Below, one piece after another: positions 1 to 38,076 of a stretch of DNA of 38,076 nt. Under the pieces are notes generated by a model that worked only from the letters and a program-made list of their open reading frames with translations, was not told the origin of the DNA and made no database searches. The stretch is from the IMG/VR virus record IMGVR_UViG_2690316068_000004, positions 1 through 38,076 of that record; one strand, written 5' to 3'. The stretch is from a virus. Its lineage: Duplodnaviria > Heunggongvirae > Uroviricota > Caudoviricetes. The position numbers and the translations under genes are program-made. How positions within the stretch are numbered: position 1 is the first letter of the stretch; every line of letters begins with the position of its first letter.

Positions 1-858
1 ATGATGGCATTATTACTGGAGCCACTGCAGTTCACCTTTATAAGTCACGCACTGCTGATTTCACTGGTAGTTTCCATACCCTGTGCGCTGCTGTCGGTCT
101 TTCTGGTCCTGAAAGGTTGGGCACTGATGGGTGACGCGATGAGTCATGCGGTTTTTCCTGGCATCGTGCTTGCCTGGATTCTGGGGTTACCTTTGGCTAC
201 AGGGGCATTCGTCGCCGGAGTATTCTGCGCGGTGGCGACGGGATACCTGAAAGACAACAGCCGAATCAAGCAAGATACAGTGATGGGGATTGTTTTTTCT
301 GGCATGTTTGCCGCAGGTCTGATCTTGTATATTGCAGTCAAACCAGACGTACATCTTGACCATATTCTTTTCGGCGACATGCTCGGGATAACCATCGGCG
401 ATATAATCCAGACGGTGATTATTGCTGGGCTGGTTACACTTGTTATTAGCGTAAAATGGCGAGATTTTTTGCTGTTCAGCTTTGATTATCAACAGGCGCA
501 GGTAAGCGGTTTGCATACGAGATGGCTGCATTATGGGCTGCTGTGCATGGTCTCTCTGACCATTGTGGCGACGCTGAAAGCGGTAGGTATCATTCTCTCC
601 ATTTCTCTGCTCATTGCGCCTGGCGCCATTGCGGTACTCCTGACACAACGCTTTTATATTGCGCTCCTACTGGCGACTGGCATATCGGTAATAGTGTCAA
701 TGACCGGTGTCTGGCTGTCCTTTTTTATCGACAGCGCACCAGCTCCGACGATTGTCGTCTTATTCGCGGTCGCGTTCATCATGACGTTTACCGTTACCAG
801 CATCAACGCACGCACAAAGGGAAACGCCCATACACAGGATCTGTTATCACCCAATTAG
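1..858 (+). CDS. sitD: ABC-3 family metal (Mn/Fe) transporter permease, SitD/MntB-like; ORF begins at window edge so the true start may lie upstream
   Basis: 285-aa polytopic hydrophobic ORF whose sequence I recognise as SitD/MntB-type permease; ends at 858, convergent with the prophage tail fibre gene. Confidence 0.65.
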   Translation: MMALLLEPLQFTFISHALLISLVVSIPCALLSVFLVLKGWALMGDAMSHAVFPGIVLAWILGLPLATGAFVAGVFCAVATGYLKDNSRIKQDTVMGIVFSGMFAAGLILYIAVKPDVHLDHILFGDMLGITIGDIIQTVIIAGLVTLVISVKWRDFLLFSFDYQQAQVSGLHTRWLHYGLLCMVSLTIVATLKAVGIILSISLLIAPGAIAVLLTQRFYIALLLATGISVIVSMTGVWLSFFIDSAPAPTIVVLFAVAFIMTFTVTSINARTKGNAHTQDLLSPN

Positions 859-1862
859 CACAAGATCCGAGGACATCATCGTCCGCCAGCCTACAGCAGT
901 CCGGAAAGTCATGGAAGGTCGTTGGGAGGAGGTACGAATTCTATCATGCAAAAAATACGTAAAATCGATAATAGCTGGAAATAATTCAATACATGCACTC
1001 TCGAAAGTGCATCAGCCAACCGTGGCACGTTTTTGCATACAACGAGCCACGGTTCTCTTTACGATTTATAGCTGTATTGGTGAACTATGAGCAATTTTCG
1101 CGTTATATTCCAATCTTTAATCTCTTCACGGAACAAGTTGCATGCATGACTATATCAAGACAACTTATAACTACCAAAACATTTGCTTTGCAAGCAAAAA
1201 CGGGGACCATTGACTCTAAGAAAAATCCGATCTATTGTTAGGATTATTAAAGTTACTTAACAGTATTCCGAAATGAAAATACAAAGCAAGCTGATTGTCT
1301 TATTAAACATTATCATTGCATTTATACTATTTGAGCTTTTAGATCAAAAATTCGGTTTGAGTACATTATTTTAAAGCAAGATAAATAATATCGGGCACTC
1401 TAGTTTTTATAATTAACAATTAAACGCCCATAAAATGTTATTTACGTTTCTTCGCTATTGTAATATCTTAATATAGTGGTTTACGCCACTCTACTTTCAT
1501 CATATTTTGTACGTTTATGTACTCGCCATGAAACTCTTTCATGGCGCTTTCTTATTCTCAATCCAAAATCGTACTCTCTATCCTATTGCAAATCACGCCT
1601 TAACAAACTTATAACACATTTAAGTGATTATTACTAACTTACTCAAAAACAGATATTATTCACAGGTGATGAGTTCTAATGAATTACACTTCGGTGCTGC
1701 TGGCCAATCAACATCAGGTGCAGTTGATGTATCAACGCGGTTCAGCAACACCCGATACTTTTTCCAGACTTCCAGCAACGAAGTTTCTTCCTCCGTTGCG
1801 ATTTCCAGCTCAACAACAGTCTGAACGTACCAGGAACAGCCTCCTTCAGGGCTTGAAGGATA

Positions 1863-4800
1863 TCAATGTTCGCTTCCTGTTAACTGCCGGACAAGTGCAA
1901 CCAGTTCGCTTACCTGATTTTCCAGAGTGGTGATCCGGGTGCCTGCTGTTGCCAGATTTTCACGTAACGTTGTATTTTCCTCTTCCAGCGCGGTAACGCG
2001 ATCATCTGTTTCACGGGCGACCTGAATAAGTAAGCCAGTCACGGCGGCGTAGTCAACATTCAGATAACGTGTTTCTTCACGTAATTCATTGCCGTCAACC
2101 GTTGGTCCCTGCAACTCTTTACCGTAATGAGTGAATGAGCCTACCGCTTCCGGTATTGCCTCCATTGCTTCCTGTGCAATAACACCAGCGTAAGGTAGTC
2201 CGTTTTCCTTAAGTGTGTAGGTGTACCCGTTCATTTTACGGATAGCTTCGGTTGCGTCACTGATAATCTGAATATTGTCTTTCAGCTCGCGGTCTGATAA
2301 CTGATTCAGTGTTGTACAGTTAATAGCACCGTTTACATCAAACAGCTGACCTGACGATGTTTTTTGAGCATAAAACAGATACGCGGCAGACGTTCCAACC
2401 TCAAAAACGTTTTGTCGATCACTTGAACCCCACACCTTGACAGCAAATGATAGTTCTGTATTACCTAAGTTCTGTAAAACAAAACGATTGCCAGTCCCTG
2501 TTTGTTTTGTAAGAGCTAAATCAACAGTTGAGTTAACCTCATCCTTGTTGATAGTGAGCGCCTGCGCTTTAGCCCCGTTAACAGCACCTGTTTTGAGTTG
2601 AACCGCGCCGTCATTACCATTTAGCAGTATCTCAGCTCCGCTAAAGAAATTTTTTAGCGACAGCATCTTACTTACGCCGACTGATGAACCCAACGCCCAC
2701 GCGAGAGAATTACCGGTGCTATCAAACCCACGTACAAAGCAATCCATTTTGCTATAGTCTGACGTGCTTCCAAGGACATCAATCCGCCCTCCGCCAGATT
2801 TTAACGGGTTAGATGTGGTTAATGACCTGACAGCAAGATCGGTGGATGAATTTAGATCGTCTACTGTTAGTAATTTCTTCCATTCCTGCGTCGTTCCGTT
2901 TTCAACTGTTCTTCCCCAAAAACCGGAATTGCGGCCTCCGAACTGCACAGCATAATTTTTACTAAATTGAACATGAATGCCGCCAAGAACCATAGAACCT
3001 GCCGGGCCGTTTGTACTGCCTGCAATTGGTATAAATTTATTAATGTTATCAGTATGCTGCGTGTTCCAGTCTCGTCCTGTTTTTGTAAGCAGTCCTAATG
3101 TCGTGTCGAGCGCTTCGGTTAAAGTAAGGTTTTTAAATTTAACTGCGCTACTTTCGCCAAGACTTAAGTTGTTTCGCGCATCTTCTACTGTTGTCGCACC
3201 TGTACCTCCTTGCCCAACAGCTAATGGCAACCAGCCAGTGCCATTATGACAACCCCACAAACCAGATTTGGAAACCTGTAAGCGTGGTGCGCCTGAAGAA
3301 TACGTAGAATATACGTAAGTTGTTTCTTTTCCCTCTTCAACCCTTTCTGTTGATACATCTCTCTTCCATTCAGACCAGGTACCGCTACCTCCTTCATATA
3401 TTCGTCTATAAGTAATTCCCGGATTATTATAAGGGTAGTACACCTGAACGCAGGAAGAAGCAGTGTTGGCTCTCGTTTGGAGCACTATTAAAGCGCCCGC
3501 CAGACCGATTGGGTAATTTAATTCTTCTGTTGCGTAAGCGCTCGCTGGTTGTTGATAGAAACCAGAATATTCACCGGTAAGGGTGTTTAGGTCAGTATTA
3601 GCAAGACCAGCTTTTTGCTCATACATTACCCGCAAGTTCGCACGTGCTTGCTCGATAGTTCTTCCACCAGTACCGCCCTGGGCTAAACCTAACGGAGACC
3701 ATTGTCCAGAAGAAGAATCATAAACCCCCCAACTCCCGTTAGTATGGATTTCAAAGAAACGATCGTTAGTTGGGCCATATATACGAGTCGTCGATTCGTT
3801 TTGAAATAATCGACTGACTTCATCTTTGCGAGCGTGGCGTGTCCATTGCGGGCCTATACTAGTTAACCAGCGATAGGTGTAAATGGATCTGGTGTTCCAC
3901 CCCTGGAAAATACCTGTATAAGCTGGCGATCCGTCAACCTGACTTATAAAGCCAGTTAAATTACCCTCACCCGATGCAATCGAAGGAAAACCCGTGGCAT
4001 TTTCCATGATGCGCATAAAGCCAATATAACCTGATGGATTTCCTGAGATGTCAGAGCAATCACGCGGTGATGATCCCAAACCGATGTTAGTACCAACAAT
4101 ACCCTGGGCCTGGTTGCGATAATTAAGTGCGTCCGCCGCAGATTTCGCCGCGTTTGTTTCACTGGATTTAGCATTAGTTTCGCTGGCTTTAGCGTTGGTT
4201 TCGCTGCTCTTTGCTGCTGCTTCGCTATTTTTCGCGTTGGTTTCTGATTTTTTGGCTGCTGTCGCGGAGTTTGCTGATGCAGTTTGTGAGTCTGCTGCCG
4301 CCTGTGCGCTGTTATCCGCATTCGTCTCAGACGTTTTTGCGGCCTTCGCGGAATTTCCTGCCGCCGTTGCCGAAGAGGCTGCACTACTGGCGCTCGAGGC
4401 TGCGCTCGTTTCTGATGATTTCGCTGCCTCTTTTGAGGCCGCCGCATCCCGGGCTGAGGTGGCAGCTTCTGACGCTTTCGTGGTCGCGGTGGATGCAGAA
4501 GTGGCTGCAGATTTTTGTGACGCTGCAGCATTCGTTTCTGACGTTTTCGCCGCACCGGCACTGGTAGCCGCCGCGCTTTTTGAGGACTCTGCAGCGGCAG
4601 CACTTTTTGATGCTTCAGTAGCCTTTGTTGATGCCGTTCCTGCGCTGGAAGACGCTGACTGAGCCGACGACGCGGCCTGTCCGGCTGACGTGCTGGCTGC
4701 GCGTGCTGAGTCTGCAGCATCAGTCGCATAGGTTGCCGCCTCACTGGCCGATGTGCTGGCATCGCTGGCTGACTTCTTTGCGGCTGCCGTGTTCTGTGCC

Positions 4801-5159
4801 ACTGCGGACGCGTTACGCGCCACCTCTTCCACCATCAGTTCAAAGCGGCGCAGTGCCTCCGGACGGGCATCATCCTCCGTCATGGCACCGAGAAAATCAT
4901 TCAGCGTACCGGGTCGGGAATCTTCATACACGGTGATGGTCCCGGCATGTGACGGCGGGAATCCTTCCACCAACAGAATAACGCTGTACTGACCGTACTC
5001 AACGTCCATGCTGTAACGCCCGGCTTCATCCGGATTTTCAGATGCCACCGTGTTCACCACCACCGTGGTGCTGTTACGTTTTGCTTTCAGCTGGATTGTG
5101 CAGTTCTGTACCGGTTTACCTGCACCGTCTTTCAGTACACCTGAAATCTTTACTGCCAT
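1863..5159 (-). CDS. stf: Side tail fibre protein Stf, with A/S/T-rich repeat region and C-terminal intramolecular-chaperone-like domain
   Basis: N-terminus MAVKISGVLKDGAGKPVQNCTIQLKAK... matches lambda Stf as I recall it; 1098 aa; no separate tfa ORF downstream. Confidence 0.9.
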   Translation of the reverse strand: MAVKISGVLKDGAGKPVQNCTIQLKAKRNSTTVVVNTVASENPDEAGRYSMDVEYGQYSVILLVEGFPPSHAGTITVYEDSRPGTLNDFLGAMTEDDARPEALRRFELMVEEVARNASAVAQNTAAAKKSASDASTSASEAATYATDAADSARAASTSAGQAASSAQSASSSAGTASTKATEASKSAAAAESSKSAAATSAGAAKTSETNAAASQKSAATSASTATTKASEAATSARDAAASKEAAKSSETSAASSASSAASSATAAGNSAKAAKTSETNADNSAQAAADSQTASANSATAAKKSETNAKNSEAAAKSSETNAKASETNAKSSETNAAKSAADALNYRNQAQGIVGTNIGLGSSPRDCSDISGNPSGYIGFMRIMENATGFPSIASGEGNLTGFISQVDGSPAYTGIFQGWNTRSIYTYRWLTSIGPQWTRHARKDEVSRLFQNESTTRIYGPTNDRFFEIHTNGSWGVYDSSSGQWSPLGLAQGGTGGRTIEQARANLRVMYEQKAGLANTDLNTLTGEYSGFYQQPASAYATEELNYPIGLAGALIVLQTRANTASSCVQVYYPYNNPGITYRRIYEGGSGTWSEWKRDVSTERVEEGKETTYVYSTYSSGAPRLQVSKSGLWGCHNGTGWLPLAVGQGGTGATTVEDARNNLSLGESSAVKFKNLTLTEALDTTLGLLTKTGRDWNTQHTDNINKFIPIAGSTNGPAGSMVLGGIHVQFSKNYAVQFGGRNSGFWGRTVENGTTQEWKKLLTVDDLNSSTDLAVRSLTTSNPLKSGGGRIDVLGSTSDYSKMDCFVRGFDSTGNSLAWALGSSVGVSKMLSLKNFFSGAEILLNGNDGAVQLKTGAVNGAKAQALTINKDEVNSTVDLALTKQTGTGNRFVLQNLGNTELSFAVKVWGSSDRQNVFEVGTSAAYLFYAQKTSSGQLFDVNGAINCTTLNQLSDRELKDNIQIISDATEAIRKMNGYTYTLKENGLPYAGVIAQEAMEAIPEAVGSFTHYGKELQGPTVDGNELREETRYLNVDYAAVTGLLIQVARETDDRVTALEEENTTLRENLATAGTRITTLENQVSELVALVRQLTGSEH

Positions 5160-5170
5160 ATTCCCCCCAC

Positions 5171-5198
5171 AAAAAAGCCCGCCAGAACCGGCGGGCTG
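5171..5198 (-). terminator. Rho-independent terminator downstream of lom
   Basis: Minus-strand hairpin GCCCGCC/GGCGGGC (6-nt loop) followed by a T-run (plus-strand aaaaaa at 5171..5176). Confidence 0.5.
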
Positions 5199-5223
5199 TC
5201 ATAACACTGTGTTACCTGGCTAA

Positions 5224-5823
5224 TCAGAACTTATAACCGACACCCACGATGAAACCGTCAGTGCGCCAGTCGCCACTGCCGGAGCCTTCATAAGCAATAT
5301 CAATGGCCACGGATTCGGTCGGGTTAAACTGCACGCCAGCCCCCCACGCCAGAGACGTGTTGCTGCGGCGACCGTCATCACTTCCGGTCAGAACTTCGTG
5401 CGTTTTCCCCTTGTTGTCAGTTACGCGGAGATAATCCCCGGAGAAAGTCGACACACGGCTGTAAGCCACACCCGCCATCGCATACGCGCTGAACCATTCA
5501 TTCACGCGTACAGACGGCCCCGCCATCACGCTGAACCAGCGGTTACGCACGGAATCTTCATGCCAGCGGGTATCGCTGTAACGGGTCAGCTGGCGATTCT
5601 TGTCTCCTGCATAGCTGAATGACGTCACCAGCCCCAGTGTGTCCGTAAACTCATAACGGTATTTCACGTTAATCCCGTTAAGATCATCGCTGCCGGGAAC
5701 GTTCGTCGAGGCATGAAGATAGCCCGCGCTCAGCGTGGACTGATGTTCAGACGCCCATGCAGGCGCACCGGATACGGCCAGACAGATGGCTGCGGACAAA
5801 ATGGCGGCATAAAGTTTACGCAT
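5224..5823 (-). CDS. lom: Lom outer-membrane protein (Ail/Lom family beta-barrel)
   Basis: 199 aa with signal peptide; ends in aromatic C-terminal residue (GVGYKF); position between J and stf as in lambda. Confidence 0.9.
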   Translation of the reverse strand: MRKLYAAILSAAICLAVSGAPAWASEHQSTLSAGYLHASTNVPGSDDLNGINVKYRYEFTDTLGLVTSFSYAGDKNRQLTRYSDTRWHEDSVRNRWFSVMAGPSVRVNEWFSAYAMAGVAYSRVSTFSGDYLRVTDNKGKTHEVLTGSDDGRRSNTSLAWGAGVQFNPTESVAIDIAYEGSGSGDWRTDGFIVGVGYKF

Positions 5824-5844
5824 AATTACCTCTCGCTTTTCTGC

Positions 5845-5871
5845 AATAAAAAAGGCGTCATTTCTGACGCC
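5845..5871 (-). terminator. Rho-independent terminator downstream of J
   Basis: Minus-strand hairpin GGCGTCA-GAAA-TGACGCC followed by TTTTTTATT. Confidence 0.45.
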
Positions 5872-5889
5872 CGTTCTGGGTTATAAAAT

Positions 5890-9291
<3,402 letters not shown>

Positions 9292-9348
9292 TCACGCTCC
9301 ATAAACGACAAAACCGCCCGCAGGCGGTTTCACATAAAACATTTTGCA

Positions 9349-10020
9349 TCAGCGACCAATCACCACAACCTGACCACCATCCCCTTCGTCTGCCGTGCTG
9401 ATCTCCTGAGAAACCACGCGTGACCCCACGCGCATTTCACCGTACAGAACAGGCAGAACATTGCCCTGGGCAACCATGTTATCCAGTGACGAGAAATACG
9501 TGTTCTGCTTACCGTTATCCGTTGTCTGTGTACGGGGAGTTCTGGCTTTCGGTGCCAGCATCTGCGCCACACCACCAAGTACCATACTGGCACCGAGAGA
9601 AAACAGGATACCGGTCATACCACCGGCCCCAATGGCTGCCCCCCATGCTGCAAGGGTGGCTCCGGCAGTAAAGAATGATCCGGCAATGGCGGCAGCCCCC
9701 AGAACAATCTGGAATACGCCCCCTGACTTGGCCCCGGCGACTCTGGGAACAATATGAATCACAGCGCCGTCAGGCAGAACCTCATGTAACTGCGCCGTCA
9801 ATCCGGACGTGCTGACGTCCCGCCCGGAAATCCGTACCTGATACCAGCCGTCGCTCAGTTTCTGACGAAACGCCGGGAGCTGTGTGGCCAGCGCCCGAAT
9901 GGCTTCAGCCCCCGTTTTCACACGAAGGTCGATGCGGCGGCCAAATCGTTGTAAATCCCCGTAAAGGCAGATGCGCGCCATGCCCGGTGACGCCAGAGGG
10001 AGTGTGTGCGTCGCTGCCAT
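9349..10020 (-). CDS. I: Tail assembly protein I
   Basis: 223 aa, lambda I length and position; overlaps K 3' end. Confidence 0.9.
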   Translation of the reverse strand: MAATHTLPLASPGMARICLYGDLQRFGRRIDLRVKTGAEAIRALATQLPAFRQKLSDGWYQVRISGRDVSTSGLTAQLHEVLPDGAVIHIVPRVAGAKSGGVFQIVLGAAAIAGSFFTAGATLAAWGAAIGAGGMTGILFSLGASMVLGGVAQMLAPKARTPRTQTTDNGKQNTYFSSLDNMVAQGNVLPVLYGEMRVGSRVVSQEISTADEGDGGQVVVIGR

Positions 10021-10661
10021 TTGTCGGTATACCTCTCTCGTTTGCTCAGTTGTTCAGGAATATGGTGCAGCAGCTCGCCGTCACCACAGTAAATGGCGGC
10101 ATGATTCGGCACCGATGAACCAAAACAGCACAGCAGCACATCGCCCGGTTGTGCTGATGACAACGGCACCTGATACAGCCCTGTGGCCTCCAGATTATCC
10201 AGATAGAGATTCTGACCGTGACGCCACCAGTCATCCCCGCGATGAAAATCCGGCATCTCAATCCCCGCCAGATGATAAGCATCCCGGAACAGCGTGTAAC
10301 AGTCCGTCACCCCGTGCTCAAAGCGCCGCCCGGTGAGATGCGGCACACAGCGGAACTTGTGAATCGCCCCCCGGCAGACCAGCCACCACGGCAAATCACT
10401 CTGCACCTGCAGCCGCCGGTCAGCCTCACTCAGCCAGGGCAGACCACAGGGATGACTGTGGACCAGTGCCACAATCTCACCCTGCATCTCTGCCTGCAGC
10501 CAGTCCTCCGGAGCCATCCGGAAATAATCCTCCGGCTCACCGGAAATATTCACGCAGGGAAAATATCGTTCCCCCTCCGGCGTGCTTACCACGAAGCCGC
10601 ACGACTCCGCTGGCGCACATCGCCGGGCGTGCGCCAGAATCGCTGATTCTGTCTGTGTCAT
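9918..10661 (-). CDS. K: Tail assembly protein K (MPN/JAB plus NlpC/P60-type domains)
   Basis: Begins MTQTESAILAHARRCAPAESCGFV...; HSHP motif; lambda gene order. Confidence 0.9.
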   Translation of the reverse strand: MTQTESAILAHARRCAPAESCGFVVSTPEGERYFPCVNISGEPEDYFRMAPEDWLQAEMQGEIVALVHSHPCGLPWLSEADRRLQVQSDLPWWLVCRGAIHKFRCVPHLTGRRFEHGVTDCYTLFRDAYHLAGIEMPDFHRGDDWWRHGQNLYLDNLEATGLYQVPLSSAQPGDVLLCCFGSSVPNHAAIYCGDGELLHHIPEQLSKRERYTDKWQRRTHSLWRHRAWRASAFTGIYNDLAAASTFV

Positions 10662-10666
10662 GGGAT

Positions 10667-11365
10667 TTACTGCGAAAGTTTGTTAATGGAAAGGAAGCCG
10701 CCAAAGTTGCCGACGTTATTGCGGAACTTACAACCGCTCAGGCATTTGCTGCATTTATCCTTCGTGATATCGGACGTTGGCTGGTCATATTCATCCGCGA
10801 CAGCCGGACCGCTATAACCGCACTCGTCACCGCGATAGGTCCAGGTGCAGGTGTTGGCCAGCATGATACGTCCCGGAAAAACAGCGCCATCCGTTTCCGT
10901 CGGCGTGGACAGTACAAAAGAGGCACTCACCGCGCTCAGTTCGCTGCACTGCTCGATGCGCCAGCGGCTGATCACCTCCTGCTCCGGATCGGCGTCACTG
11001 TTTCCGTTGACGAAGTTCACCGCATCCAGAAAACGGGCGTAAACCTTACGCCTGACCACCGTTCCGCCGACCAGACTCTGCAGGTCTTCCGCCATCCCGG
11101 TGACCATGCCGTGCAGGTTAGAAACCGTCAGTGTCGGACGGGCAGCACTGCCCTTGCCGTTCAGTTCAAATCCCGTCCCCTGAATGGGGTATGCCTGATA
11201 CTGCCGCCCCTGCCAGGTAACCGGCTCACCTTTTTCGTTCTGCTCATTACAGAAAAAATAACGTTCTCCACCGACCTCTGTCAGATCGATTTCCCAGAGC
11301 ACCACGCTGGCCGACTGCTCCGCACGGGTGCATTCATTCAGTGTTTCCTGCCGGATATCCTGCAT
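10667..11365 (-). CDS. L: Minor tail protein L
   Basis: 232 aa, lambda L length and position. Confidence 0.9.
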   Translation of the reverse strand: MQDIRQETLNECTRAEQSASVVLWEIDLTEVGGERYFFCNEQNEKGEPVTWQGRQYQAYPIQGTGFELNGKGSAARPTLTVSNLHGMVTGMAEDLQSLVGGTVVRRKVYARFLDAVNFVNGNSDADPEQEVISRWRIEQCSELSAVSASFVLSTPTETDGAVFPGRIMLANTCTWTYRGDECGYSGPAVADEYDQPTSDITKDKCSKCLSGCKFRNNVGNFGGFLSINKLSQ

Positions 11366-11694
11366 CAGTTCACCACCTGTTCAAACTCTGCGCTGAACTC
11401 AACACGCAGCATACTGACCCGCGACGACCATTTTGCGCAGGTCACCTTTATCTGCCGCCACTCATAAGGCGGCGTCCACAGAAAGGATTTCCAGCCCCCG
11501 TGCTCAGCCAGAAACGACTCCAGCGCCGTGGCCTCCCAACGGGGAACAGAAAGCGTCACGCTGTACGTTTTCAGGTCGGCATTCAGCCCGGCAGGCGCTC
11601 GCTGGGAATAGCCATCACCAAAGCGCACTTTCCTGACGGAAGGGGCCGAAGCCACATCCATACCGGGTTTCACTTTCCAGCGGAAGGTTTTCAT
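11365..11694 (-). CDS. M: Minor tail protein M
   Basis: 109 aa, lambda M length and position; overlaps H stop. Confidence 0.9.
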   Translation of the reverse strand: MKTFRWKVKPGMDVASAPSVRKVRFGDGYSQRAPAGLNADLKTYSVTLSVPRWEATALESFLAEHGGWKSFLWTPPYEWRQIKVTCAKWSSRVSMLRVEFSAEFEQVVN

Positions 11695-14252
11695 CGTCCA
11701 CCTCCGGAGAACAGACCACCATCGCGCATCTGCCCGGTCACAACATCCATTGCCGCCTTATGGGCTACGTCATAAACCGCCTTCAGCGCCTGTGGCCCTA
11801 TCTGACCGTTCGTGCCGTCGTTGTTAATCACCACATGGTTATTCTGCTCAAACTTCCCGGACGCCTGCGAGCGGCTGTCCGCCATGCTGCCCGGTGTACC
11901 GACATAACCGCCGGTGGCATAGCCGCGCATCAGCCGGTAGAGATTCCCCACGCCAATCCGGCTGGTTGCCTCCTTAGTGAAGACAAATTCACCACGGTGA
12001 ACAATCCCCGCTGGCTCATATTTGCCGCCGGTTCCCGTAAACCCTCCGGTCGCAAAATGGAATTTCGCCGCAGCTGCCTGAATGGCTGTACCGCCTGACG
12101 CGGATGCGCCGCCACCAACAGCCCCGCCAATGGCGCTGCCGATACTCCCGACAATCCCCACCATTGCCTGCTTAAGCAGAATTTCTGTCATCATGGACAG
12201 CACGGAGCGGGTGAAGCTGCGCCAGTTCTGTTCACTGCCGGTCAGCATCGCCGCCATATTCTGCGCAATACCATCAAAGGTCTGCGTGGCAGCACTTTTA
12301 ACCTGCGACATACTGTCCGTGGCACTCTCTTTCCACTCGCTCCAGCCGGACCTGAGGCCTGCCATCCAGCTCCCGCGAAGCAGGTCTTCAGCCGCCCAGG
12401 TCTTTTTCTGCTCTGACATGACGTTATTCAGCGCCAGAGGATTATCGCCATACTGTTCCTTCAGGCGCTGTTCCGTGGCTTCCCGTTCTGCCTGCCGGTC
12501 AGTCAGCCCCCGGCTTTTCGCATCAATAGCGGCCCGTTTTGCCCGTTGCTGCTGTGCGAATTTATCCGCCTGCTGCGCCAGCGCGTTCAGGCGCTCCTGA
12601 TACGTAACCTTGTCGCCAAGTGCAGCCAACTGGCGTTTATACTCCAGCGTCTCATCTTTATGCGCCAGCAGGGATTTCTCCTGTGCAGACAGCTGGCGAC
12701 GTTGCGCCGCCTCCTCCAGTACCGCGAACTGACTCTCCGCCTTCCACAAATCCCGGCGCTGCTGGCTGATTTTCTCATTTGCTCCGGCATGCTTCTCCAG
12801 CGTCCGGAGTTCAGCCTGAAGCGTCAGCAGGGCAGCATGAGCACTGTCTTCCTGACGATCGCCCGCAGACACCTTCACGCCGGACTGTTTCGGTTTTTTC
12901 AGCGTCGCTTCATAGCCCTTTTTCGCCGCCGCCATCAGCGTGTTGTAATCTGCCTGCAGGATTTTCCCGTCTTTCAGTGCCTTATTCAGTTCTTCCTGAC
13001 GGGCGGTATATTTCTCCAGCGGCGTCTGCAGGCGTTCGTAAGCCTTCTGCGCCTCTTCGGTGTATTTCAGCCGTGACGCTTCGGTATCGCTCTGCTGCTG
13101 CGCATTTTTGTCCTGTTGACTCTGCTGCTCAGTCTTCTTTCGGGCGGCTTCAAGCGCAAGACGGGCCTTTTCACGATCATCCCAGTAACGCGCCCGCGCT
13201 TCATCGTTAACAAAATAATCATCCTTGCGCAGATTCCAGATGTCGTCTGCTTTCTTAAACGCAGCCTCTGCCTTAATCAGCATCTCCTGCGCGGTATCAG
13301 GACGACCAATATCCAGCACCGCATCCCACATGGATTTGAATGCCCGCGCTGTCCTGTCTGCCCAGGTCTCCAGCGTGCCCATGTTCTCTTTCAGGCGGCG
13401 GGTCTGGTCATCAAACCCTTTCGTTGCGGCCTCGTTCGCCGCCTGCAATGCCCCGGCTTCATCGCCGGAACGCTGCAACTGAGCAACATACGCAATCTGC
13501 TCCGCCGTCACGTTATGGAACTGGCGTGCCATCGCCGTCAGCCCCGACGTCGGGTCTGTGGTCAGCTTCCCGAAGGCTTCAGCGACCTTGTCCACCTCCA
13601 CGCCGGATGCAGAGGAGAAACGCGCCACACTCTGGCTGATGGACGCAATCTGAGCCTCACCGCTTACCCCCGCCTTAACCAGTGCGCTGAGTGACTCGCT
13701 GGTCTGGTTAAACGTCAGCCCTGCCGCCTGCCCGGCTCTGGACAGGACCAGCATACGATCTGCCGTCAGTCCCGCCTGATTGCCGGAAAGGACCAGCGTT
13801 TTGTTGAAATCGGACAGGGTTGAGTTGCCCTGATACCAGGCATACGCCAGCGCACCGGTCGCCACCGCCAGCGAGGTGGCCCCCACCATCGGCAGGGTGA
13901 TCGCACCGGCAAGCCCCCTGAACATGGGGATCATCCCGCCGAAGGAGTCCTTAACCTGACCACCCTGTTGCAGCAGGATCAGCCACGGACTTTGCCCGCC
14001 TACAAGCTGCGTGGCCACGTCGGTGAACTGTGCAGGCAGCATACGCATGGCGGCTTTATACTGCCCGACGGAAATCCCCGCTTTCTGTGCAGCCAGCGCC
14101 TGTCGGCTCAGCGACTGTTCAACGACTGCCGCTGTTTTTTTCGCATCACTTTCCGTACCGGAAAAATGACGCCTGACTCTGGCCATCTGCTCGTCAAATC
14201 TGGCCGCATCCAGACTCAAATCAACGACCAGATCGCCTACCGGTTCAGCCAT
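11691..14252 (-). CDS. H: Tail tape measure protein H
   Basis: 853 aa, lambda H length; coiled-coil-rich; position after G-T. Confidence 0.9.
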   Translation of the reverse strand: MAEPVGDLVVDLSLDAARFDEQMARVRRHFSGTESDAKKTAAVVEQSLSRQALAAQKAGISVGQYKAAMRMLPAQFTDVATQLVGGQSPWLILLQQGGQVKDSFGGMIPMFRGLAGAITLPMVGATSLAVATGALAYAWYQGNSTLSDFNKTLVLSGNQAGLTADRMLVLSRAGQAAGLTFNQTSESLSALVKAGVSGEAQIASISQSVARFSSASGVEVDKVAEAFGKLTTDPTSGLTAMARQFHNVTAEQIAYVAQLQRSGDEAGALQAANEAATKGFDDQTRRLKENMGTLETWADRTARAFKSMWDAVLDIGRPDTAQEMLIKAEAAFKKADDIWNLRKDDYFVNDEARARYWDDREKARLALEAARKKTEQQSQQDKNAQQQSDTEASRLKYTEEAQKAYERLQTPLEKYTARQEELNKALKDGKILQADYNTLMAAAKKGYEATLKKPKQSGVKVSAGDRQEDSAHAALLTLQAELRTLEKHAGANEKISQQRRDLWKAESQFAVLEEAAQRRQLSAQEKSLLAHKDETLEYKRQLAALGDKVTYQERLNALAQQADKFAQQQRAKRAAIDAKSRGLTDRQAEREATEQRLKEQYGDNPLALNNVMSEQKKTWAAEDLLRGSWMAGLRSGWSEWKESATDSMSQVKSAATQTFDGIAQNMAAMLTGSEQNWRSFTRSVLSMMTEILLKQAMVGIVGSIGSAIGGAVGGGASASGGTAIQAAAAKFHFATGGFTGTGGKYEPAGIVHRGEFVFTKEATSRIGVGNLYRLMRGYATGGYVGTPGSMADSRSQASGKFEQNNHVVINNDGTNGQIGPQALKAVYDVAHKAAMDVVTGQMRDGGLFSGGGR

Positions 14253-15083
14253 ACCGGACTCCTCCTGCGATTCCTTCTGATACTGTCATCAGCATTACGT
14301 CATCCTCCGTCATGTCCGCCACATCCGGGGAAGTAGGGATAACTTCATTCCCGTCCGGGCCAAAGCGGACACCTCCGGCAAGCCCTGCCGCTTTCTGCAT
14401 CAGCACATCATCTTCAGGCTCTTCGTCAGCCTCGCGCCGGTTCAGCAGACTGAAATCCAGCGGATGCATATCCGGATCGCTGAAAAACAGGCTGAGCACG
14501 GTGTACGTCAGCCCGGAAAAGTGCATATCCAGCAGAACATCATGAAAATAATGGGTACTGTAAAAGCGGTGCCAGTCGGCATACTCCGTGGATGACATCC
14601 CGGCAAGCATGGCGCGCCAGTCAGGTCGCCCCATCTCACGCGCCAGTTTCAGGGCAAAACTCAGCTCACCGTCGAACACTTTCCCGCAGAAACAGGCTCT
14701 GCAGACCCGGCGTCCTCTGCCTGTTCAGGGGCATCATTCACCACAAACTCATACATACCGGACAGCCGGTACACCACGTTTTCAGCATGAGAAATTGCCT
14801 CTGTAGGCCAGGTGGTAAGCACTTCCTGCTCAATCTGTTTAACGGCTTCATTCATGGAAGGCAGCTTTGTCTTCTGCGGATGGTTATGCCACAGGGACAT
14901 CGCTACCACAAAAGCACCGGTTCTGATGGCGTCTTCCACAGTAAACTTCCGGTTGCTGTCTGACTCCGCCTGTTCTGCCTGCCGTTTCATCAGGGCGAGA
15001 TGCTCAATACGCTGCAGGGCTGACAGTTCAGAAAGCGTGACGGTCACGCCGTTATGTTCAAATGATTCGGTTTTCAGGAACAT
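14245..15083 (-). CDS. T: Tail assembly chaperone G-T, made by programmed -1 frameshift from G into the T frame
   Basis: The T-frame ORF (14245..14679) overlaps the G 3' end; GGGAAAG heptamer sits in the overlap in G frame. Confidence 0.85.
14661..15083 (-). CDS. G: Tail assembly chaperone G
   Basis: 140 aa, lambda G length; ends just 3' of the slippery heptamer. Confidence 0.9.
   Translation of the reverse strand: MFLKTESFEHNGVTVTLSELSALQRIEHLALMKRQAEQAESDSNRKFTVEDAIRTGAFVVAMSLWHNHPQKTKLPSMNEAVKQIEQEVLTTWPTEAISHAENVVYRLSGMYEFVVNDAPEQAEDAGSAEPVSAGKCSTVS
14679..14685 (-). promoter_or_regulatory. Programmed -1 ribosomal frameshift slippery heptamer G GGA AAG
   Basis: Plus-strand ctttccc at 14679..14685 is GGGAAAG on the minus strand, in zero frame of G (GCG GGA AAG). 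Confidence 0.85.
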
Positions 15084-15098
15084 CGCTGACTCTCCGGA

Positions 15099-15839
15099 TT
15101 AACTGTCGGTGACAGTGATTTCTGCAACCGCAGCAAGTTCACCATTACCGGATACAACCGGAATGTTGACCTTACCTGCAGCAACGCCTTTCACGGTGAT
15201 GGTCATACCACTGACCGACACTGTGGCTTTTGTTTTATCCGCTGACACCGCACGGAAGCTCTTGTCAGTTGCGCCCTCCGGCTGGAATGCCACGGTCAGC
15301 GTGGTGCCCTGCCCTTTCACCACCGAGGAGCTGGCAGGCGTCACGGTCATACCGGTTGCCGCCGTCACCGTACTGCGATCTTCTGCCATTGACGGACGGC
15401 CCACATTGGTGACCTTCACCGTACGGGTGATCACTTCCTTCGCCGTCACCGCCTTACCGATACTGCTGACCCAGCCACGGAACACATCGACCGTGCCGTT
15501 CGGGAAGCGGATTTTATAGGCACGGGTATCACCTTCATTAAACCACGCCAGCAGCGCCTGCTGCCCCTGCTCTCCGGGCATCCACGCCAGCGTGAAGCTG
15601 GTATCTCCGGCGGATTTCTGCCCCTGCCCGGTCGCGGTCCAGTCCGCATCTTCATCATCGAGATAACTGTCGTCATAGGACTCAGCGGTCAGTTCGCCGG
15701 GCGTCAGGTCTTTAACTTTTGCCAGACGCGACCAGTCAACGTCTGAAAGCGGGTTCGCATAAGGGTCGCCGCTCCCGTTATAAACCCACAGGGTGGTTCC
15801 GGCACCTTTCACCGGTATTGCTGGATTTGGTACAGGCAT
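15099..15839 (-). CDS. V: Major tail protein V with C-terminal Ig-like domain
   Basis: Matches lambda V from internal start [14 protein letters not shown] (ORF Met11). Confidence 0.9.
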
Positions 15840-15846
15840 ATCGTCC

Positions 15847-16242
15847 TCACATTTCATAGGTAATGACATAAGTCAGATCGGCAGAACTCCACAGGCCCGC
15901 ATCATCGTCGCGCCGGTAGTCATAGCCACTGGCCACCATACTGGTGATCAAATCTGACAGTGCCGGGATATCGCTCATCACCGGATAAATCCGGGACTCC
16001 ATCCACGAATCCAGCTCTGAATCCGGCACCTGAGCAGGCAGGAAAACTTCGATATGCAGCTCCGCCTGCCAGGTATCGCTGTCCAGCTCTTCGCCCGTGT
16101 ATTCAGCGCCGGTGAGATAAACGGCAACTGCCGGAAAATCTTCCTCATCAAAAACAGCGGGGCGACCATCAAAAAACGTCGCCCCGGTGTCATGCTTCTC
16201 CAGTGCATCCAGTACGGCTGCACGGAGTTCAGTATGTTTCAT
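15847..16242 (-). CDS. U: Tail terminator protein U
   Basis: 131 aa, lambda U length and position. Confidence 0.9.
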
Positions 16243-16817
16243 CGTTTTATTACCATCCTCAGTTGATGATGCAGCGCATAGCCCAGCTCTTTCGGAAGAC
16301 GCTCACGCCGTATCCTCTCAATATTCTGTTTAAACGCCGTGGTCAGCGGCACCGCCATCGGGATTTTCACCACATCAATGGGGTAACGGTTTTTCCCGGC
16401 CACACGCTGCATGACATGCCAGCGGCCATTTTTCAGTTGCTGAATAAACGCGCAGGGAATACGACGGTTTCCCACCACAAGCACGCTGCCGCCACCTTTC
16501 AGGGCTGAACGCTGCCCCTTTTTACGACGCCTGCGTCGGGACAGGACAATCCGCGCGTTACCCAGCTTTATTACGGGCAAATCCCCCCGGTTAACCTTGA
16601 TTCTGGCCTGCGGATTTTTGACCGTGGCCCTTTTCAGCCTGGCCCTTTCCTTTACCAGTTTCCGGCGTACCTTTGTCTCACGGGCAACCTGTGACGCCGA
16701 CTGCGATATCGCGGATGAAGCAACGCGGTTAATGGCCATTGCGGCGGCACCGGGCACCGCCGTTCTGCTGATACGGCTGAGGTTTTCAACGGCCTGCTCA
16801 AGACCTTTTATGGCCAT
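16239..16817 (-). CDS. Z: Tail completion protein Z
   Basis: 192 aa, lambda Z length and position. Confidence 0.9.
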   Translation of the reverse strand: MAIKGLEQAVENLSRISRTAVPGAAAMAINRVASSAISQSASQVARETKVRRKLVKERARLKRATVKNPQARIKVNRGDLPVIKLGNARIVLSRRRRRKKGQRSALKGGGSVLVVGNRRIPCAFIQQLKNGRWHVMQRVAGKNRYPIDVVKIPMAVPLTTAFKQNIERIRRERLPKELGYALHHQLRMVIKR

Positions 16818-16828
16818 ACATCCCCCTT

Positions 16829-17182
16829 TCAGCGGCGACGGTTAACGGCAGGCGGTACGCCCCGCCCAAGCCAGAGATGACAGCTTCCGCCATCATCCGG
16901 CGAAATCCGGTCTATCCAGAAGTTTTCCTCACCGATGGTCAGCGTGTCGCCGCGCCGCAGCTGCCGCACATCATCAGTCCGGACAAACAGGGACGGGCTG
17001 GAGCCTTCAACGCGTACGCCCTGTCCGGCATAGCTGATATTTTCAGGGTCATCAAAAACACCACGTATTACTGCGCCGGACTGCTCACCGGATGTCATGG
17101 TGGCTGACGTTCCCATGTACCCGCGTATCGTTTCATCGGCGCGGGCAATGGCAGCATCGAACAGGTTATCGAAATCAGCCAC
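16829..17182 (-). CDS. FII: Head-tail joining protein FII
   Basis: 117 aa, lambda FII length and position. Confidence 0.9.
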   Translation of the reverse strand: MADFDNLFDAAIARADETIRGYMGTSATMTSGEQSGAVIRGVFDDPENISYAGQGVRVEGSSPSLFVRTDDVRQLRRGDTLTIGEENFWIDRISPDDGGSCHLWLGRGVPPAVNRRR

Positions 17183-17193
17183 AGCGCCTCCCG

Positions 17194-17589
17194 TTATTGC
17201 ATTCTGGCCAGGCCACGTTCTGTCATTTCGGCTGCCACACCGGCAGAGACACGAAACGCCGTTCCCGGCAGCACAAATGCCACAGGTTCATCCCGCGTGG
17301 CGTGAAGTGCATCGGTATGCAGCGTCACCAGTGCCACAACCGTGACCAGAGCAGCCGTATCAGTCACGGTATCCGTCTGTGCTGATACCACCTCATTTTC
17401 ATGTCCGGTCAGCGCATTTTCCGGTCTGAGAGGGGTATCCTGACCGGCAGCGTCATCCGTGTCATCAAGCTCCTCTTCCAGCTCTGCCACACGGAGCGCC
17501 AGTTCTTCTTTCGTCCCCGTCAGGCTGACATCACGGTTCAGTTGCTCACCCAGCGACCGGAGACGGACAATCAGTTCATCTTTCGTCAT
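17194..17589 (-). CDS. FI: DNA packaging protein FI
   Basis: Matches lambda FI from internal start MTKDELIVRLRSLGEQLNRDV. Confidence 0.85.
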   Translation of the reverse strand: MTKDELIVRLRSLGEQLNRDVSLTGTKEELALRVAELEEELDDTDDAAGQDTPLRPENALTGHENEVVSAQTDTVTDTAALVTVVALVTLHTDALHATRDEPVAFVLPGTAFRVSAGVAAEMTERGLARMQ

Positions 17590-17630
17590 GGACTCCTCCA
17601 CAGAGAGAAAATGGCCCCGAAGGGCCACGA

Positions 17631-18656
17631 TTACGCCAGTTGTACGGACACGAACTCATCAGGGTCAGCCAGCAGCATCAGCGGTGCTGACTGAATCATG
17701 GTGAACTCACGCGCCGGATCGCCGGTGGTCACCCAGTTTTTCGGGTAACGGGCAGAGGCGTTAATGCCTTCGCGCTGTGCGTCCGCATCCTGAATGCAGC
17801 CATAGGTGCGCAGACCGCGTGCCTGAGTGTTCCCCAGTACCATCGTGTTGTCCGGCAGGAAGTTCTTTTTGACGCCGTTTTCCACGTACTGTCCGGAATA
17901 CACGACGATGGCCACATCGCCATACATCCCCTTATAGGACACCGCTTTACCCAGGTCTTTCACCGCTGTCTCCAGCTCGGAATGAGAGCCGCGACGGGTA
18001 TCCAGCTTCTCCTTGACGGCTTTGAAGGAACGGAACAGCGCCCAGCCTTTCGGATCAAACACGATGATATTCACCACGCCGCTGGCGTTCAGCGCGTAGG
18101 CTTCGATATCGTCGGTCGGGTCATACGTGGACTTGTCACGCTTGCTCCACTCCGTGCCGCCGGACTGCGTGATGTTGTTCGCCGCACTGCGGCCCATATC
18201 CACCTCAACCGGATCGAAGGCTTCACCGGTCATGGTGTATTTGCCCTTGAGCACGGCAGAAACTGCCTGCATCTCTTCGACCTGAGCAATGGCCAGCTCT
18301 TCGTCACGCATGTTCTGCAGGATGATGCGACGGCGGCGGTAAGCCGGGTCCGCCAGATTCTGCGGATCTTCATCCGGCAGGCGACGCAGGGTCATCTGCG
18401 GATTCACTTCATGCTTGGGTTTGACATATCCCGGCGTAAATTCAGAGGTGGAGCCGCCACGGGAACGGATAACCTCACCGGAAACAATCGGCGAAACGTA
18501 CAGCGCCATGTTTACCAGTCCCGGAATTTGTGAGAGATAGACTTTCTCCGTAGTGAAGGGATAGCTCTCACGGAAAAAGAGACGCAGAAACAGCGGATCA
18601 AACTTAAATTTCTGCTCATTTGCCGCCAGCAGCTGGGCGGTTGTGTACATCGACAT
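17631..18656 (-). CDS. E: Major capsid protein E
   Basis: Matches lambda E from internal start MSMYTTAQLLAANEQKF; 341 aa. Confidence 0.95.
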   Translation of the reverse strand: MSMYTTAQLLAANEQKFKFDPLFLRLFFRESYPFTTEKVYLSQIPGLVNMALYVSPIVSGEVIRSRGGSTSEFTPGYVKPKHEVNPQMTLRRLPDEDPQNLADPAYRRRRIILQNMRDEELAIAQVEEMQAVSAVLKGKYTMTGEAFDPVEVDMGRSAANNITQSGGTEWSKRDKSTYDPTDDIEAYALNASGVVNIIVFDPKGWALFRSFKAVKEKLDTRRGSHSELETAVKDLGKAVSYKGMYGDVAIVVYSGQYVENGVKKNFLPDNTMVLGNTQARGLRTYGCIQDADAQREGINASARYPKNWVTTGDPAREFTMIQSAPLMLLADPDEFVSVQLA

Positions 18657-18711
18657 AAAAAAATCCCGTAAAAAAAGCCGCACAGGCGGCCTTTAGTGAT
18701 GAAGGGTAAAG

Positions 18712-19044
18712 TTAAACGATGCTGATTGCCGTTCCGGCAAACGCGGTCCGTTTTTTCGTCTCGTCGCTGGCAGCCTCCGGCCAGAGCACATCCTCATAAC
18801 GGAACGTGCCGGACTTGTAGAACGTCAGCGTGGTGCTGGTCTGGTCAGCATCAACCGCCAGAATGCCAACGGCAGCACCGTCGGTGGTGCCATCCCACGC
18901 AACCAGCTTACGGGTGGAGGTATCCAGCATCAGCGGGGTCATTGCAGGCGCTTTCGCACTCAATCCGCCGGGCGCGGTTGCCGTATGTGCCGGGTCACTG
19001 TTGCCCAGCGGCTGGTAATGGGTAAAGGTTTCTTTGCTCGTCAT
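18712..19044 (-). CDS. D: Head decoration protein D
   Basis: Matches lambda D from [12 protein letters not shown]; 110 aa. Confidence 0.95.
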
Positions 19045-19053
19045 AAACATCCC

Positions 19054-19659
19054 TTACACTGGTGTGTTCAGCAAATCGTTAACGGCATCAGATGCCGGGT
19101 TACCTGCAGCCAGCGGTGCCGGTGCCCCCTGCATCAGACGATCCAGCGCAGTGTCACTGCGCGCCTGTGCACTCTGTGGTGCAGCTGCCAGAATGCGGCG
19201 GGCCGTTTCCACGGTCATACCGGGGGTTTCGGCTAGCACGCGTGCCTGTTCTTCGCGTCCGTGAGTCTCCTCACAGTTGAGGATCCCCATAATGCGACTG
19301 TTTTCTGCCGCAACCGCTGCGGTGATCTGCGCGTTCACGTCCGGCTGCGCAGCGCTGGCGTTCTCGCCATCCGTCGCTTGCACTACGCCAGTAACGTCAG
19401 CCTGCGAAGCAGTGGCTGAAACAGTTGTTGATTGAGTCTCTTTGGTCATTCGCCCTCCTGAGAGACGGGATTTACGTGCATCCAGTGCATCACGCATGAC
19501 GGTGATCGCATCGGTACTGTTAACAAGTTCATCAGCCAGTCCGGCATCAATGGCCTCCTGACCGCTGTACACTGCAGCCTCGGTATCCAGCACAGCCTGC
19601 ACGGACAGGCCGGTATATGCCGACACCTTCTGTGCAAACATCCGGCGGGTTGCATCCAT
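19054..19659 (-). CDS. nu3: Scaffolding protein Nu3, in-frame internal start within C
   Basis: In-frame ATG at 19657..19659, 714 nt into C as in lambda; begins MDATRRMFAQKVS. Confidence 0.7.
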   Translation of the reverse strand: MDATRRMFAQKVSAYTGLSVQAVLDTEAAVYSGQEAIDAGLADELVNSTDAITVMRDALDARKSRLSGGRMTKETQSTTVSATASQADVTGVVQATDGENASAAQPDVNAQITAAVAAENSRIMGILNCEETHGREEQARVLAETPGMTVETARRILAAAPQSAQARSDTALDRLMQGAPAPLAAGNPASDAVNDLLNTPV

Positions 19660-20353
19660 CCGGGACTGCAGTGTTTCCCGGACATCATCCGGTAGATGGC
19701 TGTAGGGGTTGCCATCCACCTTATGGCTGCCGCTGTAAATCAGCGTGATTTCCACGCCCTGTTTCTCCAGCGCAGCACCGTAATTACTGTGAGCCATCAT
19801 GACGCCGATGGAGCCTGTCCGGGCGGTCTGCGTGACCAGACGTCGGGAGGCGGCGCTGGCAAGCAACTGACCTGCACTGCAGTTCATGTCGTTGGCCAGC
19901 GCCCATACCGGCTTTATGTCACGCACACGGGCGATGATGTCAGCGCAGTCAAATGCCCCTGCCACCATCCCGCCTGGCGTATCCATATCGAGCAGAATGC
20001 CGTCCACCATCGGGTCGCTGGCAGCCTGTTGCAGACGGGCGATAATGCCGTTGTAACCGGTCATCCCCGAATACGGCTGCAGCGCTCGCGTCCGACTGAC
20101 CAGCGTGCCGGACACCGGCAGCACGGCGATGCCGTTCATGACCTGATAACTGCGGGCCTGTCGTGGTCCGTCATCATCAACGGATAACGCCAGCGCCGCG
20201 GGTGCCTCTCCGGCAGTCAGGCTGTCGCCGGATACCGCATCCGTCAGGCGGCTGATCCCAAGCTGGCCTGCAAGCGCACAAAAGAAAACCCGCGCATAGG
20301 CGGGTTCAAGCATCAGCGGCTCATTAAAGGCCATACTGGCAATATGCGGGAGA

Positions 20354-20373
<20 letters not shown>
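19054..20373 (-). CDS. C: Prohead protease / scaffold protein C, GTG start
   Basis: Matches lambda C from (V)TAELRNLPHIASMAF; GTG at 20371..20373; 439 aa. Confidence 0.9.
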
Positions 20374-24054
<3,681 letters not shown>

Positions 24055-24080
<26 letters not shown>

Positions 24081-24600
24081 TCAGCAACCCCGGTATCAGT
24101 TCATCCAGCGCGGCTGCTTTGTTCATGGCTTTGATGATATCCCGTTTCAGGAAATCAACATGTCGGTTTTCCAGTTCCGGAAAACGCCGCTGTACCGAGA
24201 GAGGGATCCCGTCAAGAATACTGGCAATTTCACCTGCGATCCGTGACAGCACGAAAGTACAGAATGCGGTTTCCACCACTTCTGCGGAGTCTCTGGCATT
24301 CTTCAGCTCCTGGGCGTCAGCCTGCGCACGCGTAAGTCGATGGCGTTCGTACTCAATAGTCCCAGGCTGGAGATCTGCCTCGCTGGCAGCCCTGTAATCC
24401 TCAACCTCTTTACGGAGTTTTTCATTTTCGATATCAGCTTCCCTCTGCGCATACCACTGAATTGCCATGGCGGTATCAAATACAGATTCAACGCCCTTAC
24501 CACCTCCGGAGACGCAAGGGAGTCCCTGAGACTGCCAGCGTTCAATCGTTCGCGGATCCACGTTGAAAATTTCGGCAAGTTTCTTTTTATTAACCTTCAT
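24055..24600 (-). CDS. nu1: Terminase small subunit Nu1, N-terminal DNA-binding region divergent from lambda
   Basis: 181 aa; residues ~50-181 match lambda Nu1 as recalled, residues 1-50 differ. Confidence 0.9.
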
Positions 24601-24787
24601 GAAACAGTCTCACAATAAATACAGGGTCCGACATGAAAGTGCCCGAAAATGACTTTTTTAGGCGTTTTCATGTCGGACCTTTACGGATTCGATATTAGAA
24701 AAAACAAATAGTTATGTTCGAGAAGTACCGACATGATTTTCCCCGGAAAATTTTCATAAATAGCGAAAACCCGCGAGGTCGCCGCCC
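24601..24787 (-). promoter_or_regulatory. cos site: cosN cohesive end (aggtcgccgccc at 24776..24787, i.e. GGGCGGCGACCT on minus) and cosB with three CCGACATGA-type repeats
   Basis: Minus-strand GGGCGGCGACCTCGCGGGTTTTCGCTATTTATGAAAATTTTCCGG matches the lambda left end; repeats at 24627..24640, 24667..24679 (inverted) and 24726..24736. Confidence 0.8.
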
Positions 24788-24935
24788 CGTAACCTCTTGG
24801 ATCGACGGAAAGGACCCGAAAACGAGAATAATTATCACTTACAGCAAGAATCGAATCTGATCTATTATGGTGCTTGCTATTACGTGCCGGCACAAGTGCG
24901 TCGTTTACCGTCATTTCACACAGAGGCATCATCAA

Positions 24936-25187
24936 ATGAAAATCAGAAATATTCTCGCTATCTCCCTTGCGACATCATCCTTCAGTTGCCTGGCATTTAA
25001 ATCCTCGCCCAATGTGCTACCAGGACCAACGAATCAACTAACTGCGGTAGAAAGTAAAATTATCGGACATTTTTATGCCCCACACAGTACATTACCCGGA
25101 ACAACCATCACAGGGACATGTGACGCCTCCCCCGTCCCGGGATGCACCTGTCCGTTTTGTACTATGCTGCGTAGCCAAAACCGATAA
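24936..25187 (+). CDS. Hypothetical small secreted protein (signal-peptide-like N-terminus, Cys-rich C-terminus)
   Basis: Internal start MKIRNILAISLATSSFSCLA within ORF 24867..25187; start not verified. Confidence 0.35.
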   Translation: MKIRNILAISLATSSFSCLAFKSSPNVLPGPTNQLTAVESKIIGHFYAPHSTLPGTTITGTCDASPVPGCTCPFCTMLRSQNR

Positions 25188-25550
25188 CATCCGCATTTAC
25201 CTGGTATTCCATGATGAGTTCACGCAGCGACTGATAGAGGAAGGAAAGATGGTTAGTAAAAGCAAGGCGCATTGCCGCCGCATGCTGCAGGCATTGCAAC
25301 AGACGAGAGCAGGTATTTTTGACCAGTTGGAAAACTGCCAGCATACTTTGCCCGAGTATATCGCCATCTCATCGGAAACCAGTGCAACTCTTATTCATCG
25401 GGTTCCACCAGAGAAAAAGAAGAAATGAACAGTGAGGCGTTGTGTGGCATACAACGCCTTCTTCCATCATTCCTCGTCAGCCATGACAAAAATATAACCG
25501 CTGGCTCTTTCATTTTTCTCCTGCTTCCAGCCCCTCTCTACCTGGAAGCA

Positions 25551-25880
25551 TCAAGGACGTGACGGCGTAAAGATAAATTGTCTCTTCACTCCCTGACAGG
25601 GGCGATTCTTTTCAAATCGCCATTTCGCCATGGCCTTCACCACTTCATCACGAAACAAATTATGAGGCTCTGAGCGGAGAAAAACGATCCGTGTCACAGT
25701 CCCATCAGCACCAATATCGAACTTAACCTCAACCAGCCCCTTGATATAATTTGCTGCAGCATATTCCGGATATCGTGGATACACCGTCACTAATTGCCGG
25801 GGCTCATCAGCTTTTTGCTGCGAGCATCCCACTGCCAGGACAGATAACAGAAAAAGTAGTAAAAGGCGTCTTTTCATTTT
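25551..25880 (-). CDS. Putative lipoprotein with TonB C-terminal-like domain
   Basis: Internal start MKRRLLLLFLLSVLAVGC (lipobox LAVGC) followed by a YP...G.V.V.F.I...G.V TonB-C-like pattern. Confidence 0.55.
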   Translation of the reverse strand, partial: KMKRRLLLLFLLSVLAVGCSQQKADEPRQLVTVYPRYPEYAAANYIKGLVEVKFDIGADGTVTRIVFLRSEPHNLFRDEVVKAMAKWRFEKNRPCQGVKRQFIFTPSRP

Positions 25881-26358
25881 TATTCCTACGGGTCTTATTC
25901 TGACAATATATCCTGTGTTCCAGACTGCCACATCACCACATCCTGTGCCATTATCTGACTCACATTACATACATCGCATCGGGATACAGTAGTAGCACTT
26001 TCTGTAATACAGCTTCCTGTTTCTTCCACCATCGCACCGGGATAAACCCGCGAATCATTAACGCGGTAAAAACCCGGTGTGCATCGTTTTTAATTATTCC
26101 CGCACACTCACGCAGAAGGAATTCCCCCGTCGGGCTACGGTCATGGTTAATGCGGGAATACGGCGACGATACAGCGCAGCTAAAAGGGTAATGGACGGAT
26201 AGACCGGTTTATTTCATTCCACAGGATTCTGAGTGTCCCCAACTTCCTCCAATAGTCTGAGCCCACCTGTGTAGTTTTAATTTTCATCAATCCATTTAAC
26301 TATCGTTTAATTGTTGTCACATAGGATTCTGCCGTTTTTAACAATGCAGGATAATAAG

Positions 26359-26652
26359 ATGAAAAAAATGTTGTTTTCTGCCGCTCTGGCAATGCTTATT
26401 ACAGGATGTGCTCAACAGACGTTTACTGTTGGAAACAAACCTACAGCAGTAACACCAAAGGAAACCATCACCCATCATTTCTTCGTTTCGGGAATTGGGC
26501 AGAAGAAAACTGTCGATGCAGCAAAAATTTGTGGTGGTGCAGAAAATGTTGTTAAAACAGAAACCCAGCAAACATTCGTAAATGGATTGCTCGGTTTTAT
26601 TACTTTAGGCATTTATACTCCGCTGGAAGCGCGTGTGTATTGCTCACAATAA
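26359..26652 (+). CDS. bor: Bor lipoprotein (serum-resistance moron)
   Basis: MKKMLFSAALAMLITGCAQQTFTV... matches lambda Bor; opposite strand to the lysis genes as in lambda. Confidence 0.9.
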   Translation: MKKMLFSAALAMLITGCAQQTFTVGNKPTAVTPKETITHHFFVSGIGQKKTVDAAKICGGAENVVKTETQQTFVNGLLGFITLGIYTPLEARVYCSQ

Positions 26653-26683
26653 TTGCATGAGTTGCCCATCGATATGGGCAGCT

Positions 26684-27145
26684 CTATCTGCACTGCTCAT
26701 TAATATACTTCTGGGTTCCTTCCAGTTGTTTTTGCATAGTGATCAGCCTCTCTCTGAGGGTGAAATAATCCCGTTCAGCGGTGTCTGCCAGTCGGGGGGA
26801 GGCTGCATTATCCACGCCGGAGGCGGTGGTGGCTTCACGCACTGACTGACAGACTGCTTTGATGTGCAACCGACGACGACCAGCGGCAACATCATCACGT
26901 AGAGCATCATTTTCAGCTTTCGCATCAGCTAACTCCTTCGTGTATTTTGCATCGAGCGCAGCAACATCACGCTGACGCATCTGCATGTCAGTAATTGCCG
27001 CGTTCGCCAGCTTCAGTTCTCTGGCATTTTTGTCGCGCTGGGCTTTGTAGGTAATGGCGTTATCACGATAATGATTAACAGCCCATGACATGCAGACGAT
27101 GATGCAGATGAGCAGAGCGGAGATAATCGCGGCTACTCTTCTCAC
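26684..27145 (-). CDS. Rz: Inner-membrane spanin Rz, GTG start
   Basis: (V)[44 protein letters not shown]... matches lambda Rz; GTG at 27143..27145 preceded by GGGGGA. Confidence 0.85.
26743..26925 (-). CDS. Rz1: Outer-membrane lipoprotein spanin Rz1, embedded in Rz in the +1 frame
   Basis: 60 aa [24 protein letters not shown]...[15 protein letters not shown], lipobox and proline-rich as in lambda Rz1. Confidence 0.85.
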
Positions 27146-27676
27146 TGATCTATCCCCCAACAGGCTAAATGCGCTTTCCTGGTCACGACGAATAACCTGT
27201 CCGTAGCAGTTATTTGAACGTGTGCGGCAATCACGCCCACCGTCCTTAATCCACCAGCGAATCGACTCACAGGCACCTTTACGATCACCGGCATTAAGCC
27301 GCTTATAAAACGTCGACGGGAAACACTTACCGGGGCCAATGTTATAGGGACAAAATGACGCGATACCTGCTTTTTGTGGCTCGGTCAGTGGAACTTTTAT
27401 ATTACGCTCCACCCATGCCAGCGCCTTATCCCGCTCAATGGCGTTAACCTGGGCGCATTTTTCCTTCGACAGTTTCATGCCCGGAATAACAGGTTTACCC
27501 TCCACCACAGTGGCACCCCGGCAAATGGTCCATATGCCGGAACCATCGCGGTATGCCGTTGTGTGGTTACCCTCTTTTTCGTCCAGAAACTGGTCAAGTA
27601 TCTGAGGAGCAGACGCGCCTGCGGCAATCAGCGCCAGAACAGCAGCCGACAGGCCGTATCTGATTTTTACGTTCAT
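27142..27676 (-). pseudogene. R: Phage lysozyme (GH24-type, signal-anchor N-terminus), apparently frameshifted near the 3' end so the ORF reads through into Rz
   Basis: The 330-aa ORF is lysozyme (aa 1-177) plus Rz (aa 178-330) with no stop; the expected C-terminus ...ACWGIDQ and TGA at 27142..27144 lie in the +1 frame; the span is 535 nt, one more than 178 codons. Confidence 0.7.
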
Positions 27677-27810
27677 GGATATTTATCAGGATTTATCGGT
27701 TTCTGAACCCTGGATATGTTAAGCATTCAGCCCGTCAGTGGTAGGACACTGGCGCTCTGGTTAAGGATTATGGGGGATGCTGGCTGAGCTACCCCATCTG
27801 AGGATTTGAT

Positions 27811-28050
27811 ATGCAAAAAGAAGTTTTTATCAATATTACAGCTGACTGCTCATCTCCTGCATCAACAGCAAAAGAAATTGAAGCTCTTAAATATATGATT
27901 ACAGTAATATTTTCCGTATTGGACCAGAATGAAAAAAATGGAATCATTCATCAATTAAATGAACATGTAAATAATCCATATATCAAAAGCAATCTGGAAA
28001 TGCTGCTACCAATGAAAGATATTGGAAAACCAACTGAAACAAAAGGCTAA
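27811..28050 (+). CDS. Hypothetical 79-aa protein, AT-rich moron inside the lysis cassette on the opposite strand
   Basis: ORF with GAGGA RBS 8 nt upstream of the ATG; AT-rich; no recognised homology. Confidence 0.5.
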   Translation: MQKEVFINITADCSSPASTAKEIEALKYMITVIFSVLDQNEKNGIIHQLNEHVNNPYIKSNLEMLLPMKDIGKPTETKG

Positions 28051-28361
28051 CAACCAGTAATTGAGTTATCTGAACTGTTAATTTTTATGGTATACCGCGC
28101 CTCTGAACAGGGGCGCGTTTCTGGCAACAGCTCGTCCCCTTCACATAACCCGGCAGCAACATCCAGGAAGACCTGTCTGATGCTCCTTCTGGCTGCAGCC
28201 TCATAAAACTCCAGCGCGGCACCTTCAACACGGTCCAGCGAGATGTCCAGGTCAAAAATTTCACCGTCAAAGCGTTTTTTGTCCCGTAATGCTAAAGTTA
28301 CCGTAACTTTATTCTCAAAATTGCGGATTCCTTTCACAATCATTTCATAGTATTGGGCCAT
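28047..28361 (-). CDS. Hypothetical 104-aa protein between holin and lysozyme (possibly YdfR/DUF1327-like; family unverified)
   Basis: Same strand as the lysis genes; starts 5 nt after the holin stop. Confidence 0.55.
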   Translation of the reverse strand: MAQYYEMIVKGIRNFENKVTVTLALRDKKRFDGEIFDLDISLDRVEGAALEFYEAAARRSIRQVFLDVAAGLCEGDELLPETRPCSEARYTIKINSSDNSITGC

Positions 28362-28365
28362 TATA

Positions 28366-28581
28366 TTACTCTCCTCTCGCAGCCTTTCTTCTGTCTTCTC
28401 TGATTTTGAAGTACAGATTTGTCAGATAAGTCAAAAAGCCCAGAACTAGACTTCCCAGCACACCAATTGCAGCCCACTGTGACGGACTGACCTGATCCAA
28501 CCACTGTAAAAACCAGTATCCCGCACTACCAGCGGATGTTCCGTAGGCAATGCCAGTTGAGATTTTGTCCATTGATTTCAT
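28366..28581 (-). CDS. S: Holin/antiholin, phage 21 S21 (pinholin) type with dual-start motif MKSMDK
   Basis: 71 aa [30 protein letters not shown]... with two TM segments; matches S21 as recalled. Confidence 0.85.
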
Positions 28582-28698
28582 AGCAACGCCTCCGCCAGTA
28601 ACGGATTGCGTAGTTCTTATATTGGGAATGGGAAAAAGAAGGCCGCAGCATAACTATCACTGATTAGTTCAGGATAGCCAGTGACTACGGCTAAGTTA

Positions 28699-28774
28699 TG
28701 GTGCTGGTTAACGGACTTGAACCGCCACCCATTCGCTTACAAGGCGACTGCTCTACCATTGGAGCTAAACCAGC
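28699..28774 (-). tRNA. tRNA, predicted anticodon UGU (Thr) from hand folding
   Basis: 76 nt folding as a cloverleaf with GCTC/GAGC D-stem, anticodon loop CTTGTAA, T-loop TTCAAGT, encoded CCA; C at position 14 and a G.A pair at the top of the anticodon stem. Confidence 0.6.
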
Positions 28775-28779
28775 ATGTT

Positions 28780-28854
28780 TGGCGGGACAGCGTGGACTCG
28801 AACCACGATAAGAAGGTTAACAGCCTTCCGTAATGACCTTTATACGACTGACCC
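28780..28854 (-). tRNA. tRNA-Asn (anticodon GUU)
   Basis: 75 nt with anticodon arm GAAGG-CTGTTAA-CCTTC, T-arm CGTGG-TTCGAGT-CCACG, encoded CCA; one T.T mismatch in the acceptor stem. Confidence 0.65.
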
Positions 28855-28910
28855 AAATAAAAAAAGCCACCGTTACAACTTAAGAGTCACTAACGGCAAC
28901 TTACCTGCTA

Positions 28911-28940
28911 ATTATGGCTAAATGGCTAATTGCATGTCAA
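28911..28940 (-). promoter_or_regulatory. Candidate late promoter pR' overlapping the Q stop codon
   Basis: Minus-strand TTGACA (28935..28940), 18-nt spacer, CATAAT (28911..28916); hairpin and T-run follow before the tRNAs. Confidence 0.4.
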
Positions 28941-29436
28941 GGCTTTTAACAGCAATATGCTTAACTTTCTCAACACGTTTACGCATTTTGAAAGCATTTT
29001 GCATTGGTTGGTACAAAACAAATAACGACGCTTTCAGGATGTCGTCAATTTCGTTTCTACAGGTTGCCAGTGAAGGTTTTCTCCATCCCTCGCCACCACG
29101 CCCACACATCTTGCGCGGCTTTGCAGTCGCGTGATAGTAGGATGCAATTGCTCGCTTAGATGAACCATGAGCGTAGTAGCTAAGGAGGATGCCAAAGGCT
29201 TTCTTGTCAATGCACATGACGGAATCGACGACCTGAGAAATCAACATTCCATCATCATCATTGCACATTGGCCTTGTCATAACTCTTCCCGGCTCTACGC
29301 TCTCCATGAACTTCGCTATTACGCTGCTCATGCGCTTTTCCAAACGACCTGAATAAACCCATGCGCCCCACAGTTCAAGCCAGCCATTCAGCCACTCGTG
29401 CTGCTCTTTGGTGAGGTTTAGCTCTCTTATACCCAT
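28918..29436 (-). CDS. Q: Late-gene antiterminator Q (phage 21/82-type Q family, not lambda-type)
   Basis: 172 aa with WGAW and CNDDD motifs characteristic of that Q family as recalled; canonical position before the tRNAs and holin. Confidence 0.7.
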
Positions 29437-30098
29437 GCGACTTCTCCCTGTACCTGAATCAATGTGAGGTTTCCGCAGAACACTGCGCCGGTATCGATAT
29501 ACATCTGGTTGGCAAATTTGAGTGGTTTCACTGCTGGCGTATGACCAAAGATGAACGTGTCCGCGCCTTTGATTTCTTTCACGATCCCGTCTTGTGAGTT
29601 GCCGATTCGTTCGCGGTTCCAGATTACCTGCTGAGGATCAACTGGCTTTCCAAATTCGTATTCGTTACAAGGATAATCGGCGTGGCAAATGACATATTTT
29701 TTATCTTTGCTCACCAGTTCGATGATTAACGGAAGTTCTTCTGCTTTATGGGCAAGAACTTTAGCCAGAGTCTCTTTGTCGTAATCGAGATTAAAGAACC
29801 AGCCACCGCCATTAAGCAGCCAGTGATTAACGTTTCCACGCTCTGATAAGCCATCAATCATCATTTGCTCATGGTTTCCACGTACAGCTCTGAACCAGGG
29901 GAATGTGATTAATTCCAGACATTCGACGTTCTCTGTACCGCGATCAACCAAATCGCCAACCGAGATGAGCAGGTCTTTTTTGTTGTCGAATCCAATCGTA
30001 TCCAGTTTGTTCATCAGGTTCGTGTAGCATCCGTGCAGGTCGCCAGCTACCCAAATATTTCGGTATTTGCTGCCATCAATTCTTTCGTAGATATTCAT
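29427..30098 (-). CDS. Ser/Thr protein phosphatase (lambda PPase / Nin221 homologue)
   Basis: GDLHG, GDLVDRG and GNHE metallophosphatase motifs; matches lambda phosphatase as recalled. Confidence 0.9.
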
Positions 30099-30709
30099 GC
30101 AGCCTCACTTCTGCTGTTTCGCAGGTCTTTGAGTTTCTGTTGGTACTCTGCCTTGATCGCCTTGCACTCTTCGACAGTCCAGCGATGGCGGTTATGGTTT
30201 GATTCGATTTCGTCTACTGCTTCCTGCCCGATGCGGCTAATCAGTTCGACGCGATACGGAACGAGATTTCCGCTTTTGTGCTGGTTGCACACCACGCATT
30301 GCTTGTGAATATTGCGTTCATCAAATCGGAGTTGAGGTGCCGCAGCAGTTGTCCGGTAATGTCCGGCATCCCACTGAGCAGACGTGAGCGTTCCGCACGA
30401 GATACATGGTAAGTCGCGGTCTCTTTCTCTGATGAAGGCGTTTACGGCTTGTTGGGCTTGTTTAATCCAGTAACTGCGGGGCTTTAAGGCGAGTTTTCGA
30501 ATCTTAAGTTTATCTTTCTGTTTCTGCTCCTCTCGTCGTCGTTTCTTCTCTGCTGCTTTTTCCGCTTTTTCGCGTTCTTTACTTCGTCGTTCGAGTGCTA
30601 TCTTGGTTCCACACTCTGGAGAGCACCACCACTGATTAGCGAATGCAGGGTGAAACCATTCCCGACATTCATCGTTTTTACATCGTCTTCGCGCTGGTTT
30701 AGCCATCAT
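30095..30709 (-). CDS. ninG: NinG (Rap) recombination-associated protein
   Basis: 204 aa [28 protein letters not shown]..., matches lambda NinG. Confidence 0.9.
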
Positions 30710-30869
30710 CTTCTTCCTCGTGCATCGAGCTATTCGAATCGCTCATCAGCTCTGCACAGCAGTGCTCACACACGTGAACTTCCAGCACATGCAGCTTCTG
30801 ACCGCAATTAGCGCACGTTAAAGCCCGCTCGACGCTTTCTTGTTCGTAACTTCGATTTGGGTCAATCAC
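30699..30869 (-). CDS. ninF: NinF, probable GTG start overlapping the NinE stop
   Basis: (V)[37 protein letters not shown] matches lambda NinF; longer ORF to 30911 is possible. Confidence 0.65.
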
Positions 30870-31048
30870 CTTGTATTCCTCGCACGATGTCTTAGCCACC
30901 GGATATCCCACAGGTGAGCCGTGTAGTTGAAGGTTTTTACGTCAGATTCTTTTGGGATTGGCTTGCGTTTATTTCTGGAGCGTTTCGTTGGAAGGTATTT
31001 GCAGTTTTCGCAGATGATGTCGGTGAAACTTCGTCGTTGTCGCCTCAT
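30866..31048 (-). CDS. ninE: NinE
   Basis: Internal start [23 protein letters not shown]... matches lambda NinE (60 aa). Confidence 0.8.
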
Positions 31049-31572
31049 GCCGCCCTCCTGACGCCCTGCCCGATCGCCATCAATGCCGCTTTGGATACGA
31101 TAGTAAACATCCGTCGAGGACTGATGAACGGTCGCCAAATCAGCAGCATGGAGCCTTTGCTGTTTCCCTTCTTTTCCAGCCCTGTCGATGGTTCGATAAA
31201 ATTAATCCGTCCATCAGTGATAATACGAACTTCGTCAACACTCTCCAGAGCCTTGCTGAACCATCCGACAGACATATCCTCTGGCACAAGCATCACTACC
31301 GTCTGTCGCTGTTGTATGCACTGCTCAGCGGCTTTTTCCACCCACGGCCTGATATTGCTGTACGGTGGGTTATTCCAGATTGCACCGTGGCTTACCCACT
31401 CAGAATTGAGCGCGTCGTCGTCCTCAGTTAGCCAGTGAGCGCACAGAGCATTTTTGTCGCTCGCTGCCGAATCCAGCCAGAATCCAAACTCAATATCCAG
31501 TGCATCAAAAAGCCAAAGCGGCGTTTGCCAGCAGTCCTTGTCGTGTGCTGGAGTATTTGATTTGATAGTCAT
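31045..31572 (-). CDS. Phage Dam-like DNA N6-adenine methyltransferase
   Basis: NPPY motif (IWNNPPYSN); ATG at 31570..31572 overlaps the NinB stop; occupies the slot of lambda ninC/ninD. Confidence 0.75.
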
Positions 31573-32009
31573 GCAGCCCGATCTCCCCATCGCGCTTTCC
31601 ATTCGAGAGCTAGTCGCGCTTCGTCTGACCACTTAACGCCACGCTCTGTACCGAATGCCTGTATAAGCTCTAATAGCTCCGCAAATTCGCTTACACGCAT
31701 CCTGCTGGTTGACTGGCCTATTACCACAAAGCCATTCCCGGCAAGGTTAGGAACAACGTCCTGCTGCTTTAATGCTGCTGTAAAAACGCACTTCCAGCTT
31801 TCTGCATCCAGCCAGCGACCATGCCATTCAACCTGACGAGAGACGTCACCAAGGCAAGCCCAAAGCTTTCGATTCTGGTCTAAGCTGCGGTTGCGTTCCT
31901 GAATGGTTACTACGATTGGTTTGGTTGGGTCTGGAAGGATTTGCTGGATAGCTTGAATGGCGTTCTGCTGATGTGCTGGAGATCGAATTTCAAAGGTTAG
32001 TTTTTTCAT
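31569..32009 (-). CDS. ninB: NinB (Orf) recombination mediator
   Basis: Internal start MKKLTFEIRSPAHQQNAI... matches lambda NinB. Confidence 0.9.
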   Translation of the reverse strand: MKKLTFEIRSPAHQQNAIQAIQQILPDPTKPIVVTIQERNRSLDQNRKLWACLGDVSRQVEWHGRWLDAESWKCVFTAALKQQDVVPNLAGNGFVVIGQSTSRMRVSEFAELLELIQAFGTERGVKWSDEARLALEWKARWGDRAA

Positions 32010-32082
32010 GACTTCCCTCTCCCCCAAATAAAAAGGCCTGCGATTACCAGCAGGCCTGTTATTAGCTCAGTGATGTAGATGG

Positions 32083-32373
32083 TCATCTTTTAACTCCATA
32101 TACCGCCAATACCCGTTTCATCGCGGCACTCTGGCGACACTCCTTAAAAATCAGGTTCGTGCTCATCTTTCCTTCCCGTTCTTCCCTGGTAGCAAACCGG
32201 TAATACACCGTTCGCCAGACCTTACCTTCGATAACCAGAAGACCTGCCCGTGCCATTTTAGCCGCGGCCTGATTTATGCTGGTTACTGTTGCGCCTGTTA
32301 GCGCGGCAACGTCCGGCGCACAGAAGCTATTATGCGTCCCCAAGTAATGAATAATTGCCTCTTTGCCCGTCAT
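32083..32373 (-). CDS. ren: Ren (Rex-exclusion relief) protein
   Basis: 96 aa MTGKEAIIHYLGTHNSFCAPDVAALTGATV..., matches lambda Ren. Confidence 0.9.
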   Translation of the reverse strand: MTGKEAIIHYLGTHNSFCAPDVAALTGATVTSINQAAAKMARAGLLVIEGKVWRTVYYRFATREEREGKMSTNLIFKECRQSAAMKRVLAVYGVKR

Positions 32374-33071
32374 ACACTTGCTCCTTTCAGTCCGAACTTA
32401 GCTTTGAGTTCTGCGATCTTCGCCAGAGCCTGTGCACGATTTAGAGGTCTACCGCCCATGACAGGAAGTTGTTTTACTGGTTCAGGGATCGCCTCACCAC
32501 GGTTAATTCTCGCAGTCATATGGACAAGCTCATCTGCGGCCTTACGGCGTAATTCCGCATCAGTAAGCGCATTGGCCCGCATGTTCTGATACAGGTTGGT
32601 AACCAGCCAGTAGTGCGCGTTCGATTTCCACGGATAAGACTCTGCATCCGGATACAGGCCTCGCTTCCGGCAATACTCGTAAACCATATCAACCAGCTCG
32701 CTGACGTTTGGCAGTCCGGCGATAACGGATGCTTCTTCTCGGCACCATGCAACAAACTGCCCGGGTGATGGCAGAAATGGTCGATTCTGCCGACGGGCTA
32801 CGCGCATTCCTGCGTTAACCTGTTCCATTGTGGTGATCCCGTTTTCCCGGAAAGCCAGAACCCACTGGCGGCGGATTTCGTTCAGTTCGTTCTGGTCACG
32901 GTTAGCCAGACTCGCCGGGAAAGTTGCCAGTAACTGGCTGAACACACCGTTGATGATCTGCGCAACCTGCTGTACCTGCGGCTTTTCGTCGTACTGTTCC
33001 GGCATGTTGTTGGCGATCCGACGCATCTGCTCACGGTCAAAGTTAACCATCTGTGCGGCGATGTTTTTCAT
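32370..33071 (-). CDS. P: Replication protein P (DnaB helicase loader)
   Basis: 233 aa MKNIAAQMVNFDREQMRRIANNMPEQYDEKPQ..., matches lambda P. Confidence 0.95.
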   Translation of the reverse strand: MKNIAAQMVNFDREQMRRIANNMPEQYDEKPQVQQVAQIINGVFSQLLATFPASLANRDQNELNEIRRQWVLAFRENGITTMEQVNAGMRVARRQNRPFLPSPGQFVAWCREEASVIAGLPNVSELVDMVYEYCRKRGLYPDAESYPWKSNAHYWLVTNLYQNMRANALTDAELRRKAADELVHMTARINRGEAIPEPVKQLPVMGGRPLNRAQALAKIAELKAKFGLKGASV

Positions 33072-33967
33072 AGATCCACCCCGTAAATCCAGTCTGTGTT
33101 TGTCAGGTCCAGTTTTGGTTTGCTGGCTGTCACGACTGCCTGTTGCTTGTTACGGTTGATTTCGAGCTGGGTCCACTTGTCGCGGAGTTTGGCCGGGCTA
33201 AGCACGTTACCGGACCAGAAGTTGTCCTGGCATGCCCAGCGGAACAGCACGCACATGTCGCGGTGGTTACGTCCGTCACGTTCACGCATCAGGCGGATAT
33301 CGTTAGCCCACCCAGCAAAATTCGGTTTTCTGGCTGATGGTGCGATAGTCTTCACCATGTCAAACATCCACTCTGCGGCGGTCAGGTCTTCTGCTGTTCC
33401 CCACTTGCTGCCGCTCTGAATTGCAGCATCCGGTTTAACCACAGAAAGATCGTTTTCTGGCTGGTCAGAGGATTCGCCAGAATTCTCTGACGAATAATCT
33501 TTTCTTTTTTCTTTTGTATTAGTGTCTTTTGTGTCCCCCTGTTTTGAGGGATAGCAATCCCCCAATTTGAGGGATGTTTTATCCCTCGTTTTAGGGGATT
33601 TTCCCTCGTTTTGAGGGATACACCATTCTGAGATGTTTTTATTTGGTCCAAACATGCCGCCTTGCTGCTTGATAATATTCATTCTGACGAGTTCTAACTT
33701 GGCTTCATTGCACCGTTTGACGGGTAACTTTGTAATCTCGCTAAGTTGAGAATCGGTGATTCTGTCCATTGGTTTATTCCACCCATAGGTTTTACGCAGA
33801 ATGGCAAGCAGCACTTTAAACTGTCGCTTGGTCAGATCTGCGCCTGAATAAGCCTCAAGCAGCATATTTGATAGTCTGGCGTAACCATCATCGAGATCTG
33901 CCACATTACGCTCCTGTTTGGCAAAGTTACCTCTGCAGAAGTTGAGTATTTTTGCTGTATTTGTCAT
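33068..33967 (-). CDS. O: Replication initiator O
   Basis: 299 aa MTNTAKILNFCRGNFAKQERNVADLDDGYARLSNMLLEAY..., matches lambda O. Confidence 0.95.
   Translation of the reverse strand: MTNTAKILNFCRGNFAKQERNVADLDDGYARLSNMLLEAYSGADLTKRQFKVLLAILRKTYGWNKPMDRITDSQLSEITKLPVKRCNEAKLELVRMNIIKQQGGMFGPNKNISEWCIPQNEGKSPKTRDKTSLKLGDCYPSKQGDTKDTNTKEKRKDYSSENSGESSDQPENDLSVVKPDAAIQSGSKWGTAEDLTAAEWMFDMVKTIAPSARKPNFAGWANDIRLMRERDGRNHRDMCVLFRWACQDNFWSGNVLSPAKLRDKWTQLEINRNKQQAVVTASKPKLDLTNTDWIYGVDL
33545..33629. repeat. ori-lambda iterons (four ~19-bp O-binding repeats) inside the O coding region, next to an AT-rich segment
   Basis: tccccctgttttgagggat, atcccccaatttgagggat, atccctcgttttaggggat, ttccctcgttttgagggat in tandem. 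Confidence 0.85.
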
Positions 33968-33979
33968 AATGACTCCTGT

Positions 33980-34056
33980 GGATTGATCCAGTAATGACCT
34001 CAGAATTCCATCTGGATTTGTTCAGAACGCTCGGTTGCCGCCGGGCGTTTTTTATT
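33980..34056 (+). ncRNA. oop: oop antisense RNA with tO terminator, overlapping the cII 3' end; 5' end approximate
   Basis: Plus-strand ...gttcagaacgctcggttgccgccgggcgttttttatt matches the lambda t0 terminator region as recalled. Confidence 0.6.
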
Positions 34057-34296
34057 GGTGAGTCCATCAAGCGCATACTTAAAAGCCCTGCTAATCGGAC
34101 TGATGTCTGATGCCATTCCGAAAGCACACAAGACCGAAGCAATAAATCTCCAGTCCGTTCTGCTTATCTTCGATTCATGACAGCCAATCATCTTTGCCAG
34201 ACCGCGCTGGGTAATAGCTGACAGATTGATAAGTAAATCTGTTTCTGCGCGATCAACGTCACGCTGTGATAGTTTGCTGTAACTTGTTCTTTCCAT
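34000..34296 (-). CDS. cII: Transcriptional activator CII, C-terminus lambda-like and N-terminal region divergent
   Basis: 98 aa ending TNKKRPAATERSEQIQMEF as in lambda CII. Confidence 0.8.
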   Translation of the reverse strand: MERTSYSKLSQRDVDRAETDLLINLSAITQRGLAKMIGCHESKISRTDWRFIASVLCAFGMASDISPISRAFKYALDGLTNKKRPAATERSEQIQMEF

Positions 34297-34382
34297 CTCT
34301 TAAGATTTCCAATAGTGAATAGTTAGTTGAAAGGTATGCGTGGAAACGCATATGGCCTTAGTTGGTCAGATATCTTGGAACT

Positions 34383-34427
34383 CGCTTTTCAGCGACGTAG
34401 GACGAATGTCCGTTGTTACAAAGAGCG
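34383..34427 (-). promoter_or_regulatory. nutR: boxA (CGCTCTTTG, 34419..34427) and boxB hairpin (CGCTGAAAAGCG, 34383..34394)
   Basis: boxA immediately after the cro stop; boxB stem-loop with GAAAA loop. Confidence 0.6.
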
Positions 34428-34437
34428 GATCCGCTTA

Positions 34438-34653
34438 TTAAGCGGCTTTGTGTTCCGGCGGGAACACGTCATCAAGACTGACTTTTGCGCCTAACTTGTT
34501 TAGGCACGCAACAAGAGCACGGCATGTTTTAAGGTCTGGGAAGCGACGACCAGATTCCCAATGTCCGATAGCTCCCTGTGTGCATCCAACTGCCTTAGCA
34601 AGTGTTGTTTGAGAGATATTCAGTGACTCTCGATATTTTCGTAGGTTGCTCAT
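34438..34653 (-). CDS. cro: Cro-type HTH repressor
   Basis: 71 aa from MSNLRKYRESLNISQTTLAKAVGCTQGAIGHWESG (HTH); GGAGGG RBS; divergent from cI. Confidence 0.8.
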   Translation of the reverse strand: MSNLRKYRESLNISQTTLAKAVGCTQGAIGHWESGRRFPDLKTCRALVACLNKLGAKVSLDDVFPPEHKAA

Positions 34654-34763
34654 ATGCCCTCCATAGTAAACACGAATAAAAAATACAATATGTACTTTAC
34701 GAATACAAGTAAAAATACACATTGTGCATGGATGGTTCCAGTACAAAGCGTAATAATAAGGAC
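34654..34763. promoter_or_regulatory. OR/pR/pRM region with candidate operator palindromes
   Basis: 110-bp cro-cI intergenic region; TACAATATGTA (34684..34694) and repeated ATACAA half-sites; shares AAAGTACATATYGTA with OL. Confidence 0.6.
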
Positions 34764-35423
34764 ATGAAAATGAAATGGTATGAACTGGCTAGATCCAGAA
34801 TGAAAGAGCTCGGCATAACTCAAGAGAAGTTAGCCGAAGAGCTAGGTATGACGCAGGGTGGGATTGGACACTGGTTGCGCGGATCTCGTCATCCATCTCT
34901 TAGTGATATTGGTGTGGTGTTTAAATACCTTGGTATTGATAACATATCATTCAACCACGACGGGACATTTTCACCTGTTGGCGAATACTCATCGGCCCCA
35001 GTTAAAAAACAATATGAGTACCCTGTTTTTTCTCATGTTCAGGCTGGGATGTTCTCTCCAGAACTCAGAACCTTTACCAAAGGCGATGCGGAGAGATTGG
35101 TAAGCACAACCAAAAAAGCCAGTGACTCTGCATTCTGGCTTGAGGTTGAAGGTAACTCAATGACCGCACCAACAGGTTCCAAACCCAGCTTTCCTGACGG
35201 GATGTTAATTCTGGTTGACCCTGAGCAAGCTGTTGAGCCCGGCGATTTCTGCATAGCCAGACTTGGTGGTGATGAATTTACCTTCAAGAAACTGATCAGG
35301 GATAGCGGTCAGGTGTTTCTACAGCCACTAAACCCACAATACCCAATGATCCCATGCAATGAGAGTTGTTCCGTTGTGGGGAAAGTTATCGCCAGCCAAT
35401 GGCCTGAAGAGACGTTTGGGTGA
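34764..35423 (+). CDS. cI: CI prophage repressor (N-terminal HTH, C-terminal LexA/S24-like autocleavage domain), non-lambda immunity
   Basis: C-terminus [35 protein letters not shown] matches lambda CI; N-terminal domain differs; AAGGA RBS before ATG 34764. Confidence 0.85.
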
Positions 35424-35462
35424 TGAAACCACTTTTATCTACAATTTACAGGGCGGTAAACA

Positions 35463-36020
35463 TTGGCAAAAATAGATGATTATCAGCCAAGCCAAGTAGA
35501 AGTTGATAAAGTACTTTATTGTAAAAAAATAGTTAACTTTTCTGGCGTTAAATGGAAACAGAAACCAAGTCGCTCTGATATGTGGCTACAAGCTCATATC
35601 ATCCCCTTGGATGAGGATTGTATACCTATACAAGGGCTAAAGTTTGAACTGAAATGGAAACCAGATCAGGATTCAGAACCTGATGACCCGATTTCTTACC
35701 CTAAAATAAATATTATTGCTTTCTATCATAACAAGAGGGTTTTCGCGGTAGATACCTATCACTTTGACAAACACACGAATAGTTACAAGGTCGATCATCC
35801 GAAGTACCAAGATATCATTTACGGTGCTCACTACCATGTATACTATGAAGAAGCTGGATACTATAGTGATAGAATAGCGTTTCCAATCGAAGATGACATA
35901 AACCCAGATGACCTGGTAGGGTATTGGAATTACTTCTGTAAACATCTGAACATAACTTACTCTGGGAGAATACCTTTACCGCTTGAAGATGAGTCGGGGC
36001 AAATGGGGTTTGGAATATGA
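35463..36020 (+). CDS. Hypothetical 185-aa protein, first gene of the module in the rexA slot; TTG start
   Basis: ORF begins 39 nt after the cI stop; AT-rich; acidic, Tyr/His-rich; no TM segments or motifs recognised. Confidence 0.6.
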   Translation: MAKIDDYQPSQVEVDKVLYCKKIVNFSGVKWKQKPSRSDMWLQAHIIPLDEDCIPIQGLKFELKWKPDQDSEPDDPISYPKINIIAFYHNKRVFAVDTYHFDKHTNSYKVDHPKYQDIIYGAHYHVYYEEAGYYSDRIAFPIEDDINPDDLVGYWNYFCKHLNITYSGRIPLPLEDESGQMGFGI

Positions 36021-36769
36021 TGTGCTCAACAGTGATCTCACAACTAGGTTTCGAATGCCATCCAATAGGCAAGACCTTGAGAATTATCAGTCCATTCACT
36101 TACTGTGATGATGGAGAGCATGTCGGTGCCTTTATCCGTGAAGTCAATGGTAGGTATTTAGTTAGTGACAGATGCGATGCCTTAATGAATATGGAGGCAA
36201 GAGGGATCTCGCTTACCAAAAAACGACTTGATGAGATACGACAATTACTGCTTAAAGAAGGCGCAGAACTCAATGCTCGAGGAGAAATCATTGCTTGGGC
36301 AACAGAAAAGGATGTCGGTGCGATTACATCGAACATAATTAGAGCTGGTATACTCGCATCAACTTTGTCGTTAGACTGGTATCAGCCAGTTCAAGCTGAA
36401 AAGTTTGAAAGTATGGTTATTGATTATCTATATCACACAGAGCTTAGAGACGCACTTTCTCTTCGTGAAAACGTATATGGCTTGAGTGGACATCAAATTA
36501 CCGTCCCTGTAACAATAAAAACCGACATACCTAAATACGTTTTTACATCAAGCGTGAAACACGGAGGAAGCTGGAATAGTGCTTACTCATTGCTTGGGAA
36601 ACTAATTGATCTTAAAGCTTCAAGTGAGGAGTATAACAACAGATTTGTTGTTATAGACAGCGAAGCAATTGGTGATCAAATGCAACAACTCTCCTTACTC
36701 TTCCATGAATCAAGCCAAGTTCTACCATTCTCCAAAAGAGAGACTTGGGTTAAGAGACTTGCAGCATAA
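36017..36769 (+). CDS. Hypothetical 250-aa protein, second gene of the module in the rexB slot
   Basis: ATGA start/stop overlap with the upstream ORF; soluble; no homology recognised. Confidence 0.6.
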   Translation: MMCSTVISQLGFECHPIGKTLRIISPFTYCDDGEHVGAFIREVNGRYLVSDRCDALMNMEARGISLTKKRLDEIRQLLLKEGAELNARGEIIAWATEKDVGAITSNIIRAGILASTLSLDWYQPVQAEKFESMVIDYLYHTELRDALSLRENVYGLSGHQITVPVTIKTDIPKYVFTSSVKHGGSWNSAYSLLGKLIDLKASSEEYNNRFVVIDSEAIGDQMQQLSLLFHESSQVLPFSKRETWVKRLAA

Positions 36770-36774
36770 TACAA

Positions 36775-36800
36775 CCCGGCCTCAGCGCCGGGTTTTCTTT
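36775..36800 (+). terminator. Rho-independent terminator ending the cI operon (tImm-like)
   Basis: cccggc-ctcagc-gccggg hairpin followed by ttttcttt. Confidence 0.7.
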
Positions 36801-36972
36801 GCCTCACGTTCGCCCACCTAAAAACACATAACCAATTATATTTATTGAAAAATAAATAGATGCAACCCACTAAACCACGCAATTCTGATCTCTCCTTACA
36901 TCGCCGAGGCAATACATCCACGCTAAAAAACAACACTATTAAATACAAAGCGTTATAAAAAACCACGCCAAC

Positions 36973-37016
36973 TTACAACAAATTGTATTGATCTTGCAAA
37001 GTACATATCGTACTAT
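36973..37016 (+). promoter_or_regulatory. pL promoter with OL operators
   Basis: -35 ttgatc (36988..36993), 17-nt spacer, -10 tactat (37011..37016); operators ttacaacaaattgta (36973..36987) and agtacatatcgtact (37000..37014). Confidence 0.6.
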
Positions 37017-37062
37017 TCAACCGTCAGCAGGACGCTGGAAGCCAAATGGAACAGACTGGCAG

Positions 37063-37107
37063 GCTCTTTAAACAACGTCGACTCTCGACTACGTGGCTGA
37101 AAAGCCA
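37063..37107 (+). promoter_or_regulatory. nutL: boxA (gctctttaaa, 37063..37072) and boxB hairpin (tggctgaaaagcca, 37094..37107)
   Basis: Same boxA/boxB pattern as nutR on the other strand; GAAAA loop as in lambda boxB. Confidence 0.6.
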
Positions 37108-37205
37108 GATCACCCAACCACATAAGATGTGGGATGCAATGCCGAAGCAACCGTCTCAGGAGGAGCTTCGAGATTGCATCGCCAAAGTTTATTCGGGAGG
37201 AATCC

Positions 37206-37478
37206 ATGTCCAGAAAAACAGAATTTAAAGGCACCGCAGCTTCTCGCCGTAGAGCTCGTCGCGCAAATCTGCAAAGTCAGGAGGCGATCAGCTCCGACAA
37301 GCTACACAGGCCAACCCCTTCACGAGTGGTCTTGCAATGCAAGCGCAAACCAGCAATGAGAGCAGAAGTGATAACTCTGACAACGTTGACCAGAAAATAT
37401 GAAGGTTCAACTTGTCTTCCGAACGTAGCTCTTTACGCGGCAGGCTACCGGAAATCAAAACAACTGACGGCGAGATGA
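37206..37478 (+). CDS. N: Antitermination protein N (arginine-rich motif near N-terminus)
   Basis: 90 aa from MSRKTEFKGTAASRRRARRANLQS; GGGAGGAA RBS; downstream of pL and nutL. Confidence 0.7.
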   Translation: MSRKTEFKGTAASRRRARRANLQSQEAISSDKLHRPTPSRVVLQCKRKPAMRAEVITLTTLTRKYEGSTCLPNVALYAAGYRKSKQLTAR

Positions 37479-37494
37479 TAAATTCATTTGCTAA

Positions 37495-38076
37495 TTACTT
37501 GTTTTTGCCATGCTTATCCTGAGCGATAAGTTCATCCATAAGGCTGTCTGCCTTCCCGGCAAACCTAATGTAGCACTCATGTCTATAGCTTTCAGGGATA
37601 ACGAAACGGTCGGTATCAGGATATCCAACAGCAGGAGGCCTTCGAACGAGGAGTCCTTTTTTGAGCAATGAAATTGATTCATGAGCGCCCTTTTCCGTTT
37701 GTAGCTGGTTATTAGCGGCTACAGCGAATGCCAAATACGCTCTTTCTCCAAGAGTTAACGAATCAAACAAATCTTGCACATATTTTTCTTCTTTAGATTT
37801 GCGCTTCTGAGCAGCGAATACCTCAATTCTTTCAGTCACAGCGTGATAAGCGGAATTAACAACGCCGTTAAGCACATAGCTAACGCAAAACAACAGGATG
37901 TAATACATCCAGTAATGAGGAAGGATTTCTGGATTATGCAGGTTTATCCATTCTTTTACGCTTACCGGCATAACAATAATCAATATGATCAGGATGATTA
38001 GCATATGAATCAACTGTTTAAGTGTCATTCCTTGCAGGAAAAAATGCATTAGTTCCTGCCACCATGAGTTGTTCAT
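37495..38076 (-). CDS. sieB: SieB-like superinfection exclusion protein; start is at the window edge so may be 5'-truncated
   Basis: 193 aa with hydrophobic N-terminal segments (MLIILIILIIVMPV; YILLFCVSYVL); convergent with N, where lambda sieB lies. Confidence 0.55.
   Translation of the reverse strand: MNNSWWQELMHFFLQGMTLKQLIHMLIILIILIIVMPVSVKEWINLHNPEILPHYWMYYILLFCVSYVLNGVVNSAYHAVTERIEVFAAQKRKSKEEKYVQDLFDSLTLGERAYLAFAVAANNQLQTEKGAHESISLLKKGLLVRRPPAVGYPDTDRFVIPESYRHECYIRFAGKADSLMDELIAQDKHGKNK

Follow-up and report, generated by a model that had tools for sequence, protein, structure and literature searches.

What occupies the AT-rich kilobase between an iron/manganese transporter operon and the tail genes of an apparent lambda-like prophage, and does the prophage end there? 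The question arises in a stretch of viral DNA of 38,076 nucleotides (the window), in which sitD (1 to 858, + strand), the last gene of the sitABCD iron/manganese ABC transporter and SitD in RefSeq at the identical position in strain Q5, ends with its stop codon at 858, and a convergent ORF of 1098 aa for the side tail fibre (stf; 1863 to 5159, − strand) has its terminus at 1863. The gap of 1004 bp between them, from 859 to 1862, has a GC content of 37.3%, with 29.4% from 1250 to 1650, relative to 51.7% for the whole window. An earlier note on this DNA had called the gap non-coding, had placed the sit genes either in the b region as cargo or at the integration junction, and had suggested that the AT-rich tract might hold an att core, a decayed gene or a small RNA. 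Its coordinates for the gap, the AT-richness and the convergence of sitD and stf were confirmed by the ORF ends and GC values given above.

Position of the gap and its mosaic structure

Strain Q5 is collinear with the window at 99.97–99.98% identity except for one 10.9-kb insertion in Q5, and identity across the junction itself is 99.9–100%. One end of the prophage in Q5 is bounded by icd and the integrase gene, and the other by a 168-bp icd′ remnant beyond sitABCD. The copies of the icd 3′ end form direct repeats of about 210 bp, 97–98% identical, one at each prophage end, and the far copy is located 5.2–5.4 kb to the left of window base 1. Because this far copy lies beyond sitABCD, the transporter genes are located within the prophage, with the tail fibre on one side and the far icd′ att site on the other, as the suggestion of b-region cargo had it; and because the icd 3′ repeats mark the prophage ends elsewhere, there is no att core in 859–1862. 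The opposite reading, in which the AT-rich tract is an integration junction with an att core and sitABCD lies on its chromosomal side, has in its favour that the prophage tail end directly adjoins the sit genes and that AT-rich DNA is common at att sites. An attachment junction should, however, have a core that is repeated at the other prophage end and adjoins host DNA, and no such arrangement was found for 859–1862 when the window was searched; direct repeats of this segment, which the earlier note had proposed to look for, amounted to 12-nt chance matches, and the segment is otherwise unrepeated within the window. In addition, the AT-rich block is present as phage DNA inside prophages at four different integration sites and in packaged phage genomes. 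With the attL/attR repeats of icd elsewhere and sitABCD between them, we regard an integration junction at this position as extremely improbable. The note had also considered that the segment might be conserved core chromosome with the prophage boundary elsewhere; the boundary does lie elsewhere, but the segment is prophage DNA.

Taking the explanation as a whole, we consider it likely that a lambda-like prophage is integrated in the icd 3′ end, that the segment is the tail-proximal end of its b (accessory) region, and that 859–1862 consists of four modules, A to D, of mosaic prophage DNA joined by past recombination. The modules were distributed independently among 5,426 complete E. coli genomes: module A was found directly after sitD in 371, module C was present in 831, the tfa part of module D matched tfa genes in 3,364, and the full arrangement occurred in 20. 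The breakpoints between modules fall at 1044/1045, at 1093/1094, and at about 1642. The longest ORF in the gap, according to the ORF list, is 84 aa and antisense to tfa′/stf; it is uninformative alone, since an ORF of this length is expected in AT-rich DNA. The ORFs at 993–1241, 1476–1637, 1103–1210 (− strand) and 911–1090 were rejected as genes for crossing module boundaries or for indels in homologues, and the ORFs at 993–1241 and 1476–1637 gave no NCBIfam or Pfam match.

Module A, the 3′ flank of the sit genes (859–1044), exists in copies that are mostly 90–95% identical over query positions 1–186. It contains one copy (909–1037) of a direct repeat of about 129 bp that brackets the sit operon; the second copy lies outside the window, 180 bp upstream of sitA, and is 83% identical (locus L001, 4244–4371). 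The right-hand part of the repeat, about 958–1044, was also found beside tfa remnants in prophages without sit genes (locus L002, 3992–4074). Folding of 985–1070 (+ strand) gave −26.3 kcal/mol (z = −4.9), and none of 200 shuffled sequences was as stable. The fold comprises a small hairpin at 993–1012 (ATGCACT-ctcgaa-AGTGCAT) and a long hairpin at 1018–1054 followed by a U-rich tail to 1062, and the long stem is kept in variants through two double changes (TGG/CCA vs CAG/CTG). The hairpin and U-tract at 1018–1062 are probably the Rho-independent terminator of the sit operon, as predicted from this fold. Module B (1045–1093) is a 49-bp linker or recombination joint of separate origin; it matched only another b-region variant (locus L012, 4001–4069, 84%) and one Stx phage, and alignment with the homologues of module C breaks at about 1094. 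The sitABCD genes occur in prophages at icd and at ompN–uspF (the Rac site), each time beside the tail-fibre end, and the bracketing repeat of about 130 bp could permit gain and loss of the sit cassette by homologous recombination. No description of this repeat or of the exact tfa joints was found in the literature searched, Fisher et al. 2009 lying outside that search. These results place sitABCD, a virulence-associated Mn/Fe transporter, among the b-region cargo of lambda-like prophages.

Module D contains a remnant of tfa, tfa′, at 1656–1862 on the − strand, which corresponds to the C-terminal third of a Tfa gene. It matched Pfam Caudo_TAP (PF02413; 69.5 bits, E = 4.1e-19) at profile positions 87–131 of 131 and begins, with no start codon, right after the stf stop codon, so that it has neither the full-length domain nor the start of an intact Tfa gene; RefSeq annotates it in Q5 as a pseudogene "missing N-terminus". 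The adjoining tail fibre has Pfam phage_tail_N at residues 1–134 and Peptidase_S74 at residues 955–1006 (E = 2.2e-13), and this stf(S74)–tfa′ pair recurs in other strains. We propose that an S74 fibre tip displaced the distal fibre along with the 5′ part of tfa, an exchange that would have stranded the 3′ third of tfa; truncation of tfa is understandable because the self-cleaving S74 chaperone tip needs no separate Tfa. The junction itself is ordinary, and illustrates how tail-fibre swapping leaves stranded tfa fragments.

The AT-rich block and its 33-codon ORF

Module C (1094–1642, 30.8% GC) is a conserved AT-rich "post-tfa" block. The 831 genomes that carry it amount to about 15% of the complete E. 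coli genomes, with at most four copies per genome, about 940 places in all and none on plasmids, and the copies are mostly 90–95% identical; E. coli IAI1 is one of the carriers. In every locus inspected, at the bioA–ybhB, ydfJ, ompN–uspF and icd sites, it abuts the tfa 3′ end, and it is also present in three isolated lambdoid phages (ev099, mEp332 and PhiR70_1). Among the GTDB species-representative genomes, 270 pattern matches to module C yielded no confirmed copy, and an exact 28-nt pattern from its conserved 3′ element had no match. The block has several features by which a moron, an accessory phage gene unit, may be recognized. Its GC content deviates from the 49% of stf and the 51.7% of the window; it is present in the window and in strain GF50 and missing from strain D3, in which module A is joined almost directly to tfa′; and it has a factor-independent terminator of its own, with a GC-containing stem of 10–11 bp and a U-tract.

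The signals on which expression of module C would depend lie on the + strand. A consensus scan located a σ70 promoter-like site, TTGACT-17 nt-TATTGT, at 1210–1238. Three such sites were found in the region relative to 3.3 expected in shuffled sequences; the −35 hexamer of this one was invariant in 10 of 10 aligned copies, its −10 was either TATTGT or TATCGT, and the site is also present in phage mEp332. Transcription from this putative promoter would be expected to start at about 1243–1246. The terminator scan identified an intrinsic terminator at 1524–1556, with a 10-bp stem (CGCCATGAAA/TTTCATGGCG), a 3-nt loop and a U-rich tail; in the common allele an 11-bp stem is followed by TTTTTT. Folding of 1478–1558 gave −18.2 kcal/mol (z = −5.5), and again none of 200 shuffles was as stable. 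About 100 nt separate this terminator, at which the + strand unit ends, from the stop codon of tfa. A small hairpin at 1476–1489 (GTGGY-TTAY-GCCAC) begins a highly conserved 3′ element, about 1476–1546, in which the differences between lineages fall in loops; as the stems are invariant, they offer no covariation evidence either way. Variable columns in 1466–1555 numbered 1–6 per 30 nt, a count that is biased at 1506–1532, because those positions served as the search anchor.

Between the putative promoter and the terminator lies an ORF of 33 codons (MKIQSKLIVLLNIIIAFILFELLDQKFGLSTLF; 1273–1374, + strand), unannotated, whose product would be a YncL-like single-pass small membrane peptide. It was intact in all 56 complete copies sampled; all other frames are closed across it, indels occur on either side and none inside, and its variable columns are divided 9/2/12 among the three codon positions. 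The copies, all from E. coli, comprise essentially two alleles, and with diversity this thin the selection test rests mainly on one allele pair, in which 18 of 99 nt differ and only five amino acids are changed (28 of 33 residues kept). Simulation of the same divergence gave a mean of 11.1 amino acid changes, with P = 0.00025 for five, and a stop codon in 44% of runs. The spacer that follows, 1375–1475, is much more diverged and contains indels. Within these comparisons, the substitution pattern shows that the ORF is under purifying selection. IMG/VR searches for a third lineage returned 47 contigs, all with the same two alleles.

Several observations fit a simple protein gene less well. The ATG at 1273 is not preceded by a Shine-Dalgarno sequence (...GTATTCCGAAATG), whereas the genuine K-12 yncL has AAGGTGG; one public sequence, P0003, carries a frameshifted copy of the ORF; and conservation is higher in the 3′ element at 1476–1546 than in the ORF, a feature not called for if the unit is purely a protein gene. 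No annotation over the ORF or its core was present in the 40 RefSeq entries listed or in four phage records. A phmmer search of 1.84 billion representative proteins returned only a near-identical entry and one frameshifted variant, so that no wider family is visible by sequence; the peptide accounts for only two entries among about 15 billion predicted proteins, had no match in Pfam or PHROGs, and its string did not occur in the literature search. Promoter activity, translation, membrane insertion and a physiological role for the peptide are predictions that we draw from sequence.

The description of the gap as non-coding, with no convincing ORF, therefore holds in that there is no long ORF, and fails in that the tfa′ remnant and the 33-codon ORF are both present. 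Likewise, the suggested decayed gene exists in the form of tfa′, located outside the AT-rich tract. As for a small RNA in the tract, no Rfam family reached threshold there, and the conserved promoter–ORF–terminator unit resembles a small-protein gene, although its highly conserved 3′ end may have a role as an RNA. We interpret module C as a moron whose expression from the prophage is predicted: a self-contained AT-rich unit directly downstream of tfa, and convergent with it, in many E. coli lambdoid phages. The σ70-type promoter at 1210–1238 would drive a transcript of about 310 nt encoding the 33-residue peptide, and this transcript would end at 1524–1556, before antisense RNA could run into the tail genes. 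A 33-codon gene under purifying selection would then be carried by about 15% of complete E. coli genomes and three isolated phages. Should the peptide be produced, annotation pipelines would have overlooked a lysogenic-conversion factor, and structure-function studies of small membrane proteins would gain a natural variant; for current understanding the advance would be incremental.

Similarity to YncL and alternative readings

The NCBIfam profile for YncL (NF000537) matched three alleles of the peptide with E values of 7.5e-5, 1.3e-5 and 3.7e-5. The corresponding scores of 22.5, 25.0 and 23.5 bits do not reach the equivalog cut-off of 35 bits, and K-12 YncL itself scores 68.6 bits; the match spans residues 1–28 of the 30-position model. 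BLASTP against K-12 YncL gave 39% identity over 28 aa (11 identities, E = 2e-7). None of 149 full shuffles of the peptide matched YncL (best E value to any family, 0.069), and neither did any of 149 shuffles that preserved its segment architecture (best E value to any family, 0.0077). In these comparisons the similarity to YncL exceeded what composition or transmembrane architecture would produce. The phage peptide, 33 aa with one hydrophobic helix, reaches a 17-residue Kyte-Doolittle mean of 2.94, compared with 2.34 for YncL. The ORF is thus probably a new, YncL-like moron.

YncL is a small membrane protein induced by stress; when it is produced, the membrane is depolarised, the nucleoid condenses and viability falls (PMC12542507). 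Its degradation in vivo depends on RseP, although in vitro experiments with purified RseP did not reproducibly show direct cleavage (PMC10470546). Its function has only recently begun to emerge, under the headings of membrane depolarisation, nucleoid condensation and "metabolic silencing". By analogy, the phage peptide would enter the lysogen's inner membrane, with consequences for membrane energetics or stress physiology. A more specific proposal, that the peptide partially depolarises the lysogen membrane, with phage exclusion, tolerance or metabolic silencing as the outcome, and that the 3′ end at 1476–1556 is released as a regulatory sRNA, seems to us doubtful; if true, such a two-in-one unit would provide a phage-borne, experimentally tractable YncL paralogue.

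Other readings of module C were weighed against that of a YncL-like moron. Module C might be a non-coding RNA, either an sRNA or an sRNA derived from a 3′ end and made up of the hairpin at 1476–1489, a single-stranded AU-rich stretch and the terminator, with the ORF untranslated or secondary. The element at 1476–1546 is the most conserved part of the block, its lineage differences lie in hairpin loops, its succession of hairpin, AU-rich linker, terminator and U-tail is typical of Hfq-binding sRNAs, and the missing Shine-Dalgarno sequence points the same way. Such an RNA, however, has no Rfam match in 1094–1642 at a useful E value, and its stems never vary and so lend it no covariation support. 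Nor is there a conserved promoter directly upstream of 1476; an independent promoter for the 3′ element was rejected because the −10 of the candidate is unconserved between alleles. At threshold, Rfam 15 detected only tRNAs in the window, and within 800–1950 only sub-threshold fragments of IS009 and CssrB, neither in the AT-rich core. As an RNA-only model also leaves the synonymous-biased substitutions, the freedom from indels and the YncL match of the ORF unexplained, we judge it unlikely. If module C were neutral debris, such as a spacer or the relic of a gene, and seemed conserved only through recent spread with the tail-fibre module, with a coincidental ORF and family match, this would suit its narrow distribution in E. 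coli only, the 90–95% identity of most copies, the several ORFs of at least 25 aa that arise by chance in this AT-rich DNA, and neighbouring DNA full of recombination scars and tfa fragments. Yet alleles that are 18% different in the nucleotides of the ORF retain its frame, stop codon and 28 of 33 residues, and both also retain the −35 hexamer, start codon and terminator, whereas the spacer at 1375–1475 is far more diverged, with indels. Isolated phages with K-12 and E. coli C as hosts have kept the block, moreover, and none of the 298 shuffles reproduced the YncL match. We therefore hold neutral debris to be quite improbable.

In a further reading, the ORF would specify the toxin component of a type I toxin-antitoxin or abortive-infection module, a membrane-depolarising hydrophobic peptide whose activity an antisense or divergent RNA would restrain. 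The peptide has the size and hydrophobicity of the small hydrophobic toxins (Kyte-Doolittle mean up to 2.9), the predicted transcript would have about 180 nt of untranslated sequence 3′ of the ORF, the gene is located in a phage accessory region, and production of YncL depolarises the membrane and reduces viability (PMC12542507). The antitoxin that this arrangement demands did not appear: over the gene there is no conserved antisense promoter–terminator pair, and no inverted repeat has strong complementarity of at least 18 nt to the 5′ region, the weak ones being 72–85% over 13–25 nt. The only promoter-like site on the − strand (1177 to 1149) faces away from the ORF, and the sequence downstream of it is unconserved in the window. 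With no PHROGs match for the peptide in addition, we give the toxin reading little credence, and retain the interpretation of module C as a YncL-like moron.

Comparison with known systems

Integration of e14-type prophages in icd was reportedly described by Hill, Gray and Brody in 1989. The prophage examined here resembles e14 in having an integrase beside an intact icd with a phage-supplied 3′ end, a displaced icd 3′ fragment at the other end, and tail-fibre and accessory genes at the icd′ end; it differs in being a full-length lambdoid prophage with sitABCD, whereas e14 is a defective element of 15 kb with pin and mcrA. In endosialidase-type fibres the S74 domain at the C-terminus is an intramolecular chaperone, and no separate assembly chaperone is needed for folding. 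The fibre in the window shares with them the Peptidase_S74 domain at residues 955–1006; here, in contrast, the domain is on a lambda Stf-type N-terminus and has a useless tfa 3′ fragment behind it. Its 3′ end accounts for one of the Rfam fragments: 1723–1923 (− strand) aligned end to end with IS009 (RF02111; E = 2.3e-21), but at 92 bits relative to a gathering score of 117, and the match consists of the stf 3′ end and the tfa′ remnant, that is, coding-sequence debris. The other concerns CssrB (RF02799), a Shigella sRNA, for which a name search of the literature gave nothing relevant. The − strand hairpin at 1021–1056 aligned with the 3′ terminal hairpin of CssrB, within a match at 1021–1118 (− strand) whose structured part covers model positions of about 137–180; the score of 34.4 bits is below the gathering score of 76, however, and the match lacks most of the interior of the model (18 nt in place of 101 model positions).

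The moron concept is said to be due to Juhala, Hendrix and colleagues in 2000, and morons of lambdoid phages include lom and bor/iss. Like these, module C is accessory, has a promoter-like site, a factor-independent terminator and a deviating base composition, is present or absent between otherwise homologous phages, and is placed where its expression might not depend on late transcription. With a gene of 33 codons it is much smaller than the classical morons, and it converges on the late operon instead of lying within it. The sit cassette beside it is comparable to the mobile island of Shigella and E. coli known as "PAI sit" (Fisher et al. 2009, summarised in PMC7545054); according to that summary, sitABCD is present at several chromosomal locations, and homologous recombination is held responsible for the rearrangements. 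The closest relative of the peptide is YncL (b4598). The genes have different settings, that of the phage beside tfa in a prophage and K-12 yncL between patD and ortT; the phage gene lacks a Shine-Dalgarno sequence, has a different 3′ region, occurs in only about 15% of E. coli genomes, some of which have several copies, and has no similarity to yncL at the nucleotide level that could be seen by eye. Both peptides, in contrast, are 31–33 residues long, a short N-terminus, polar and basic, being followed by one hydrophobic helix and then an [RK]-F-G motif, and both conform to the pattern M-x-x-x-S-[RK]-x-[IV]-V-L-[IL]-N-x-x-x-A-x-x-L-F-x-L-[IL]-x-x-[RK]-F-G.

Position of the gap within the prophage

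The sitD ORF (1–858, + strand) and the 1098-aa tail-fibre ORF, stf (5159–1863, − strand), converge across a 1004-bp gap at 859–1862. The GC content is 37.3% in the gap and 29.4% in 1250–1650, relative to 51.7% for the whole window, confirming the coordinates and AT-richness described in the earlier note. The gap matched the complete chromosome of E. coli strain Q5 at 99.9–100% identity, and the whole window was collinear with Q5 (99.97–99.98%) except for an extra 10.9 kb in Q5 at window position 21121–21133. From the sit side, the order in Q5 is bluR, ycgX, ymgL, a 168-bp icd fragment, two acetyltransferase genes and an HTH gene, sitABCD, the gap, tfa' (a tfa remnant), stf, lom and J; at the opposite prophage end, an intact icd is followed directly by the integrase and excisionase genes. 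Both prophage ends carry the final ~210 bp of icd, with its terminator, as a same-orientation repeat (97–98% identity). Such duplication of the icd 3' end is the classical arrangement of icd-integrating phages, for example, e14. The far att copy lies 5.2–5.4 kb left of the first window base, beyond sitABCD, and the transporter operon is therefore inside the prophage. Since, in addition, 859–1862 had no repeats elsewhere in the window beyond chance matches of 11–12 nt, the proposal that sit is cargo in the b-region position was right; whereas the alternative, an integration junction or att core in the gap, is refuted, the att sites being the icd 3' repeats elsewhere. That sit can reside in a prophage was already known in broad terms, and the gap as previously described is ordinary mosaic prophage DNA.

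The additional Q5 element (L058, the Q5 record, 17506–28392) sits in the phage portal gene, which is uninterrupted in the window (21121–21133), and encodes integrase, HTH, BRO-N, Icd-like, primase, SSB, major capsid, head decoration and small terminase proteins. By gene set it resembles a capsid-forming, PICI-like phage satellite, and the 13-bp overlap at its joint suggests a target core. The lysis region of the prophage contains iss, a bor-like serum-survival lipoprotein gene, and tRNA-Thr(TGT) and tRNA-Asn(GTT) lie downstream of the Q antiterminator gene; these features occupy 26359–26652 (+) and 28699–28854 (−). At 26684–27676 (−) the window has one 330-aa ORF, an apparent fusion of lysozyme and the next, Rz-like lysis protein, whereas the RefSeq annotation of Q5 has a 177-aa lysozyme on its own and a "lysis protein" marked as frameshifted; either the fusion is genuine or the two sequences differ by a frameshift.

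Four modules between sitD and stf

By sequence comparison, the gap is made up of four modules, each with a history of its own. Module A (859–1044) is the flank on the 3' side of sit and, of 5,426 complete E. coli genomes, 371 carry it after sitD; module B (1045–1093), a linker, had no matches other than one Stx phage and a different b-region variant (L012); module C (1094–1642), the AT-rich block, was present in 831 of the 5,426 genomes, in at most four copies each and never on plasmids; and module D (− strand), homologous to tfa over ~1693–1862 with a remnant reading frame at 1656–1862, was present in 3,364 of them. Only 20 genomes had the complete A–D arrangement, taken as query coverage of 80% or more. 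In strain D3, module A is joined almost directly to tfa', without module C, and GF50 and AR_0374 have the order sitD-A-MFS transporter-tfa'-C-tfa-stf. This patchwork fits the published picture of a sit island found at several chromosomal sites and rearranged through homologous recombination (PMC7545054, section 28).

Module A folds into two hairpins (z = −4.9). The longer, at 1018–1054 and followed by CUCUUUACGAUUUAU, is the putative sit operon terminator; its stem is preserved among variants despite two double substitutions (TGG/CCA versus CAG/CTG). On the − strand, this hairpin aligned with the one at the 3' end of CssrB, a Shigella sRNA family, at a score far under threshold and with most of the model interior missing. 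Positions 909–1037 and a segment located 180 bp upstream of sitA (4244–4371 in the compared locus L001) are direct repeats with 83% identity; with copies of ~129–130 bp on both sides, the sitABCD operon is therefore bracketed. The right-hand part of the repeat (~958–1044) also adjoins tfa remnants in prophages without sit (e.g. L002 3992–4074), and these "post-tfa" sequences suggest that the sit cassette may be mobile via homologous recombination there.

The − strand translation of module D matched positions 87–131 of 131 in Pfam Caudo_TAP, and tfa' lacks a start codon and is a pseudogene in RefSeq. A decayed gene of the kind envisaged for the AT-rich tract thus exists, beside the tract rather than within it. 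The adjoining fibre carries a Peptidase_S74 intramolecular-chaperone domain (residues 955–1006), and we infer that a self-chaperoning tip took the place of the distal fibre together with the tfa 5' part, stranding the tfa 3' end; the stf(S74)-tfa' pair was found again in other strains. An end-to-end match to Rfam IS009 at 1723–1923 (−), below threshold (91.9 bits versus 117, E = 2.3e-21), coincides exactly with the stf 3' end plus tfa', so that this "sRNA" family may describe remnants of conserved coding sequence and not an RNA gene. Related prophages have two successive same-orientation tfa 3' remnants with accessory DNA between them (L002 4123–4217 and 5544–5675; L006 3857–3956 and 4561–4719), which look like layers from repeated tail-fibre module replacement.

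The AT-rich block and its 33-codon ORF

Module C adjoined a tfa 3' end, intact or truncated, at every locus inspected. It occurred in prophages at four sites (bioA-ybhB, ydfJ, ompN-uspF and icd) and in the isolated phages ev099, mEp332 (host K-12) and PhiR70_1 (host E. coli C), and is therefore retained phage DNA. Alignment of ten copies, comprising two diverged alleles, revealed a promoter-like site at 1210–1238 (invariant TTGACT, a 17-nt gap, and TATTGT or TATCGT), a candidate promoter by its conservation; the 33-codon ORF at 1273–1374 (+); a divergent, indel-rich spacer at 1375–1475; and a nearly invariant 3' element at 1476–1546, better conserved than the ORF, with a small hairpin and a 10–11-bp terminator stem followed by a U-tract.

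The earlier note saw nothing coding in the gap. A long ORF is indeed lacking, which is uninformative because AT-rich DNA is rich in stop codons; given the tfa' remnant and the coding-type pattern of the 33-codon ORF, the claim holds only in part. The ORF was intact in 56 of 56 complete copies sampled, with 9, 2 and 12 variable columns at codon positions 1, 2 and 3, and all other frames over it are closed. Its two alleles, the only two available and exclusively from E. coli, differ at 18 of 99 nt and in only 5 residues; simulated changes, matched in number and type, gave a mean of 11.1 amino acid changes (P(≤5) = 0.00025) and a stop in 44% of runs. This substitution pattern argues against module C being neutral debris, which we regard as very unlikely. 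There was no Shine-Dalgarno sequence at the ORF. Other gap ORFs were rejected as genes, as they run across module borders or carry disrupting indels in homologues; the two compared with family profiles gave no match.

The sole NCBIfam match of the peptide, MKIQSKLIVLLNIIIAFILFELLDQKFGLSTLF, was YncL, a small stress membrane protein of K-12 (E = 7.5e-5, positions 1–28 of 30), at 22.5 bits, below the curated cut-off of 35 bits and the 68.6 bits of genuine YncL; two other alleles gave E = 1.3e-5 and 3.7e-5. In BLASTP, 28 residues aligned to K-12 YncL (MNVSSRTVVLINFFAAVGLFTLISMRFGWFI) with 39% identity and 64% positives (E = 2e-7). No shuffle matched YncL at E ≤ 1, whether full (149) or preserving the polar-hydrophobic-polar pattern (149), and the best shuffle match to any family had E = 0.0077. 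We conclude that the phage peptide is a diverged YncL relative, not an equivalog. No annotation covered the gene in the 40 RefSeq rows listed or in four phage records; the peptide had two entries in ~15 billion predicted proteins, no wider family among 1.84 billion representative proteins and no PHROG, and its sequence was not found in the literature searched. At other loci, in isolated phages and attB-lambda prophages, an AraC/AppY-like regulator gene runs in the opposite direction, ~1 kb of unannotated AT-rich DNA away from the YncL-like unit (L007 1001–1753, L008 1798–2541, L004 2295–3038); in the window the sit cassette has taken over this side. The regulator gene and the YncL-like unit may be linked in their regulation.

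The earlier note's hunch about the contents of the AT-rich tract was sound in spirit, its most likely content being a small-protein gene. Our best reading of the sequence is that module C is probably a moron, a kind of phage accessory unit defined by a promoter and terminator of its own. As an autonomous, AT-rich unit transcribed towards the tail genes, it would give the lysogen a membrane peptide, and its own terminator would halt the transcript ahead of antisense entry into tfa. The architecture would also suit an sRNA or a 3'-derived sRNA, but with neither an Rfam match nor a conserved private promoter we consider this improbable. That the ORF is a type I toxin is very unlikely; an antitoxin RNA was looked for and none was found.

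YncL itself is a stress-induced small inner-membrane protein whose production leads to membrane depolarisation and nucleoid condensation (PMC12542507). Its breakdown is RseP-dependent in vivo, while in vitro cleavage by purified RseP was not reproducibly detected (PMC10470546). A RIL-seq-based study placed yncL among the targets of KilS, an sRNA from the Rac prophage kilR transcript (PMC8175672), and in K-12 a functional connection between prophage-encoded RNAs and YncL-type genes may already exist.

Follow-up and report, generated by a model that had tools for sequence, protein, structure and literature searches.

The side tail fibre gene stf of this virus contains a long tract rich in alanine, serine and threonine, described in an earlier note as a low-complexity run with recurring KSSETNA-type units, and the question that it raises is whether the tract is an unstructured linker, a DNA repeat prone to slippage, or an ordered part of the fibre. 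In the window (the whole stretch of DNA analysed, 38,076 nucleotides), stf is the last gene of a lambda-like tail module and follows J and lom, all three on the minus strand, an arrangement with which the RefSeq annotation agrees. Pfam phage_tail_N (PF08400, PfN) gives a full-length match to Stf residues 1–134 (E = 4.5e-72), PHROG tail-fibre families also match, and E. coli Q5 (NZ_CP127255) has an identical, annotated stf; an NCBIfam search gave no match for Stf. The genes and the parts of the fibre are as follows.

5890..9288, minus strand: J, from the open reading frame list
5224..5823, minus strand: lom, from the open reading frame list
1863..5159, minus strand: stf, side tail fibre gene, 1098 aa, from the open reading frame list
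4878..5159, minus strand: N-terminal collar-forming domain for fibre-to-tail attachment, residues 1–94, by match to PDB 9e7m/9mgh
4086..4868, minus strand: predicted continuous α-helix, the proximal coiled-coil shaft (PCoil), residues 98–358, from AlphaFold2 and the heptad register
4124..4817, minus strand: Ala/Ser/Thr-rich tract, residues 115–345, 33 heptads of the pattern x-x-S-(A/E)-x-x-A
2298..4085, minus strand: distal mature fibre, presumed receptor-binding region, residues 359–954, with two “QGGTG...AR.NL” motifs and knob-like domains
1866..2297, minus strand: predicted C-terminal intramolecular chaperone/S74 self-cleaving domain, residues 955–1098, by Pfam Peptidase_S74
1656..1814, minus strand: relic of tfa, the tail fibre assembly gene, 52 codons, reduced to the final ~42 residues of the domain

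The tract is present where it had been reported, residues 115–345 mapping exactly to 4124..4817. Alanine accounts for 36.8% of its residues, serine for 22.9% and threonine for 11.3%, and the three together make up 55–80% of a 20-residue window in the tract versus 15–40% elsewhere in Stf; proline is absent, and there are only four glycines. At a lag of seven, residues are identical at a frequency of 0.46 (z = 11 relative to 500 composition-preserving shuffles), and identity is also high at all multiples of seven up to 56. The core positions hold alanine in 31 of the 33 heptads and serine in 28, at spacings of three and four residues, and the register runs unbroken from F106/V113/V120 to L345 with no drift over 230 residues; about 34–36 uninterrupted heptads can be counted over residues ~102–358. 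The KSSETNA-type units are likewise real: seven K-x-S-E-T-N-A units lie in the tract, at residues 205, 247, 275, 303, 317, 324 and 331, the last three in tandem. Thus, the richness in Ala, Ser and Thr stands as described, but the tract is not mere low complexity; its heptads have the order of a coiled coil.

The AlphaFold2 monomer model of residues 94–370 is a single helix (segment residues 5–265; mean pLDDT 85, with 168 residues at 90 or above), although, as a monomer model, it shows a helix and not a coiled coil. The shaft helix comprises ~261 residues and would measure ~39 nm if straight. We read the tract, with a probability of about 0.9, as the proximal coiled-coil shaft of a side tail fibre of the lambda Stf type. 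With core positions a and d filled by alanine and serine, respectively, and position e by Ala or Glu, each chain would form one long helix, and three chains would assemble into a parallel trimeric rod of roughly 35–40 nm, a trimeric state of this Stf being likely by analogy with its homologues, which are trimers by SEC-MALLS and cryo-EM. The rod would set the receptor-binding part, at the distal end, at a distance from the collar that the N-terminal domain (residues 1–94) forms by docking on the tail, and its role is presumably that of a spacer. Counting against the coiled-coil reading is that a core of Ala and Ser is small and polar to a degree unusual among stable coiled coils.

Beyond the shaft, no Pfam family was found over residues 359–954. 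Residues 525–670 match the tail fiber protein of PDB entry 6cl5 (E = 8.9e-6), and relatives are named “pyocin knob domain-containing S74 family peptidase” in RefSeq. A chaperone-like C-terminal domain had been proposed, and the domain search bears this out with a match to Pfam Peptidase_S74 (PF13884) at residues 955–1006 (E = 2.2e-13; 50.7 bits versus a cut-off of 22). Ser955 and Lys960 are invariant in 19 homologues, and S955, D956, L959 and K960 are invariant in alignment A1; in the phage long-tail-fibre chain 6f45, the segment aligned with S955/K960 reads SDRRIKK. This Ser-Lys pair, five residues apart, we take to be the catalytic dyad, as in endosialidase K1F. Stf ends in a long predicted helix, residues 1037–1094 (AlphaFold2 segment 158–215; pLDDT about 90 over segment 181–210). 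The AlphaFold2 monomer model of the C-terminal 219 residues is of low quality in the S74 part, with pLDDT under 50 across segment residues 68–127, and a Foldseek search of the PDB with this poor model found only T4 gp34 β-structure, upstream of the S74 domain (E about 2e-3).

The related claim that there is no separate tfa gene needs qualification: an intact tfa is indeed absent, but a relic lies just downstream of stf. It matches Pfam Caudo_TAP (E = 1.2e-18) over profile positions 90–131 of 131 only and is given in RefSeq as a pseudogene, “tail fiber assembly protein, incomplete, missing N-terminus”; an NCBIfam search gave no match for the relic. The distal module would fold with its own C-terminal S74 chaperone, so that tfa would not be needed and a relic would be left. 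A tfa relic beside an S74-tipped fibre is a tidy example of replacement of one chaperone system by another through recombination.

At the level of DNA, the earlier statement that the tract is encoded by imperfect nucleotide repeats is weakly true: small arrays exist, but the DNA is no more repetitive than the protein forces. Tandem Repeats Finder reports a 21-nt unit present 2.4 times (4156–4206, 86% matches), a 12-nt unit present 1.9 times (4489–4511) and nothing else in the tract, and neither this search nor the shuffle null reveals a long series of near-identical nucleotide units set head to tail. At a lag of 21, nucleotides are identical at a frequency of 0.48 (z = 7 relative to codon shuffles). 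No exact repeat in the tract is longer than 11 nt; in synonymous-codon shuffles the longest averages 12.8 nt, 93% of the shuffles equalling or exceeding the observed value, and 10-mers that recur number 6 versus a null mean of 17.5. Selection for codon choice that scrambles the tract DNA is not detected, the slight depletion being nonsignificant (about 0.07, one-sided). The tract uses every one of the four Ala and six Ser codons, and identical KSSETNA peptides are written with different codons, for example TCC versus AGC. The boxes and arrays in the tract are as follows.

4149..4211, minus strand: three tandem 21-nt units KSSETNA-KASETNA-KSSETNA, residues 317–337, by Tandem Repeats Finder (repeat family D4)
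4233..4253, minus strand: KKSETNA box, residues 303–309 (repeat family D2)
4317..4337, minus strand: KTSETNA box, residues 275–281
4401..4421, minus strand: KSSETSA box, residues 247–253, with a 10-nt exact repeat, TCAGAAACGA, in common with residue 207
4489..4511, minus strand: 12-nt unit present 1.9 times, STSASTAT region, by Tandem Repeats Finder
4527..4547, minus strand: KTSETNA box, residues 205–211
4566..4619, minus strand: imperfect 27-nt repeat in two copies, KSAAAAESS / KSAAATSAG (repeat family D5)

That such a tract can change length by slippage or recombination is confirmed by its relatives, in which the end of the tract was defined both heptad-wise and composition-wise. An end set at the first hydrophobic residue was dropped, since the coil itself contains single L, I or Y residues. 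Fibres with the same distal module (ALNYRNQ...) carry 17, 18, 20, 32, 33 or 34 heptads and are thus not of one length, and other distal modules join after 22 to about 53 heptads, a range of shaft lengths from 17 to about 53 heptads or roughly 18–55 nm. Length changes are nearly all whole heptads, and of the 141 distinct tracts from relatives, 139 hold to a single register over a span of about 15 to 51 heptads. Recombination is seen as deletions of 21, 42, 294 and 336 nt between repeated boxes, all multiples of 21; in two relatives (P0066 and P0111), the tract jumps from the box at residue 205 to the box at residue 303, and the 21-nt KxSETNA array has one, two or three copies, one unit being absent from P0016 and two from P0017/L119 (a 42-nt deletion). 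Events of the slippage type are perfect tandem duplications, one of 27 nt (+9 aa; L038) in the stretch corresponding to 4566..4619 and one of 12 nt (+4 aa; L052) in the 12-nt unit at 4489..4511. These non-heptad insertions are the two exceptions to the single register. Either the register is not absolutely required or these two alleles are defective, an observation that counts against the coiled-coil reading. A scan of genome contigs yielded few loci of use, most of its hits being lambda DNA that contaminates unrelated assemblies.

The tract is also where fibres exchange their distal ends. Among the megablast matches listed (evenly sampled rows for E. coli, best rows for phages), most end within it, at query nt 836–842; nucleotide similarity of most listed relatives is lost directly after the KTSETNA box at 4317..4337, and at least four different continuations follow the heptad of residues 275–281. 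Divergence points called at the protein level are unreliable in such low-complexity sequence: the StfR class was called at heptad 29, whereas at the DNA level the similarity stops after heptad 25. E. coli genomes with a match carry the common N-terminal ~840 nt at a median of 2 and up to 14 places, and this recurrence probably explains why many database Stf proteins are “partial”. Because every heptad resembles every other, any in-frame, in-register crossover or deletion within the tract would leave a continuous rod, and the tract would tolerate both whole-heptad changes in length and exchange of distal modules among the many stf-like prophage genes of E. coli genomes. Such ease of recombination may confer an advantage.

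Several open reading frames overlap the tract.

3956..4762, minus strand: spurious reading frame in the +1 frame of stf, 268 aa
4195..4662, plus strand: spurious antisense reading frame, 155 aa
4211..4567, plus strand: further reading frame from the list
4625..4936, plus strand: further reading frame from the list
4753..4992, plus strand: further reading frame from the list

The first two had been called spurious products of the tract; both exist, and stop-codon counts and Pfam searches agree that they are compositional in origin. They are long, which would be in keeping with a real overlapping gene, yet such a gene is hardly credible and we reject it. The composition of the tract depletes stop codons: there are none in its coding-strand +1 frame and 2 and 6 in two antisense frames (only 2 in 230 tract codons in the frame of 4195..4662), compared with 11–20 per 231 codons in the non-coding frames of the rest of stf. 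A stop in the +1 frame requires T at codon position 2 (F/L/I/M/V), and such residues are almost absent from a tract of Ala, Ser, Thr, Lys, Glu and Asn; for the antisense frame of 4195..4662 too, the codon types that would give a stop are very rare there. None of the extra reading frames has a significant Pfam match, the products, rich in Arg/Gln/Pro or in Ala/Phe/Asp, mirror the tract, and in databases the +1 frame is translated only within frameshifted Stf fusions (P0065 and P0071). Annotation pipelines should not call these reading frames. An intrinsically disordered, flexible Ser/Thr/Ala-rich linker of no defined structure is no more tenable as a reading of the protein itself: the composition resembles that of the low-complexity linkers of many secreted proteins, and Pfam has no model covering the tract, but the strict seven-residue periodicity without drift, the confident AlphaFold2 helix, the lack of proline and scarcity of glycine, and homologous fragments, which form helical trimers in vitro and appear as rods by cryo-ET, all speak against disorder, and we reject the linker.

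A contingency locus, in which slippage-prone DNA would serve mainly for rapid variation of fibre length or phase, has somewhat more in its favour and is still very improbable. The copy number of the 21-nt array does vary from one to three among relatives, the two perfect duplications are of the kind that slippage leaves, and frameshifted versions are found in the databases (P0061, P0065 and P0071). The tract DNA argues otherwise, with its exact repeats of at most 11 nt, its recurring 10-mers fewer than in synonymous shuffles, its use of every Ala and Ser codon with the same peptides encoded differently, and its Tandem Repeats Finder copy numbers of only 2.4 and 1.9; moreover, lengths are mostly constant per module class, at ~34 heptads in 27 distinct tracts and ~49 in 60.

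With the proximal coiled-coil shaft as the preferred reading, a further and rather doubtful proposal is that the KxSETNA-coding boxes (GAAACNAACGC, core GAAAC[GC]AACGC) could be preferred crossover points for swaps of distal receptor-binding modules and for whole-heptad resets of length, the shaft length perhaps also being tuned to the thickness of host O-antigen or capsule. Counted by hand, about 9 of the roughly 15 distinct junctions and deletions have an end at a KxSETNA box, the boxes making up ~7 of 34 heptads; the events were hand-classified from sequences that are not independent, and, given the unreliability of divergence points called at the protein level, this enrichment is only suggestive.

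The tract is an already described domain, and the finding is real but ordinary: a 2012 paper already described the Ala/Ser heptads, the trimeric helical nature and the seven-residue length steps, and the lambda homologue was visualised in 2025. In practical terms, the tract is a natural seam for fibre engineering, published chimeras being joined at the end of the coil.

The closest comparison is with the Stf of lambda and Ur-lambda (Yu et al. 2025, PMC12617516; PDB 9e7m/9mgh). The Ur-lambda Stf chains (“Tail fiber protein”) share the collar domain, matching residues 1–94 here with E = 2.7e-51; the cryo-EM paper places gpStfN at residues 1–91 and a linker at 92–101. The lambda gene has the same place after J and lom, its coil has the same Ala/Ser heptads and the same starting point (about residue 102), and lambda DNA is 86.8% identical to stf nt 1–842. 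The proximal coiled coil of lambda Stf, residues 102–393, was seen by cryo-ET, and functional engineered chimeras join foreign distal parts at residue 393, its end according to Yu et al. It is longer than the coil here, at 292 residues (about 42 heptads) versus about 34–36 heptads, and the two proteins are unrelated after heptad 25. The distal part of the lambda fibre is gp37-like and requires Tfa, whereas the present fibre combines knob domains with an S74 chaperone predicted to cleave itself, and of tfa there is just the relic. Rac prophage StfR and related E. coli fibres of 1120–1133 aa share the N-terminal domain and the first 25 heptads at a DNA identity of at least 95% but run to 51 heptads, followed by a lambda-like junction of AEDIASAVALEDAS with TTKKGIVQLSSATN.

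The experimental counterpart is the PCoil of the E. coli prophage collagen-like fibres EPclA/B, which directly follows the same PfN (PF08400), as here. A homologous PfN-PCoil fragment is a trimer by SEC-MALLS, α-helical by CD with reversible melting at 49–52 °C, and a rod by EM, and one PCoil is longer or shorter than another by a multiple of seven residues (Ghosh et al. 2012, PLoS One 7:e37872, PMC3368898). Both tracts are Ala/Ser-rich and of low complexity, with small residues at a seven-residue period and length steps of seven; the EPclA/B PCoil is a trimeric α-helical rod by experiment, whereas the helix of the present Stf is predicted. The EPclA/B PCoil spans roughly residues 101–245, is Glu-richer (13%) and leads into a collagen triple helix, as in locus L022, whereas the tract here is about twice as long, is richer in Thr, Lys and Asn and is followed by knob domains.

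More distant is T7 gp17, of which residues ~172–269 have weak similarity to the tract (E = 0.005) and an HQSEVNA / NSATASANSA stretch of the same style, but the N-terminal attachment and distal domains of that much shorter protein are unrelated. At the other end of Stf, the resemblance is to the endosialidase-type Peptidase S74 of K1F endosialidase and T5 pb1, with a Pfam match above the curated cut-off, the S-D-x-x-x-K motif and the C-terminal place in common; these proteins, like the present fibre, have no functional separate chaperone gene, and cleavage of this Stf is predicted from its sequence.

The window holds the tail end of a lambda-like prophage, coded on the minus strand, with host sitD coming after the side tail fibre gene, stf (J, lom and stf are from the ORF list):

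5890..9288, minus strand: J
5224..5823, minus strand: lom
1863..5159, minus strand: stf, 1098 aa
4124..4817: the Ala/Ser/Thr tract, Stf residues 115-345 (exact mapping)
1656..1814, minus strand: tfa relic, coding for only the final ~42 residues of a Tfa domain (Pfam Caudo_TAP, positions 90-131 of the 131 in the profile, E = 1.2e-18); a RefSeq pseudogene
1..858: host sitD

E. coli strain Q5 carries an stf identical to the window copy. The G+C content is 38% at 1001..2000, from sitD to the stf stop codon, versus 45-60% in the prophage, which marks the prophage-chromosome junction beside the sitABCD operon.

The tract is rich in Ala (37%), Ser (23%) and Thr (11%), lacks any Pro, Trp, Phe, Cys, His, Ile or Met, and contains seven KxSETNA units (starting at residues 205, 247, 275, 303, 317, 324 and 331), which bears out the earlier note's A/S/T-rich run with recurring KSSETNA-type units. 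The note's label of low complexity fits this composition but needs sharpening, as strict heptads and a predicted helix mark the tract as a structured coiled-coil rod. Amino-acid identity at lag 7 is 0.46 (z = 11 versus shuffles) and stays at 0.41-0.47 at each multiple of 7 up to 56, with other lags at or below expectation. Written in rows of seven, the tract has Ser in one column in 28 of 33 rows, followed directly by Ala or Glu, and Ala in a second column in 31 of 33, four residues past the Ser and three ahead of the next; the two columns have the spacing of coiled-coil positions a (Ala) and d (Ser). F106, V113 and V120, towards the end of the Pfam N-terminal domain, open the register, which reaches L345 without a single skip. 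AlphaFold2, run on residues 94-370 as a monomer, predicts one continuous helix over residues 98-358 (mean pLDDT 85). Thr (26/231 residues) and Asn (12/231) are both abundant in the tract, and adjacent prophage genes at 28699..28854 (-) encode tRNA-Thr (anticodon TGT) and tRNA-Asn (anticodon GTT); a link to late-gene codon demand is conceivable.

The imperfect nucleotide repeats reported for the tract exist as a 21-nt periodicity (lag-21 identity 0.48, z = 7), but the DNA itself is hardly repetitive. Tandem Repeats Finder returns only small arrays (21 nt x2.4 and 12 nt x1.9). When synonymous codons are shuffled among identical residues, the longest exact repeat averages 12.8 nt, versus 11 nt in the tract, and repeated 10-mers occupy a mean of 17.5 positions, versus 6. 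Because exact repeats do not exceed this null, the periodicity is imposed by the protein repeat and nothing more. Every one of the four Ala codons and the six Ser codons occurs, and the two identical KSSETNA peptides are encoded differently (AAA TCC AGT GAA ACA AAC and AAG AGC AGC GAA ACC AAC).

The extra ORFs overlapping the tract are spurious, as had been proposed; no Pfam search of them gave a significant match. Their source is codon and residue composition. Neither the true frame nor the coding-strand +1 frame has a stop within 4124..4817, and two antisense frames have 2 and 6, versus 11-20 per 231 codons in non-coding frames of the rest of stf. The +1 frame is stop-free because a stop there needs T at codon position 2 (F, L, I, M, V), and the tract has only V120 and L345; an antisense stop requires TCA in frame, NCT with A as the next base, or a T-ending codon with CA after it. 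Among database entries, only frameshifted ones read the +1 frame. Three such Stf entries (P0061, P0065 and P0071) shift into it within the tract and then run on as Arg/Gln/Pro-rich sequence; they reflect sequencing errors or else are frameshifted pseudogenes, and show the reach of the stop-free alternative frame.

The expectation that the tract changes length by slippage or recombination is borne out among 120 database homologues of the Stf N-terminal 381 residues and 80 viral-contig loci, with steps that are mostly whole heptads. The downstream sequence of the window Stf (ALNYRNQ...) follows 17, 18, 20, 32, 33 or 34 heptads (F106 taken as the start), and the joint with other distal modules comes after 22 to about 53; the commonest class, with 51, consists of StfR-like fibres of 1120-1133 aa. 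Relative to the window tract, deletions at the DNA level measure 21, 42 and 294 nt, and in the StfR class two GAAACGAACGC (ETNA-coding) boxes flank a deletion of 336 nt (16 heptads). A single register runs from start to end in 139 of 141 distinct tracts. Both exceptions are perfect tandem duplications: 27 nt (+9 aa) in locus L038, in the stretch corresponding to an imperfect 27-nt repeat at window 4566-4619, and 12 nt (+4 aa) in locus L052, at the small Tandem Repeats Finder repeat at 4489-4511. Since tandem duplications and a box-to-box deletion are both seen, slippage and between-box recombination both occur, and nearly all surviving length products keep the heptad phase.

The tract is also a mosaic seam, within which similarity to most other fibres ends. 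Megablast matches to the window stf occur in 4,972 of 5,426 complete E. coli genomes; in only 90 of them does the match span 80% or more of the gene. Sampled at even intervals down the ranking, matches mostly stop at nt 836-842, directly past the KTSETNA box at residues 275-281, and others at nt 350, 758 or 978; the best phage records listed, lambda included (86.8% identity), lose similarity likewise. Matching genomes have 2 such places at the median and as many as 14, and thus ample recombination partners; these multiple copies would explain why most database homologues are "partial", cut at contig ends. A KxSETN heptad ends ~9 of ~15 distinct junction or deletion events and makes up about 7 of 34 heptads, a hand count of non-independent events in low-complexity sequence, where protein-level junction calling is unreliable; a preference of junctions for these heptads is a lead only. 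Working engineered lambda fibres carry K1F, K5, P2 and KL106 distal parts, and the lambda-P2 fusion is joined at residue 393, the coil end.

An identical lambda-type stf N-terminus was also found, by genome contig scan, on low-coverage contigs (L003-L020, L025-L027, L029, L033-L036), several of ~48.4-48.5 kb, in assemblies labelled Leeuwenhoekiella, Pseudomonas, Shewanella, Desulfosporosinus, Oceanobacillus, Kitasatospora and others. Its presence in these unrelated assemblies is almost certainly contamination with lambda control DNA.

The chaperone-like C-terminal domain suggested previously is identified by Pfam as Peptidase_S74 (residues 955-1006; 50.7 bits versus a cut-off of 22). Across 19 aligned homologues, the most distant at 62% identity, S955, D956, L959 and K960 do not vary, and S955 and K960 are spaced like the Ser-Lys pair in the self-cleaving chaperone of endosialidases. 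The mature fibre is predicted to comprise residues 1-954. The AlphaFold2 monomer model of this region is poor; the domain is an intertwined trimer. The absence of a separate tfa gene holds for an intact one, which neither the window ORFs nor the RefSeq annotation shows downstream of stf, but the tfa relic lies 49 nt downstream of the S74-bearing stf. We infer that recombination put an S74-tipped distal module in place of a Tfa-dependent one and left the stump as a scar. Within the distal part, residues 486-509 and 642-666 (window ~3150..3700 (-)) carry two copies of the motif W-x-P-L-x-x-x-Q-GGTG-x-x-T-x-E-x-AR-x-NL, and the stretch with the second copy aligns to the tail fiber protein of PDB 6cl5 (E = 8.9e-6); the pair is consistent, at the sequence level, with a duplicated knob unit.

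The first 94 residues of Stf match "Tail fiber protein" chains of PDB 9e7m/9mgh (E = 2.7e-51). In Ur-lambda, gpStf begins with a collar domain at the N-terminus (1-91) and continues through a linker (92-101) and a proximal coiled coil (102-393) to a hinge and a distal part (Yu et al. 2025, PMC12617516). For the tract, a Pfam search of Stf returns no model, and sequence matches to solved structures are all weak (T7 gp17 residues 172-269, E = 0.005; a phage depolymerase N-terminus). The low-complexity Ala/Ser-rich region after the N-terminal domain was named PCoil in a study of E. coli O157 prophage fibres, whose N-terminal domain is that of the window Stf; PCoil is trimeric (SEC-MALLS) and α-helical (CD), melts reversibly near 50 °C, appears as a rod by EM, and is stated to differ in length by multiples of seven (Ghosh et al. 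2012, PMC3368898). The fibre of L022, a locus in a MAG labelled Clostridiales, shares this N-terminal domain and has an 18-heptad Glu-rich coil leading directly into collagen-like GPP/GPK triplets (residues ~106-330), the architecture of EPcl in Ghosh et al. 2012. The window tract is a longer PCoil domain, and the coiled-coil rod, heptad length steps and tfa relic are already established biology for this fibre family.

Follow-up and report, generated by a model that had tools for sequence, protein, structure and literature searches.

A lambda-like prophage cos site that probably carries the packaging-specificity cassette of phage 21

The window analysed here (the whole stretch of DNA, 38,076 nucleotides) very likely contains, at a probability of roughly 0.85 judged from sequence comparison, the cos site of a lambda-like prophage with the packaging-specificity cassette of phage 21, the rest of the small terminase (Nu1/TerS) and the large terminase (gpA/TerL) being of lambda type. 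The arrangement is well studied and common, it is not a new specificity, and it corresponds in nature to the lambda-21 hybrids built in the laboratory. A sequence-only reading of this DNA had proposed a swap of packaging specificity that keeps the nicking site, and the proposal is supported by R boxes and a recognition helix that are, as far as their sequences tell, both of phage 21 type. The coordinates given in that reading hold with small corrections; that the arrangement is known and common was absent from it.

The window was read on the minus strand, along which the phage genes run, and the cos stretch occupies 24860..24598 (features given in descending coordinates are on this strand). 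A complete lambda-family cos site (cosQ-cosN-cosB) is present there, followed by the small terminase gene. Along the strand the order is cosQ/R4, the right-end sequence, the cohesive end, an A/T-rich I2-like site, three boxes and the ATG of Nu1, and all cos subsites are intact with canonical spacing. Curated phage 21 annotations of R4, cosN, I2, R3, I1, R2 and R1 (M81255 and the complete genome OL657228) were transferred onto the window through a four-way alignment. The R4/cosQ box CGGGTCCTTTCC (24818..24807) is identical at 12/12 positions to lambda and to the annotated phage 21 R4, and includes the cosQ heptamer GGGTCCT (24817..24811), about 24-30 bp upstream of the left nick; cosQ is required for packaging termination (PMC9026076). 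The 12-nt cohesive end of cosN, GGGCGGCGACCT (24787..24776), is the same in lambda and phage 21, as are its flanks in the alignment, and it sits within a wider terminase-nicking region of about 24804..24758, whose extent follows the M81255 annotation 150-196. On its right-end side the sequence reads ...GGTTACG, as in lambda. The description of cosN as lambda-like thus stands, and the left end is identical to lambda over bp 1-46. Within this part, bp 13-46 are lambda-type at the four sites that distinguish lambda from phage 21, and in this the window differs from phage 21; on the right-end side of cos (about 24858..24804), the identity to phage 21 is about 98-100%. The I2 site, an IHF-like site TATGAAAATTTTCCG (24758..24744), is the positional homologue of the annotated phage 21 I2 and matches lambda at 15/15 and phage 21 at 13/15 positions.

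Three R boxes with the common core TCATGTCGG follow, of which R3 and R1 are direct and R2 is inverted. R3 (AATCATGTCGGTACTT, 24738..24723, bp 50-65 from the left end) matches phage 21 R3 at 15/16 and lambda R3 at 10/16 positions, and is the predicted main binding site of the small terminase. Its distance to cosN equals that in lambda and phage 21, with no indel between cosN and R3, a spacing that was reported to be critical (PMC4669245, PMC9026076). R2 (AAGGTCCGACATGAAA, 24681..24666, bp 107-122), inverted with respect to R3 and R1, matches phage 21 at 16/16 and lambda at 9/16 positions, and R1 (TTTCATGTCGGACCCT, 24638..24623, bp 150-165) matches them at 14/16 and about 9/16. The positions of the three boxes correspond to the OL657228 annotations (R3 50-65, I1 74-86, R2 107-122, R1 150-166).

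The sequence-only reading had described three copies of a core in cosB, two direct and one inverted, and this was confirmed by counting. Exact copies of the 9-mer CCGACATGA were found at 24628-24636 (+), 24668-24676 (-) and 24728-24736 (+), all inside 109 bp, and nowhere else in the 38-kb window (three observed, 0.41 expected by chance in the whole window; at least three copies in 0/100 shuffles). The only near-match inside Nu1, at 24158-24166, has one mismatch. The repeats exceed the 9-nt core: TTTCATGTCGGACC is common to R2 and R1, and these two boxes lie within an inverted repeat with 25-nt arms that are 84% complementary.

Alignment with the lambda and phage 21 cos regions, which the same reading had named as its check, assigned the boxes to phage 21 (14-16/16, against 9-10/16 for lambda). 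The box sequence itself is CGTTTCC in lambda and CATGTCGG in the window, and the core of phage 21, C(A/G)TGTCGG, is shared by the window together with the R-box distances and orientations, the same cosQ and cosN, and the place of I1. The discrimination between lambda and 21 is set by R3 bp 56 and 59 and by TerS residues 20 and 24 (PMC4669245); bp 56 and 59 are G and G in the window and in phage 21, and T and C in lambda. The window cosB is about 87% identical to that of phage 21 at the DNA level, and the differences include an A at R3 bp 54, where phage 21 has G, and two changed flank positions in R1. In a megablast search with the cos-Nu1 region, the first 70% of the query matched phage 21 (M81255) and the last 62% matched lambda-type phages. 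A standard lambda cosB that has undergone ordinary drift would account for cosQ, cosN, I2 and bp 1-46, which are identical or nearly identical to lambda. However, the low match of the R boxes to lambda, a recognition helix that shares only 5/8 residues with lambda, and a megablast alignment to lambda that is interrupted across cosB and the 5' part of Nu1 make this explanation negligible, and the alignment refutes it.

Between R3 and R2, a putative IHF site (I1) was placed at 24716..24702 (bp 72-86), which matches phage 21 at 13/15 and lambda at 12/15 positions. On the plus strand it reads AAACAAATAGTTA at 24702-24714, with one mismatch to the consensus WATCAANNNNTTR, and its placement is homologous to the annotated phage 21 I1 (bp 74-86, OL657228). 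Matches to the IHF consensus were not enriched across the window (20 found, 28.8 expected), so the case for I1 is one of positional homology.

The 27-bp spacer between R2 and R1 (24665..24639), which lies within the inverted repeat with the 25-nt arms, corresponds to the phage 21 spacer read as its reverse complement. When inverted, it matches phage 21 at 23/27 positions, which is the level of its flanks, and when aligned directly at only 16/27 (59%), which indicates that the segment between the inverted R2 and R1 was flipped relative to phage 21, presumably via recombination between the R boxes. Because the spacer is partly palindromic (16/27), the flip alters little. The flipped form was found in every window-type locus, including phage IdasGreatGrand and the IMG/VR loci L155, L157 and L209, and the opposite form in every 21-type locus. 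The flip is a minor new detail.

The small terminase gene (24600..24055, 181 aa; Pfam Phage_Nu1, E = 7e-91) has two parts of different affinity. Codons 1-68 (24600..24397) encode a winged helix-turn-helix DNA-binding domain of phage 21 type, identified by Phage_Nu1 and by a match to PDB 7LWR. This structure, phage 21 gp1 residues 1-54, was the best solved match to TerS (E = 6e-30); over residues 1-54 the identity is 49/54 to phage 21 and 30/54 to lambda, and residues 1-68 share 41/68 with lambda. The recognition helix (residues 17-24, RTIERWQS) agrees with phage 21 at 8/8 residues, whereas lambda has RTIQNWQE, and the discriminating residues are E20 and S24 as in phage 21, where lambda has Q and E. 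Five residues of the domain are changed relative to phage 21 (7, 30, 32, 34 and 37), three of which fall in the wing (31-39) that contacts the minor groove (SGGGKGVES in the window, SKGSKGIES in phage 21). Codons 73-181 and the stop codon (24384..24055) encode the oligomerisation and TerL-binding part, which was assigned to the lambda type by its identity to lambda (residues 73-181: 107/109 lambda, 54/109 phage 21). The N-terminus of Nu1 had been said to differ from lambda and the remainder to match it, and these values agree.

The boundary between the two parts is also seen in the DNA. From 24880 to 24410 the sequence is 90-100% identical to phage 21, the R2-R1 region excepted, and from 24385 to 22000 it is 96-100% identical to lambda. 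The run of informative sites and the sliding identity place the crossover zone at 24409..24385 (codons 64-72), where the sites change from 21-type to lambda-type. The crossover falls within the conserved DIENEKLR... linker, just past the DNA-binding domain (1J9I corresponds to residues 1-68). By its sequence, the TerS gene is a natural recombinant of a 21-type DNA-binding domain and a lambda-type C-terminal part.

The large terminase gene (24080..22155), whose start overlaps the end of Nu1, has the GpA_ATPase and GpA_nuclease Pfam domains and 96-100% DNA identity to lambda. Over its first 80 residues, TerL is 93% identical to lambda and 57% to phage 21. What the window shares with lambda (PDB 1J9I, 6HN7) comprises the architecture of cos with cosQ, cosN and I2, the C-terminal two thirds of Nu1, and gpA with the lambda-like DNA after it. 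A short patch of TerL (residues 8-21; 24020-24080, minus strand) is unlike both lambda and phage 21 and is common to IdasGreatGrand; the region of this patch was reported to dock the small subunit. Assignment to the phage 21 terminase as a whole (gp1 and gp2) was rejected: TerS residues 73-181 and TerL are of lambda type (50% and about 57% identical to phage 21), so the element was not filed as a phage 21 terminase. An N15-type simple cosB, which has a single R3, an inverted rR2 inside terS and no I1, R2 or R1, was likewise rejected, the window having three boxes and I1 upstream of terS. The lambda-like cosQ and cosN beside a divergent cosB are also found in phage-inducible chromosomal islands (PICIs), which redirect the helper terminase through Rpp (PMC9026076, PMC6739421). 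But in those islands no R-box repeats occur and the place of terS is taken by rpp (139-154 aa), whereas the window has three R boxes, a 181-aa Phage_Nu1 protein, TerL and then more lambda-like DNA; a PICI origin of the cos site, which can be given next to no weight, is refuted by this gene content.

Identities, positions, spacing, the mosaic boundary and prevalence were observed directly, and from them we infer DNA binding, IHF bending and the actual packaging specificity. According to the lambda and phage 21 literature (PMC9026076, PMC4669245), dimers of the 21-type DNA-binding domain would bind the CATGTCGG boxes, and IHF would bend the DNA at I1, turning R3 and R2 towards a single dimer. 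The lambda-type C-terminal domain of TerS would then bring the lambda-type TerL to the adjoining cosN, where TerL would nick with a 12-bp stagger, and cosQ would serve in termination. Such a mechanism is supported by lambda-21 hybrids of the same domain layout, which are viable and 21-specific.

The very same domain layout has been described for a viable lambda-21 hybrid (PMC9026076, PMC4669245). Like the window, the hybrids combine cosB-21 and a 21-type N-terminal part of TerS with a lambda-type C-terminal part and lambda TerL. In the hybrid hy51, which has a chimeric TerS (Frackman, Siegele and Feiss 1985, cited in PMC4669245 and PMC9026076), the replaced part of the left end amounts to about 600 bp, while the crossover in the window lies about 380-400 bp from the left end (codons 64-72). 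The window arrangement differs from the hybrids further in being natural and widespread, and in that its donor was a diverged allele of the 21 cassette and not phage 21 itself. Within the literature collection searched, neither a paper on a natural lambda/21 chimeric TerS nor one on PDB 7LWR was found. The difference in specificity between lambda and 21 and the modularity of TerS have been established since the 1980s, and little new biology is added here. Lambda-21 hybrids have been used for decades in the Feiss laboratory.

The differences between the window cassette and that of phage 21 could be taken to mark a third sub-specificity, co-evolved and akin to that of phage 21 without being exchangeable for it, in which changes in the wing and in the R-box flanks block cross-packaging. 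The changed wing, the A for G at R3 bp 54, the two flank changes in R1 and the flipped R2-R1 spacer are consistent with this, and the cosB variant was strictly linked with the TerS variant in every locus examined. However, sites separated by less than 400 bp would be strictly linked in any case, phage 21 has the same recognition helix (8/8) and R2 (16/16), and at every genetically defined discriminating position (bp 56 and 59, residues 20 and 24) the window agrees with 21 (PMC4669245). We therefore regard it as decidedly unlikely that the window-type cassette, with its R3 core CATGTCGG, flipped spacer and lambda-like GGGKG wing on a 21-type helix, no longer cross-packages with phage 21. If it were so, the cassette would represent a natural intermediate, and new cosB/TerS specificities might arise via wing and flank changes and inversion between R2 and R1.

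The preferred reading, a phage 21 cassette in a lambda-like prophage, agrees with the distribution of the same arrangement in other genomes. The isolated phage IdasGreatGrand (PP925829) encodes the same TerS protein without a single change, and over the 819 bp matched its cos-Nu1 region shows 99.4% identity. The same chimera was found in E. coli Q5, in O157-type strains and in IMG/VR contigs. Compared with the window, IdasGreatGrand and the prophages of E. coli Q5, O157-type strains and others have a chimeric TerS that is identical or one residue off and a flipped-spacer cosB; they differ in one more A between I1 and R2 in most copies, in an intact TerL, and in flanking right-end sequences unlike those of the window. 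Among 5426 complete E. coli genomes, 540 matched the window cos+Nu1 query over at least 80% of its length, and 631 and 3915 matched the phage 21 and lambda queries, respectively, by the same measure. Since the pure types cover only 62-70% of the window query, the 540 genomes were read as carrying chimeras. Genome and viral contigs were also scanned with the cosB-21 pattern TGTCGGN{40,60}CCGACATGA, which was too loose: the genome-contig matches it listed look chance-like, in unrelated taxa, and a cosQ-anchored check of the fetched loci retained a true cos only among the viral contigs L139, L155, L157, L185 and L209.

When natural variants are compared, the recognition helix varies in step with the R-box core, and the C-terminal type of TerS assorts independently of them, which fits a cassette of cosB plus DNA-binding domain that recombines at the conserved linker. 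The helix RTIERWQS occurs in the window with the core CATGTCGG and a lambda-type C-terminal part, and in phage 21 with the core C(G/A)TGTCGG and a 21-type C-terminal part. E. coli SA53-3 (L253, NZ_CP076279) has the helix RTIERWQT, the core CGTGTCGG and a third C-terminal type. PhiR5_1 has RTIDRWQT, the core CATGTCAG and a C-terminal part that is neither 21 nor lambda (about 60-63/98 to each), and E. coli MCJCHV-1 (L254, NZ_CP030111, 1185-1933) has RTITAWQS, the core CAGATCC and a 21-type C-terminal part (85/98). The window is in this way a clean natural illustration of cosB and the TerS DNA-binding domain moving as one cassette, whose recombination at the linker past the domain would retarget a lambda-type motor to 21-type DNA. 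E. coli entries named "terminase small subunit" conceal recognition and motor-docking modules in three or more combinations, and these combinations bear on which prophages, satellites and cosmids cross-package in a given strain. In SA53-3, the 21-like boxes and helix are accompanied by a different cohesive end, GGGCGGTAGACG.

The closest relative of the window is the E. coli Q5 prophage, with 99.95% identity over 7.7 kb and four differing positions. At 22409 the window has T and Q5 has C, which creates an amber codon at 22409..22407 (TAG for CAG, TerL codon 558) and removes the last 84 residues of TerL; the Q5 prophage encodes an intact TerL of 641 aa. An extra T at 27167, in a T run near the 3' end of the endolysin gene, shifts the last endolysin codons into the Rz frame and produces a fused endolysin-Rz spanin ORF of 330 aa (27676..26684; +1 frameshift relative to Q5). 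The window also has an extra C at 26794 relative to Q5, whose Rz is annotated as frameshifted there, and a G/T difference at 21125, beside the end of the shared stretch. Given the amber codon, the prophage may be unable to use its own cos, and as sequenced it may not self-package unless the amber is suppressed or a helper terminase is supplied.

These lesions, together with a Q5 prophage that is itself truncated within the portal gene, could mean that the window holds a relic, a decaying prophage whose cos is no longer used for packaging in this genome. This is unlikely, for the cos subsites and their spacing are preserved in this copy, and its intact TerS has the same sequence as the TerS of a plaque-forming phage. 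Both lesions are single-base changes relative to Q5 and hence recent, or possibly sequencing errors, and packaging of this cos by a helper phage with 21 specificity would still be possible. Moreover, decay of one copy would leave the identity of the element as a phage 21-type cassette in a lambda-like cos unchanged.

An ORF of 84 aa (24935..24681) runs across cosQ, cosN and R3. Its only PHROG match, to a family with no assigned function, is confined to the part where conserved cosQ-cosN DNA is translated, and the ORF is most likely not a real gene, although some phage records list comparable ORFs as hypothetical proteins. A scan for promoters and terminators around cos found no more than chance would give, as would be expected where the late transcript reads through. 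The Rfam scan of the window detected only two tRNAs, away from cos. The two tRNA genes lie at 28774..28702 and 28854..28783, upstream of the lysis genes, and the corresponding region of E. coli Q5 is annotated with tRNA-Asn and tRNA-Thr. Between the lysis genes and cos there are a gene for a TonB-family or Rz-like PHROG protein (25551-25931, minus strand) and a Bor/Iss-type lipoprotein gene (26311-26652, plus strand), both typical lambdoid moron genes.

Follow-up and report, generated by a model that had tools for sequence, protein, structure and literature searches.

The TonB system is pursued as an antibiotic target, and the C-terminal domain of Escherichia coli TonB (residues ~150-239; 1u07, 1xx3, 2gsk and 2grx) shares its fold and 38-40% identity with the phage protein described below. 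TonB fragments expressed in the periplasm (Howard et al. 2001, PMID 11566987) block transport through the TonB system as well as phi80 infection and killing by colicins, and phi80 infection and colicin killing are also lowered by Ton-box pentapeptides (Tuckman and Osburne 1992), according to PMC9841981. Both are competitors uncoupled from the energy source, which is the functional model proposed here for the phage protein; both, however, were made in the laboratory and act as soluble periplasmic molecules, whereas the phage protein is natural, phage-borne and predicted to be lipid-anchored, with a putative activity. Llp of T5 and Cor of phi80 and N15 are small phage outer-membrane lipoproteins that act on a TonB-dependent transporter from its periplasmic side, and the phage protein would resemble them in these features and in its proposed transporter target. 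Llp binds FhuA (PMC9586334; bioRxiv 10.64898/2026.03.26.714494). Llp and Cor are specific for FhuA, whereas the target of a decoy built from the TonB domain would be the Ton box, which all such transporters have in common. PHROG, Pfam and PADLOC gave no relationship to Llp or Cor for either of the two genes at issue, the PHROG matches being 1267 and 34172 only. Lambda Bor and E. coli Iss occupy the same genomic slot and are also outer-membrane lipoproteins, but they are unrelated in fold and family and are encoded in the opposite orientation. Klebsiella, Raoultella, Serratia, Erwinia and Pantoea encode small TonB_C lipoproteins on their chromosomes, in which a lipobox is combined with a single TonB_C domain in 105-135 residues; with 31-48% identity to the phage protein they are closer to it than is TonB, and differ from it in lying in non-prophage contexts.

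The window, i.e., the whole 38,076-nucleotide stretch that was analysed, is a phage-21-like lambdoid E. coli prophage, whose cos-to-lysis block matches that of classical phage 21, a founding model phage. The slot for accessory genes (morons) lies between the lysis cassette and cos (Table 1), and it holds iss/bor, a TonB-domain lipoprotein gene and a gene for a small, predicted exported Cys-rich protein (orf83), as an earlier note had proposed from the letters alone. Both of the latter reading frames exist where that note placed them. Its left limit of the block (24936) stands, whereas its right limit, 25880, falls 3 nt beyond the true ATG of the lipoprotein gene at 25877, the start that is also used by PGAP and in the phage 21 annotation. 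The iss/bor gene, named "increased serum survival lipoprotein Iss" by PGAP, has an orientation opposite to that of the late genes and shows 13 synonymous versus 4 non-synonymous polymorphisms. The TonB-domain lipoprotein and orf83 are both 100% identical to their phage 21 counterparts. Among otherwise similar phages their presence at this module boundary varies as expected for morons: the lipoprotein gene occurs without orf83 in the loci L076 and L083, orf83 occurs without the lipoprotein gene in L134, and lambda has neither. The comparison shows two independent accessory genes, inherited within a phage-21-type right end. No defence system was matched by PADLOC, and svsR, the small RNA described from an NC-SV prophage (PMC12803456), lies in cI, outside the block.

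Table 1. Positions of features in the cos-to-lysis region of the window.
Feature	Position	Strand	Basis
cos right-end features, whole	24776-24837	.	cohesive end + cosQ + AT-rich palindrome
cos cohesive-end sequence AGGTCGCCGCCC	24776-24787	.	read from sequence; coordinates mapped from phage 21
cosQ	24811-24817	.	coordinates mapped from phage 21 record
AT-rich palindrome CGAGAATAATTATCA, Fur-box-like	24823-24837	.	sequence read; consensus match
orf83, predicted exported Cys-rich protein, 83 aa	24936-25187	+	homologues; N-terminus; Cys motif
"Hypothetical protein" WP_000881610, 60 aa, probably spurious	25162-25344	-	annotated by PGAP and in phage 21
orf59, probable small basic cytoplasmic protein	25249-25428	+	PHROG 4843; preceded by GAGGAAGGAAAG-ATG
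GC-rich hairpin, candidate two-way terminator	25434-25460	.	between convergent orf83/orf59 and TonB-domain lipoprotein genes
TonB-domain lipoprotein gene, 108 aa	25551-25877	-	ORF; Pfam TonB_C; phage 21 identity
Conserved structured RNA element	26035-26172	-	conservation; RNAalifold; covariation
iss/bor, outer-membrane lipoprotein gene	26359-26652	+	Pfam Lambda_Bor 1.1e-30
Rz1	26743-26925

The TonB-domain lipoprotein is composed of a signal peptide with lipobox, a linker of ~10 residues following Cys18, and one TonB C-terminal domain (residues ~27-104). Its N-terminus, MKRR-LLLLFLLSVLAVG-C, has the basic n-region, hydrophobic h-region and lipobox of a lipoprotein signal, the lipobox being MKRRLLLLFLLSVLAVG/C18 (LAVG/C); the Ser at +2 predicts sorting to the outer membrane by the +2 rule. 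Signal peptides and lipoboxes of both proteins were called by reading the sequence together with invariance across homologues, and the lipobox Cys of the TonB-domain protein is invariant in its close family, which supports the export signal. Its distant relatives are mostly lipoproteins or carry a signal peptide. The domain itself is genuine, scoring 49.2 bits (7.4e-13) against Pfam TonB_C (PF03544; cut-off 24.6) and 47.4 bits against TIGR01352 (cut-off 27.1), and its sequence matches the TonB C-terminal domain 1u07 in the PDB (1.4e-14, aligned to TonB 151-230). The AlphaFold2 model has a pLDDT of 88 overall and 97-98 across the domain; by Foldseek it superimposes on 1u07, 2gsk_B and 2grx_C with TM-scores of 0.91-0.92 and rmsd values of 0.9-1.5 Å, the BtuB-bound (2gsk_B) and FhuA-bound (2grx_C) forms of TonB being matched at 0.9-1.0 Å. 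In the alignment to TonB 151-230, TonB Y163-P164, F180, G186, F202, W213 and F230 correspond to Y36-P37, F53, G59, F75, W86 and F103 of the lipoprotein, and Y215 is changed to F88; within the lipoprotein family these positions vary little or not at all. Profile score, fold, and YP motif with aromatic core all agree on membership of the TonB_C family, and as judged from alignment and model the domain is shown to be complete, with the YP motif, the aromatics and the predicted Ton-box-pairing β3 edge strand retained.

Older annotations call the protein a "partial" or "truncated" TonB-like protein, and truncated copies do occur in some genomes, as would be expected if it were a functionless, decaying fragment of a captured host tonB. 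Such a decaying fragment is very improbable. The gene is under purifying selection, with a dN/dS of 0.13 (against a 72%-identical variant), a value that contradicts decay, and with 9 synonymous versus 4 non-synonymous polymorphisms. Moreover, variants at 67-100% identity all keep the length of 108 aa, a lipoprotein signal with an invariant lipobox has been gained, and the wider family extends to the 31-48% identity of the chromosomal proteins.

Compared with TonB, the phage protein has neither the N-terminal membrane anchor nor the proline-rich spacer, and instead has a lipoprotein signal peptide, which should direct the domain to the outer membrane. Its C-terminus corresponds to TonB T235, and the last four TonB residues are absent. 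The best score against the NCBIfam TonB equivalog (PRK10819) is 69.2 bits versus a cut-off of 315, and nothing but the cleavable lipoprotein signal and the short linker precedes the domain, unlike in an energy transducer. As it is devoid of the TonB membrane anchor and proline-rich rod, the protein cannot transmit energy. We tentatively propose, by analogy with the uncoupled TonB fragments and at somewhat less than an even chance, that it is an outer-membrane-tethered TonB decoy that dampens TonB-dependent import, including that of phages and colicins. The tethered domain would lie close to the transporters (FhuA, FepA, BtuB, CirA and others) on their periplasmic side, and by beta-strand addition would bind to Ton boxes that are exposed, or to the TonB boxes that colicins bring in. 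Since it has no coupling to ExbB/ExbD, it would act as a dominant-negative decoy, cutting the TonB-dependent entry of phages (T1, phi80), colicins and microcins at the cost of some loss of siderophore and B12 uptake. The gene would then be a superinfection-exclusion or colicin-tolerance moron, whose target is the shared energy-coupling step and not one receptor. The more general proposal, that enterobacterial temperate phages carry an outer-membrane-anchored copy of the TonB domain as a broad-spectrum Ton-box-capping decoy protecting the lysogen or infected cell, is more doubtful.

Domain identity, fold, the TonB residues, the export signal and purifying selection support the decoy. The existence of the chromosomal non-prophage copies argues for it as well, as they suggest that the protein works in ordinary envelope physiology. 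In addition, its neighbours, Bor/Iss here and an Ivy lysozyme inhibitor homologue in the prophage lineage L152, are envelope-defence morons, and the gene is followed by a hairpin, as in self-contained morons. Against the decoy, TonB Q160 and R166, which we take to be receptor-contacting residues in the complex structures, are changed, the Q160 position being Y or L and the R166 position Y. Furthermore, a constitutive TonB inhibitor would be costly, yet the block is carried by 1208 of 5426 complete E. coli genomes (~22%). The late-operon orientation and the place behind the lysis genes, which suit late expression as well as prophage expression, also count against it, as does the failure to find a good sigma-70 promoter upstream. 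If the decoy is true, nature would have supplied an inhibitor of the TonB system, one that affects which phages, colicins and siderophore-drug conjugates work on such strains. If the more general proposal is true, one small gene would guard simultaneously against many TonB-dependent phages, colicins and microcins; superinfection exclusion and colicin tolerance of this kind would form a new class, and the chromosomal family of small TonB_C lipoproteins would gain a function. Blocking of the phage's own receptor was considered and rejected: phage 21 uses LamB (PMC11336670), and the J C-terminus in the window is lambda-type. As the own receptor is not TonB-dependent, the lipoprotein gene would not be guarding it. 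Literature searches for studies of a phage TonB-domain lipoprotein found none.

The same neighbourhood could be read differently, with the protein as a moron serving the envelope or virulence and having no part in TonB-dependent import, either as an outer-membrane-to-peptidoglycan tether or as a host-interaction factor like Bor/Iss and Lom. The TonB C-terminal domain has been proposed as a peptidoglycan binder. The gene adjoins iss/bor, is followed by the Ivy homologue in L152, and is frequent in extraintestinal pathogenic and avian isolates, including APEC strains and the well-studied extraintestinal pathogenic strains 536 and F11, which carry the same block. This role is nevertheless unlikely, considering that the Ton-box-binding architecture is wholly kept and conserved and that nothing points to surface exposure. 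A positive or regulatory partnership with TonB-dependent transporters, in which the tethered domain holds or pre-organises Ton boxes or N-terminal signalling domains and thereby alters gating or signalling instead of blocking it, would accord with the conservation of chromosomal family members across several genera of enterobacteria, a sign of a housekeeping role, and with candidate TonB-dependent receptor ORFs, picked out by eye, a few kb away in two Klebsiella loci. However, no conserved gene neighbourhood with transporters emerged, and a domain without energy input has no known means of opening a transporter; we therefore regard this partnership as quite improbable.

Regarding genomic position, every phage lineage examined, with no fewer than five divergent ones among them, has the lipoprotein gene directly behind the lysis cassette and reading the same way: the phage 21 type, the 72%-identity variant, L144 (holin, GH19 endolysin, DUF2514, lipoprotein), L152, L170, Klebsiella phage ST13-OXA48phi12.4 and the Serratia prophage L093. 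That this position recurs, together with the label "Rz-like spanin" on PHROG 1267, could indicate a late lysis or egress accessory, which would be made from the late transcript along with holin, endolysin and spanins and would act on the envelope during lysis, for instance tuning outer-membrane rupture through contacts with peptidoglycan or proteins of the outer membrane. On the other hand, the same phages hold complete Rz/Rz1 pairs, the fold is that of a TonB C-terminal domain and not of a spanin, relatives reside at non-prophage chromosomal sites with no lysis genes near, and the lysis-to-terminase slot is a general insertion site for morons, with bor and Ivy there too. The PHROG label is seemingly an annotation carry-over. 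A role in lysis is thus rather unlikely, and identity as a spanin or o-spanin in particular is rejected, as the TonB domain is globular and a separate Rz1 as well as Rz is present, both here and in phage 21.

The earlier note had taken the block for lysogenic-conversion cargo, which is plausible. As the lipoprotein gene has late-operon orientation and in divergent phages invariably comes right behind the lysis genes, expression from the prophage is no more likely than late expression. A sigma-70 promoter scan upstream of orf83, the lipoprotein gene and bor/iss gave nothing convincing; as the scan was blank for every gene, bor/iss included, it is uninformative. No Fur-like site lies upstream of the lipoprotein gene. 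The GC-rich hairpin forms a 12-bp stem on the + strand and, on the - strand, a 9-bp stem that runs into a U-rich tract (z-scores of -1.75 and -2.35), from which we infer a terminator role.

The earlier note had considered the lipoprotein the more credible of the two genes, a ranking that the comparative evidence for orf83 does not sustain, as it is equally strong. Searches returned 22 homologues of orf83 in E. coli, Citrobacter, Klebsiella and Salmonella at 55-100% identity, almost all of 82-84 aa, barring longer start calls and fragments; among those with 55-71% identity, nearly every one has 83-84 aa. Synonymous sites are saturated, with pS of 0.65-0.85 versus pN of 0.17-0.22. The N-terminus, MKIRNILAISLATSSFSCLA/FK, resembles a signal peptide, and four Cys lie in the C-terminal third, within the conserved motif GTCDASPVPGC[ST]CPFCTMLR; F16, C18, A20, F21, C70, C72 and C75 are invariant. 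The segment S-F-[S/G]-C18 obeys the lipobox rule, SSFS-C18 fitting PROSITE PS51257 and the -1 position always being S or G; the alternative is cleavage by signal peptidase I after C-L-A20. With the former, the Leu at +2 predicts outer-membrane sorting by the +2 rule. Judged by this conservation, orf83 is a real gene, whose product is predicted to be small and exported, possibly lipidated, with four cysteines. No match was found in Pfam, NCBIfam, PHROG, PADLOC or PDB, including by profile search, and the AlphaFold2 pLDDT of 50 allows no fold assignment. Most simply, orf83 is a further moron of the envelope, and it may be a small lipoprotein that blocks a receptor as Llp or Cor does. The gene is annotated neither by PGAP nor in the curated phage 21 record, so that a conserved exported protein is absent from the RefSeq and curated phage 21 annotation.

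The AT-rich palindrome 113 nt upstream of orf83 matches TGATAATnATTATCA at 13/15 positions and the 19-mer Fur consensus at 15/19, a score reached in 1 of 200 shuffles, and it is perfect (15/15) in lambda, L076, L083 and L134. A Fur operator specific to orf83 is rejected: the same palindrome stands beside cosQ in lambda and in prophages that have no orf83, and is therefore a conserved cos-adjacent feature.

Located 3′ of orf83, on the same strand, orf59 matches PHROG 4843 (3e-46) and probably encodes a small basic cytoplasmic protein. A full-length homologue with 36% identity (pairwise E 2e-11) occupies the same niche in another prophage lineage (L152:4953-5120). Against orf59, a large protein search gave near-identical matches only, there are 2 synonymous versus 7 non-synonymous polymorphisms, and a 1-nt insertion allele is common. 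The annotated 60-aa frame on the opposite strand is probably spurious and not a gene: it shows 0 synonymous versus 7 non-synonymous polymorphisms, is cut short by a stop at codon 46 (E46*) in 22 of 75 related sequences, and is frameshifted in L074 and L075. The existing annotation of this interval thus includes an overlapping frame that is apparently not a gene.

The RNA element between the lipoprotein gene and iss/bor comprises a ~92-nt compound hairpin and a short GC hairpin in the sense of the late operon, and is common to lambda (46865-46974), Stx phages and Salmonella phage SPN3UB. No Rfam match was found for it, and known RNA families were rejected in general, as the Rfam search yielded nothing beyond microRNA noise below threshold at the cosB palindrome; the lambda late operon thus contains a covarying RNA structure without an Rfam family. 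The element tolerates 1-nt indels and is therefore not coding. Given the RNAalifold consensus structure, 95.5% of cells are paired across 26 distinct sequences, versus 31-63% when the partners are slid. Two-sided changes occur in 6 pairs, versus 1.2±1.0 in shuffles (0/500), and the G-U pairs are compatible with the - strand only.

The TonB-C gene, one of two accessory genes between cos and iss/bor in this lambdoid E. coli prophage, encodes a predicted lipid-anchored, energy-uncoupled and selectively maintained TonB receptor-binding domain. The second gene, orf83, encodes a small Cys-rich protein with predicted export. Positions 24600-26360 (1761 bp) match strain Q5 at 100% and strain 536 at 99.5% identity, and 1208 of the 5426 complete E. 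coli genomes carry at least 80% of this segment. Classical phage 21 (OL657228) shares both proteins at 100% identity, and the isolated phages PhiR57_1, PhiR47_2, PhiR63_2, ev017 and Perceval carry them as well. Databases already list both genes, which are uncharacterised. The earlier note had recognized accessory genes at this site, and both are real; its interpretation is supported except for one end coordinate and the lower rank given to the small protein, with lysogenic-conversion cargo a plausible reading.

Features of the cos to lysis region
Feature	Coordinates	Strand	Remark
Terminase large subunit	22407-24080	-	
Nu1	24055-24600	-	
Inverted repeat	24620-24684		between Nu1 start and cosN
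cos cohesive-end sequence	24776-24787		mapped from phage 21 record
cosQ	24811-24817		mapped from phage 21 record
AT-rich palindrome	24823-24837		5 bp from cosQ
Block under study	24936-25877	both	between cos and iss/bor
orf83	24936-25187	+	
60-aa CDS (WP_000881610)	25162-25344	-	PGAP; also annotated in phage 21
orf59	25249-25428	+	frame opposite 60-aa CDS
GC-rich hairpin	25434-25460		between convergent units
TonB-C gene	25551-25877	-	108 aa
Structured RNA element	26035-26172	-	late-operon sense, just 3' of lysis cassette
iss/bor	26359-26652	+	
Rz, Rz1, R, holin	from 26684	-	
R-Rz fused ORF	26684-27676	-	330 aa
Rz1	26743-26925		intact

The TonB-C gene starts at an ATG at 25877 with AGGA just 5', three bases short of the end (25880) proposed earlier. 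Read by eye, the N-terminus, MKRRLLLLFLLSVLAVG/C, contains a basic n-region, a hydrophobic core and a lipobox, and Ser at +2 predicts sorting to the outer membrane. Residues 27-104 form a TonB C-terminal domain (Pfam 7.4e-13; TIGR01352 1.8e-12), and the closest solved structure is E. coli TonB (1.4e-14, aligned over TonB residues 151-230). The AlphaFold2 model (pLDDT 97-98 over the domain) superposes on TonB C-terminal domain structures with TM 0.91-0.92 and on the BtuB- and FhuA-bound forms with an rmsd of 0.9-1.0 Å, whereas TolA domains score much more poorly. The YP motif and aromatic residues of TonB are kept, as is the beta-3 strand, which in TonB pairs with the Ton box (PMC11658791). The protein lacks a membrane anchor and a proline-rich rod, and its scores against full-length TonB equivalogs fall far under the cut-off, so it amounts to a TonB domain rather than a whole TonB. 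A dN/dS of 0.13 against a 72%-identical variant, and 9 synonymous to 4 non-synonymous polymorphisms among 75 near-identical copies, indicate a working gene. The TonB C-terminal-like domain named in the earlier note is borne out by the profiles and the structure model. A free-standing TonB domain with a predicted lipid anchor is a variation on two known kinds, TonB domains and phage outer-membrane lipoprotein morons (self-contained accessory genes).

Such a domain, tethered to the outer membrane, might act as a decoy that occupies the Ton boxes of TonB-dependent transporters and dampens TonB-dependent phage and colicin entry, a reading that is possible rather than probable. Laboratory work summarized in PMC9841981 (PMID 11566987; Tuckman and Osburne 1992) sets a precedent, in which TonB fragments placed in the periplasm, and also Ton-box peptides, inhibited transport, infection by phi80 and killing by colicins. 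Masking of the phage's own receptor was considered and rejected: phage 21 uses LamB (PMC11336670), and J of the window is lambda-type. The literature search found no publication on the TonB-domain lipoprotein, and the hypothesis is readily testable.

Homology searching, as the earlier note had suggested, returned lipoprotein relatives at 31-48% and 67-100% identity. Close variants (67-100%), every one 108 aa, reside in E. coli prophages and Stx1a phages, while an exhaustive profile-free search gathered a wider family of 105-135 aa with shared architecture and 31-48% identity, most with a lipobox and the remainder with a signal peptide. In all phage contexts examined, the gene is first after the lysis cassette and oriented like it: in phage 21, in loci L152 and L170, in Klebsiella phage ST13-OXA48phi12.4, in a Serratia prophage, in the 72% variant (between Rz and Nu1, no bor) and in locus L144 (following holin, GH19 endolysin and DUF2514). 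This conserved position weakens the decoy inference, and the lipoprotein may instead act late or in connection with lysis. Two things speak against a purely lytic function: the spanins are separate and intact, and Klebsiella, Raoultella, Serratia, Erwinia and Pantoea have relatives at ordinary chromosomal sites with no phage genes around them. The lipoprotein can therefore do without a lysis context. In L152, the gene is followed by a homologue of Ivy, the inhibitor of vertebrate lysozyme (4449-4871, +; Pfam 7e-19), a further periplasmic defence moron occupying this slot. PHROG 1267, the family to which the lipoprotein belongs, carries the lysis-category label 'Rz-like spanin' (seen with PA2 gp73); this label is at odds with the TonB fold and is spreading into phage annotations.

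orf83, omitted by PGAP and the curated phage 21 record and hypothetical in some depositors' listings, is a real gene. The 22 relatives retrieved by a protein search, as little as 55% identical, come from E. coli, Citrobacter, Klebsiella and Salmonella; leaving aside fragments and entries with longer start calls, they measure 82-84 aa. Synonymous sites are saturated (pS 0.65-0.85 vs pN 0.17-0.22). The earlier note called the protein only possible and the lipoprotein more credible, but the comparative evidence is equally strong. F16, C18, A20 and F21 are invariant, as are C70, C72 and C75 inside GTCDASPVPGC[ST]CPFCTMLR. C18 is preceded by S or G in every case, fitting a lipobox; alternatively, signal peptidase I would cleave after C-L-A. 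Pfam, NCBIfam, PHROGs, PADLOC and PDB gave no match, and the structure model (pLDDT 50) allowed no fold assignment. orf83 travels as its own unit. In L134 it lies beside cos with a DUF3950 gene and no TonB-domain gene; in a Salmonella salamae island its neighbours are bor and an omptin; in Citrobacter koseri a remnant is left next to icd; and on a 211-kb replicon, probably a plasmid, of Klebsiella quasipneumoniae (CP024459) it accompanies a cos remnant. On this replicon, the homologue and cos remnant adjoin genes for a cobW-family GTPase and a FUR-family regulator; this is notable in view of the CxCxxC-like motif in orf83, although it may be coincidence.

Between the two genes (25188-25550), the 60-aa CDS shows 0 synonymous and 7 non-synonymous polymorphisms and a premature-stop allele in 22 of 75 copies, and is likely an annotation artefact overlapping orf59. 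In favour of orf59 are a strong ribosome-binding site and a full-length homologue, 36% identical, that occupies the equivalent niche in a different prophage lineage. Against it, a frameshift allele is common and synonymous changes are not in excess; orf59 is probably a gene, with weak support. The GC-rich hairpin may terminate both convergent units.

The palindrome beside cosQ resembles the Fur-box core TGATAATnATTATCA, matching at 13/15 positions in the window and perfectly (15/15) in lambda (right end L138, 37-51) and three prophage lineages (L076, L083 and L134). It may serve as a Fur operator for the moron next to cos, whichever that is, or else belong to cos function. Near cos in lambda, a YlcI/DUF3950-like ORF starting MSTKNRTRRTTTRNIRFPNQ (L138 reverse strand from ~199) runs opposite to the late genes and is absent from the NC_001416 feature table. 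The strong inverted repeat GGTCCGACATGAAA...TTTCATGTCGGACC presumably lies in the cosB region; Rfam gave sub-threshold microRNA matches only.

The structured RNA element is common to lambda (NC_001416 46865-46974), Stx phages, SPN3UB and many prophages, and directly follows Rz where bor is absent. It folds into a compound hairpin and a short GC hairpin. Across 26 distinct sequences, pairing is 95.5% vs 31-63% for slid partners, and 6 pairs are changed on both sides vs 1.2±1.0 in shuffles (0/500). Frequent G-U pairs are compatible with the minus strand only, single-base indels rule out a coding role, and Rfam has no family for the element. In PA2, a 67-aa 'Rz-like spanin' CDS annotated across it is probably spurious. 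An extra C at 26124, in a loop of the element, is present in the window and two relatives and lacking in the other 43 of 46 related sequences. In the neighbouring lysis cassette, a frameshift in Rz fuses the endolysin and Rz frames, and PGAP flags Rz of the identical strain Q5 as frameshifted; the window prophage may be spanin-defective.

Follow-up and report, generated by a model that had tools for sequence, protein, structure and literature searches.

The 330-aa open reading frame (ORF) in which the lysozyme of an E. coli prophage runs on into the spanin subunit Rz results from a genuine but ordinary frameshift of a lysis gene, private to one lineage, and is not a new kind of protein. The window, i.e., the whole stretch of 38,076 nucleotides that was analysed, most probably carries a real, vertically inherited 1-nt insertion in codon 170 of the ORF, which is predicted to have damaged or disabled the lysis cassette and to represent an early stage of prophage decay.

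The ORF consists of a phage-21-type SAR lysozyme that reads through into a complete Rz i-spanin (Table 1). In a Pfam comparison Phage_lysozyme (PF00959) is placed at aa 33–167, with a match of 1.2e-23 that extends over profile positions 2–125 of 125, and Rz (PF03245) at aa 206–330, with a match of 1.8e-53. A preliminary description of this DNA had proposed that a lysozyme and a full Rz are joined in a single 330-aa minus-strand ORF, and this is borne out by the ORF reading as well as by Pfam. The coordinates and arithmetic given there were also correct throughout: the span 27142..27676 is 535 nt, or 178 codons and one additional nucleotide, and the +1 frame holds ...LACWGIDQ followed by a TGA (27142..27144) that overlaps the Rz GTG. 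The minus strand around the site reads ...GAA AGC GCA TTT AGC CTG TTG GGG GAT AGA TCA GTG AGA AGA.... When one T is deleted in silico the result is a 177-aa lysozyme (its last 11 residues not shown here), and its TGA then overlaps the Rz GTG as GTGA, which is the arrangement annotated in strains SK1144 and 1105.

Table 1. Features of the lysis region and other sites discussed, in window coordinates.
Feature	Position	Strand	Remarks
Fused 330-aa ORF	26684..27676	-	aa 1–169 wild-type SAR lysozyme; aa 170–177 (FSLLGDRS) frameshifted; aa 178–330 complete Rz
Unaltered lysozyme part, codons 1–169	27170..27676	-	SAR-like segment at aa ~8–26; E35-x8-D44-x5-T50 triad
Run with extra base	27167..27169	-	TTT on coding strand, AAA on plus strand; relatives TT/AA; codon 170 (Phe) of fused ORF
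Displaced original lysozyme end, out of frame	27142..27168	-	LACWGIDQ and TGA
Rz (i-spanin) CDS	26684..27145	-	own GTG (27143..27145); length 153 aa; N-terminal TMD (aa 181–200 of the fusion) strongly hydrophobic
Shine-Dalgarno-like GGGGGA	27153..27158	-	8 nt upstream of Rz GTG; identical in L002 and L003; untouched by the mutation
Rz1 (o-spanin lipoprotein)	26743..26925	-	embedded in +1 frame of Rz; intact; PF06085, 3e-20; lipobox LVVVGC
Phage-21-type class II holin (pinholin family)	28366..28581	-	71 aa, intact; PF04971, 8.6e-36; annotation in strain Q5
DUF1327/YdfR-family gene	28047..28361	-	between holin and lysozyme; Pfam and annotation of relatives
79-aa ORF	27811..28050	+	between DUF1327 gene and lysozyme gene
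iss/bor serum-survival lipoprotein gene	26359..26652	+	immediately downstream of Rz; 100% identical to the strain 1105 copy
tRNA-Thr(TGT) and tRNA-Asn(GTT)	28699..28774 and 28780..28854	-	between Q antiterminator gene and holin
Amber codon TAG for CAG, codon 558 of 641 of large terminase gene A (22155..24080)	22407..22409	-	in a subset of frameshift carriers only

The three closest complete genomes (Q5, SK1144 and 1105) all read GCA-TTAGCC at the site, which is one T fewer than in the window. Q5 is 99.95% identical to the window over 4.2 kb and differs from it in two places in total. One is the extra base, which is the sole difference in the lysozyme gene. The second concerns a G run in Rz (G6 at window 26794, G5 in Q5), where Q5 is the aberrant sequence and its Rz is annotated as frameshifted. 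The preliminary description had attributed the read-through to one extra base at 27167..27169 (aa to aaa), and both the alignment to Q5, SK1144 and 1105 and the in silico deletion support this cause. The alignment to intact homologues that it had proposed as a check showed this single extra base relative to them. A run-length difference was also observed in STEC1585 (L004), where T8 is found versus T7 in the tape-measure gene at the equivalent of window 14135; the gene is annotated as frameshifted in RefSeq.

The allele with the extra base is rare and recent. An 81-nt sequence carrying it was not found at ≥99% identity at any of 1,585 places (1,318 records) in 5,426 complete RefSeq E. coli genomes; the places all show a one-base gap. 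The prophage itself is present in none of the complete RefSeq E. coli genomes at ≥99.9% identity. Similarly, the mutant 28-mer had no match in GTDB species representatives, JGI metagenome contigs or IMG/VR, while the wild-type 27-mer is present on at least 120 IMG/VR contigs. Since no match was obtained among the E. coli places, nor in these three collections, the extra base is specific and a common length polymorphism can be rejected.

It is nevertheless not confined to the window. By exact-sequence look-up the same 330-aa protein is encoded on eight contigs from independent assemblies, among them GCA_902708375.2, GCA_964204225.1 and the Logan assembly of SRR18030364. The DNA of these three is 99.97–99.995% identical to the window over 11–21 kb and identical to it at 27167..27169, and two more contigs (ERR13499507 and SRR2724133) match it at 100% identity over 21.7 and 16.2 kb. 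The extra base is shared by at least four slightly different genotypes: one carrier has a 3-bp deletion (L006), one the terminase substitution P127S (L007), and the window and two others (L008 and L009) a terminase amber codon. As the carriers thus differ among themselves by a SNP, a 3-bp deletion or an amber codon they represent distinct genomes, and the extra base is real and inherited within a small E. coli lineage.

The 3-bp deletion, in GCA_964204225.1, precedes the holin start codon by about 30 nt and is equivalent to window 28612..28614. P127S, in SRR18030364, is a change of CCT to TCT equivalent to window 23702. Both substitutions in the carrier clade are non-synonymous and fall in the terminase, and the intergenic deletion is the sole other change.

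The predicted effect of the insertion is best seen from the lysozyme. The change from TT to TTT on the coding strand turns the 177-aa lysozyme into a 330-aa lysozyme-Rz chimera, in which the last eight lysozyme residues, LACWGIDQ, including Cys172, are replaced by FSLLGDRS and the read-through. The part upstream has the E-x8-D-x5-T triad as defined in PMC9239132; E35, D44 and T50 were read from the sequence, and E35 and D44 are invariant in the homologue alignment. It also has an N-terminal Ala/Gly-rich segment (16 residues, not shown) with a 19-aa mean hydropathy of 1.2–1.8, which identifies it as SAR-like by composition only. Intact copies that are 96–97% identical are annotated as lysozyme or rrrQ in many E. 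coli genomes. Homologues from E. coli, Citrobacter, Salmonella and Morganella, some with as little as 60% identity, still end in CWG(I/L)DQ, whereas the window allele does not have this family-typical terminus followed by a stop. Homologous lysozymes naturally devoid of the CWGIDQ end would have spoken against a frameshift, as pointed out in the preliminary description; none was found down to that identity, and the proposed cause therefore stands. Judged by these features the window lysozyme is a mutated, not an intact, member of the SAR endolysin type (phage 21 R, GH24 true lysozyme).

SAR endolysins are exported by Sec, are inactive while the SAR segment holds them on the inner membrane, and become active once released (PMC6139136; PMC9239132); the membrane-tethered form is catalytically inactive (PMC9239132; PMC6139136). 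In the chimera the TMD of Rz would follow the periplasmic lysozyme domain and should act as a stop-transfer sequence that tethers the lysozyme permanently. This second anchor is strongly hydrophobic, with a hydropathy of up to 2.64 compared to at most 1.8 for the SAR-like segment, and would not be releasable in the way a SAR domain is. The coiled-coil domain of Rz would end up in the cytoplasm, away from Rz1. With the conserved terminus lost, the lysozyme permanently tethered and Rz on the wrong side of the membrane, a lysis defect in the carriers is likely. Against such a defect it can be held that only eight lysozyme residues are changed and that the Pfam catalytic domain at aa 33–167 is untouched.

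The consequences for Rz may be less severe than previously suggested. The preliminary description stated that Rz loses independent initiation, which goes too far as the GTG and the GGGGGA run are unchanged. Both are present but now lie inside the lysozyme reading frame, and it is possible that internal initiation still gives free Rz. The loss concerns the end of lysozyme translation, which no longer falls at the Rz start, so that any coupling of termination to reinitiation is gone as well.

A second inactivating lesion, an amber codon that cuts the large terminase short, is found within the carrier clade and is likewise real. The amber allele of the large terminase gene occurs on three contigs, and both of those retrieved (L008 and L009, which come from two other read sets) carry the fusion; the third is listed only as a similar place. 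The amber codon is absent from L005, L006 and L007, and the other five frameshift carriers of the eight have an intact 641-aa terminase. In the simplest account the frameshift came first and the terminase nonsense mutation later, within one clone, although parsimony over this handful of genomes is only suggestive of that order. The lesions are restricted to a lineage and the close relatives are intact, as in a decaying prophage, and a frameshift with an amber codon nested within its distribution fits a prophage that is no longer selected to make and release virions. Where the amber codon is lacking, in five carrier contigs, all further phage genes examined are intact; there the prophage may still be largely functional and the frameshift tolerated.

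It is unlikely, although it deserves some consideration, that the fusion is tolerated or even useful. The chimera would then be made and the cassette would still bring about lysis, with a lysozyme that bears the C-terminal change and Rz supplied by internal initiation, or alternatively the host keeps an allele that blunts lysis while immunity and iss/bor are preserved. The intact catalytic domain and the retained GTG and GGGGGA run of Rz agree with this, as do the intact Rz1, holin and all other genes in most carriers. The allele has also persisted through some diversification, but the diversity is tiny so that persistence says little on selection. Further, the conserved CWG terminus is gone, a permanent and strong TMD now follows a domain that needs freedom in the periplasm (PMC9239132), there is no conserved family of such fusions, and a terminase nonsense mutation followed within the clade. 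Much less probable still is that selection on the host lineage, and not chance, has retained the chimera as a stable inner-membrane protein with two anchors and an effect on lysis behaviour, e.g., one that prevents the endolysin from being released and so grounds the prophage, with immunity, sieB and iss/bor still available to the host. Were the chimera indeed stable and lysis-blocking it would provide a convenient natural tool for SAR endolysin release, but nothing in the present analysis points that way.

A sequencing or assembly artefact, i.e., a miscounted short homopolymer in a gene that is truly intact, is highly improbable. The difference is indeed a change in run length, and the nearest complete genome, Q5, itself has an error-like run-length change in Rz (G5 vs G6). 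However, a run going from two to three is an untypical site for such errors, and the same TTT is found in at least five retrieved contigs that stem from independent assemblies and read sets and differ elsewhere by SNPs and indels. Moreover, 42 other phage genes of the window align in a single frame to proteins of strain 1105, full-length or within 1–5 residues, so that homopolymer errors are not a general problem of this assembly. A frameshift-ridden assembly was rejected on the same grounds, the sole other lesion in the window being a substitution, the terminase amber codon. The preliminary description had spoken of an apparent insertion and recommended resequencing; the insertion has held, and the doubt about sequencing is effectively ruled out by independent assemblies and read sets with the same run length.

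The least probable reading is that ribosomes are programmed to shift by +1 at UUU-A and thereby make a lysozyme of normal length (...ESAFACWGIDQ) from the mutant mRNA. It would profit from the fact that a +1 slip of tRNA-Phe from UUU to UUA re-enters the original frame 8 codons before the TGA. It is rejected as the site has no known slippery motif (it matches by eye neither prfB CUU UGA C, Ty1 CUU AGG C nor Ty3 GCG AGU U), the codon in the A site, AGC, is a common one with no stop or rare codon next, and the allele is absent from all homologues and hence not a conserved recoding site. Transcriptional slippage was also rejected, as it would take a run longer than three T.

Why the frameshift, here read as a random and inherited insertion, resulted in a fusion rather than a truncation is easily explained. 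Ahead of its GTG, Rz has an open frame of no more than 36 nt, so that a +1 insertion in lysozyme codons ~165–177 reads into Rz while one further upstream meets a stop. The fusion is therefore the expected outcome of a random insertion in a 36-nt target. In a homology search two-domain lysozyme and Rz proteins were singletons, with one contig each, whereas clusters of intact lysozymes (177–182 aa) contain hundreds to thousands of members, up to 1,376, and a conserved endolysin-spanin fusion family was rejected on this basis. Two other fusions in the 90% cluster of the window protein each arose from a different 1-nt insertion a few bases off, CAGGAA to CAGGGAA in P0002 and GCA to GCAA in P0005. 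The spanin survey of PMC6139136 distinguishes embedded, overlapped, separated and unimolecular architectures, and a term search of it found no endolysin-spanin fusion.

Three further observations were made among the proteins collected. First, P0015 is a 354-aa E. coli protein with a lysozyme domain and DUF2514, encoded on a 4.77-Mb contig, and may be another endolysin read-through into a downstream lysis gene, in a different type of cassette. Second, a 182-aa lysozyme labelled as belonging to the Qin prophage (P0102) loses all similarity to the family beyond about aa 125. It is apparently the product of a frameshifted gene copy and shows how often this lysozyme gene is disrupted in cryptic prophages. 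Third, the Rz-containing proteins P0026, P0027 and P0124 are 88–97% identical to the window Rz but are labelled as fungal (Neocucurbitaria sp., Fusarium sp.) or as Bacillus/Priestia megaterium; the assemblies concerned appear to be contaminated with lambda or E. coli DNA.

The fused ORF belongs to a lambda/phage-21-like prophage whose start adjoins sitD in E. coli. The window begins with chromosomal sitD (1..858), followed by about 37 kb of lambda-like prophage on the minus strand with the gene order tail, head, terminase, lysis cassette, Q, nin region, O/P, immunity region and sieB. The window Rz aligns over 153 of 153 aa to RzpD of strain 1105 with 97% identity, and the Rz/Rz1 pair is of the embedded kind, with PF03245 after an N-terminal TMD and an Rz1 lipoprotein in the +1 frame. 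The 79-aa ORF overlaps the end of the DUF1327 gene by 4 nt and has no Pfam match; it is 100% conserved in strain 1105, where it is annotated only as a hypothetical protein (WP_001168526.1). The iss/bor gene is a moron, and would still serve the host even if the prophage cannot lyse. The tRNA-Thr/tRNA-Asn pair is also found in strain Q5, but strain 1105 has an ompC-like porin gene in its place, indicating a mosaic junction.

For annotation it follows that 26684..27676 should be described as a frameshifted or disrupted lysozyme and an Rz/Rz1 pair, and not as a new fusion protein. Beyond annotation the significance is small. The locus offers a clean, datable case of what would be the first steps of prophage decay, a frameshift in a lysis gene and then a terminase nonsense mutation, and it makes clear why this endolysin gene yields fusions and not truncations when an indel falls within its last dozen codons.

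Compared to known systems, the lysozyme part is closest to R21 (3HDE, 3HDF) and RrrD (4ZPU), the nearest solved relatives by sequence. It shares with these and with RrrQ the PF00959 domain, the E-x8-D-x5-T motif, the weakly hydrophobic N-terminal Ala/Gly segment, and a gene that lies downstream of a class II holin of the phage-21 type. In contrast to all of them, the window allele is without the C-terminal LACWGIDQ and stop, and runs on into 153 aa of Rz. The spanin part resembles the embedded spanins Rz/Rz1 of lambda and RzpD/RzoD of E. coli prophages, which also have an N-terminal TMD in Rz and Rz1 in the +1 frame. In wild-type relatives of the window the endolysin gene overlaps Rz in a 4-nt stop/start, whereas in the window the Rz start lies inside a longer ORF and ribosomes translating the lysozyme do not terminate there. 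Other sporadic lysozyme-Rz read-throughs (P0002, P0005 and P0007) also have both domains in one ORF, but arose by different insertions in different backbones and are found on a single contig each, and P0002 additionally carries a second frameshift, into the Rz1 frame. Finally, frameshifted or truncated lysis genes of cryptic E. coli prophages, such as P0102 (a Qin-type variant of RrrQ) and the gene for the lysis protein in strain Q5, share with the window a single-base indel that disrupts one gene of a recognisable cassette; in the window this indel fell inside the 36-nt stretch, and a fusion was formed in place of a truncation.

Follow-up and report, generated by a model that had tools for sequence, protein, structure and literature searches.

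A probable reverse-moron cassette with a conserved structured leader between ydfR and the lysozyme gene of a lambdoid Escherichia coli prophage

Introduction

The closest described counterparts of the locus considered here are the genes annotated as gene 23 in phages HK022 ("srb protein; moron gene product") and HK97 ("reverse moron product"), both of which lie antisense between tail genes I and J, and for which the 'reverse moron' annotation in the GenBank notes is said to trace to Juhala et al. 2000 (J Mol Biol 299:27). A second counterpart is lambda bor (iss), an opposite-strand, AT-rich and self-contained gene adjoining lysis genes; its product carries a signal peptide and a lipobox and is a lipoprotein of the outer membrane. 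Bor is expressed from the prophage. More generally, a moron is an independent transcription unit with its own promoter and terminator and a deviant GC content, which is expressed from the repressed prophage (PMC3594210).

In most E. coli lysis cassettes of the S21 type, ydfR is the common gene between S and R; K-12 ydfR (b1555) belongs to the Qin prophage, where it is flanked by essQ and rrrQ. The K-12 protein binds the catalytic N-terminal domain of RNase E, as judged by two-hybrid and co-purification experiments in a 2026 study (PMC13232886), with residues 1-72 serving as the region of interaction, and RNA comes down with it too (PMC13232886).

Here we analyse a stretch of 38,076 nucleotides (IMG/VR record IMGVR_UViG_2690316068_000004, hereafter the window), which is a lambdoid E. 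coli prophage, and specifically the gap between its holin and lysozyme genes. A preliminary description had placed two inserted and unrecognised ORFs in this gap, one of them on the opposite strand. We consider it likely that the gap holds a YdfR lysis gene together with an exchangeable, opposite-strand reverse-moron cassette that serves the lysogen.

Results

The lysis cassette and its 104-aa gene

The genes that concern us are the following, and the coordinates first given for the holin, the 104-aa ORF, the 79-aa ORF and the lysozyme start proved to be exact throughout.

26311-26652, plus strand: iss (bor), in the same window
26684-27676, minus strand: SAR-type lysozyme fused in frame to Rz, 330-aa ORF (PF00959 and PF03245 in one ORF)
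27811-28050, plus strand: ORF79 (79 aa), probable reverse-moron gene (phrog_21218; PGAP WP_001168526.1)
28047-28361, minus strand: YdfR/DUF1327 family protein, 104 aa (PF07041)
28366-28581, minus strand: class II (S21-type) pinholin, 71 aa (PF04971, E 8.6e-36; PGAP 'class II holin family protein')

The S21-type holin heads the lysis cassette, and the distance from holin to lysozyme, put at about 690 bp in the preliminary description, is indeed 690 bp because the lysozyme start codon is at 27676 (minus strand). Strain Q5 is 100% identical to the window over 27600-28450, and the LF82 prophage Perceval carries the same module. The lysozyme/Rz fusion differs from strain Q5 by two 1-nt indels and, unlike in the window, R (177 aa) and Rz are separate ORFs in Perceval. 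The 104-aa ORF starts 4 nt past the holin stop, preceded by the Shine-Dalgarno sequence GAGAGGAGAG, and would be expressed from the late transcript, its translation being coupled to that of the holin. Its stop codon and that of ORF79 are not simply side by side but overlap by 4 nt, and its last ~25 codons are antisense to the 3' untranslated region of ORF79. Over 27800-28100 the GC content is 0.27-0.31, as against 0.47-0.58 in the flanks; ORF79 itself has 30% GC and a Shine-Dalgarno GAGGA 6 nt upstream of its ATG, in agreement with its initial portrayal as an AT-rich ORF with its own ribosome-binding site.

The 104-aa ORF matches PF07041 with an E-value of 1.2e-37 and 128.4 bits (cut-off 25) over profile positions 1-90 of 93. 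Its identity to K-12 YdfR is 63%, and the two also agree in their place after an S21-type holin and in their length class, but are unlike in the C-terminal tail past ~residue 72. The YdfR family is confined to Escherichia, Shigella and Salmonella and combines a conserved core of ~85 residues (1-85 here) with very unequal tails, the proteins ranging from 72 to 296 aa; in the 104-aa protein the tail from ~residue 86 is variable and antisense to the 3' UTR of the reverse-moron cassette. An AF2 model has three beta strands and a long helix, with a pLDDT below 50 in the tail. Judged by homology and position, the 104-aa gene is an ordinary YdfR/DUF1327 member of the lysis cassette that follows the S21-type pinholin and, since YdfR is standard between S and R, it is not an unrecognisable insert. 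RNase E binding is reported solely for the K-12 protein and not for the 104-aa protein of the window, in which the reported interaction region, residues 1-72, is the conserved part. A further difference from K-12 is that the ydfR stop there overlaps the start of the lysozyme gene rrrQ, whereas in the window 370 bp of antisense cassette lie between the two genes.

Coding status and product of ORF79

ORF79 fills phrog_21218 end to end (79/79, E 2e-57), and copies of it that are 80-86% identical are all exactly 240 nt long and free of indels. Among three ORF79 alleles (dS 0.35-0.63), dN/dS is 0.19-0.28 in the ORF79 frame, the lowest of the six, and 0.43-4.95 in the other five, a pattern which shows that ORF79 is a real coding gene under purifying selection. 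It is a compositionally foreign and apparently autonomous unit. The exact protein is found on at least 1000 contigs, and the gene in ~102 of 5426 complete E. coli genomes (<2%), where most copies are 98-100% identical; most E. coli prophages having the S21-type lysis cassette are without it. The wider family is rare too: 5.8 billion proteins yielded 17 clusters of it, which come from E. coli, Salmonella, Klebsiella and Serratia. ORF79 is conserved in related prophages, so that the refuting condition set out in the preliminary description, an absence of such conservation, does not apply. One site within the gene is prone to damage:

27932-27938, plus strand: A7 run at ORF79 codons 41-43, a frameshift hot spot (truncated variants)

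The truncated variants P0006, P0007 and P0008 (48-54 aa) end in NEKMESFIN followed by a stop, matching the loss of one A; P0007 is present on 185 contigs, and the A7-frameshifted alleles together on ~190. About one in ten ORF79 copies is frameshifted in this run, and the gene is therefore dispensable and often lost. In RNA-seq data from LF82/Perceval (GSE154648), in which reads were counted per annotated gene, the neighbours of ORF79 are at background; these data give no value for ORF79 because the ORF is not annotated in the gene tables of that study.

The product is predicted to be a small, slightly acidic, cytoplasmic three-helix protein. Its AF2 model, of moderate confidence (pLDDT 63), has helices at 16-36, 39-50 and 56-70 and matched no solved fold, and the N-terminus, MQKEVFINITADCSS, has by inspection no hydrophobic signal segment, no signal peptide and no lipobox. 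Pfam, NCBIfam, PADLOC and PHROG gave no function for ORF79, and no similarity to known anti-defence or defence proteins was found with PADLOC. DUF1514 (E 0.02) and IraP (E 0.09) were rejected as identities, as both lie far below their cut-offs, and the strong whole-library match to P0009, an ankyrin-repeat protein of 3389 aa, was set aside as repeat/compositional inflation on a short DQN[ED]KNG-like stretch. A protein search of the genome contigs for ORF79 relatives found none, and a literature search by protein accession and PHROG number returned nothing.

A nearest named relative does exist, however, in HK022 gp23. In a database of 28 sequences, phmmer aligned gp23 with ORF79 at E 5e-8 (24 bits) and with the L002 allele of E. 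coli at E 4e-9 (28 bits); a whole-library HMMER search with ORF79 did not return the gp23 branch. ORF79 and HK022 gp23 share a CxxxAxxAxE[IV]xALK...LxxxxKNxxIxxL pattern as well as the leader described below, and gp23 falls into one group with L173 and L178, proteins of Kluyvera and Enterobacter; this group and L168 are distant ORF79 relatives. This similarity suggests that the ORF79 family is distantly related to HK022 gp23. Of the two proteins left unrecognised in the preliminary description, one is a YdfR and the other a probable distant relative of gp23. The HK97 gp23 protein is unrelated to ORF79.

A structured leader with putative signals on either side

The elements that surround the coding region of ORF79 are these:

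27692-27720, plus strand: putative weak sigma-70 promoter, TTTATC (27692-27697), 17 nt, TATGTT (27715-27720), as read from the sequence
27727-27813, plus strand: conserved structured 5' leader, 87 nt (covariance model R1, 62.8 bits, E 7e-16)
27727-27732, plus strand: UCAGCC of the leader (leader alignment)
27733-27740 paired with 27747-27754, plus strand: HP1 of the leader (covariation)
27770-27775 paired with 27792-27797, plus strand: HP2 of the leader, with loop motif GGCUGA at 27782-27787
27800-27804, plus strand: Shine-Dalgarno GAGGA, then ATG at 27811 (3' end of the leader)
28096-28124, plus strand: terminator-like hairpin, CGCGCCUC / GGGGCGCG then UUUCU (RNAfold), inside the ydfR C-terminal coding region

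What the cassettes have in common is the upstream 130 nt, of which the leader itself makes up 80-90 nt, in the order TAnnnT, 6 nt, UCAGCC, 8-bp HP1, a linker of 10-20 nt, HP2, Shine-Dalgarno and start codon. The HP2 loop carries (A)UGGCUGA(UUA), a good Shine-Dalgarno is kept in all leaders, and the conservation of the leader exceeds that of any ORF behind it. A single copy is detected by R1 in the whole window (27727-27813), as is also the case at each related locus; an Rfam 15 covariance search with the leader gave no match at E-values up to 10.

The leader RNA has a conserved structure. In a set of 21 leaders from 9 genera, HP1 is paired in 98% of cells with compensatory changes at 4 pairs, HP2 in 90% with compensatory changes at 3, and the whole structure in 95.7% with compensatory changes at 7, figures which we take as supportive rather than as a formal test because the sequences are related, hand-chosen and hand-trimmed. 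The observed pairing values were reached in 0 of 500 column shuffles, and sliding the partner strand lowers the pairing to 29-46%. Furthermore, an RNA of the plus strand is favoured, because ~30 G.U cells would be A.C on the other strand. RNAalifold also pairs UCAGCC with GGCUGA of the HP2 loop, a possible pseudoknot, on which covariation speaks neither for nor against because both motifs are almost invariant. Other readings of the leader were discarded. A translated upstream ORF in HP2 (AUG GCU GAU UAC CUC UGA, "MADYL") is not a general feature, as the AUG is AUA in three leaders, its frame varies even among members of the ORF79 family, and the purines that resemble a Shine-Dalgarno stand immediately next to the AUG. 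A boxA-like CGCUCU after HP1 was found in the leader alignments solely in the ORF79 branch. A sigma-54 promoter was likewise dismissed, the GG and GC elements being 10 nt apart and not 11, and the GC not conserved in the alignments.

The candidate sigma-70 promoter matches at 3 of 6 positions (TTTATC) and 4 of 6 (TATGTT), which is below the threshold of the consensus scan, and the scan reported nothing. Nonetheless, in each of the 25 leaders compared the TAnnnT hexamer precedes UCAGCC by 6 nt, and the 17-nt spacer is constant in length and variable in sequence across the same 25. The initial argument that the opposite-strand gene cannot be read from the late operon stands, and its corollary, a promoter of its own, is borne out as far as a conserved -10-like element goes, albeit one that is a weak match and was missed by the scan. 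The terminator-like hairpin (28096-28117) is GC-rich with 8-9 bp, and the terminator scan passed over 28096-28124 because the T-run is weak in the window copy; the T-run is better in the E. coli orthologues L002 and L003 and in HK022, where the gp23 counterpart is GCCGCAGATGCGGCCTTTCTTT.

Comparison with described morons

Searches with R1 and BLAST place the leader directly upstream of gene 23 in both HK022 and HK97, with R1 scores of 87.5 and 50.9 bits respectively, HK97 being absent from the R1 training set. The reverse morons of these phages are thus like ORF79 in having the same structured leader and in being small, low-GC ORFs antisense to late genes with promoter-like and terminator-like elements flanking them. 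They differ in location, as the window cassette lies between ydfR and the SAR lysozyme gene rather than between tail genes I and J, and, unlike either gp23, ORF79 shares an overlap with the stop codon of the gene converging on it, whose C-terminal tail the cassette provides. On composition and architecture ORF79 fits the moron description, with the promoter and terminator being weak matches in the window copy: it is an extra gene between genes that are adjacent in related phages, and its nucleotide composition is deviant. The parallel with bor drawn in the preliminary description is sound for this architecture, which iss displays in the same window, but does not extend to the protein, as ORF79 has neither the signal peptide nor the lipobox of Bor/Iss by inspection and no sequence similarity to Bor. 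The upstream regions differ as well, R1 finding no second copy in the window.

Related loci and the shared slot

Homologues of ORF79 in E. coli, Klebsiella, Salmonella and Serratia are always on the opposite strand to the surrounding late genes, with a GC content of 0.33-0.42 against 0.48-0.51 around them. Their settings are as follows:

E. coli L002 and L003: between DUF1327 and lysozyme, or beside another holin set
Klebsiella L019: between Rz and HNH/terminase
Salmonella L158: between Q and holin
Serratia L160: between lysis genes and terminase

L162 is a further locus with the gene antisense to late genes. Every homologue converges on and abuts or overlaps a small minus-strand ORF, and these partners differ between genera (150 aa in Klebsiella, 56 aa in Serratia, 97 aa in Salmonella/L162); in Klebsiella L019 the gene together with the 150-aa partner accounts for 877 bp that are inserted in comparison with phage ST846-OXA48phi9.1. 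The C-terminal tails of the partners are alike (YTIKINSSDNSITG, WSVKLNENGCITTG, CYIKVNQSV), and their codons are the antisense of the cassette 3' UTR, from which it follows that the mobile unit spans from the leader to beyond the terminator hairpin.

The constant presence of a convergent partner is what would recommend a functional pairing of ORF79 or its leader with YdfR, the latter serving as an adaptor for RNase E and recognising the cassette mRNA by its leader hairpins when the late genes are active, or ORF79 antagonising YdfR. The 97-aa partner of Salmonella/L162 is faintly DUF1327-like (BLASTP 27% over 64 aa, pairwise E 7e-5, with VEGxxLExY shared), and K-12 YdfR, in binding the RNase E catalytic domain and co-purifying RNA, resembles the adaptor RapZ (PMC13232886). 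However, the hhalign support for this partner homology is weak (probability 8%) and Pfam detects none, the Klebsiella and Serratia partners are unrelated, and the similar tails are explained by antisense reading of the common 3' UTR. Moreover, the leader cassettes of HK97 and HK022 lie between tail genes with no DUF1327 gene nearby, and in K-12 Qin ydfR directly overlaps rrrQ without any cassette. A pairing of this kind is, in our estimation, improbable.

The leader is not restricted to the ORF79 family. A 21-mer from the lysozyme start codon retrieves 109 viral contigs. Behind this 21-mer the plus strand carries at least 8 unrelated ORF families of 79-118 aa, each with its own PHROG of unassigned function and one of them being DUF1883; 41 of the 109 are without any occupant ORF. 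Examples are found in REL606, Stx1 and Stx2 phages and phage 86. The leader precedes families A-G in E. coli prophages, and also HK633_067 and Stx2-phage-86 gp06. A pattern scan of one genome per species located it at 12 loci in Enterobacter, Citrobacter, Kluyvera, Dryocola and Atlantibacter, and the low-GC ORF of 42-91 aa behind it is a different one every time; the same scan gave three further matches, probably chance, in high-GC organisms. In all, no fewer than 15 small low-GC ORFs, unrelated to one another, are headed by the same leader in lambdoid and related prophages from at least 9 enterobacterial genera, the reverse morons of HK97 and HK022 being among them. A single superfamily for all slot occupants was considered and rejected: hhalign probabilities are <4% (H vs A, H vs B, A vs B), and local profile iteration adds no family beyond H, L168, L173 and L178.

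That the leader is better conserved than the ORFs behind it could be taken to mean that the unit is an antisense device, whose plus-strand promoter damps leaky lysis-gene expression in lysogens and whose ORF is incidental. The promoter does point into the late operon, and the weak terminator here (UUUCU) makes read-through into ydfR/holin antisense plausible. It would then be difficult to account for purifying selection on the ORF79 frame alone, for the alternative occupants each being a conserved ORF with its own PHROG family, for the good Shine-Dalgarno kept in all leaders, and for the same cassettes occurring where no lysis genes lie downstream, as in the tail region of HK022 and HK97. We regard an antisense device as very unlikely.

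Loss of the cassette

The distance between ydfR and the lysozyme gene varies from an overlap in K-12 Qin (rrrQ), through 55 bp in the cassette-less locus L004, to 370 bp in the window, where it holds ORF79. A trace of the gene remains in the shorter form:

28004-28050, plus strand: ORF79 3' end, retained as the ydfR-lysozyme spacer in common cassette-less prophages (alignment with L004)

L004 has no counterpart of window 27703-28003, and its spacer is made up of the final ~45 nt of ORF79, which run directly into the ribosome-binding region of the lysozyme gene. The common cassette-less form looks like a ~300-bp deletion derivative, because its spacer keeps those last ~45 nt; 465 genomes match solely the ORF79 3' end, at 80-90% identity, and other cassette-less forms are deletions between short direct repeats (AGTCTTCAG). 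From these alignments the majority ydfR-lysozyme arrangement looks to be explained by loss of the cassette, not gain, the short form apparently being derived by deletion and not ancestral. Of the two insertions first proposed, the 104-aa gene is none, being a standard YdfR, and a recent insertion of the 79-aa gene into the ydfR-R junction is not supported by the alignment with L004, although relative to K-12 Qin ORF79 is an extra gene.

Given this history of loss, ORF79 might be viewed as a decaying relic, no longer expressed or useful, that hitch-hikes in a few clonal prophage lineages. Its rarity in complete E. coli genomes, the near identity of most copies, the frameshifted alleles and the deletion of ORF79 in the commonest related arrangement are all consistent with decay. 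A dN/dS of 0.2 across alleles as divergent as those compared is not, nor is the fact that Salmonella, Klebsiella, Serratia, Kluyvera, Enterobacter and phage HK022 all have intact homologues behind this leader, and we consider a relic decidedly unlikely.

Discussion

Each of the rival explanations weighed above accounts for less of the evidence than does an exchangeable reverse-moron cassette next to a YdfR lysis gene. With respect to the latter reading, we infer as follows how the promoter acts, when the gene is expressed, what the leader does and what ORF79 targets. The cassette (~27677-28120) would comprise a weak promoter of the sigma-70 type beside the start codon of the lysozyme gene, the 87-nt structured 5' UTR, ORF79 and a hairpin terminator. 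RNA polymerase would start at ~27726-27728, independently of the Q-dependent late promoter, and this independence would allow ORF79 expression in the lysogen as well as immediately upon infection. HP1, together with the pairing of UCAGCC with GGCUGA of the HP2 loop, would stabilise the mRNA and/or gate its translation, and transcription would stop at the hairpin inside the ydfR tail. Once Q-modified polymerase proceeds along the late operon, convergent transcription and antisense RNA should silence the cassette. The product most likely binds a host or foreign-phage protein, and would have an accessory function in the lysogen rather than one in lysis.

A bolder proposal, which we advance tentatively and with more doubt than conviction, is that the leader is an undescribed cis-regulatory RNA, built of UCAGCC, HP1 and an HP2 whose GGCUGA could form a pseudoknot securing the 5' end of the mRNA, that controls a swapped set of reverse morons. 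The signal it answers would come from the phage or the host, perhaps from the RNase E pathway with which the adjacent YdfR is connected, the products forming a lysogen-protecting or anti-defence pool. By analogy, the reverse-moron slot is like anti-CRISPR and anti-defence loci in placing unrelated small ORFs in one slot behind a common upstream regulatory region; it is unlike anti-CRISPR loci in having no aca-like regulator gene and in being antisense to its neighbours.

For the window itself, the result is a clarifying one, in that the gap is resolved into one known lysis-cassette gene and what is probably one classical moron. The shared covarying leader, and the cassette-exchange slot that it marks, may be new. 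R1, or the pattern TCAGCC...GGCTGA, provides a handle for finding reverse morons, many of which are unannotated, as in Perceval, and the small ORFs headed by the leader constitute a defined set of candidates for lysogenic-conversion, exclusion and anti-defence functions. Finally, the leader is an RNA element that may explain how such genes are expressed from inside otherwise silent late operons.

Genes of the lysis region

In the window, lysozyme and Rz are fused in a single ORF of 330 aa (26684-27676, - strand), a consequence of two single-base indels relative to strain Q5, one of them an additional A near 27169, the other a single base near 26790. This differs from the arrangement in Perceval, the LF82 prophage carrying the same module, in which R (177 aa) and Rz are separate. 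The Rz of Q5 is called "frameshifted" by PGAP. The lysis cassette of the window prophage may be defective, or the indels may be homopolymer sequencing errors. Further features lie in and around this cassette.

Features around the lysis cassette
26311-26652, + strand: iss/bor lipoprotein gene, directly after Rz and in the opposite orientation
26743-26925, - strand: Rz1 lipoprotein ORF, embedded within Rz
28702-28774 and 28783-28854, - strand: pair of tRNA genes, flanked by the Q antiterminator gene and the holin and annotated in the Q5 record as tRNA-Thr and tRNA-Asn

By its position and orientation, iss/bor is a second reverse-oriented moron in the window; upstream of it, R1, the covariance model of the structured leader preceding the 79-aa moron gene (ORF79), found no match, and a leader of the ORF79 type is absent there.

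The leader and the genes behind it

In many leaders the loop and 3' arm of the second hairpin, HP2, read AUG GCU GAU UAC CUC UGA, which encodes MADYL followed by a stop (e.g. L005 1560-1585, L173, L170, L167 and L178). In L170 and L173 this small frame runs up to the start codon of the main ORF or overlaps it, whereas L167 and L178 have the two in the same frame. Not every leader has it, since L160, L162 and L177 carry AUA. In the E. coli leaders, an imperfect inverted repeat, TATCAGG ... CCTGGATA, flanks the putative promoter spacer (window 27692-27726 and equivalents); it may serve as an operator, or may be no more than an RNA or DNA hairpin in the lysozyme 5' region. One Enterobacter bugandensis chromosome carries three separate leader copies (L165, L174 and L178), presumably in three prophages, with a different small ORF behind each. 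In Klebsiella prophages the ORF79 homologue is accompanied by a convergent 150-aa ORF, from which a bidirectional hairpin separates it, the two forming one low-GC insert of 877 bp (L019 3866-4742). ORF79 itself contains an A7 run (27932-27938), and alleles one A shorter encode truncated proteins of 48 aa in about 190 contigs, which could reflect simple decay or slipped-strand on/off switching.

The YdfR family

Published RNA-seq tables (PMC9928086, S1 and S4) list 40, 27, 50 and 45 reads for the Perceval gene of the YdfR family (DUF1327; LF82 1191695-1192009) and 7, 14, 13 and 5 for its lysozyme gene, an excess of several-fold. Should the libraries or the read counting have ignored strand, read-through from the predicted ORF79 transcript could account for some of it. 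The YdfR tail in the window (28047-28120, - strand), ETRPCSEARYTIKINSSDNSITGC, is encoded antisense to the 3' UTR and putative terminator of ORF79. A form of 72 aa in L035 is without a tail, and that of Stx2 phage 86 extends to 268 aa with a long additional C-terminal region (L181 1953-2759). The C-terminal tails of the YdfR family are set by the downstream sequence, whatever it is.

Follow-up and report, generated by a model that had tools for sequence, protein, structure and literature searches.

The late-operon tRNA-Asn(GUU)/tRNA-Thr(UGU) pair of a lambdoid Escherichia coli prophage: probable nuclease-resistant copies of host tRNAs

Tandem genes for a tRNA-Asn(GUU) and a tRNA-Thr(UGU) after the late antiterminator gene Q have been described for the phages SfI, Sf6, ST64T, PS3, and 21 in the SfI genome paper (PMC3636060). 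The late regulatory region of phage 21 was described in 1991 by Guo, Kainz, and Roberts (PMID 1704887), whose account is used here as it is reflected in the GenBank annotation and in the SfI paper. In 2025, Govande et al. reported that the nuclease P2 OLD cuts the anticodon stem of the host tRNA-ThrU at paired CNG motifs and thereby amputates the arm, and that phage-encoded tRNAs-Thr(UGU) resist this cleavage and replace the host species (PMC12445682). The tRNA-Thr21 of phage 21 protects cells from P2 OLD. It remains uncut without ATP and is cut poorly at 150 mM K+, with almost complete resistance at site 1; resistance requires both the shortened anticodon stem and the altered CNG motif (C28U/G42A). 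Overexpression of host thrU gives no protection, whereas the phage tRNA-Thr does. Furthermore, tRNA-Thr21 decodes ACA in vivo, a codon for which tRNA-ThrU is the sole reader in E. coli K-12. Host tRNA-Asn is also cut by OLD, albeit more slowly (PMC12445682). According to an independent 2026 preprint, tRNA-Thr(UGU) is a prime OLD target, and the tRNAs-Thr(UGU) of T4, of T5-like phages, and of the temperate phage HK446 rescue OLD-sensitive phages. The main targets listed there are Thr, Gly, fMet, Val, and Pro tRNAs, with Asn not among them, and a phage tRNA-Thr(UGU) alone failed to rescue lambda from OLD.

Two further tRNA nucleases are drawn on for comparison. AriB of the PARIS system cuts tRNA-Lys(UUU) as well as tRNA-Thr(UGU) efficiently and tRNA-Asn(GUU) secondarily, and its cleavage site lies between positions 40 and 41 in the sequence U36-A-A-U39-C40-N41 (PMC12409363). 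In tRNA-Lys, the exchange U39A abolishes and the exchange A41C inhibits cleavage. The Lys, Thr, and Asn variants of phage T5 jointly neutralise PARIS, and the T5 tRNA-Lys is required for escape (PMC12409363). The toxin CdiA-CT(EC869) prefers G73 in combination with a weak 1:72 pair (host tRNA-Asn has U1-A72), and it cuts a tRNA-Gln variant with G1-C72 poorly (PMC9071432).

We analysed a stretch of 38,076 nt of viral DNA, referred to as the window in the following. A preliminary description, made from the sequence alone, had placed two tRNA genes 5 nt apart at positions 28699-28854 and had assigned them the anticodons UGU (Thr) and GUU (Asn), leaving the strand unmentioned. ARAGORN, run on the whole window, found exactly two tRNA genes, both on the minus strand, and the Rfam model RF00005 agreed with it on coordinates and anticodons. 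In the order of transcription, the tRNA-Asn(GUU) gene (28854→28780; 75 nt) is followed by the 5-nt spacer AACAU (28779-28775), which separates the CCA of tRNA-Asn from G1 of tRNA-Thr, and by the tRNA-Thr(UGU) gene (28774→28699; 76 nt). Read on the minus strand, tRNA-Asn has the sequence GGGUCAGUCGUAUAAAGGUCAUUACGGAAGGCUGUUAACCUUCUUAUCGUGGUUCGAGUCCACGCUGUCCCGCCA and tRNA-Thr the sequence GCUGGUUUAGCUCCAAUGGUAGAGCAGUCGCCUUGUAAGCGAAUGGGUGGCGGUUCAAGUCCGUUAACCAGCACCA; the CCA end is encoded in both. The Rfam scores were 60.1 bits (E=1e-10) for tRNA-Thr and 55.3 bits (E=2e-9) for tRNA-Asn, far above the gathering score of 29. Thus, the check that had been proposed, a tRNA finder plus covariance model, left both genes and both anticodon assignments unchanged. 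Beyond tRNA, no RNA family reached the Rfam threshold anywhere in the 38,076 bases. In the same comparison, the host tRNAs thrU, asnT, and tyrU scored 73.8, 72.6, and 53.4 bits, respectively, which places the window tRNAs 13-17 bits below thrU and asnT and no lower than tyrU. Minimum-free-energy folding of single sequences gave no cloverleaf for the phage tRNA-Thr, host thrU, or host asnT alike.

The setting of the two genes is that of a lambdoid late operon. On the minus strand, a gene for a NinI-type phosphatase (30098-29427) precedes the open reading frame of the late antiterminator Q (29436-28918; 172 aa), a Sf6/BTP1-type member of the Q21 family that is annotated as Q in the prophage of E. 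coli strain Q5 and is a homologue of the product of Sf6 gene 59. The promoter pR' (28940-28911, minus strand) consists of the -35 element TTGACA (28940-28935), an 18-nt spacer, and the -10 element CATAAT (28916-28911), with 11 of 12 consensus matches, and its position corresponds to that of the pR' annotated in Sf6 and phage 21. The GenBank annotation of phage 21 puts the start site 7 nt past the -10 element and 50 nt ahead of tRNA-Asn; by this homology, transcription in the window would start at approximately 28904. The resulting 50-nt stretch (28904-28855, minus strand) comprises the late leader and the intrinsic terminator tR', a hairpin followed by UUUUUUUAUUU. RNA folding gave -15.9 kcal/mol (z = -3.8) for the hairpin, with the U run directly after the stem, and tRNA-Asn begins at the base right after this U run. 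The terminator matches those annotated for Sf6 and phage 21 (PMID 1704887), which likewise end one base ahead of tRNA-Asn. On the other side, the first late protein gene past the tRNAs, 117 nt after tRNA-Thr, is the open reading frame of an S21-type class II pinholin/antiholin (28581-28366, minus strand; 71 aa); it is annotated as a class II holin in Q5, corresponds in position to S21-71 of phage 21, and is followed by the lysis and morphogenesis genes. The pair is therefore located on the late strand between Q-pR'-tR' and the holin gene, as in the phage 21/Sf6/BTP1 type; the order annotated for phage 21 and Sf6 is pR', qut/QBE, tR', tRNA-Asn, tRNA-Thr, holin. The preliminary description had called this the usual tRNA slot of lambdoid phages, and the pair is indeed annotated there in phage 21, Sf6, BTP1, and the Q5 prophage. 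Because the tRNA genes sit directly after tR', they are presumably transcribed only when Q-modified polymerase reads through the terminator, i.e., at the same time as the late proteins. Host RNase P and 3' trimming would then free them from the transcript, as in standard tRNA maturation in E. coli.

The pair itself has been known since 1991; it is the routinely annotated Asn-Thr tRNA pair of lambdoid phages. The part of the window from 21121 to 38076 shares 99.97% identity with a prophage in E. coli strain Q5, in which PGAP annotates both tRNAs. Over its 156 nt, the pair shows 99.4% identity to phage 21, and the value is the same for BTP1 and for Salmonella phage S107. Full-length copies are present in 60 phage records, and 369 of 5426 complete E. 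coli genomes (~7%) carry the pair with high identity. The order Asn, short spacer, Thr and the identity to the type copies assign it to the phage 21/Sf6/BTP1 type, and the gap of 5 nt recurs in at least 100 related loci. Phage 21 (GenBank OL657228) shares with the window the gene order, the 5-nt spacer, the abutment on tR', and the S21 holin. Its tRNA-Asn is identical (75/75), also to the copies in Sf6 and ST64T, and its tRNA-Thr matches at 75 of 76 positions, including the entire anticodon arm. The sole difference within the tRNA pair is A49 in phage 21 versus G49 in the window, which turns the A-U of the T stem into G.U. By contrast, the Q gene and promoter of the window are of the Sf6/BTP1 sequence type, from which the phage 21 record OL657228 differs. 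Sf6, BTP1, SPN9CC, ST64T, SfI, and other P22-like or lambdoid phages have the same slot and both anticodons, with 96-98% identity from the 3' end of Q through pR' and tR' to the tRNAs.

Other phages fill the slot differently. The second gene of ST64T-type phages, in the place of tRNA-Thr, is a diverged tRNA-like element of 69 nt that scores 42.1 bits with Rfam and is not called by ARAGORN; in Salmonella phage ST64T (L004:681-749) the anticodon arm is altered (…CCUUCCUAAGAAGG…). Klebsiella phages (L005 and L006, 601-920) hold a larger array, Asn-Phe(GAA)-Thr(UGU)-Arg(UCU), which shares expression from the late transcript with the window and in which tRNA-Asn retains the paired CNG motif. Further viral contigs carry variant arrays, such as Asn-Phe-Thr-Arg-Gly(UCC) and Asn alone followed by a terminator. 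Stx phages use the same slot between Q and the lysis/stx genes for ileZ-argN-argO, likewise expressed from the late transcript and with different anticodons. Many lambdoid phages, including lambda, have no tRNA genes at this site. Outside the lambdoid phages, P1 has a tRNA-Asn and a tRNA-Thr(UGU) gene, 2 nt apart and in the same order and with the same anticodons as in the window. However, the P1 genes lie in the unrelated context of the ban operon region, are only ~78% identical, and have the canonical A14 and fully paired stems; P1 tRNA-Thr keeps CUG/CAG and P1 tRNA-Asn keeps U39. Asn and Thr(UGU) tRNAs thus recur in unrelated coliphages, being adjacent in P1 and part of one array in an N4-like phage. 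Short contigs of metagenome-assembled genomes labelled with non-enterobacterial genera, Segatella copri (L011) and Collinsella sp. (L014), carry the enterobacterial phage Asn-Thr pair and are probably mis-binned phage contigs.

Both tRNAs of the window deviate from the canonical cloverleaf. Position 14 of tRNA-Thr is C, where the model consensus has a conserved A, and G27 faces A43 in its anticodon stem (GUCGC/GCGAA). In tRNA-Asn, U4 faces U69 in the acceptor stem. These three irregularities, seen in the cmscan alignment and in the sequence, had already been named in the preliminary description; it had missed a fourth mismatch, U13 opposite U22 in the D stem of tRNA-Asn. Non-Watson-Crick 13:22 combinations are common in tRNAs. 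In addition, tRNA-Thr has G49.U65 in the T stem, and tRNA-Asn has G1-C72, G73, a variable loop of 4 nt, and the anticodon stem GAAGG/CCUUC. The conserved core (U8, A14, G18, G19, U33, the UUC of the T54 loop, and A58) is complete in tRNA-Asn and, except for C14, in tRNA-Thr. At the Levitt pair 15:48, both tRNAs have A:U where host thrU has G:C, which fits a normal tertiary fold. Single mismatches say little here, because host thrU itself carries A52.C62 and the window tRNAs score no lower than host tyrU. Judged by sequence, the established identity elements are present: G1-C72, C2-G71, G35, and U36 in tRNA-Thr, and G34, U35, U36, and G73 in tRNA-Asn.

To see how these positions behave among relatives, about 180 loci were gathered from phage records as well as from viral contigs and species genomes, and the distinct sequences were tabulated. 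The counts for viral contigs are minimum values from samples rather than totals (at least 120 matches listed in each of two scans); a strict-pattern scan of species-genome contigs gave 6 loci. The search pattern of the first viral scan fixed C14 and the anticodon arm of tRNA-Thr and was to that extent ascertainment-biased. A rescan anchored on tRNA-Asn, followed by re-tabulation, removes most of this bias at C14 and 27:43. In the 30 distinct tRNA-Thr sequences listed, 94.3% of the cells are standard pairs, and 10 of the 21 pairs have changes on both sides. None of 500 shuffles reached this covariation, and sliding the pairing partners lowered the paired share to 21-49%. Double changes include U3-A70 to C-G, U6-A67 to C-G, and G5-C68 to U-A, and 49:65 runs through the series A-U, G.U (the form of the window), and G-C. 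For the 24 distinct tRNA-Asn sequences listed, the paired share is 89.9%, and 6:67, 7:66, and 28:42 have changed in a compensatory manner; in the Klebsiella lineage, A6-U67/G7-C66 is replaced by G-C/A-U and A28-U42 by C-G. Covariation thus keeps a cloverleaf with stems of 7, 4, 5, and 5 bp, with fixed exceptions at 27:43 of tRNA-Thr and at 4:69 and 13:22 of tRNA-Asn. Among the distinct variants listed, 27:43 is unpaired in 29 of 30, 4:69 in 22 of 24, and 13:22 in all 24. Position 14 of tRNA-Thr, among the matches listed, is C in 129 cases, U in 3, and G in 1, and never A. Across about 165 copies, the compensatory changes show purifying selection on both genes as tRNAs, while the mismatches stay. 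In the tRNA-Asn of Atlantibacter subterraneus (L015:1834-1908), the D, anticodon, and T arms all differ completely, but the acceptor stem GGGUCAG/CUGUCCC, including U4.U69, is identical to that of the window, and the usual tRNA-Thr comes next.

The irregular anticodon stem of tRNA-Thr acquires a meaning when it is set against the OLD substrates. The stem of the window tRNA, GUCGC/GCGAA, is the arm of tRNA-Thr21, whereas the host has ACUGA/UCAGU. At the OLD motif, 27:43 is unpaired, U28/A42 replaces the host's C28/G42, and UCG/CGA stands where the host has CUG/CAG. Since the arm is the same as in tRNA-Thr21, the G.A pair of the preliminary description coincides with a published resistance determinant. 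In tRNA-Asn, the motif reads AAG/CUU, compared with a paired CNG (CGG/CCG) in host asnT. The anticodons UGU and GUU are, moreover, those of host tRNAs targeted by the nucleases. From these positions we infer that the window tRNA-Asn is also a nuclease-resistant replacement, namely for host tRNA-Asn(GUU). CNG loss is not universal in the family, for the Klebsiella-type tRNA-Asn in the same slot has CAG/CUG, a full paired CNG.

By analogy with the 1-nt variant tRNA-Thr21, the most probable reading (roughly 0.7) is that both genes encode functional phage elongator tRNAs that serve mainly as nuclease-resistant copies of host tRNAs and secondarily as extra capacity for ACA. In this lambdoid E. coli prophage, tRNA-Asn(GUU) and then tRNA-Thr(UGU) open the late operon right after tR'. 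Antitermination by Q would lead to the synthesis of both, and host RNase P together with 3' trimming would free them. Where Toprim anti-phage nucleases destroy host tRNAs, the phage would supply resistant copies: P2 OLD cuts host tRNA-ThrU, while the phage tRNA-Thr, lacking the 27:43 pair and carrying U28/A42, would survive and keep ACA readable. The phage tRNA-Asn may in the same way replace host tRNA-Asn(GUU), which is both a target of AriB and, secondarily, a substrate of OLD. A secondary gain would be a higher capacity for ACA, which the phage over-uses. The pair is of value mainly as an example: "non-canonical" features of a phage tRNA can have a function, as traces of an arms race between the phage and tRNA-cleaving immune systems (P2 OLD, PARIS).

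The positions next to the AriB cut are altered as well. Positions 36-41 read UAAGCG in tRNA-Thr versus UAAUCA in the host, and UAACCU in tRNA-Asn versus UAAUCC in the host; both window tRNAs are thus changed at 39 and 41 (G39/G41 in Thr, C39/U41 in Asn). This resembles T5, in which isoacceptors altered at or near the cut site replace the cleaved host tRNAs and with which two of three anticodons are common. However, T5 is virulent and has a large tRNA array with an essential tRNA-Lys, whereas the window prophage has only Asn and Thr under a late promoter. As the window phage lacks a tRNA-Lys(UUU), the prime PARIS target, the pair alone should not defeat PARIS. At the 1:72 position relevant for CdiA-CT(EC869), the phage tRNA-Asn has G1-C72 together with G73, unlike host tRNA-Asn with U1-A72.

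The conservation of C14, U4.U69, and U13.U22 lies outside what the published resistance mechanism explains. A bolder version of the resistant-copy reading, suggested by sequence comparison, would take the pair as a cassette of two tRNAs, expressed with late transcription, that counters Toprim nucleases of the anticodon stem, with tRNA-Asn as the second resistant replacement and with C14 and U4.U69 as additional evasion determinants at the reported distal contacts of AriB rather than neutral quirks. The role it gives to tRNA-Asn follows from the missing CNG, from C39/U41, and from G1-C72 in place of the weak U1-A72 of the host. We regard this version as tentative and, taken as a whole, rather doubtful. 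An answer on the role of tRNA-Asn and on the fixation of C14 and U4.U69 would extend the tRNA-Thr result to a cassette in ~7% of complete E. coli genomes; such an extension would count as incremental progress and would not define a novel type of system.

A related array in viral contigs (L146, L139, L166, L167, and L180; e.g., L180:1279-1512) has the order Asn, chimeric Thr, Gly(UCC). The chimeric tRNA-Thr joins a phage 5' half, including C14, to a thrU-like 3' half. In 8 viral contigs listed, its stem is ACUGA/UCAUC, in which G42U/U43C unpairs 27:43 and 28:42 and removes the 3' CNG; the copy in L180 keeps the unmodified thrU-like form. Going by these stems, the chimeric lineage has lost both pairs and the 3' CNG independently. 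The near identity of the array's tRNA-Gly to host glyT suggests the thrU-tyrU-glyT operon of the host as the source of a capture. Gly(UCC) is itself a reported OLD target. Just past the right end of the window, the Q5 prophage (Q5 locus 18668-19954) encodes Ral, CIII, Kil, and Gam. P2 OLD is, according to published work, triggered by Gam, so that a near-identical prophage has the trigger together with the probably resistant tRNA-Thr.

The alternative that fares best is pure codon supplementation, according to which the tRNAs only raise the supply for phage-favoured codons and thereby speed up late protein synthesis. We compared codon usage with one greedy ORF caller applied to the window and to a 50-kb sample of MG1655. 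ACA occurs at 12.9 per 1000 codons in the window ORFs (11.2 in the late genes) versus 5.4 per 1000 in the host sample, a 2.4-fold difference; the SfI paper gives 17.3 versus 7.1 (PMC3636060), and tRNA-ThrU is, as mentioned above, the only ACA reader of E. coli K-12. However, AGA (8.2 vs. 2.4 per 1000) and AUA (7.9 vs. 2.9 per 1000) are more enriched than ACA, and the phage has no tRNA for either. Asn codons, at 41.0 versus 38.0 per 1000, are unenriched, and the SfI authors likewise saw no bias (PMC3636060); for tRNA-Asn, codon supply is rejected on this count. Nor does codon supply account for the unpaired 27:43 and the altered stem, or for the protection from OLD by the phage tRNA-Thr that overexpressed host thrU does not give. 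As a full explanation, codon supply is therefore unlikely; as a secondary benefit of tRNA-Thr, it is plausible.

A second alternative sees the tRNAs as punctuation of the late transcript, i.e., as entry sites for RNase P and RNase E that detach the leader and terminator and set the 5' end of the mRNA, decoding being incidental. The abutment of tRNA-Asn on the U run of tR', the position of the pair ahead of the first late cistron, and the differing tRNA sets in the same slot would all suit this idea. On the other hand, either conservation or covariation is seen for the anticodons, the identity elements, and the pairs of the anticodon stem, which processing alone would not need, and many lambdoid phages manage without tRNAs at the site. 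The phage 21 tRNA-Thr decodes ACA in vivo, and for a related phage tRNA-Thr it is published that a mutation which keeps the fold and inactivates the anticodon loses the escape from OLD. We consider punctuation as the main function very unlikely.

The four departures from the canonical cloverleaf and core, together with Rfam scores 13-17 bits below the host isoacceptors, could also mark the genes as decaying relics or pseudo-tRNAs, and in the ST64T lineage the second gene is indeed degenerate enough for ARAGORN to miss it. Yet both scores clear the gathering threshold by a wide margin and are on a par with host tyrU, compensatory changes occur in all helices, the pair is found in 369 complete E. 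coli genomes with high identity and in 60 phage records over its full length, tRNA-Thr21 with its single nucleotide difference is functional in vivo, and host thrU tolerates its own A52.C62. The pseudogene reading, extremely improbable in view of the covariation and the Rfam scores, was rejected.

That the tRNAs might be nonsense suppressors rescuing an amber codon, which is really present in frame in the large terminase gene, is refuted by their anticodons, since GUU and UGU are not CUA, UUA, or UCA and cannot read UAG, as the preliminary description had concluded, and the same pair occurs in phages with an intact terminase, e.g., the Q5 prophage. The amber codon itself lies in the lambda gpA-like gene (22155-24080, minus strand; 641 codons) at 22407-22409 (minus strand), codon 558, in the context GAA GCG TAG CAG; in the Q5 prophage, this codon is CAG (Gln). 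With supE, an amber suppressor that inserts Gln, the terminase would regain the sequence it has in Q5.

Some observations concern the lysis region beyond the holin gene. Holin and endolysin genes are directly adjacent in phage 21, unlike in the window, where a DUF1327 gene (28047-28361, minus strand) and a small ORF (27811-28050, plus strand) lie between them. The endolysin R and the spanin Rz are fused into one ORF of 330 aa (26684-27676, minus strand). Relative to Q5, one A (at 27167) and one G (at 26794) are inserted in the window; Q5 itself has a separate lysozyme and an Rz with a frameshift annotation. Being single-base insertions, both may be sequencing errors. Past the lysis cassette, the window carries an iss/bor serum-survival lipoprotein gene (26359-26652, plus strand), which is annotated likewise in Q5 and phage 21.

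Follow-up and report, generated by a model that had tools for sequence, protein, structure and literature searches.

The window analysed here, a stretch of 38,076 nucleotides, holds a lambda-like prophage oriented on the minus strand, in which the genes of the replication and nin regions are arranged in the order O, P, ren, terminator, ninB, dam, ninE, ninF, ninG, ninI and Q. The features at the centre of the analysis are the following:

32034..32057 (minus strand): intrinsic-terminator-like hairpin and T-run between ren and ninB, found by consensus scan (8-bp stem with 6 GC pairs, TTTTATTT tail)
31569..32009 (minus strand): ninB (orf), recombination mediator of 146 aa (PF05772, 1e-54; 97% nucleotide identity to lambda)
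31045..31572 (minus strand): phage Dam-type N6-adenine DNA methyltransferase gene, 175 aa plus TGA stop by translation
31042..31568 (minus strand): non-lambda cassette replacing lambda 41085-42096 (ninC and ninD), delimited by blastn against lambda
30866..31048 (minus strand): ninE, 60 aa (PF05322, 1.3e-42)

A preliminary description of this DNA had reported a 175-aa ORF at 31045-31572, coupled to NinB and NinE by ATGA overlaps on either side. The coordinates were borne out, the strand, which had not been given, was found to be the minus strand, and both overlaps could be read directly in the sequence. On that strand, the start codon ATG (31572-31570) shares bases with the ninB stop codon TGA (31571-31569), and the stop codon TGA (31047-31045) shares bases with the ninE start codon ATG (31048-31046), giving ATGA at both edges of the gene. 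A GGAG Shine-Dalgarno sequence is located 10 nt 5' of the ATG at 31572. A longer reading of 195 aa from a GTG at 31632 was dropped, since it would run 64 nt into ninB, since the homologs are shorter (mostly 172-185 aa when full length) and since the ATG at 31572 has the GGAG. Similar ATGA junctions were found at five of the eight positions checked in the operon (O/P, P/ren, ninB/dam, dam/ninE and ninG/ninI), and such tight packing has been described as typical for the nin regions of all lambdoid phages (phage L genome paper, PMC8022706); the coupling is a general property of the nin region and nothing peculiar to this gene. The junction word GGCTGCATGA is present at ninB/dam and also at ninG/ninI, while GGCGGCATGA is found at dam/ninE, and the words at these three junctions resemble one another.

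Comparison with lambda by blastn delimited the region sharply. From O to the last base of ninB, the window is 97% identical to lambda (window 33153-31569, lambda 39500-41084), and the homology restarts 7 nt into ninE at 98% identity (window 31041, lambda 42097), leaving 1,012 nt of lambda, with ninC and ninD, against a cassette of 527 nt in the window. In the lambda interval between ninB and ninE, ninC and ninD are annotated and no methyltransferase. Both the breakpoints, which fall at gene boundaries, and the lambda annotation agree with the earlier proposal that the gene replaces ninC/ninD and that lambda has no such gene. The lambda genes fill the same slot as the methyltransferase but are unrelated to it, NinC being annotated as a member of the PAPS-reductase family and no sequence similarity being found across the 527-nt cassette. 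Lambdoid phages habitually exchange genes at gene boundaries, and the cassette swap fits this habit; the locus is a clean example of such an exchange in the lambdoid nin region. Further along the same region, ninH is missing: at window positions 30089-30098, the lambda homology breaks off at 43043, where ninG ends, and resumes at 43233, within ninI; only approximately 5 nt lie in between in the window, and ninG is joined to the gene for a ninI-type phosphatase by an ATGA overlap.

The encoded protein matched the Pfam family PF05869, "DNA N-6-adenine-methyltransferase (Dam)", with an E-value of 6.9e-65 and 218 bits against a cut-off of 28.1, with profile positions 1-167 of 169 aligned to residues 4-169, and the ORF is not a chance ORF because of this match. 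The NCBIfam equivalog TIGR01712, "phage N-6-adenine-methyltransferase", was matched with 264 bits against a cut-off of 97.05, over the complete profile (positions 1-165 of 165). Judged by these profile matches, the protein is a full-length member of both families, above their curated cut-offs. It was further assigned to PHROG 111, and its best matches in PADLOC were orphan-MTase models. No restriction endonuclease gene adjoins the methyltransferase gene, the neighbours being NinB and NinE, followed by NinF, NinG, the phosphatase and Q. The term orphan, used in the preliminary description, is apt in view of both the lack of a restriction partner alongside and the PADLOC models, and the N6-adenine methyltransferase reading likewise stood, on PF05869, TIGR01712 and the intact catalytic residues described below.

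The closest characterised relative is M.EcoVT2Dam, encoded by orf32 of the Stx2 phage VT2-Sakai (NP_050531), which is identical to the window methyltransferase at 173 of 175 residues. Like the window gene, orf32 encodes 175 aa, occupies the slot between ninB and ninE and overlaps both neighbours by 4 nt. The two proteins differ only in D51 (A in VT2) and I158 (T in VT2), and both columns vary freely across the family in an alignment of 46 sequences. The carriers, in contrast, are unlike each other, as the window holds a lambda-like prophage and M.EcoVT2Dam stems from a short-tailed Stx phage. M.EcoVT2Dam was cloned by Radlinska & Bujnicki in 2001, and its target is described as GATC (PMC6602927). 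More distant members of PF05869 are the Dam of the Haemophilus phage HP1 and that of coliphage T1, with 38% and 33% identity to the window protein, respectively. Both retain all of its motif residues (the N-terminal D-x-W-x-T-P, L-D-x-x-A and NPPYS). They are distant sequences from unrelated phages, and T1 Dam is the longer protein, extended by 45 residues at its N-terminus and interrupted by an insertion of 14 residues. The non-specific adenine methyltransferases Hia5 and Hin1523 were set aside as another family, with FxGxG and DPPY motifs; the Hia5/Hin1523 paper makes no mention of HP1, T1 or VT-2.

The conserved residues were assessed in a four-way alignment (window, VT2, HP1 and T1) and in the alignment of 46 homologs, which are 58-98% identical. 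Two motifs were located in the gene:

31360..31371 (minus strand): NPPY codons (residues 68-71), catalytic motif IV, read from the sequence and conserved in the alignments
31459..31476 (minus strand): LDSAAS codons (residues 33-38), motif-I-like, at the end of the first beta strand (D34 and A36 invariant in 46/46)

The NPPY motif, already noted in the preliminary description, is thus present (nt 31371-31360) and was invariant in all 46 family members as well as in the VT2, HP1 and T1 enzymes. In enzymes with this motif, the NPPY loop holds a flipped-out adenine, whose N6 receives the methyl group of SAM. Invariant in both alignments were T17, P18, L33, D34, N68-P69-P70-Y71-S72, D99, R122, F125 and K139, while D13 and W15 were invariant in the four-way alignment and nearly so (90% or more) among the 46. 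The LDSAAS stretch is a putative SAM-binding site, a role assigned because of the general architecture of class-I methyltransferases, and the N-terminal W-x-T-P helix and the L-D-x-A-A strand, which would form the SAM pocket, are both conserved in the window protein. According to the preliminary description, a careful alignment in which catalytic residues proved to be lost would overturn the methyltransferase reading; with all invariant residues present, that reading stands. The alignments also bear on whether the gene might be a decaying, non-functional prophage remnant. An apparent 1-nt frameshift in the same prophage fuses the endolysin to Rz, so the element may be degenerating; the methyltransferase ORF, however, is intact and full length, keeps all invariant family residues and shares translational coupling with both neighbours, and an identical 528-nt copy is found in E. 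coli strain Q5, which makes a non-functional remnant highly improbable.

An AlphaFold2 model was built on the 46-sequence alignment (mean pLDDT 89.8, pTM 0.87), and on this model the protein can be confidently predicted to have the class-I (Rossmann-like) N6-adenine methyltransferase fold. The model contains a helix at residues 19-29, a strand at 31-36 and a strand at 64-68 followed by NPPY, and the conserved W-x-T-P and L-D-x-A-A residues fall on the first helix and strand of these. Beyond the catalytic core, it adds only a hairpin loop at approximately 121-140 and a short C-terminal strand and helix. The best matches of the model among solved structures were N6-adenine methyltransferases, with PCIF1, an mRNA cap-specific adenosine N6-methyltransferase, ranked first. 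An enzyme that targets RNA and not DNA could be read into this ranking, but the lead of PCIF1 over the DNA enzymes is small and the ranking is the sole hint of an RNA target, and we regard such a target as barely conceivable.

The structural comparison also bears on the label "Dam-like" given to the protein in the preliminary description. The modelled fold is nearer to M.TaqI (gamma-class) and PCIF1 than to E. coli Dam. The solved E. coli and T4 Dam structures (2ore and 1q0s) could be superposed with the window model over 104-108 residues only, at 8-10% identity, and their chains comprise 241-243 residues compared to the 175 aa of the window protein. PF02086, the alpha-class family of E. coli and T4 Dam, gave no match, PF05869 being the sole Pfam family found at E <= 0.01. 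The motif differs as well, as E. coli and T4 Dam carry DPPY whereas the window protein has NPPY. The label is therefore appropriate for the target specificity, as predicted from the identity to M.EcoVT2Dam, but not for ancestry, given PF05869 in place of PF02086 and the fold nearer to M.TaqI. The GATC specificity that the window enzyme is predicted to have in common with E. coli and T4 Dam is analogous, not orthologous, and "Dam" names a specificity.

How a protein of this size would read its target is less easily seen. M.TaqI-type gamma-class enzymes and PCIF1 (382-544 aa) have large extra target-recognition domains, whereas the window protein is almost a bare catalytic core; at 175 aa it is too small for a conventional domain of this kind, and the hairpin and the C-terminal strand and helix are what remains. 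Sequence searches for solved relatives, with the single protein and with the 46-sequence profile, returned nothing meaningful, so that target reading is not explained by a solved structure in the family. The hairpin at 121-140, with the conserved R122, F125 and K139, is a candidate for the GATC-reading element in the model. These points might suggest an active DNA adenine methyltransferase with a specificity other or broader than GATC. Set against this are the 99% identity to M.EcoVT2Dam with its reported GATC target, the location of both substitutions in variable columns and the finding that no extra adenine motif was attributed to M.EcoVT2Dam in strains with identical copies (PMC6602927). 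A deviating specificity is thus very unlikely, and GATC is the specificity predicted for the window enzyme because of this near-identity.

At the nucleotide level, the 528-nt gene was found at 100% identity in E. coli strain Q5 and at 95% identity or above in 1,573 further records, giving 1,574 records and 1,566 of 5,426 complete E. coli genomes (approximately 29%). In every listed row, the E. coli copies are annotated "phage N-6-adenine-methyltransferase" between NinB and NinE. Among phages, 244 records encode the protein at 95% identity or above, including ev207 and many Stx1/Stx2 phages, and the total rises to 2,164 when more distant relatives are included. The ninB-dam-ninE block is shared at the DNA level with phages 434, SfI, HK140 and others. 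The gene is already known: standard pipelines annotate it routinely, and cloning and characterisation of a nearly identical copy have been published. Some database proteins are fusions of Dam with NinE (P0002 and P0022) or with NinB (P0016 and P0113), which probably result from frameshifts or from errors of gene calling where the ATGA junctions lie.

Taken together, we consider it highly probable that the window enzyme is an orphan SAM-dependent GATC methylase, effectively M.EcoVT2Dam, which would be produced as a delayed-early protein and would probably top up the GATC methylation of the phage. The delayed-early timing is suggested by the position of the gene in the operon. The terminator-like hairpin between ren and ninB sits within the stretch that matches lambda at 97% identity, and we take it to be the equivalent of lambda tR2. 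Transcription of the gene from pR would then depend on N antitermination, its translation would be coupled to that of ninB, and the enzyme would be made during infection or induction, not in the quiet lysogen. Host Dam is reported to leave the virion DNA of lambda and P22 under-methylated, possibly because modification does not keep pace with replication (PMC8022706). Most likely, the phage GATC methylase would top up rapidly replicating phage DNA left under-methylated in this way, and the progeny genomes would end fully Gm6ATC-modified. Full methylation would shield the progeny from restriction systems cutting unmethylated GATC and from nicking by MutH, and would fix the state of any Dam-sensitive phage sites. 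The anti-restriction or regulatory function put forward in the preliminary description is plausible.

The role of phage Dam enzymes has been called 'still not well understood' (PMC7556043), and as E. coli hosts already have Dam, the advantage of carrying another methylase for GATC is not apparent. The window holds 102 GATC sites, a mild depletion to 0.56 of the number expected under an order-2 Markov model; this depletion favours neither the presence nor the absence of a restriction-related role and discriminates no hypothesis. A putative phage Dam gene is among the genes reported as expressed in lysogen cultures of the Stx phage Φ24B (PMC3342100), and strictly lytic expression is therefore not certain. 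Stable lysogeny of 933W is reported to need host Dam, which, together with the reported expression in Φ24B lysogens, makes a regulatory role possible. A further thought is that mismatch repair, and not escape from restriction, explains why the cassette is kept next to ninB (Orf) and ninG (Rap). We consider this unlikely; if it were true, rapid GATC methylation of newly replicated phage DNA would shut down the mismatch repair that MutH directs on recombination intermediates, favouring mosaic exchange among lambdoid phages. As the carrier of a GATC methylase, the prophage is predicted to be able to methylate GATC independently of host Dam, which would matter for the reading of E. coli methylomes and for dam-negative hosts with such prophages.

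Several observations were made in the rest of the prophage. At the left end, positions 1-858 (plus strand) encode a permease of the ABC-3 family (PF00950, 3.6e-75). The gene apparently belongs to the host chromosome, and the window is for this reason taken to be a prophage with its left junction inside, while the right end halts in the sieB/N region before any integrase. Just downstream of a cI-type repressor gene (34722-35423), in the position of lambda rexA/rexB, lie two overlapping genes (35463-36020 and 36017-36769, plus strand) with a weak Pfam match to DUF6978 and a match to DUF1828. In PADLOC, the pair matched the candidate defence system PDC-M24 (subunit A 4.8e-4, subunit B 4.7e-10), and at 99.9% identity it occurs in only 7 phage records, all annotated as hypothetical; the two genes may serve the prophage in exclusion or defence. 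Between the Q antiterminator gene (end at 28918) and an S21-type pinholin gene (28581-28366), positions 28699-28854 (minus strand) hold two tRNA genes, tRNA-Thr(tgt) and tRNA-Asn(gtt). Between the lysis and terminase genes, a 126-aa ORF at 25551-25931 (minus strand) encodes a TonB C-terminal domain (PF03544, 1.1e-12); it gave no PADLOC match and looks like a moron-type insertion.

The fusion mentioned above is a 330-aa ORF at 26684-27676 (minus strand) which combines a SAR-type endolysin (PF00959, residues 33-167) with Rz (PF03245, residues 206-330). In phage Perceval, which is 98.9% identical, endolysin and Rz are encoded separately. Compared to this phage, a TTT run of the window at 27169 contains an additional T (GCATTTAGCC), which shifts the last 11 or so codons of the endolysin and then leads in frame into Rz; either the frameshift is real and the prophage is decaying, or the homopolymer was misread in sequencing. 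The spacing of the lysis cassette is also unusual (27811-28361), with a DUF1327 gene at 28361-28047 (minus strand) between holin and endolysin, followed by a 79-aa ORF at 27811-28050 (plus strand) in a gap of approximately 370 nt.

Follow-up and report, generated by a model that had tools for sequence, protein, structure and literature searches.

One immunity type is common to the Stx phages VT2-Sakai (AP000422, AP000363), Nil2, 1717, and YYZ-2008, and it is also that of the Stx1-converting phage and Stx2 phage II (AP005153, AP005154). Non-Stx phages of the same cI2c/cro4 type include ev207, ev017, 2G7b, and PhiR57_1. The cI2c variants (VT2-Sa, Stx2 phage II, YYZ-2008, and 1717) encode a repressor whose carboxy terminus is 100% that of lambda CI and whose amino terminus is different, which was taken by the authors to imply different DNA binding (PMC3430580). 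In both AP005153 and AP000422, six 17-bp "putative operators" are annotated, half of them in the cro-cI interval and half upstream of N, together with PR, PRM, PL, nut sites, and a terminator of the PRM transcript. Predicted OR1-3 and OL1-3 of Sakai-type phages have been presented with reference to Fattah et al. 2000 (PMC4587872), and the six VT2-Sakai operator sequences are tabulated in Table S1 of PMC10742460. In the searchable literature, no experiment was found in which the cognate CI or Cro binds the six sites, nor any immunity experiment for the VT2-Sakai type, and a search with the exact strings of four operator sequences returned no paper. The VT2-Sakai-type module controls the induction of many Shiga-toxin prophages and hence toxin release.

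The window analyzed here is a stretch of 38,076 nucleotides from a tailed virus (IMGVR_UViG_2690316068_000004). It contains, with high confidence, a lambda-like prophage immunity switch of the VT2-Sakai/Nil2/Stx1-converting-phage specificity (variants cI2c and cro4). The CI N-terminal type, the six operators, and a divergent, adjacent Cro of the HTH_3 family, which define this module, are all present. Of 5426 complete E. coli genomes, 776 (~14%, about one in seven) contain the cro-OR-cI(N-terminal) module. Since the operators are annotated publicly, the mosaic CI is published, and the module is this frequent, the switch, its operators, and its hybrid CI are already known and ordinary, and the window adds nothing new on the mechanism. 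The placement in an immunity group predicts which phages the window prophage excludes and which resident prophages are able to repress it.

The early region is lambda-like and lies reversed in the window, with cII and cro on the minus strand and cI, two cargo genes, and N on the plus strand. cII (34000-34296, minus strand; Pfam Phage_CII, E 7e-34) is located downstream of cro in the PR operon. N (37134-37478, plus strand; Pfam N_peptide, E 2e-32) encodes the antiterminator and comes first in the PL operon. Positions 34654-34763 are exactly the cro-cI intergenic region, bounded by the cro ATG at 34653 on the minus strand and the cI ATG at 34764. The head and tail genes (1-25000, minus strand) form a lambda-type block that is 96-97% identical to those of the E. 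coli phages PhiR70_1, PhiR30_1, Turner, and 2H10. This block points to a lambda-like siphovirus prophage rather than a short-tailed Stx phage, despite the Stx-phage-type immunity.

cI (34764-35423, plus strand) is an intact open reading frame of 219 codons with Pfam HTH_3 and Peptidase_S24 domains, and with its Ala-Gly site it belongs to the two-domain lambdoid CI repressors of the LexA/S24 superfamily. On sequence grounds, it is a hybrid in which a lambda C-terminal module is joined to a non-lambda N-terminal domain. The N-terminal specificity module (34764-35012; residues 1-83, HTH_3) contains the recognition helix TQGGIGHW. It is 17 residues shorter than the lambda N-terminal domain and ~22% identical to it (16 of 72 aligned positions), as expected from the different helix-turn-helix that the initial annotation had proposed. 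The hinge and C-terminal module (35013-35423; residues 84-219, Peptidase_S24, E 1e-28) bears out the lambda-like C-terminus proposed at the same time. Residues 84-219 correspond to lambda CI 102-237 with a single change, L112 for W. The motifs VQAGMF, GNSMT, and FKKLI are the same as in lambda, so that the Ala-Gly cleavage site and the Ser/Lys catalytic region are present. At the DNA level, homology to lambda cI (93.4%) starts at window position 35013, which is codon 84 (query position 250).

The two modules of cI have different sets of relatives. Across 56 phage records, residues 1-83 show at least 99% identity, and 100% identity is seen in 14 records among the matches listed, which include Nil2, the Stx1-converting phage, 2B8, the PA series, and ev207. 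The same region is 98.8% identical to that of VT2-Sakai. The comparison of the CI N-terminus and the operators with known immunity types thus gave the VT2-Sakai type as the match. HK97, HK106, HK542, mEp234, and ev099 share the C-terminal module of ~410 nt at 92-95% DNA identity with the same junction, whereas their N-terminal coding regions are unlike that of the window and the alignment ends at the junction, at the sensitivity of one DNA search. Escherichia phage EC.P3 (PQ657771) matches only the 249 nt of cI that encode the N-terminal domain (34764-35012), at 100%. The match stops where the lambda homology begins, suggesting either an independent exchange of the N-terminal module or a truncated gene.

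cro (34438-34653, minus strand) encodes a 71-aa protein of the HTH_3 family (Pfam, E 4e-12) with the recognition helix TQGAIGHW. A non-lambda Cro had been proposed, and the comparison agrees: no alignment between window Cro and lambda Cro was obtained with E <= 100. The Cro proteins of 683R2 and phiKp_30 share 99% identity with window Cro, which also aligns with the N-terminal domain of the window CI (E 9e-13), and the two recognition helices, TQGAIGHW and TQGGIGHW, differ at one position. Chain A of PDB 28tn ("lambda repressor-like protein", 82 aa) is similar to Cro residues 1-69 (E 4.5e-17), and this match provides a solved structure of a fairly close Cro relative that is usable for modelling.

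Six 17-bp pseudo-palindromic sites were found, three between cro and cI (OR) and three before pL and N (OL). The initial annotation had recognized one shared element and loose palindromes of the TACAA/TTGTA type; both exist, but they give a partial picture of what are in fact six 17-bp sites. The clearest of these palindromes is OL2. We regard the six sites as putative repressor-binding operators of a lambda-like prophage switch. OR1 lies at 34681-34697 (AAATACAATATGTACTT), is identical to VT2-Sakai OR1, and scores 22.9 bits with a symmetric weight matrix, ranking first of 38025 positions when it is left out of the matrix. OR2 (34713-34729, AAATACACATTGTGCAT) is identical to VT2-Sakai OR2 and is the weakest of the six operators, with 17.0 bits and a leave-one-out rank of 3 of 38025. 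OR3 (34739-34755, CAGTACAAAGCGTAATA) differs from VT2-Sakai OR3 by one mismatch at position 8 and scores 19.0 bits. On the other side, OL3 (36941-36957, AAATACAAAGCGTTATA) and OL2 (36974-36990, TACAACAAATTGTATTG) each have one mismatch to their VT2-Sakai counterparts and score 18.3 bits, and OL1 (36999-37015, AAGTACATATCGTACTA) is identical to VT2-Sakai OL1 with 21.0 bits. OR3, OL3, OL2, and OL1 all rank first when left out. The same pattern of three exact operators (OR1, OR2, and OL1) and three with one mismatch each (OR3, OL2, and OL3) applies to the comparison with AP005153.

The twelve half-sites give the consensus WARTACRA, in which A5 and C6 are invariant. With the symmetric matrix, the six sites range from 17.0 to 22.9 bits, and the best other position in 38 kb reaches 11.9. 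The top two non-operator matches (24700 and 17054) are in the structural-gene part of the prophage. The IUPAC consensus WARTACRNNNYGTAYTW barely discriminates, giving 32 matches with <=3 mismatches in the window against 23.5 expected; therefore, the weight matrix was used and relied on. The centre-to-centre spacing is 32 and 26 bp in OR and 33 and 25 bp in OL, and OR1 is 2318 bp from OL1. Recurrence of the motif at non-regulatory sites across the genome would have counted against the proposed operators; it does not recur there and is confined to OR and OL.

Comparison with relatives indicates that the sites are conserved. The DNA of cro, OR, and OL is 87-98% identical to that of VT2-Sakai-type relatives, and the cro-OR segment has 95.6-98.5% DNA identity to 2G7b, ev207, YYZ-2008, and VT2-Sakai. 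In an alignment of eight sequences (the window, ev207, 2G7b, 1717, the Stx1 phage, VT2-Sakai, 683R2, and Klebsiella phiKp_30, the last excluded from the OL counts of the pooled test), operator columns were less variable than other non-coding columns (14 of 102 versus 48 of 129; Fisher p = 5e-5). Among the 14 variable operator columns, 11 are outer (positions 1 and 3) or central (positions 8 and 9), and positions 5, 6, and 7 account for one each.

Klebsiella phage phiKp_30 (LC768498) was isolated on Klebsiella from sewage. Within positions 701-1207 it retains cro, OR1-3, and OL2/OL1 of this immunity type and has no cI, with OL2 located ~100 bp after OR3. The arrangement resembles a cI deletion that arose naturally, and the phage presumably grows only lytically. 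Over the full 2.9 kb, ev207 and ev017 are 99.8% identical to the window. Seven differences separate the window from ev207 over these 2.9 kb, and five of them are in or beside OR/OL (34677, 34699, 34746, 36997, and 37018). Just one of these, at OR3 position 8, falls within an operator. Either a relaxed constraint in the spacers or diversifying selection acting on the switch could account for this clustering.

The clustering also bears on whether the sites are operators of a switch that is defective or altered in the window prophage, with the motif possibly a relic. The VT2-Sakai cI is reported as truncated, a stop codon removing 60 N-terminal residues of CI (PMC3430580). In the window, however, cI is an intact frame of 219 codons whose first 83 residues are the widely shared ones described above, and its DNA is 100% identical to that of the isolated phages ev207, ev017, and PhiR63_2. 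cro, cII, and N are also intact, and none of the differences from ev207 lies in a conserved half-site core, OR3 position 8 being the only one within an operator. A defective switch is therefore very unlikely, and the sites are better read as operators of an intact one.

Three promoters were predicted among these sites, and their positions match public annotation. Predicted PR (34708-34680, minus strand) has the -35 element TTGTAT (34708-34703), a 17-nt spacer, and the -10 element TATTTT (34685-34680), and both AP000422 and AP005153 place a "putative major rightward promoter" there. Predicted PRM (34729-34757, plus strand) consists of TGGATG (34729-34734), a 17-nt spacer, and AATAAT (34752-34757), where AP000422 has its "putative maintenance promoter for cI". 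Predicted PL (36988-37016, plus strand) consists of TTGATC (36988-36993), a 17-nt spacer, and TACTAT (37011-37016), and it corresponds to the "putative major leftward promoter" in AP000422. The PL -35 element is TTGATC in the window and TTGACC in the Stx phages. All three are weak consensus matches, and none of the three reached the threshold of the promoter scanner, which was 9 of 12 consensus positions. The initial annotation had placed the element over the spacer and -10 of a good sigma-70 promoter at pL. The placement is correct, but with 8 of 12 consensus positions, below the threshold of the scanner, "good" was generous.

The operators overlap or adjoin these promoters, consistent with the operator function first proposed for the motif, in which the cognate CI would bind it. 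OR1 covers the PR spacer and -10. OR2 lies upstream of the PR -35 at a distance of 4 bp and adjoins the PRM -35, and OR3 covers the PRM spacer and -10. In the leftward region, OL1 covers the PL spacer and -10, and OL2 shares 3 bp with the PL -35.

The element first noticed as common to the cro-cI intergenic and pL regions is the 15-mer AAAGTACATATYGTA, which forms the core of OR1 and OL1. It is present at both regions and nowhere else, with exactly two copies in 38 kb even when <=2 mismatches are allowed. The first copy (34684-34698, minus strand) is the T variant and the second (36998-37012, plus strand) is the C variant. Two copies compare with 0.06 expected, and none of 100 shuffles reached two. 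Because each copy covers spacer and -10 sequence in a predicted promoter, the 15-mer might reflect the common descent of similar PR and PL promoters, which share spacer and -10 sequence, rather than an operator bound by a protein. This is highly improbable. Four further sites with the same dyad-symmetric half-sites are placed differently relative to the promoters, OR2 being upstream of the PR -35, OR3 on the PRM -10, OL2 on the PL -35, and OL3 upstream of PL, and on this basis simple promoter paralogy was rejected. In addition, the motif is palindromic, which promoters do not need to be, and the operator cores are conserved in relatives while the sequence between them diverges. The Salmonella phage ST64T also has the same six-site pattern with different flanks. 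Their A+T-richness and the lack of cognate binding data in the searchable literature might allow the palindromes to be chiefly the target of a different protein, for example a nucleoid protein of the host or another regulator of the phage. This is scarcely credible, because the motif is found only beside the cI-cro module, accompanies that module in phages of E. coli, Klebsiella, and Salmonella whose neighbours are otherwise different, and belongs to a family that tracks the CI N-terminal/Cro family.

Reading the sites as CI and Cro operators, the working of the switch can be proposed by analogy with lambda, 434, and P22. CI dimers would bind the six 17-bp operators (half-site WARTACRA) through the HTH_3 N-terminal domain. 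The lytic promoters would then be turned off by CI at OR1, on the PR -10 and spacer, and at OL1 and OL2, on the PL -10 and -35. CI at OR2, which abuts the weak PRM -35, could activate its own synthesis, and CI at OR3, on the PRM -10, would lead to negative autoregulation. Cro would occupy the same sites as CI and lock in lytic growth; the near-identical recognition helices of CI and Cro are what is expected of proteins in competition for shared sites. Dimerisation, dimer-dimer cooperativity, and RecA-stimulated self-cleavage at Ala-Gly would come from the lambda-type hinge and C-terminal domain. Looping between OL and OR is probable given the lambda-type C-terminal domain of CI. The operator spacing is unlike that of lambda, and pairwise cooperativity in the lambda style is not simply assumable; with spacings of 32/26 and 33/25 bp, its pattern may differ from that of lambda.

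The start of cI has two in-frame candidates. The predicted PRM -10 ends 6 nt before the ATG at 34764 (window 34752-34770). With the -10 so close to this codon, transcription from PRM may yield an mRNA without a leader; in lambda, the PRM transcript is leaderless and the establishment promoter is PRE. The second in-frame ATG, at 34770, is the annotated start in AP000422 and has AAGGA (34758-34762) upstream. It could serve transcripts from further upstream, for example from an establishment promoter.

Two cargo genes occupy the rexA/rexB position after cI (35463-36020 and 36017-36769, plus strand). They contain DUF6978 (below the Pfam cut-off) and DUF1828 and belong to PHROG families without known function. 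Presumably they are co-transcribed with cI. An intrinsic-terminator-like hairpin at 36773-36794 on the plus strand ends the cI operon, and its counterpart in AP000422 is the "putative rho independent terminator for pRM transcript"; promoter and terminator positions in AP005153 and AP000422 thus match those of the window. Between cI and OL, the Stx phages carry one unrelated ORF instead of the DUF6978 and DUF1828 genes. As homo-immune Stx phages have a different single ORF there, the position is a swappable cargo slot. The cassette matches a PADLOC candidate defence system (PDC-M24A, E 5e-4; PDC-M24B, E 5e-10), and the slot possibly serves anti-phage defence.

The resemblance of the locus to lambda lies in its architecture. 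The gene order, the divergent cI and cro, the three plus three 17-bp operators, and the operon layout of cI, cargo, and terminator are all lambda-like, and the OL-OR distance is 2407 bp in lambda and 2318 bp in the window. In contrast, the operators of lambda are spaced at 24/23 bp in OR and 20/24 bp in OL, compared with 32/26 and 33/25 bp here, and the window Cro is of another family. The non-lambda specificity that had been proposed is upheld by the operators themselves. With a lambda matrix, the six sites of the window score from -11 to -23 bits, and scoring in the opposite direction is equally negative. The lambda operator consensus TATCACCGC had 4 matches in the window against 4.0 expected, a chance level, with none in OR or OL. 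The operator consensus and matrix, the CI N-terminal domain, and Cro rule out the imm-lambda specificity. In the only binding experiment found for these sequences, lambda CI bound VT2-Sakai sites at 3.7-6.4 uM, compared with 0.2-3 uM for its own sites (PMC10742460). This weak binding fits heteroimmunity, and it tests no cognate pair.

A second operator type known from an Stx phage was also compared. The O104:H4 Stx2 phage BAA2326 has footprinted operators, ATAACTGTGCGTAATG and ATATCTGCGGTGTTGAC, and a repressor reported to be ~61% identical to lambda CI (PMC5977221). Both operator sequences are absent from the window OR and OL with <=3 mismatches, and the BAA2326 type was rejected.

Among classical systems, to judge from the sequences, the nearest relative of the window switch is immC of Salmonella phage L/ST64T, the two phages being 99.9% identical (PMC8022706). 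ST64T CI and Cro both have the recognition helix TQGAIGHW, near-identical to those of the window, and the phage has three plus three operators of the AAGTACA-N3-TGTAYT type, such as AAGTACATTTTGTATTG. A matrix built from the six ST64T sites only, and so independent of the window and of its annotated relatives, gave its four highest scores in the window to OR1, OL1, OR3, and OL2, with OR2 sixth and OL3 seventh. In the opposite direction, the ST64T sites (2416-2492 and 3228-3299) scored up to 20.8 bits with the window matrix, for which the window sites themselves range from 17 to 23. The nearly identical helices, together with each matrix finding the operators of the other phage, raise the possibility that the VT2-Sakai-type and L/ST64T switches recognise effectively the same operators and are partly cross-immune or cross-regulating. 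We hold this only tentatively and consider it unlikely. Window OR1 reaches 22.5 bits with the ST64T matrix; site similarity of this kind cannot decide cross-immunity. If the two switches do share operators, specificity within the family would be set by spacing, central bases, or cooperativity and not by the half-site sequence. The likeness raises, speculatively, the question whether a common E. coli prophage type and a Salmonella P22-like type are cross-immune.

Several features separate the two systems. The ST64T CI N-terminal region is ~55% identical to that of the window, and by CI and Cro type (CI 45% overall, Cro 69%) the window is a relative of phage L/ST64T immC and not a member of it. 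The ST64T CI C-terminal domain is not lambda-like, its OL is only 867 bp from OR, and the phage has another host and another virion type, that of a P22-like podovirus. The OR spacing of ST64T (34/26 bp) is similar to the 32/26 bp of the window.
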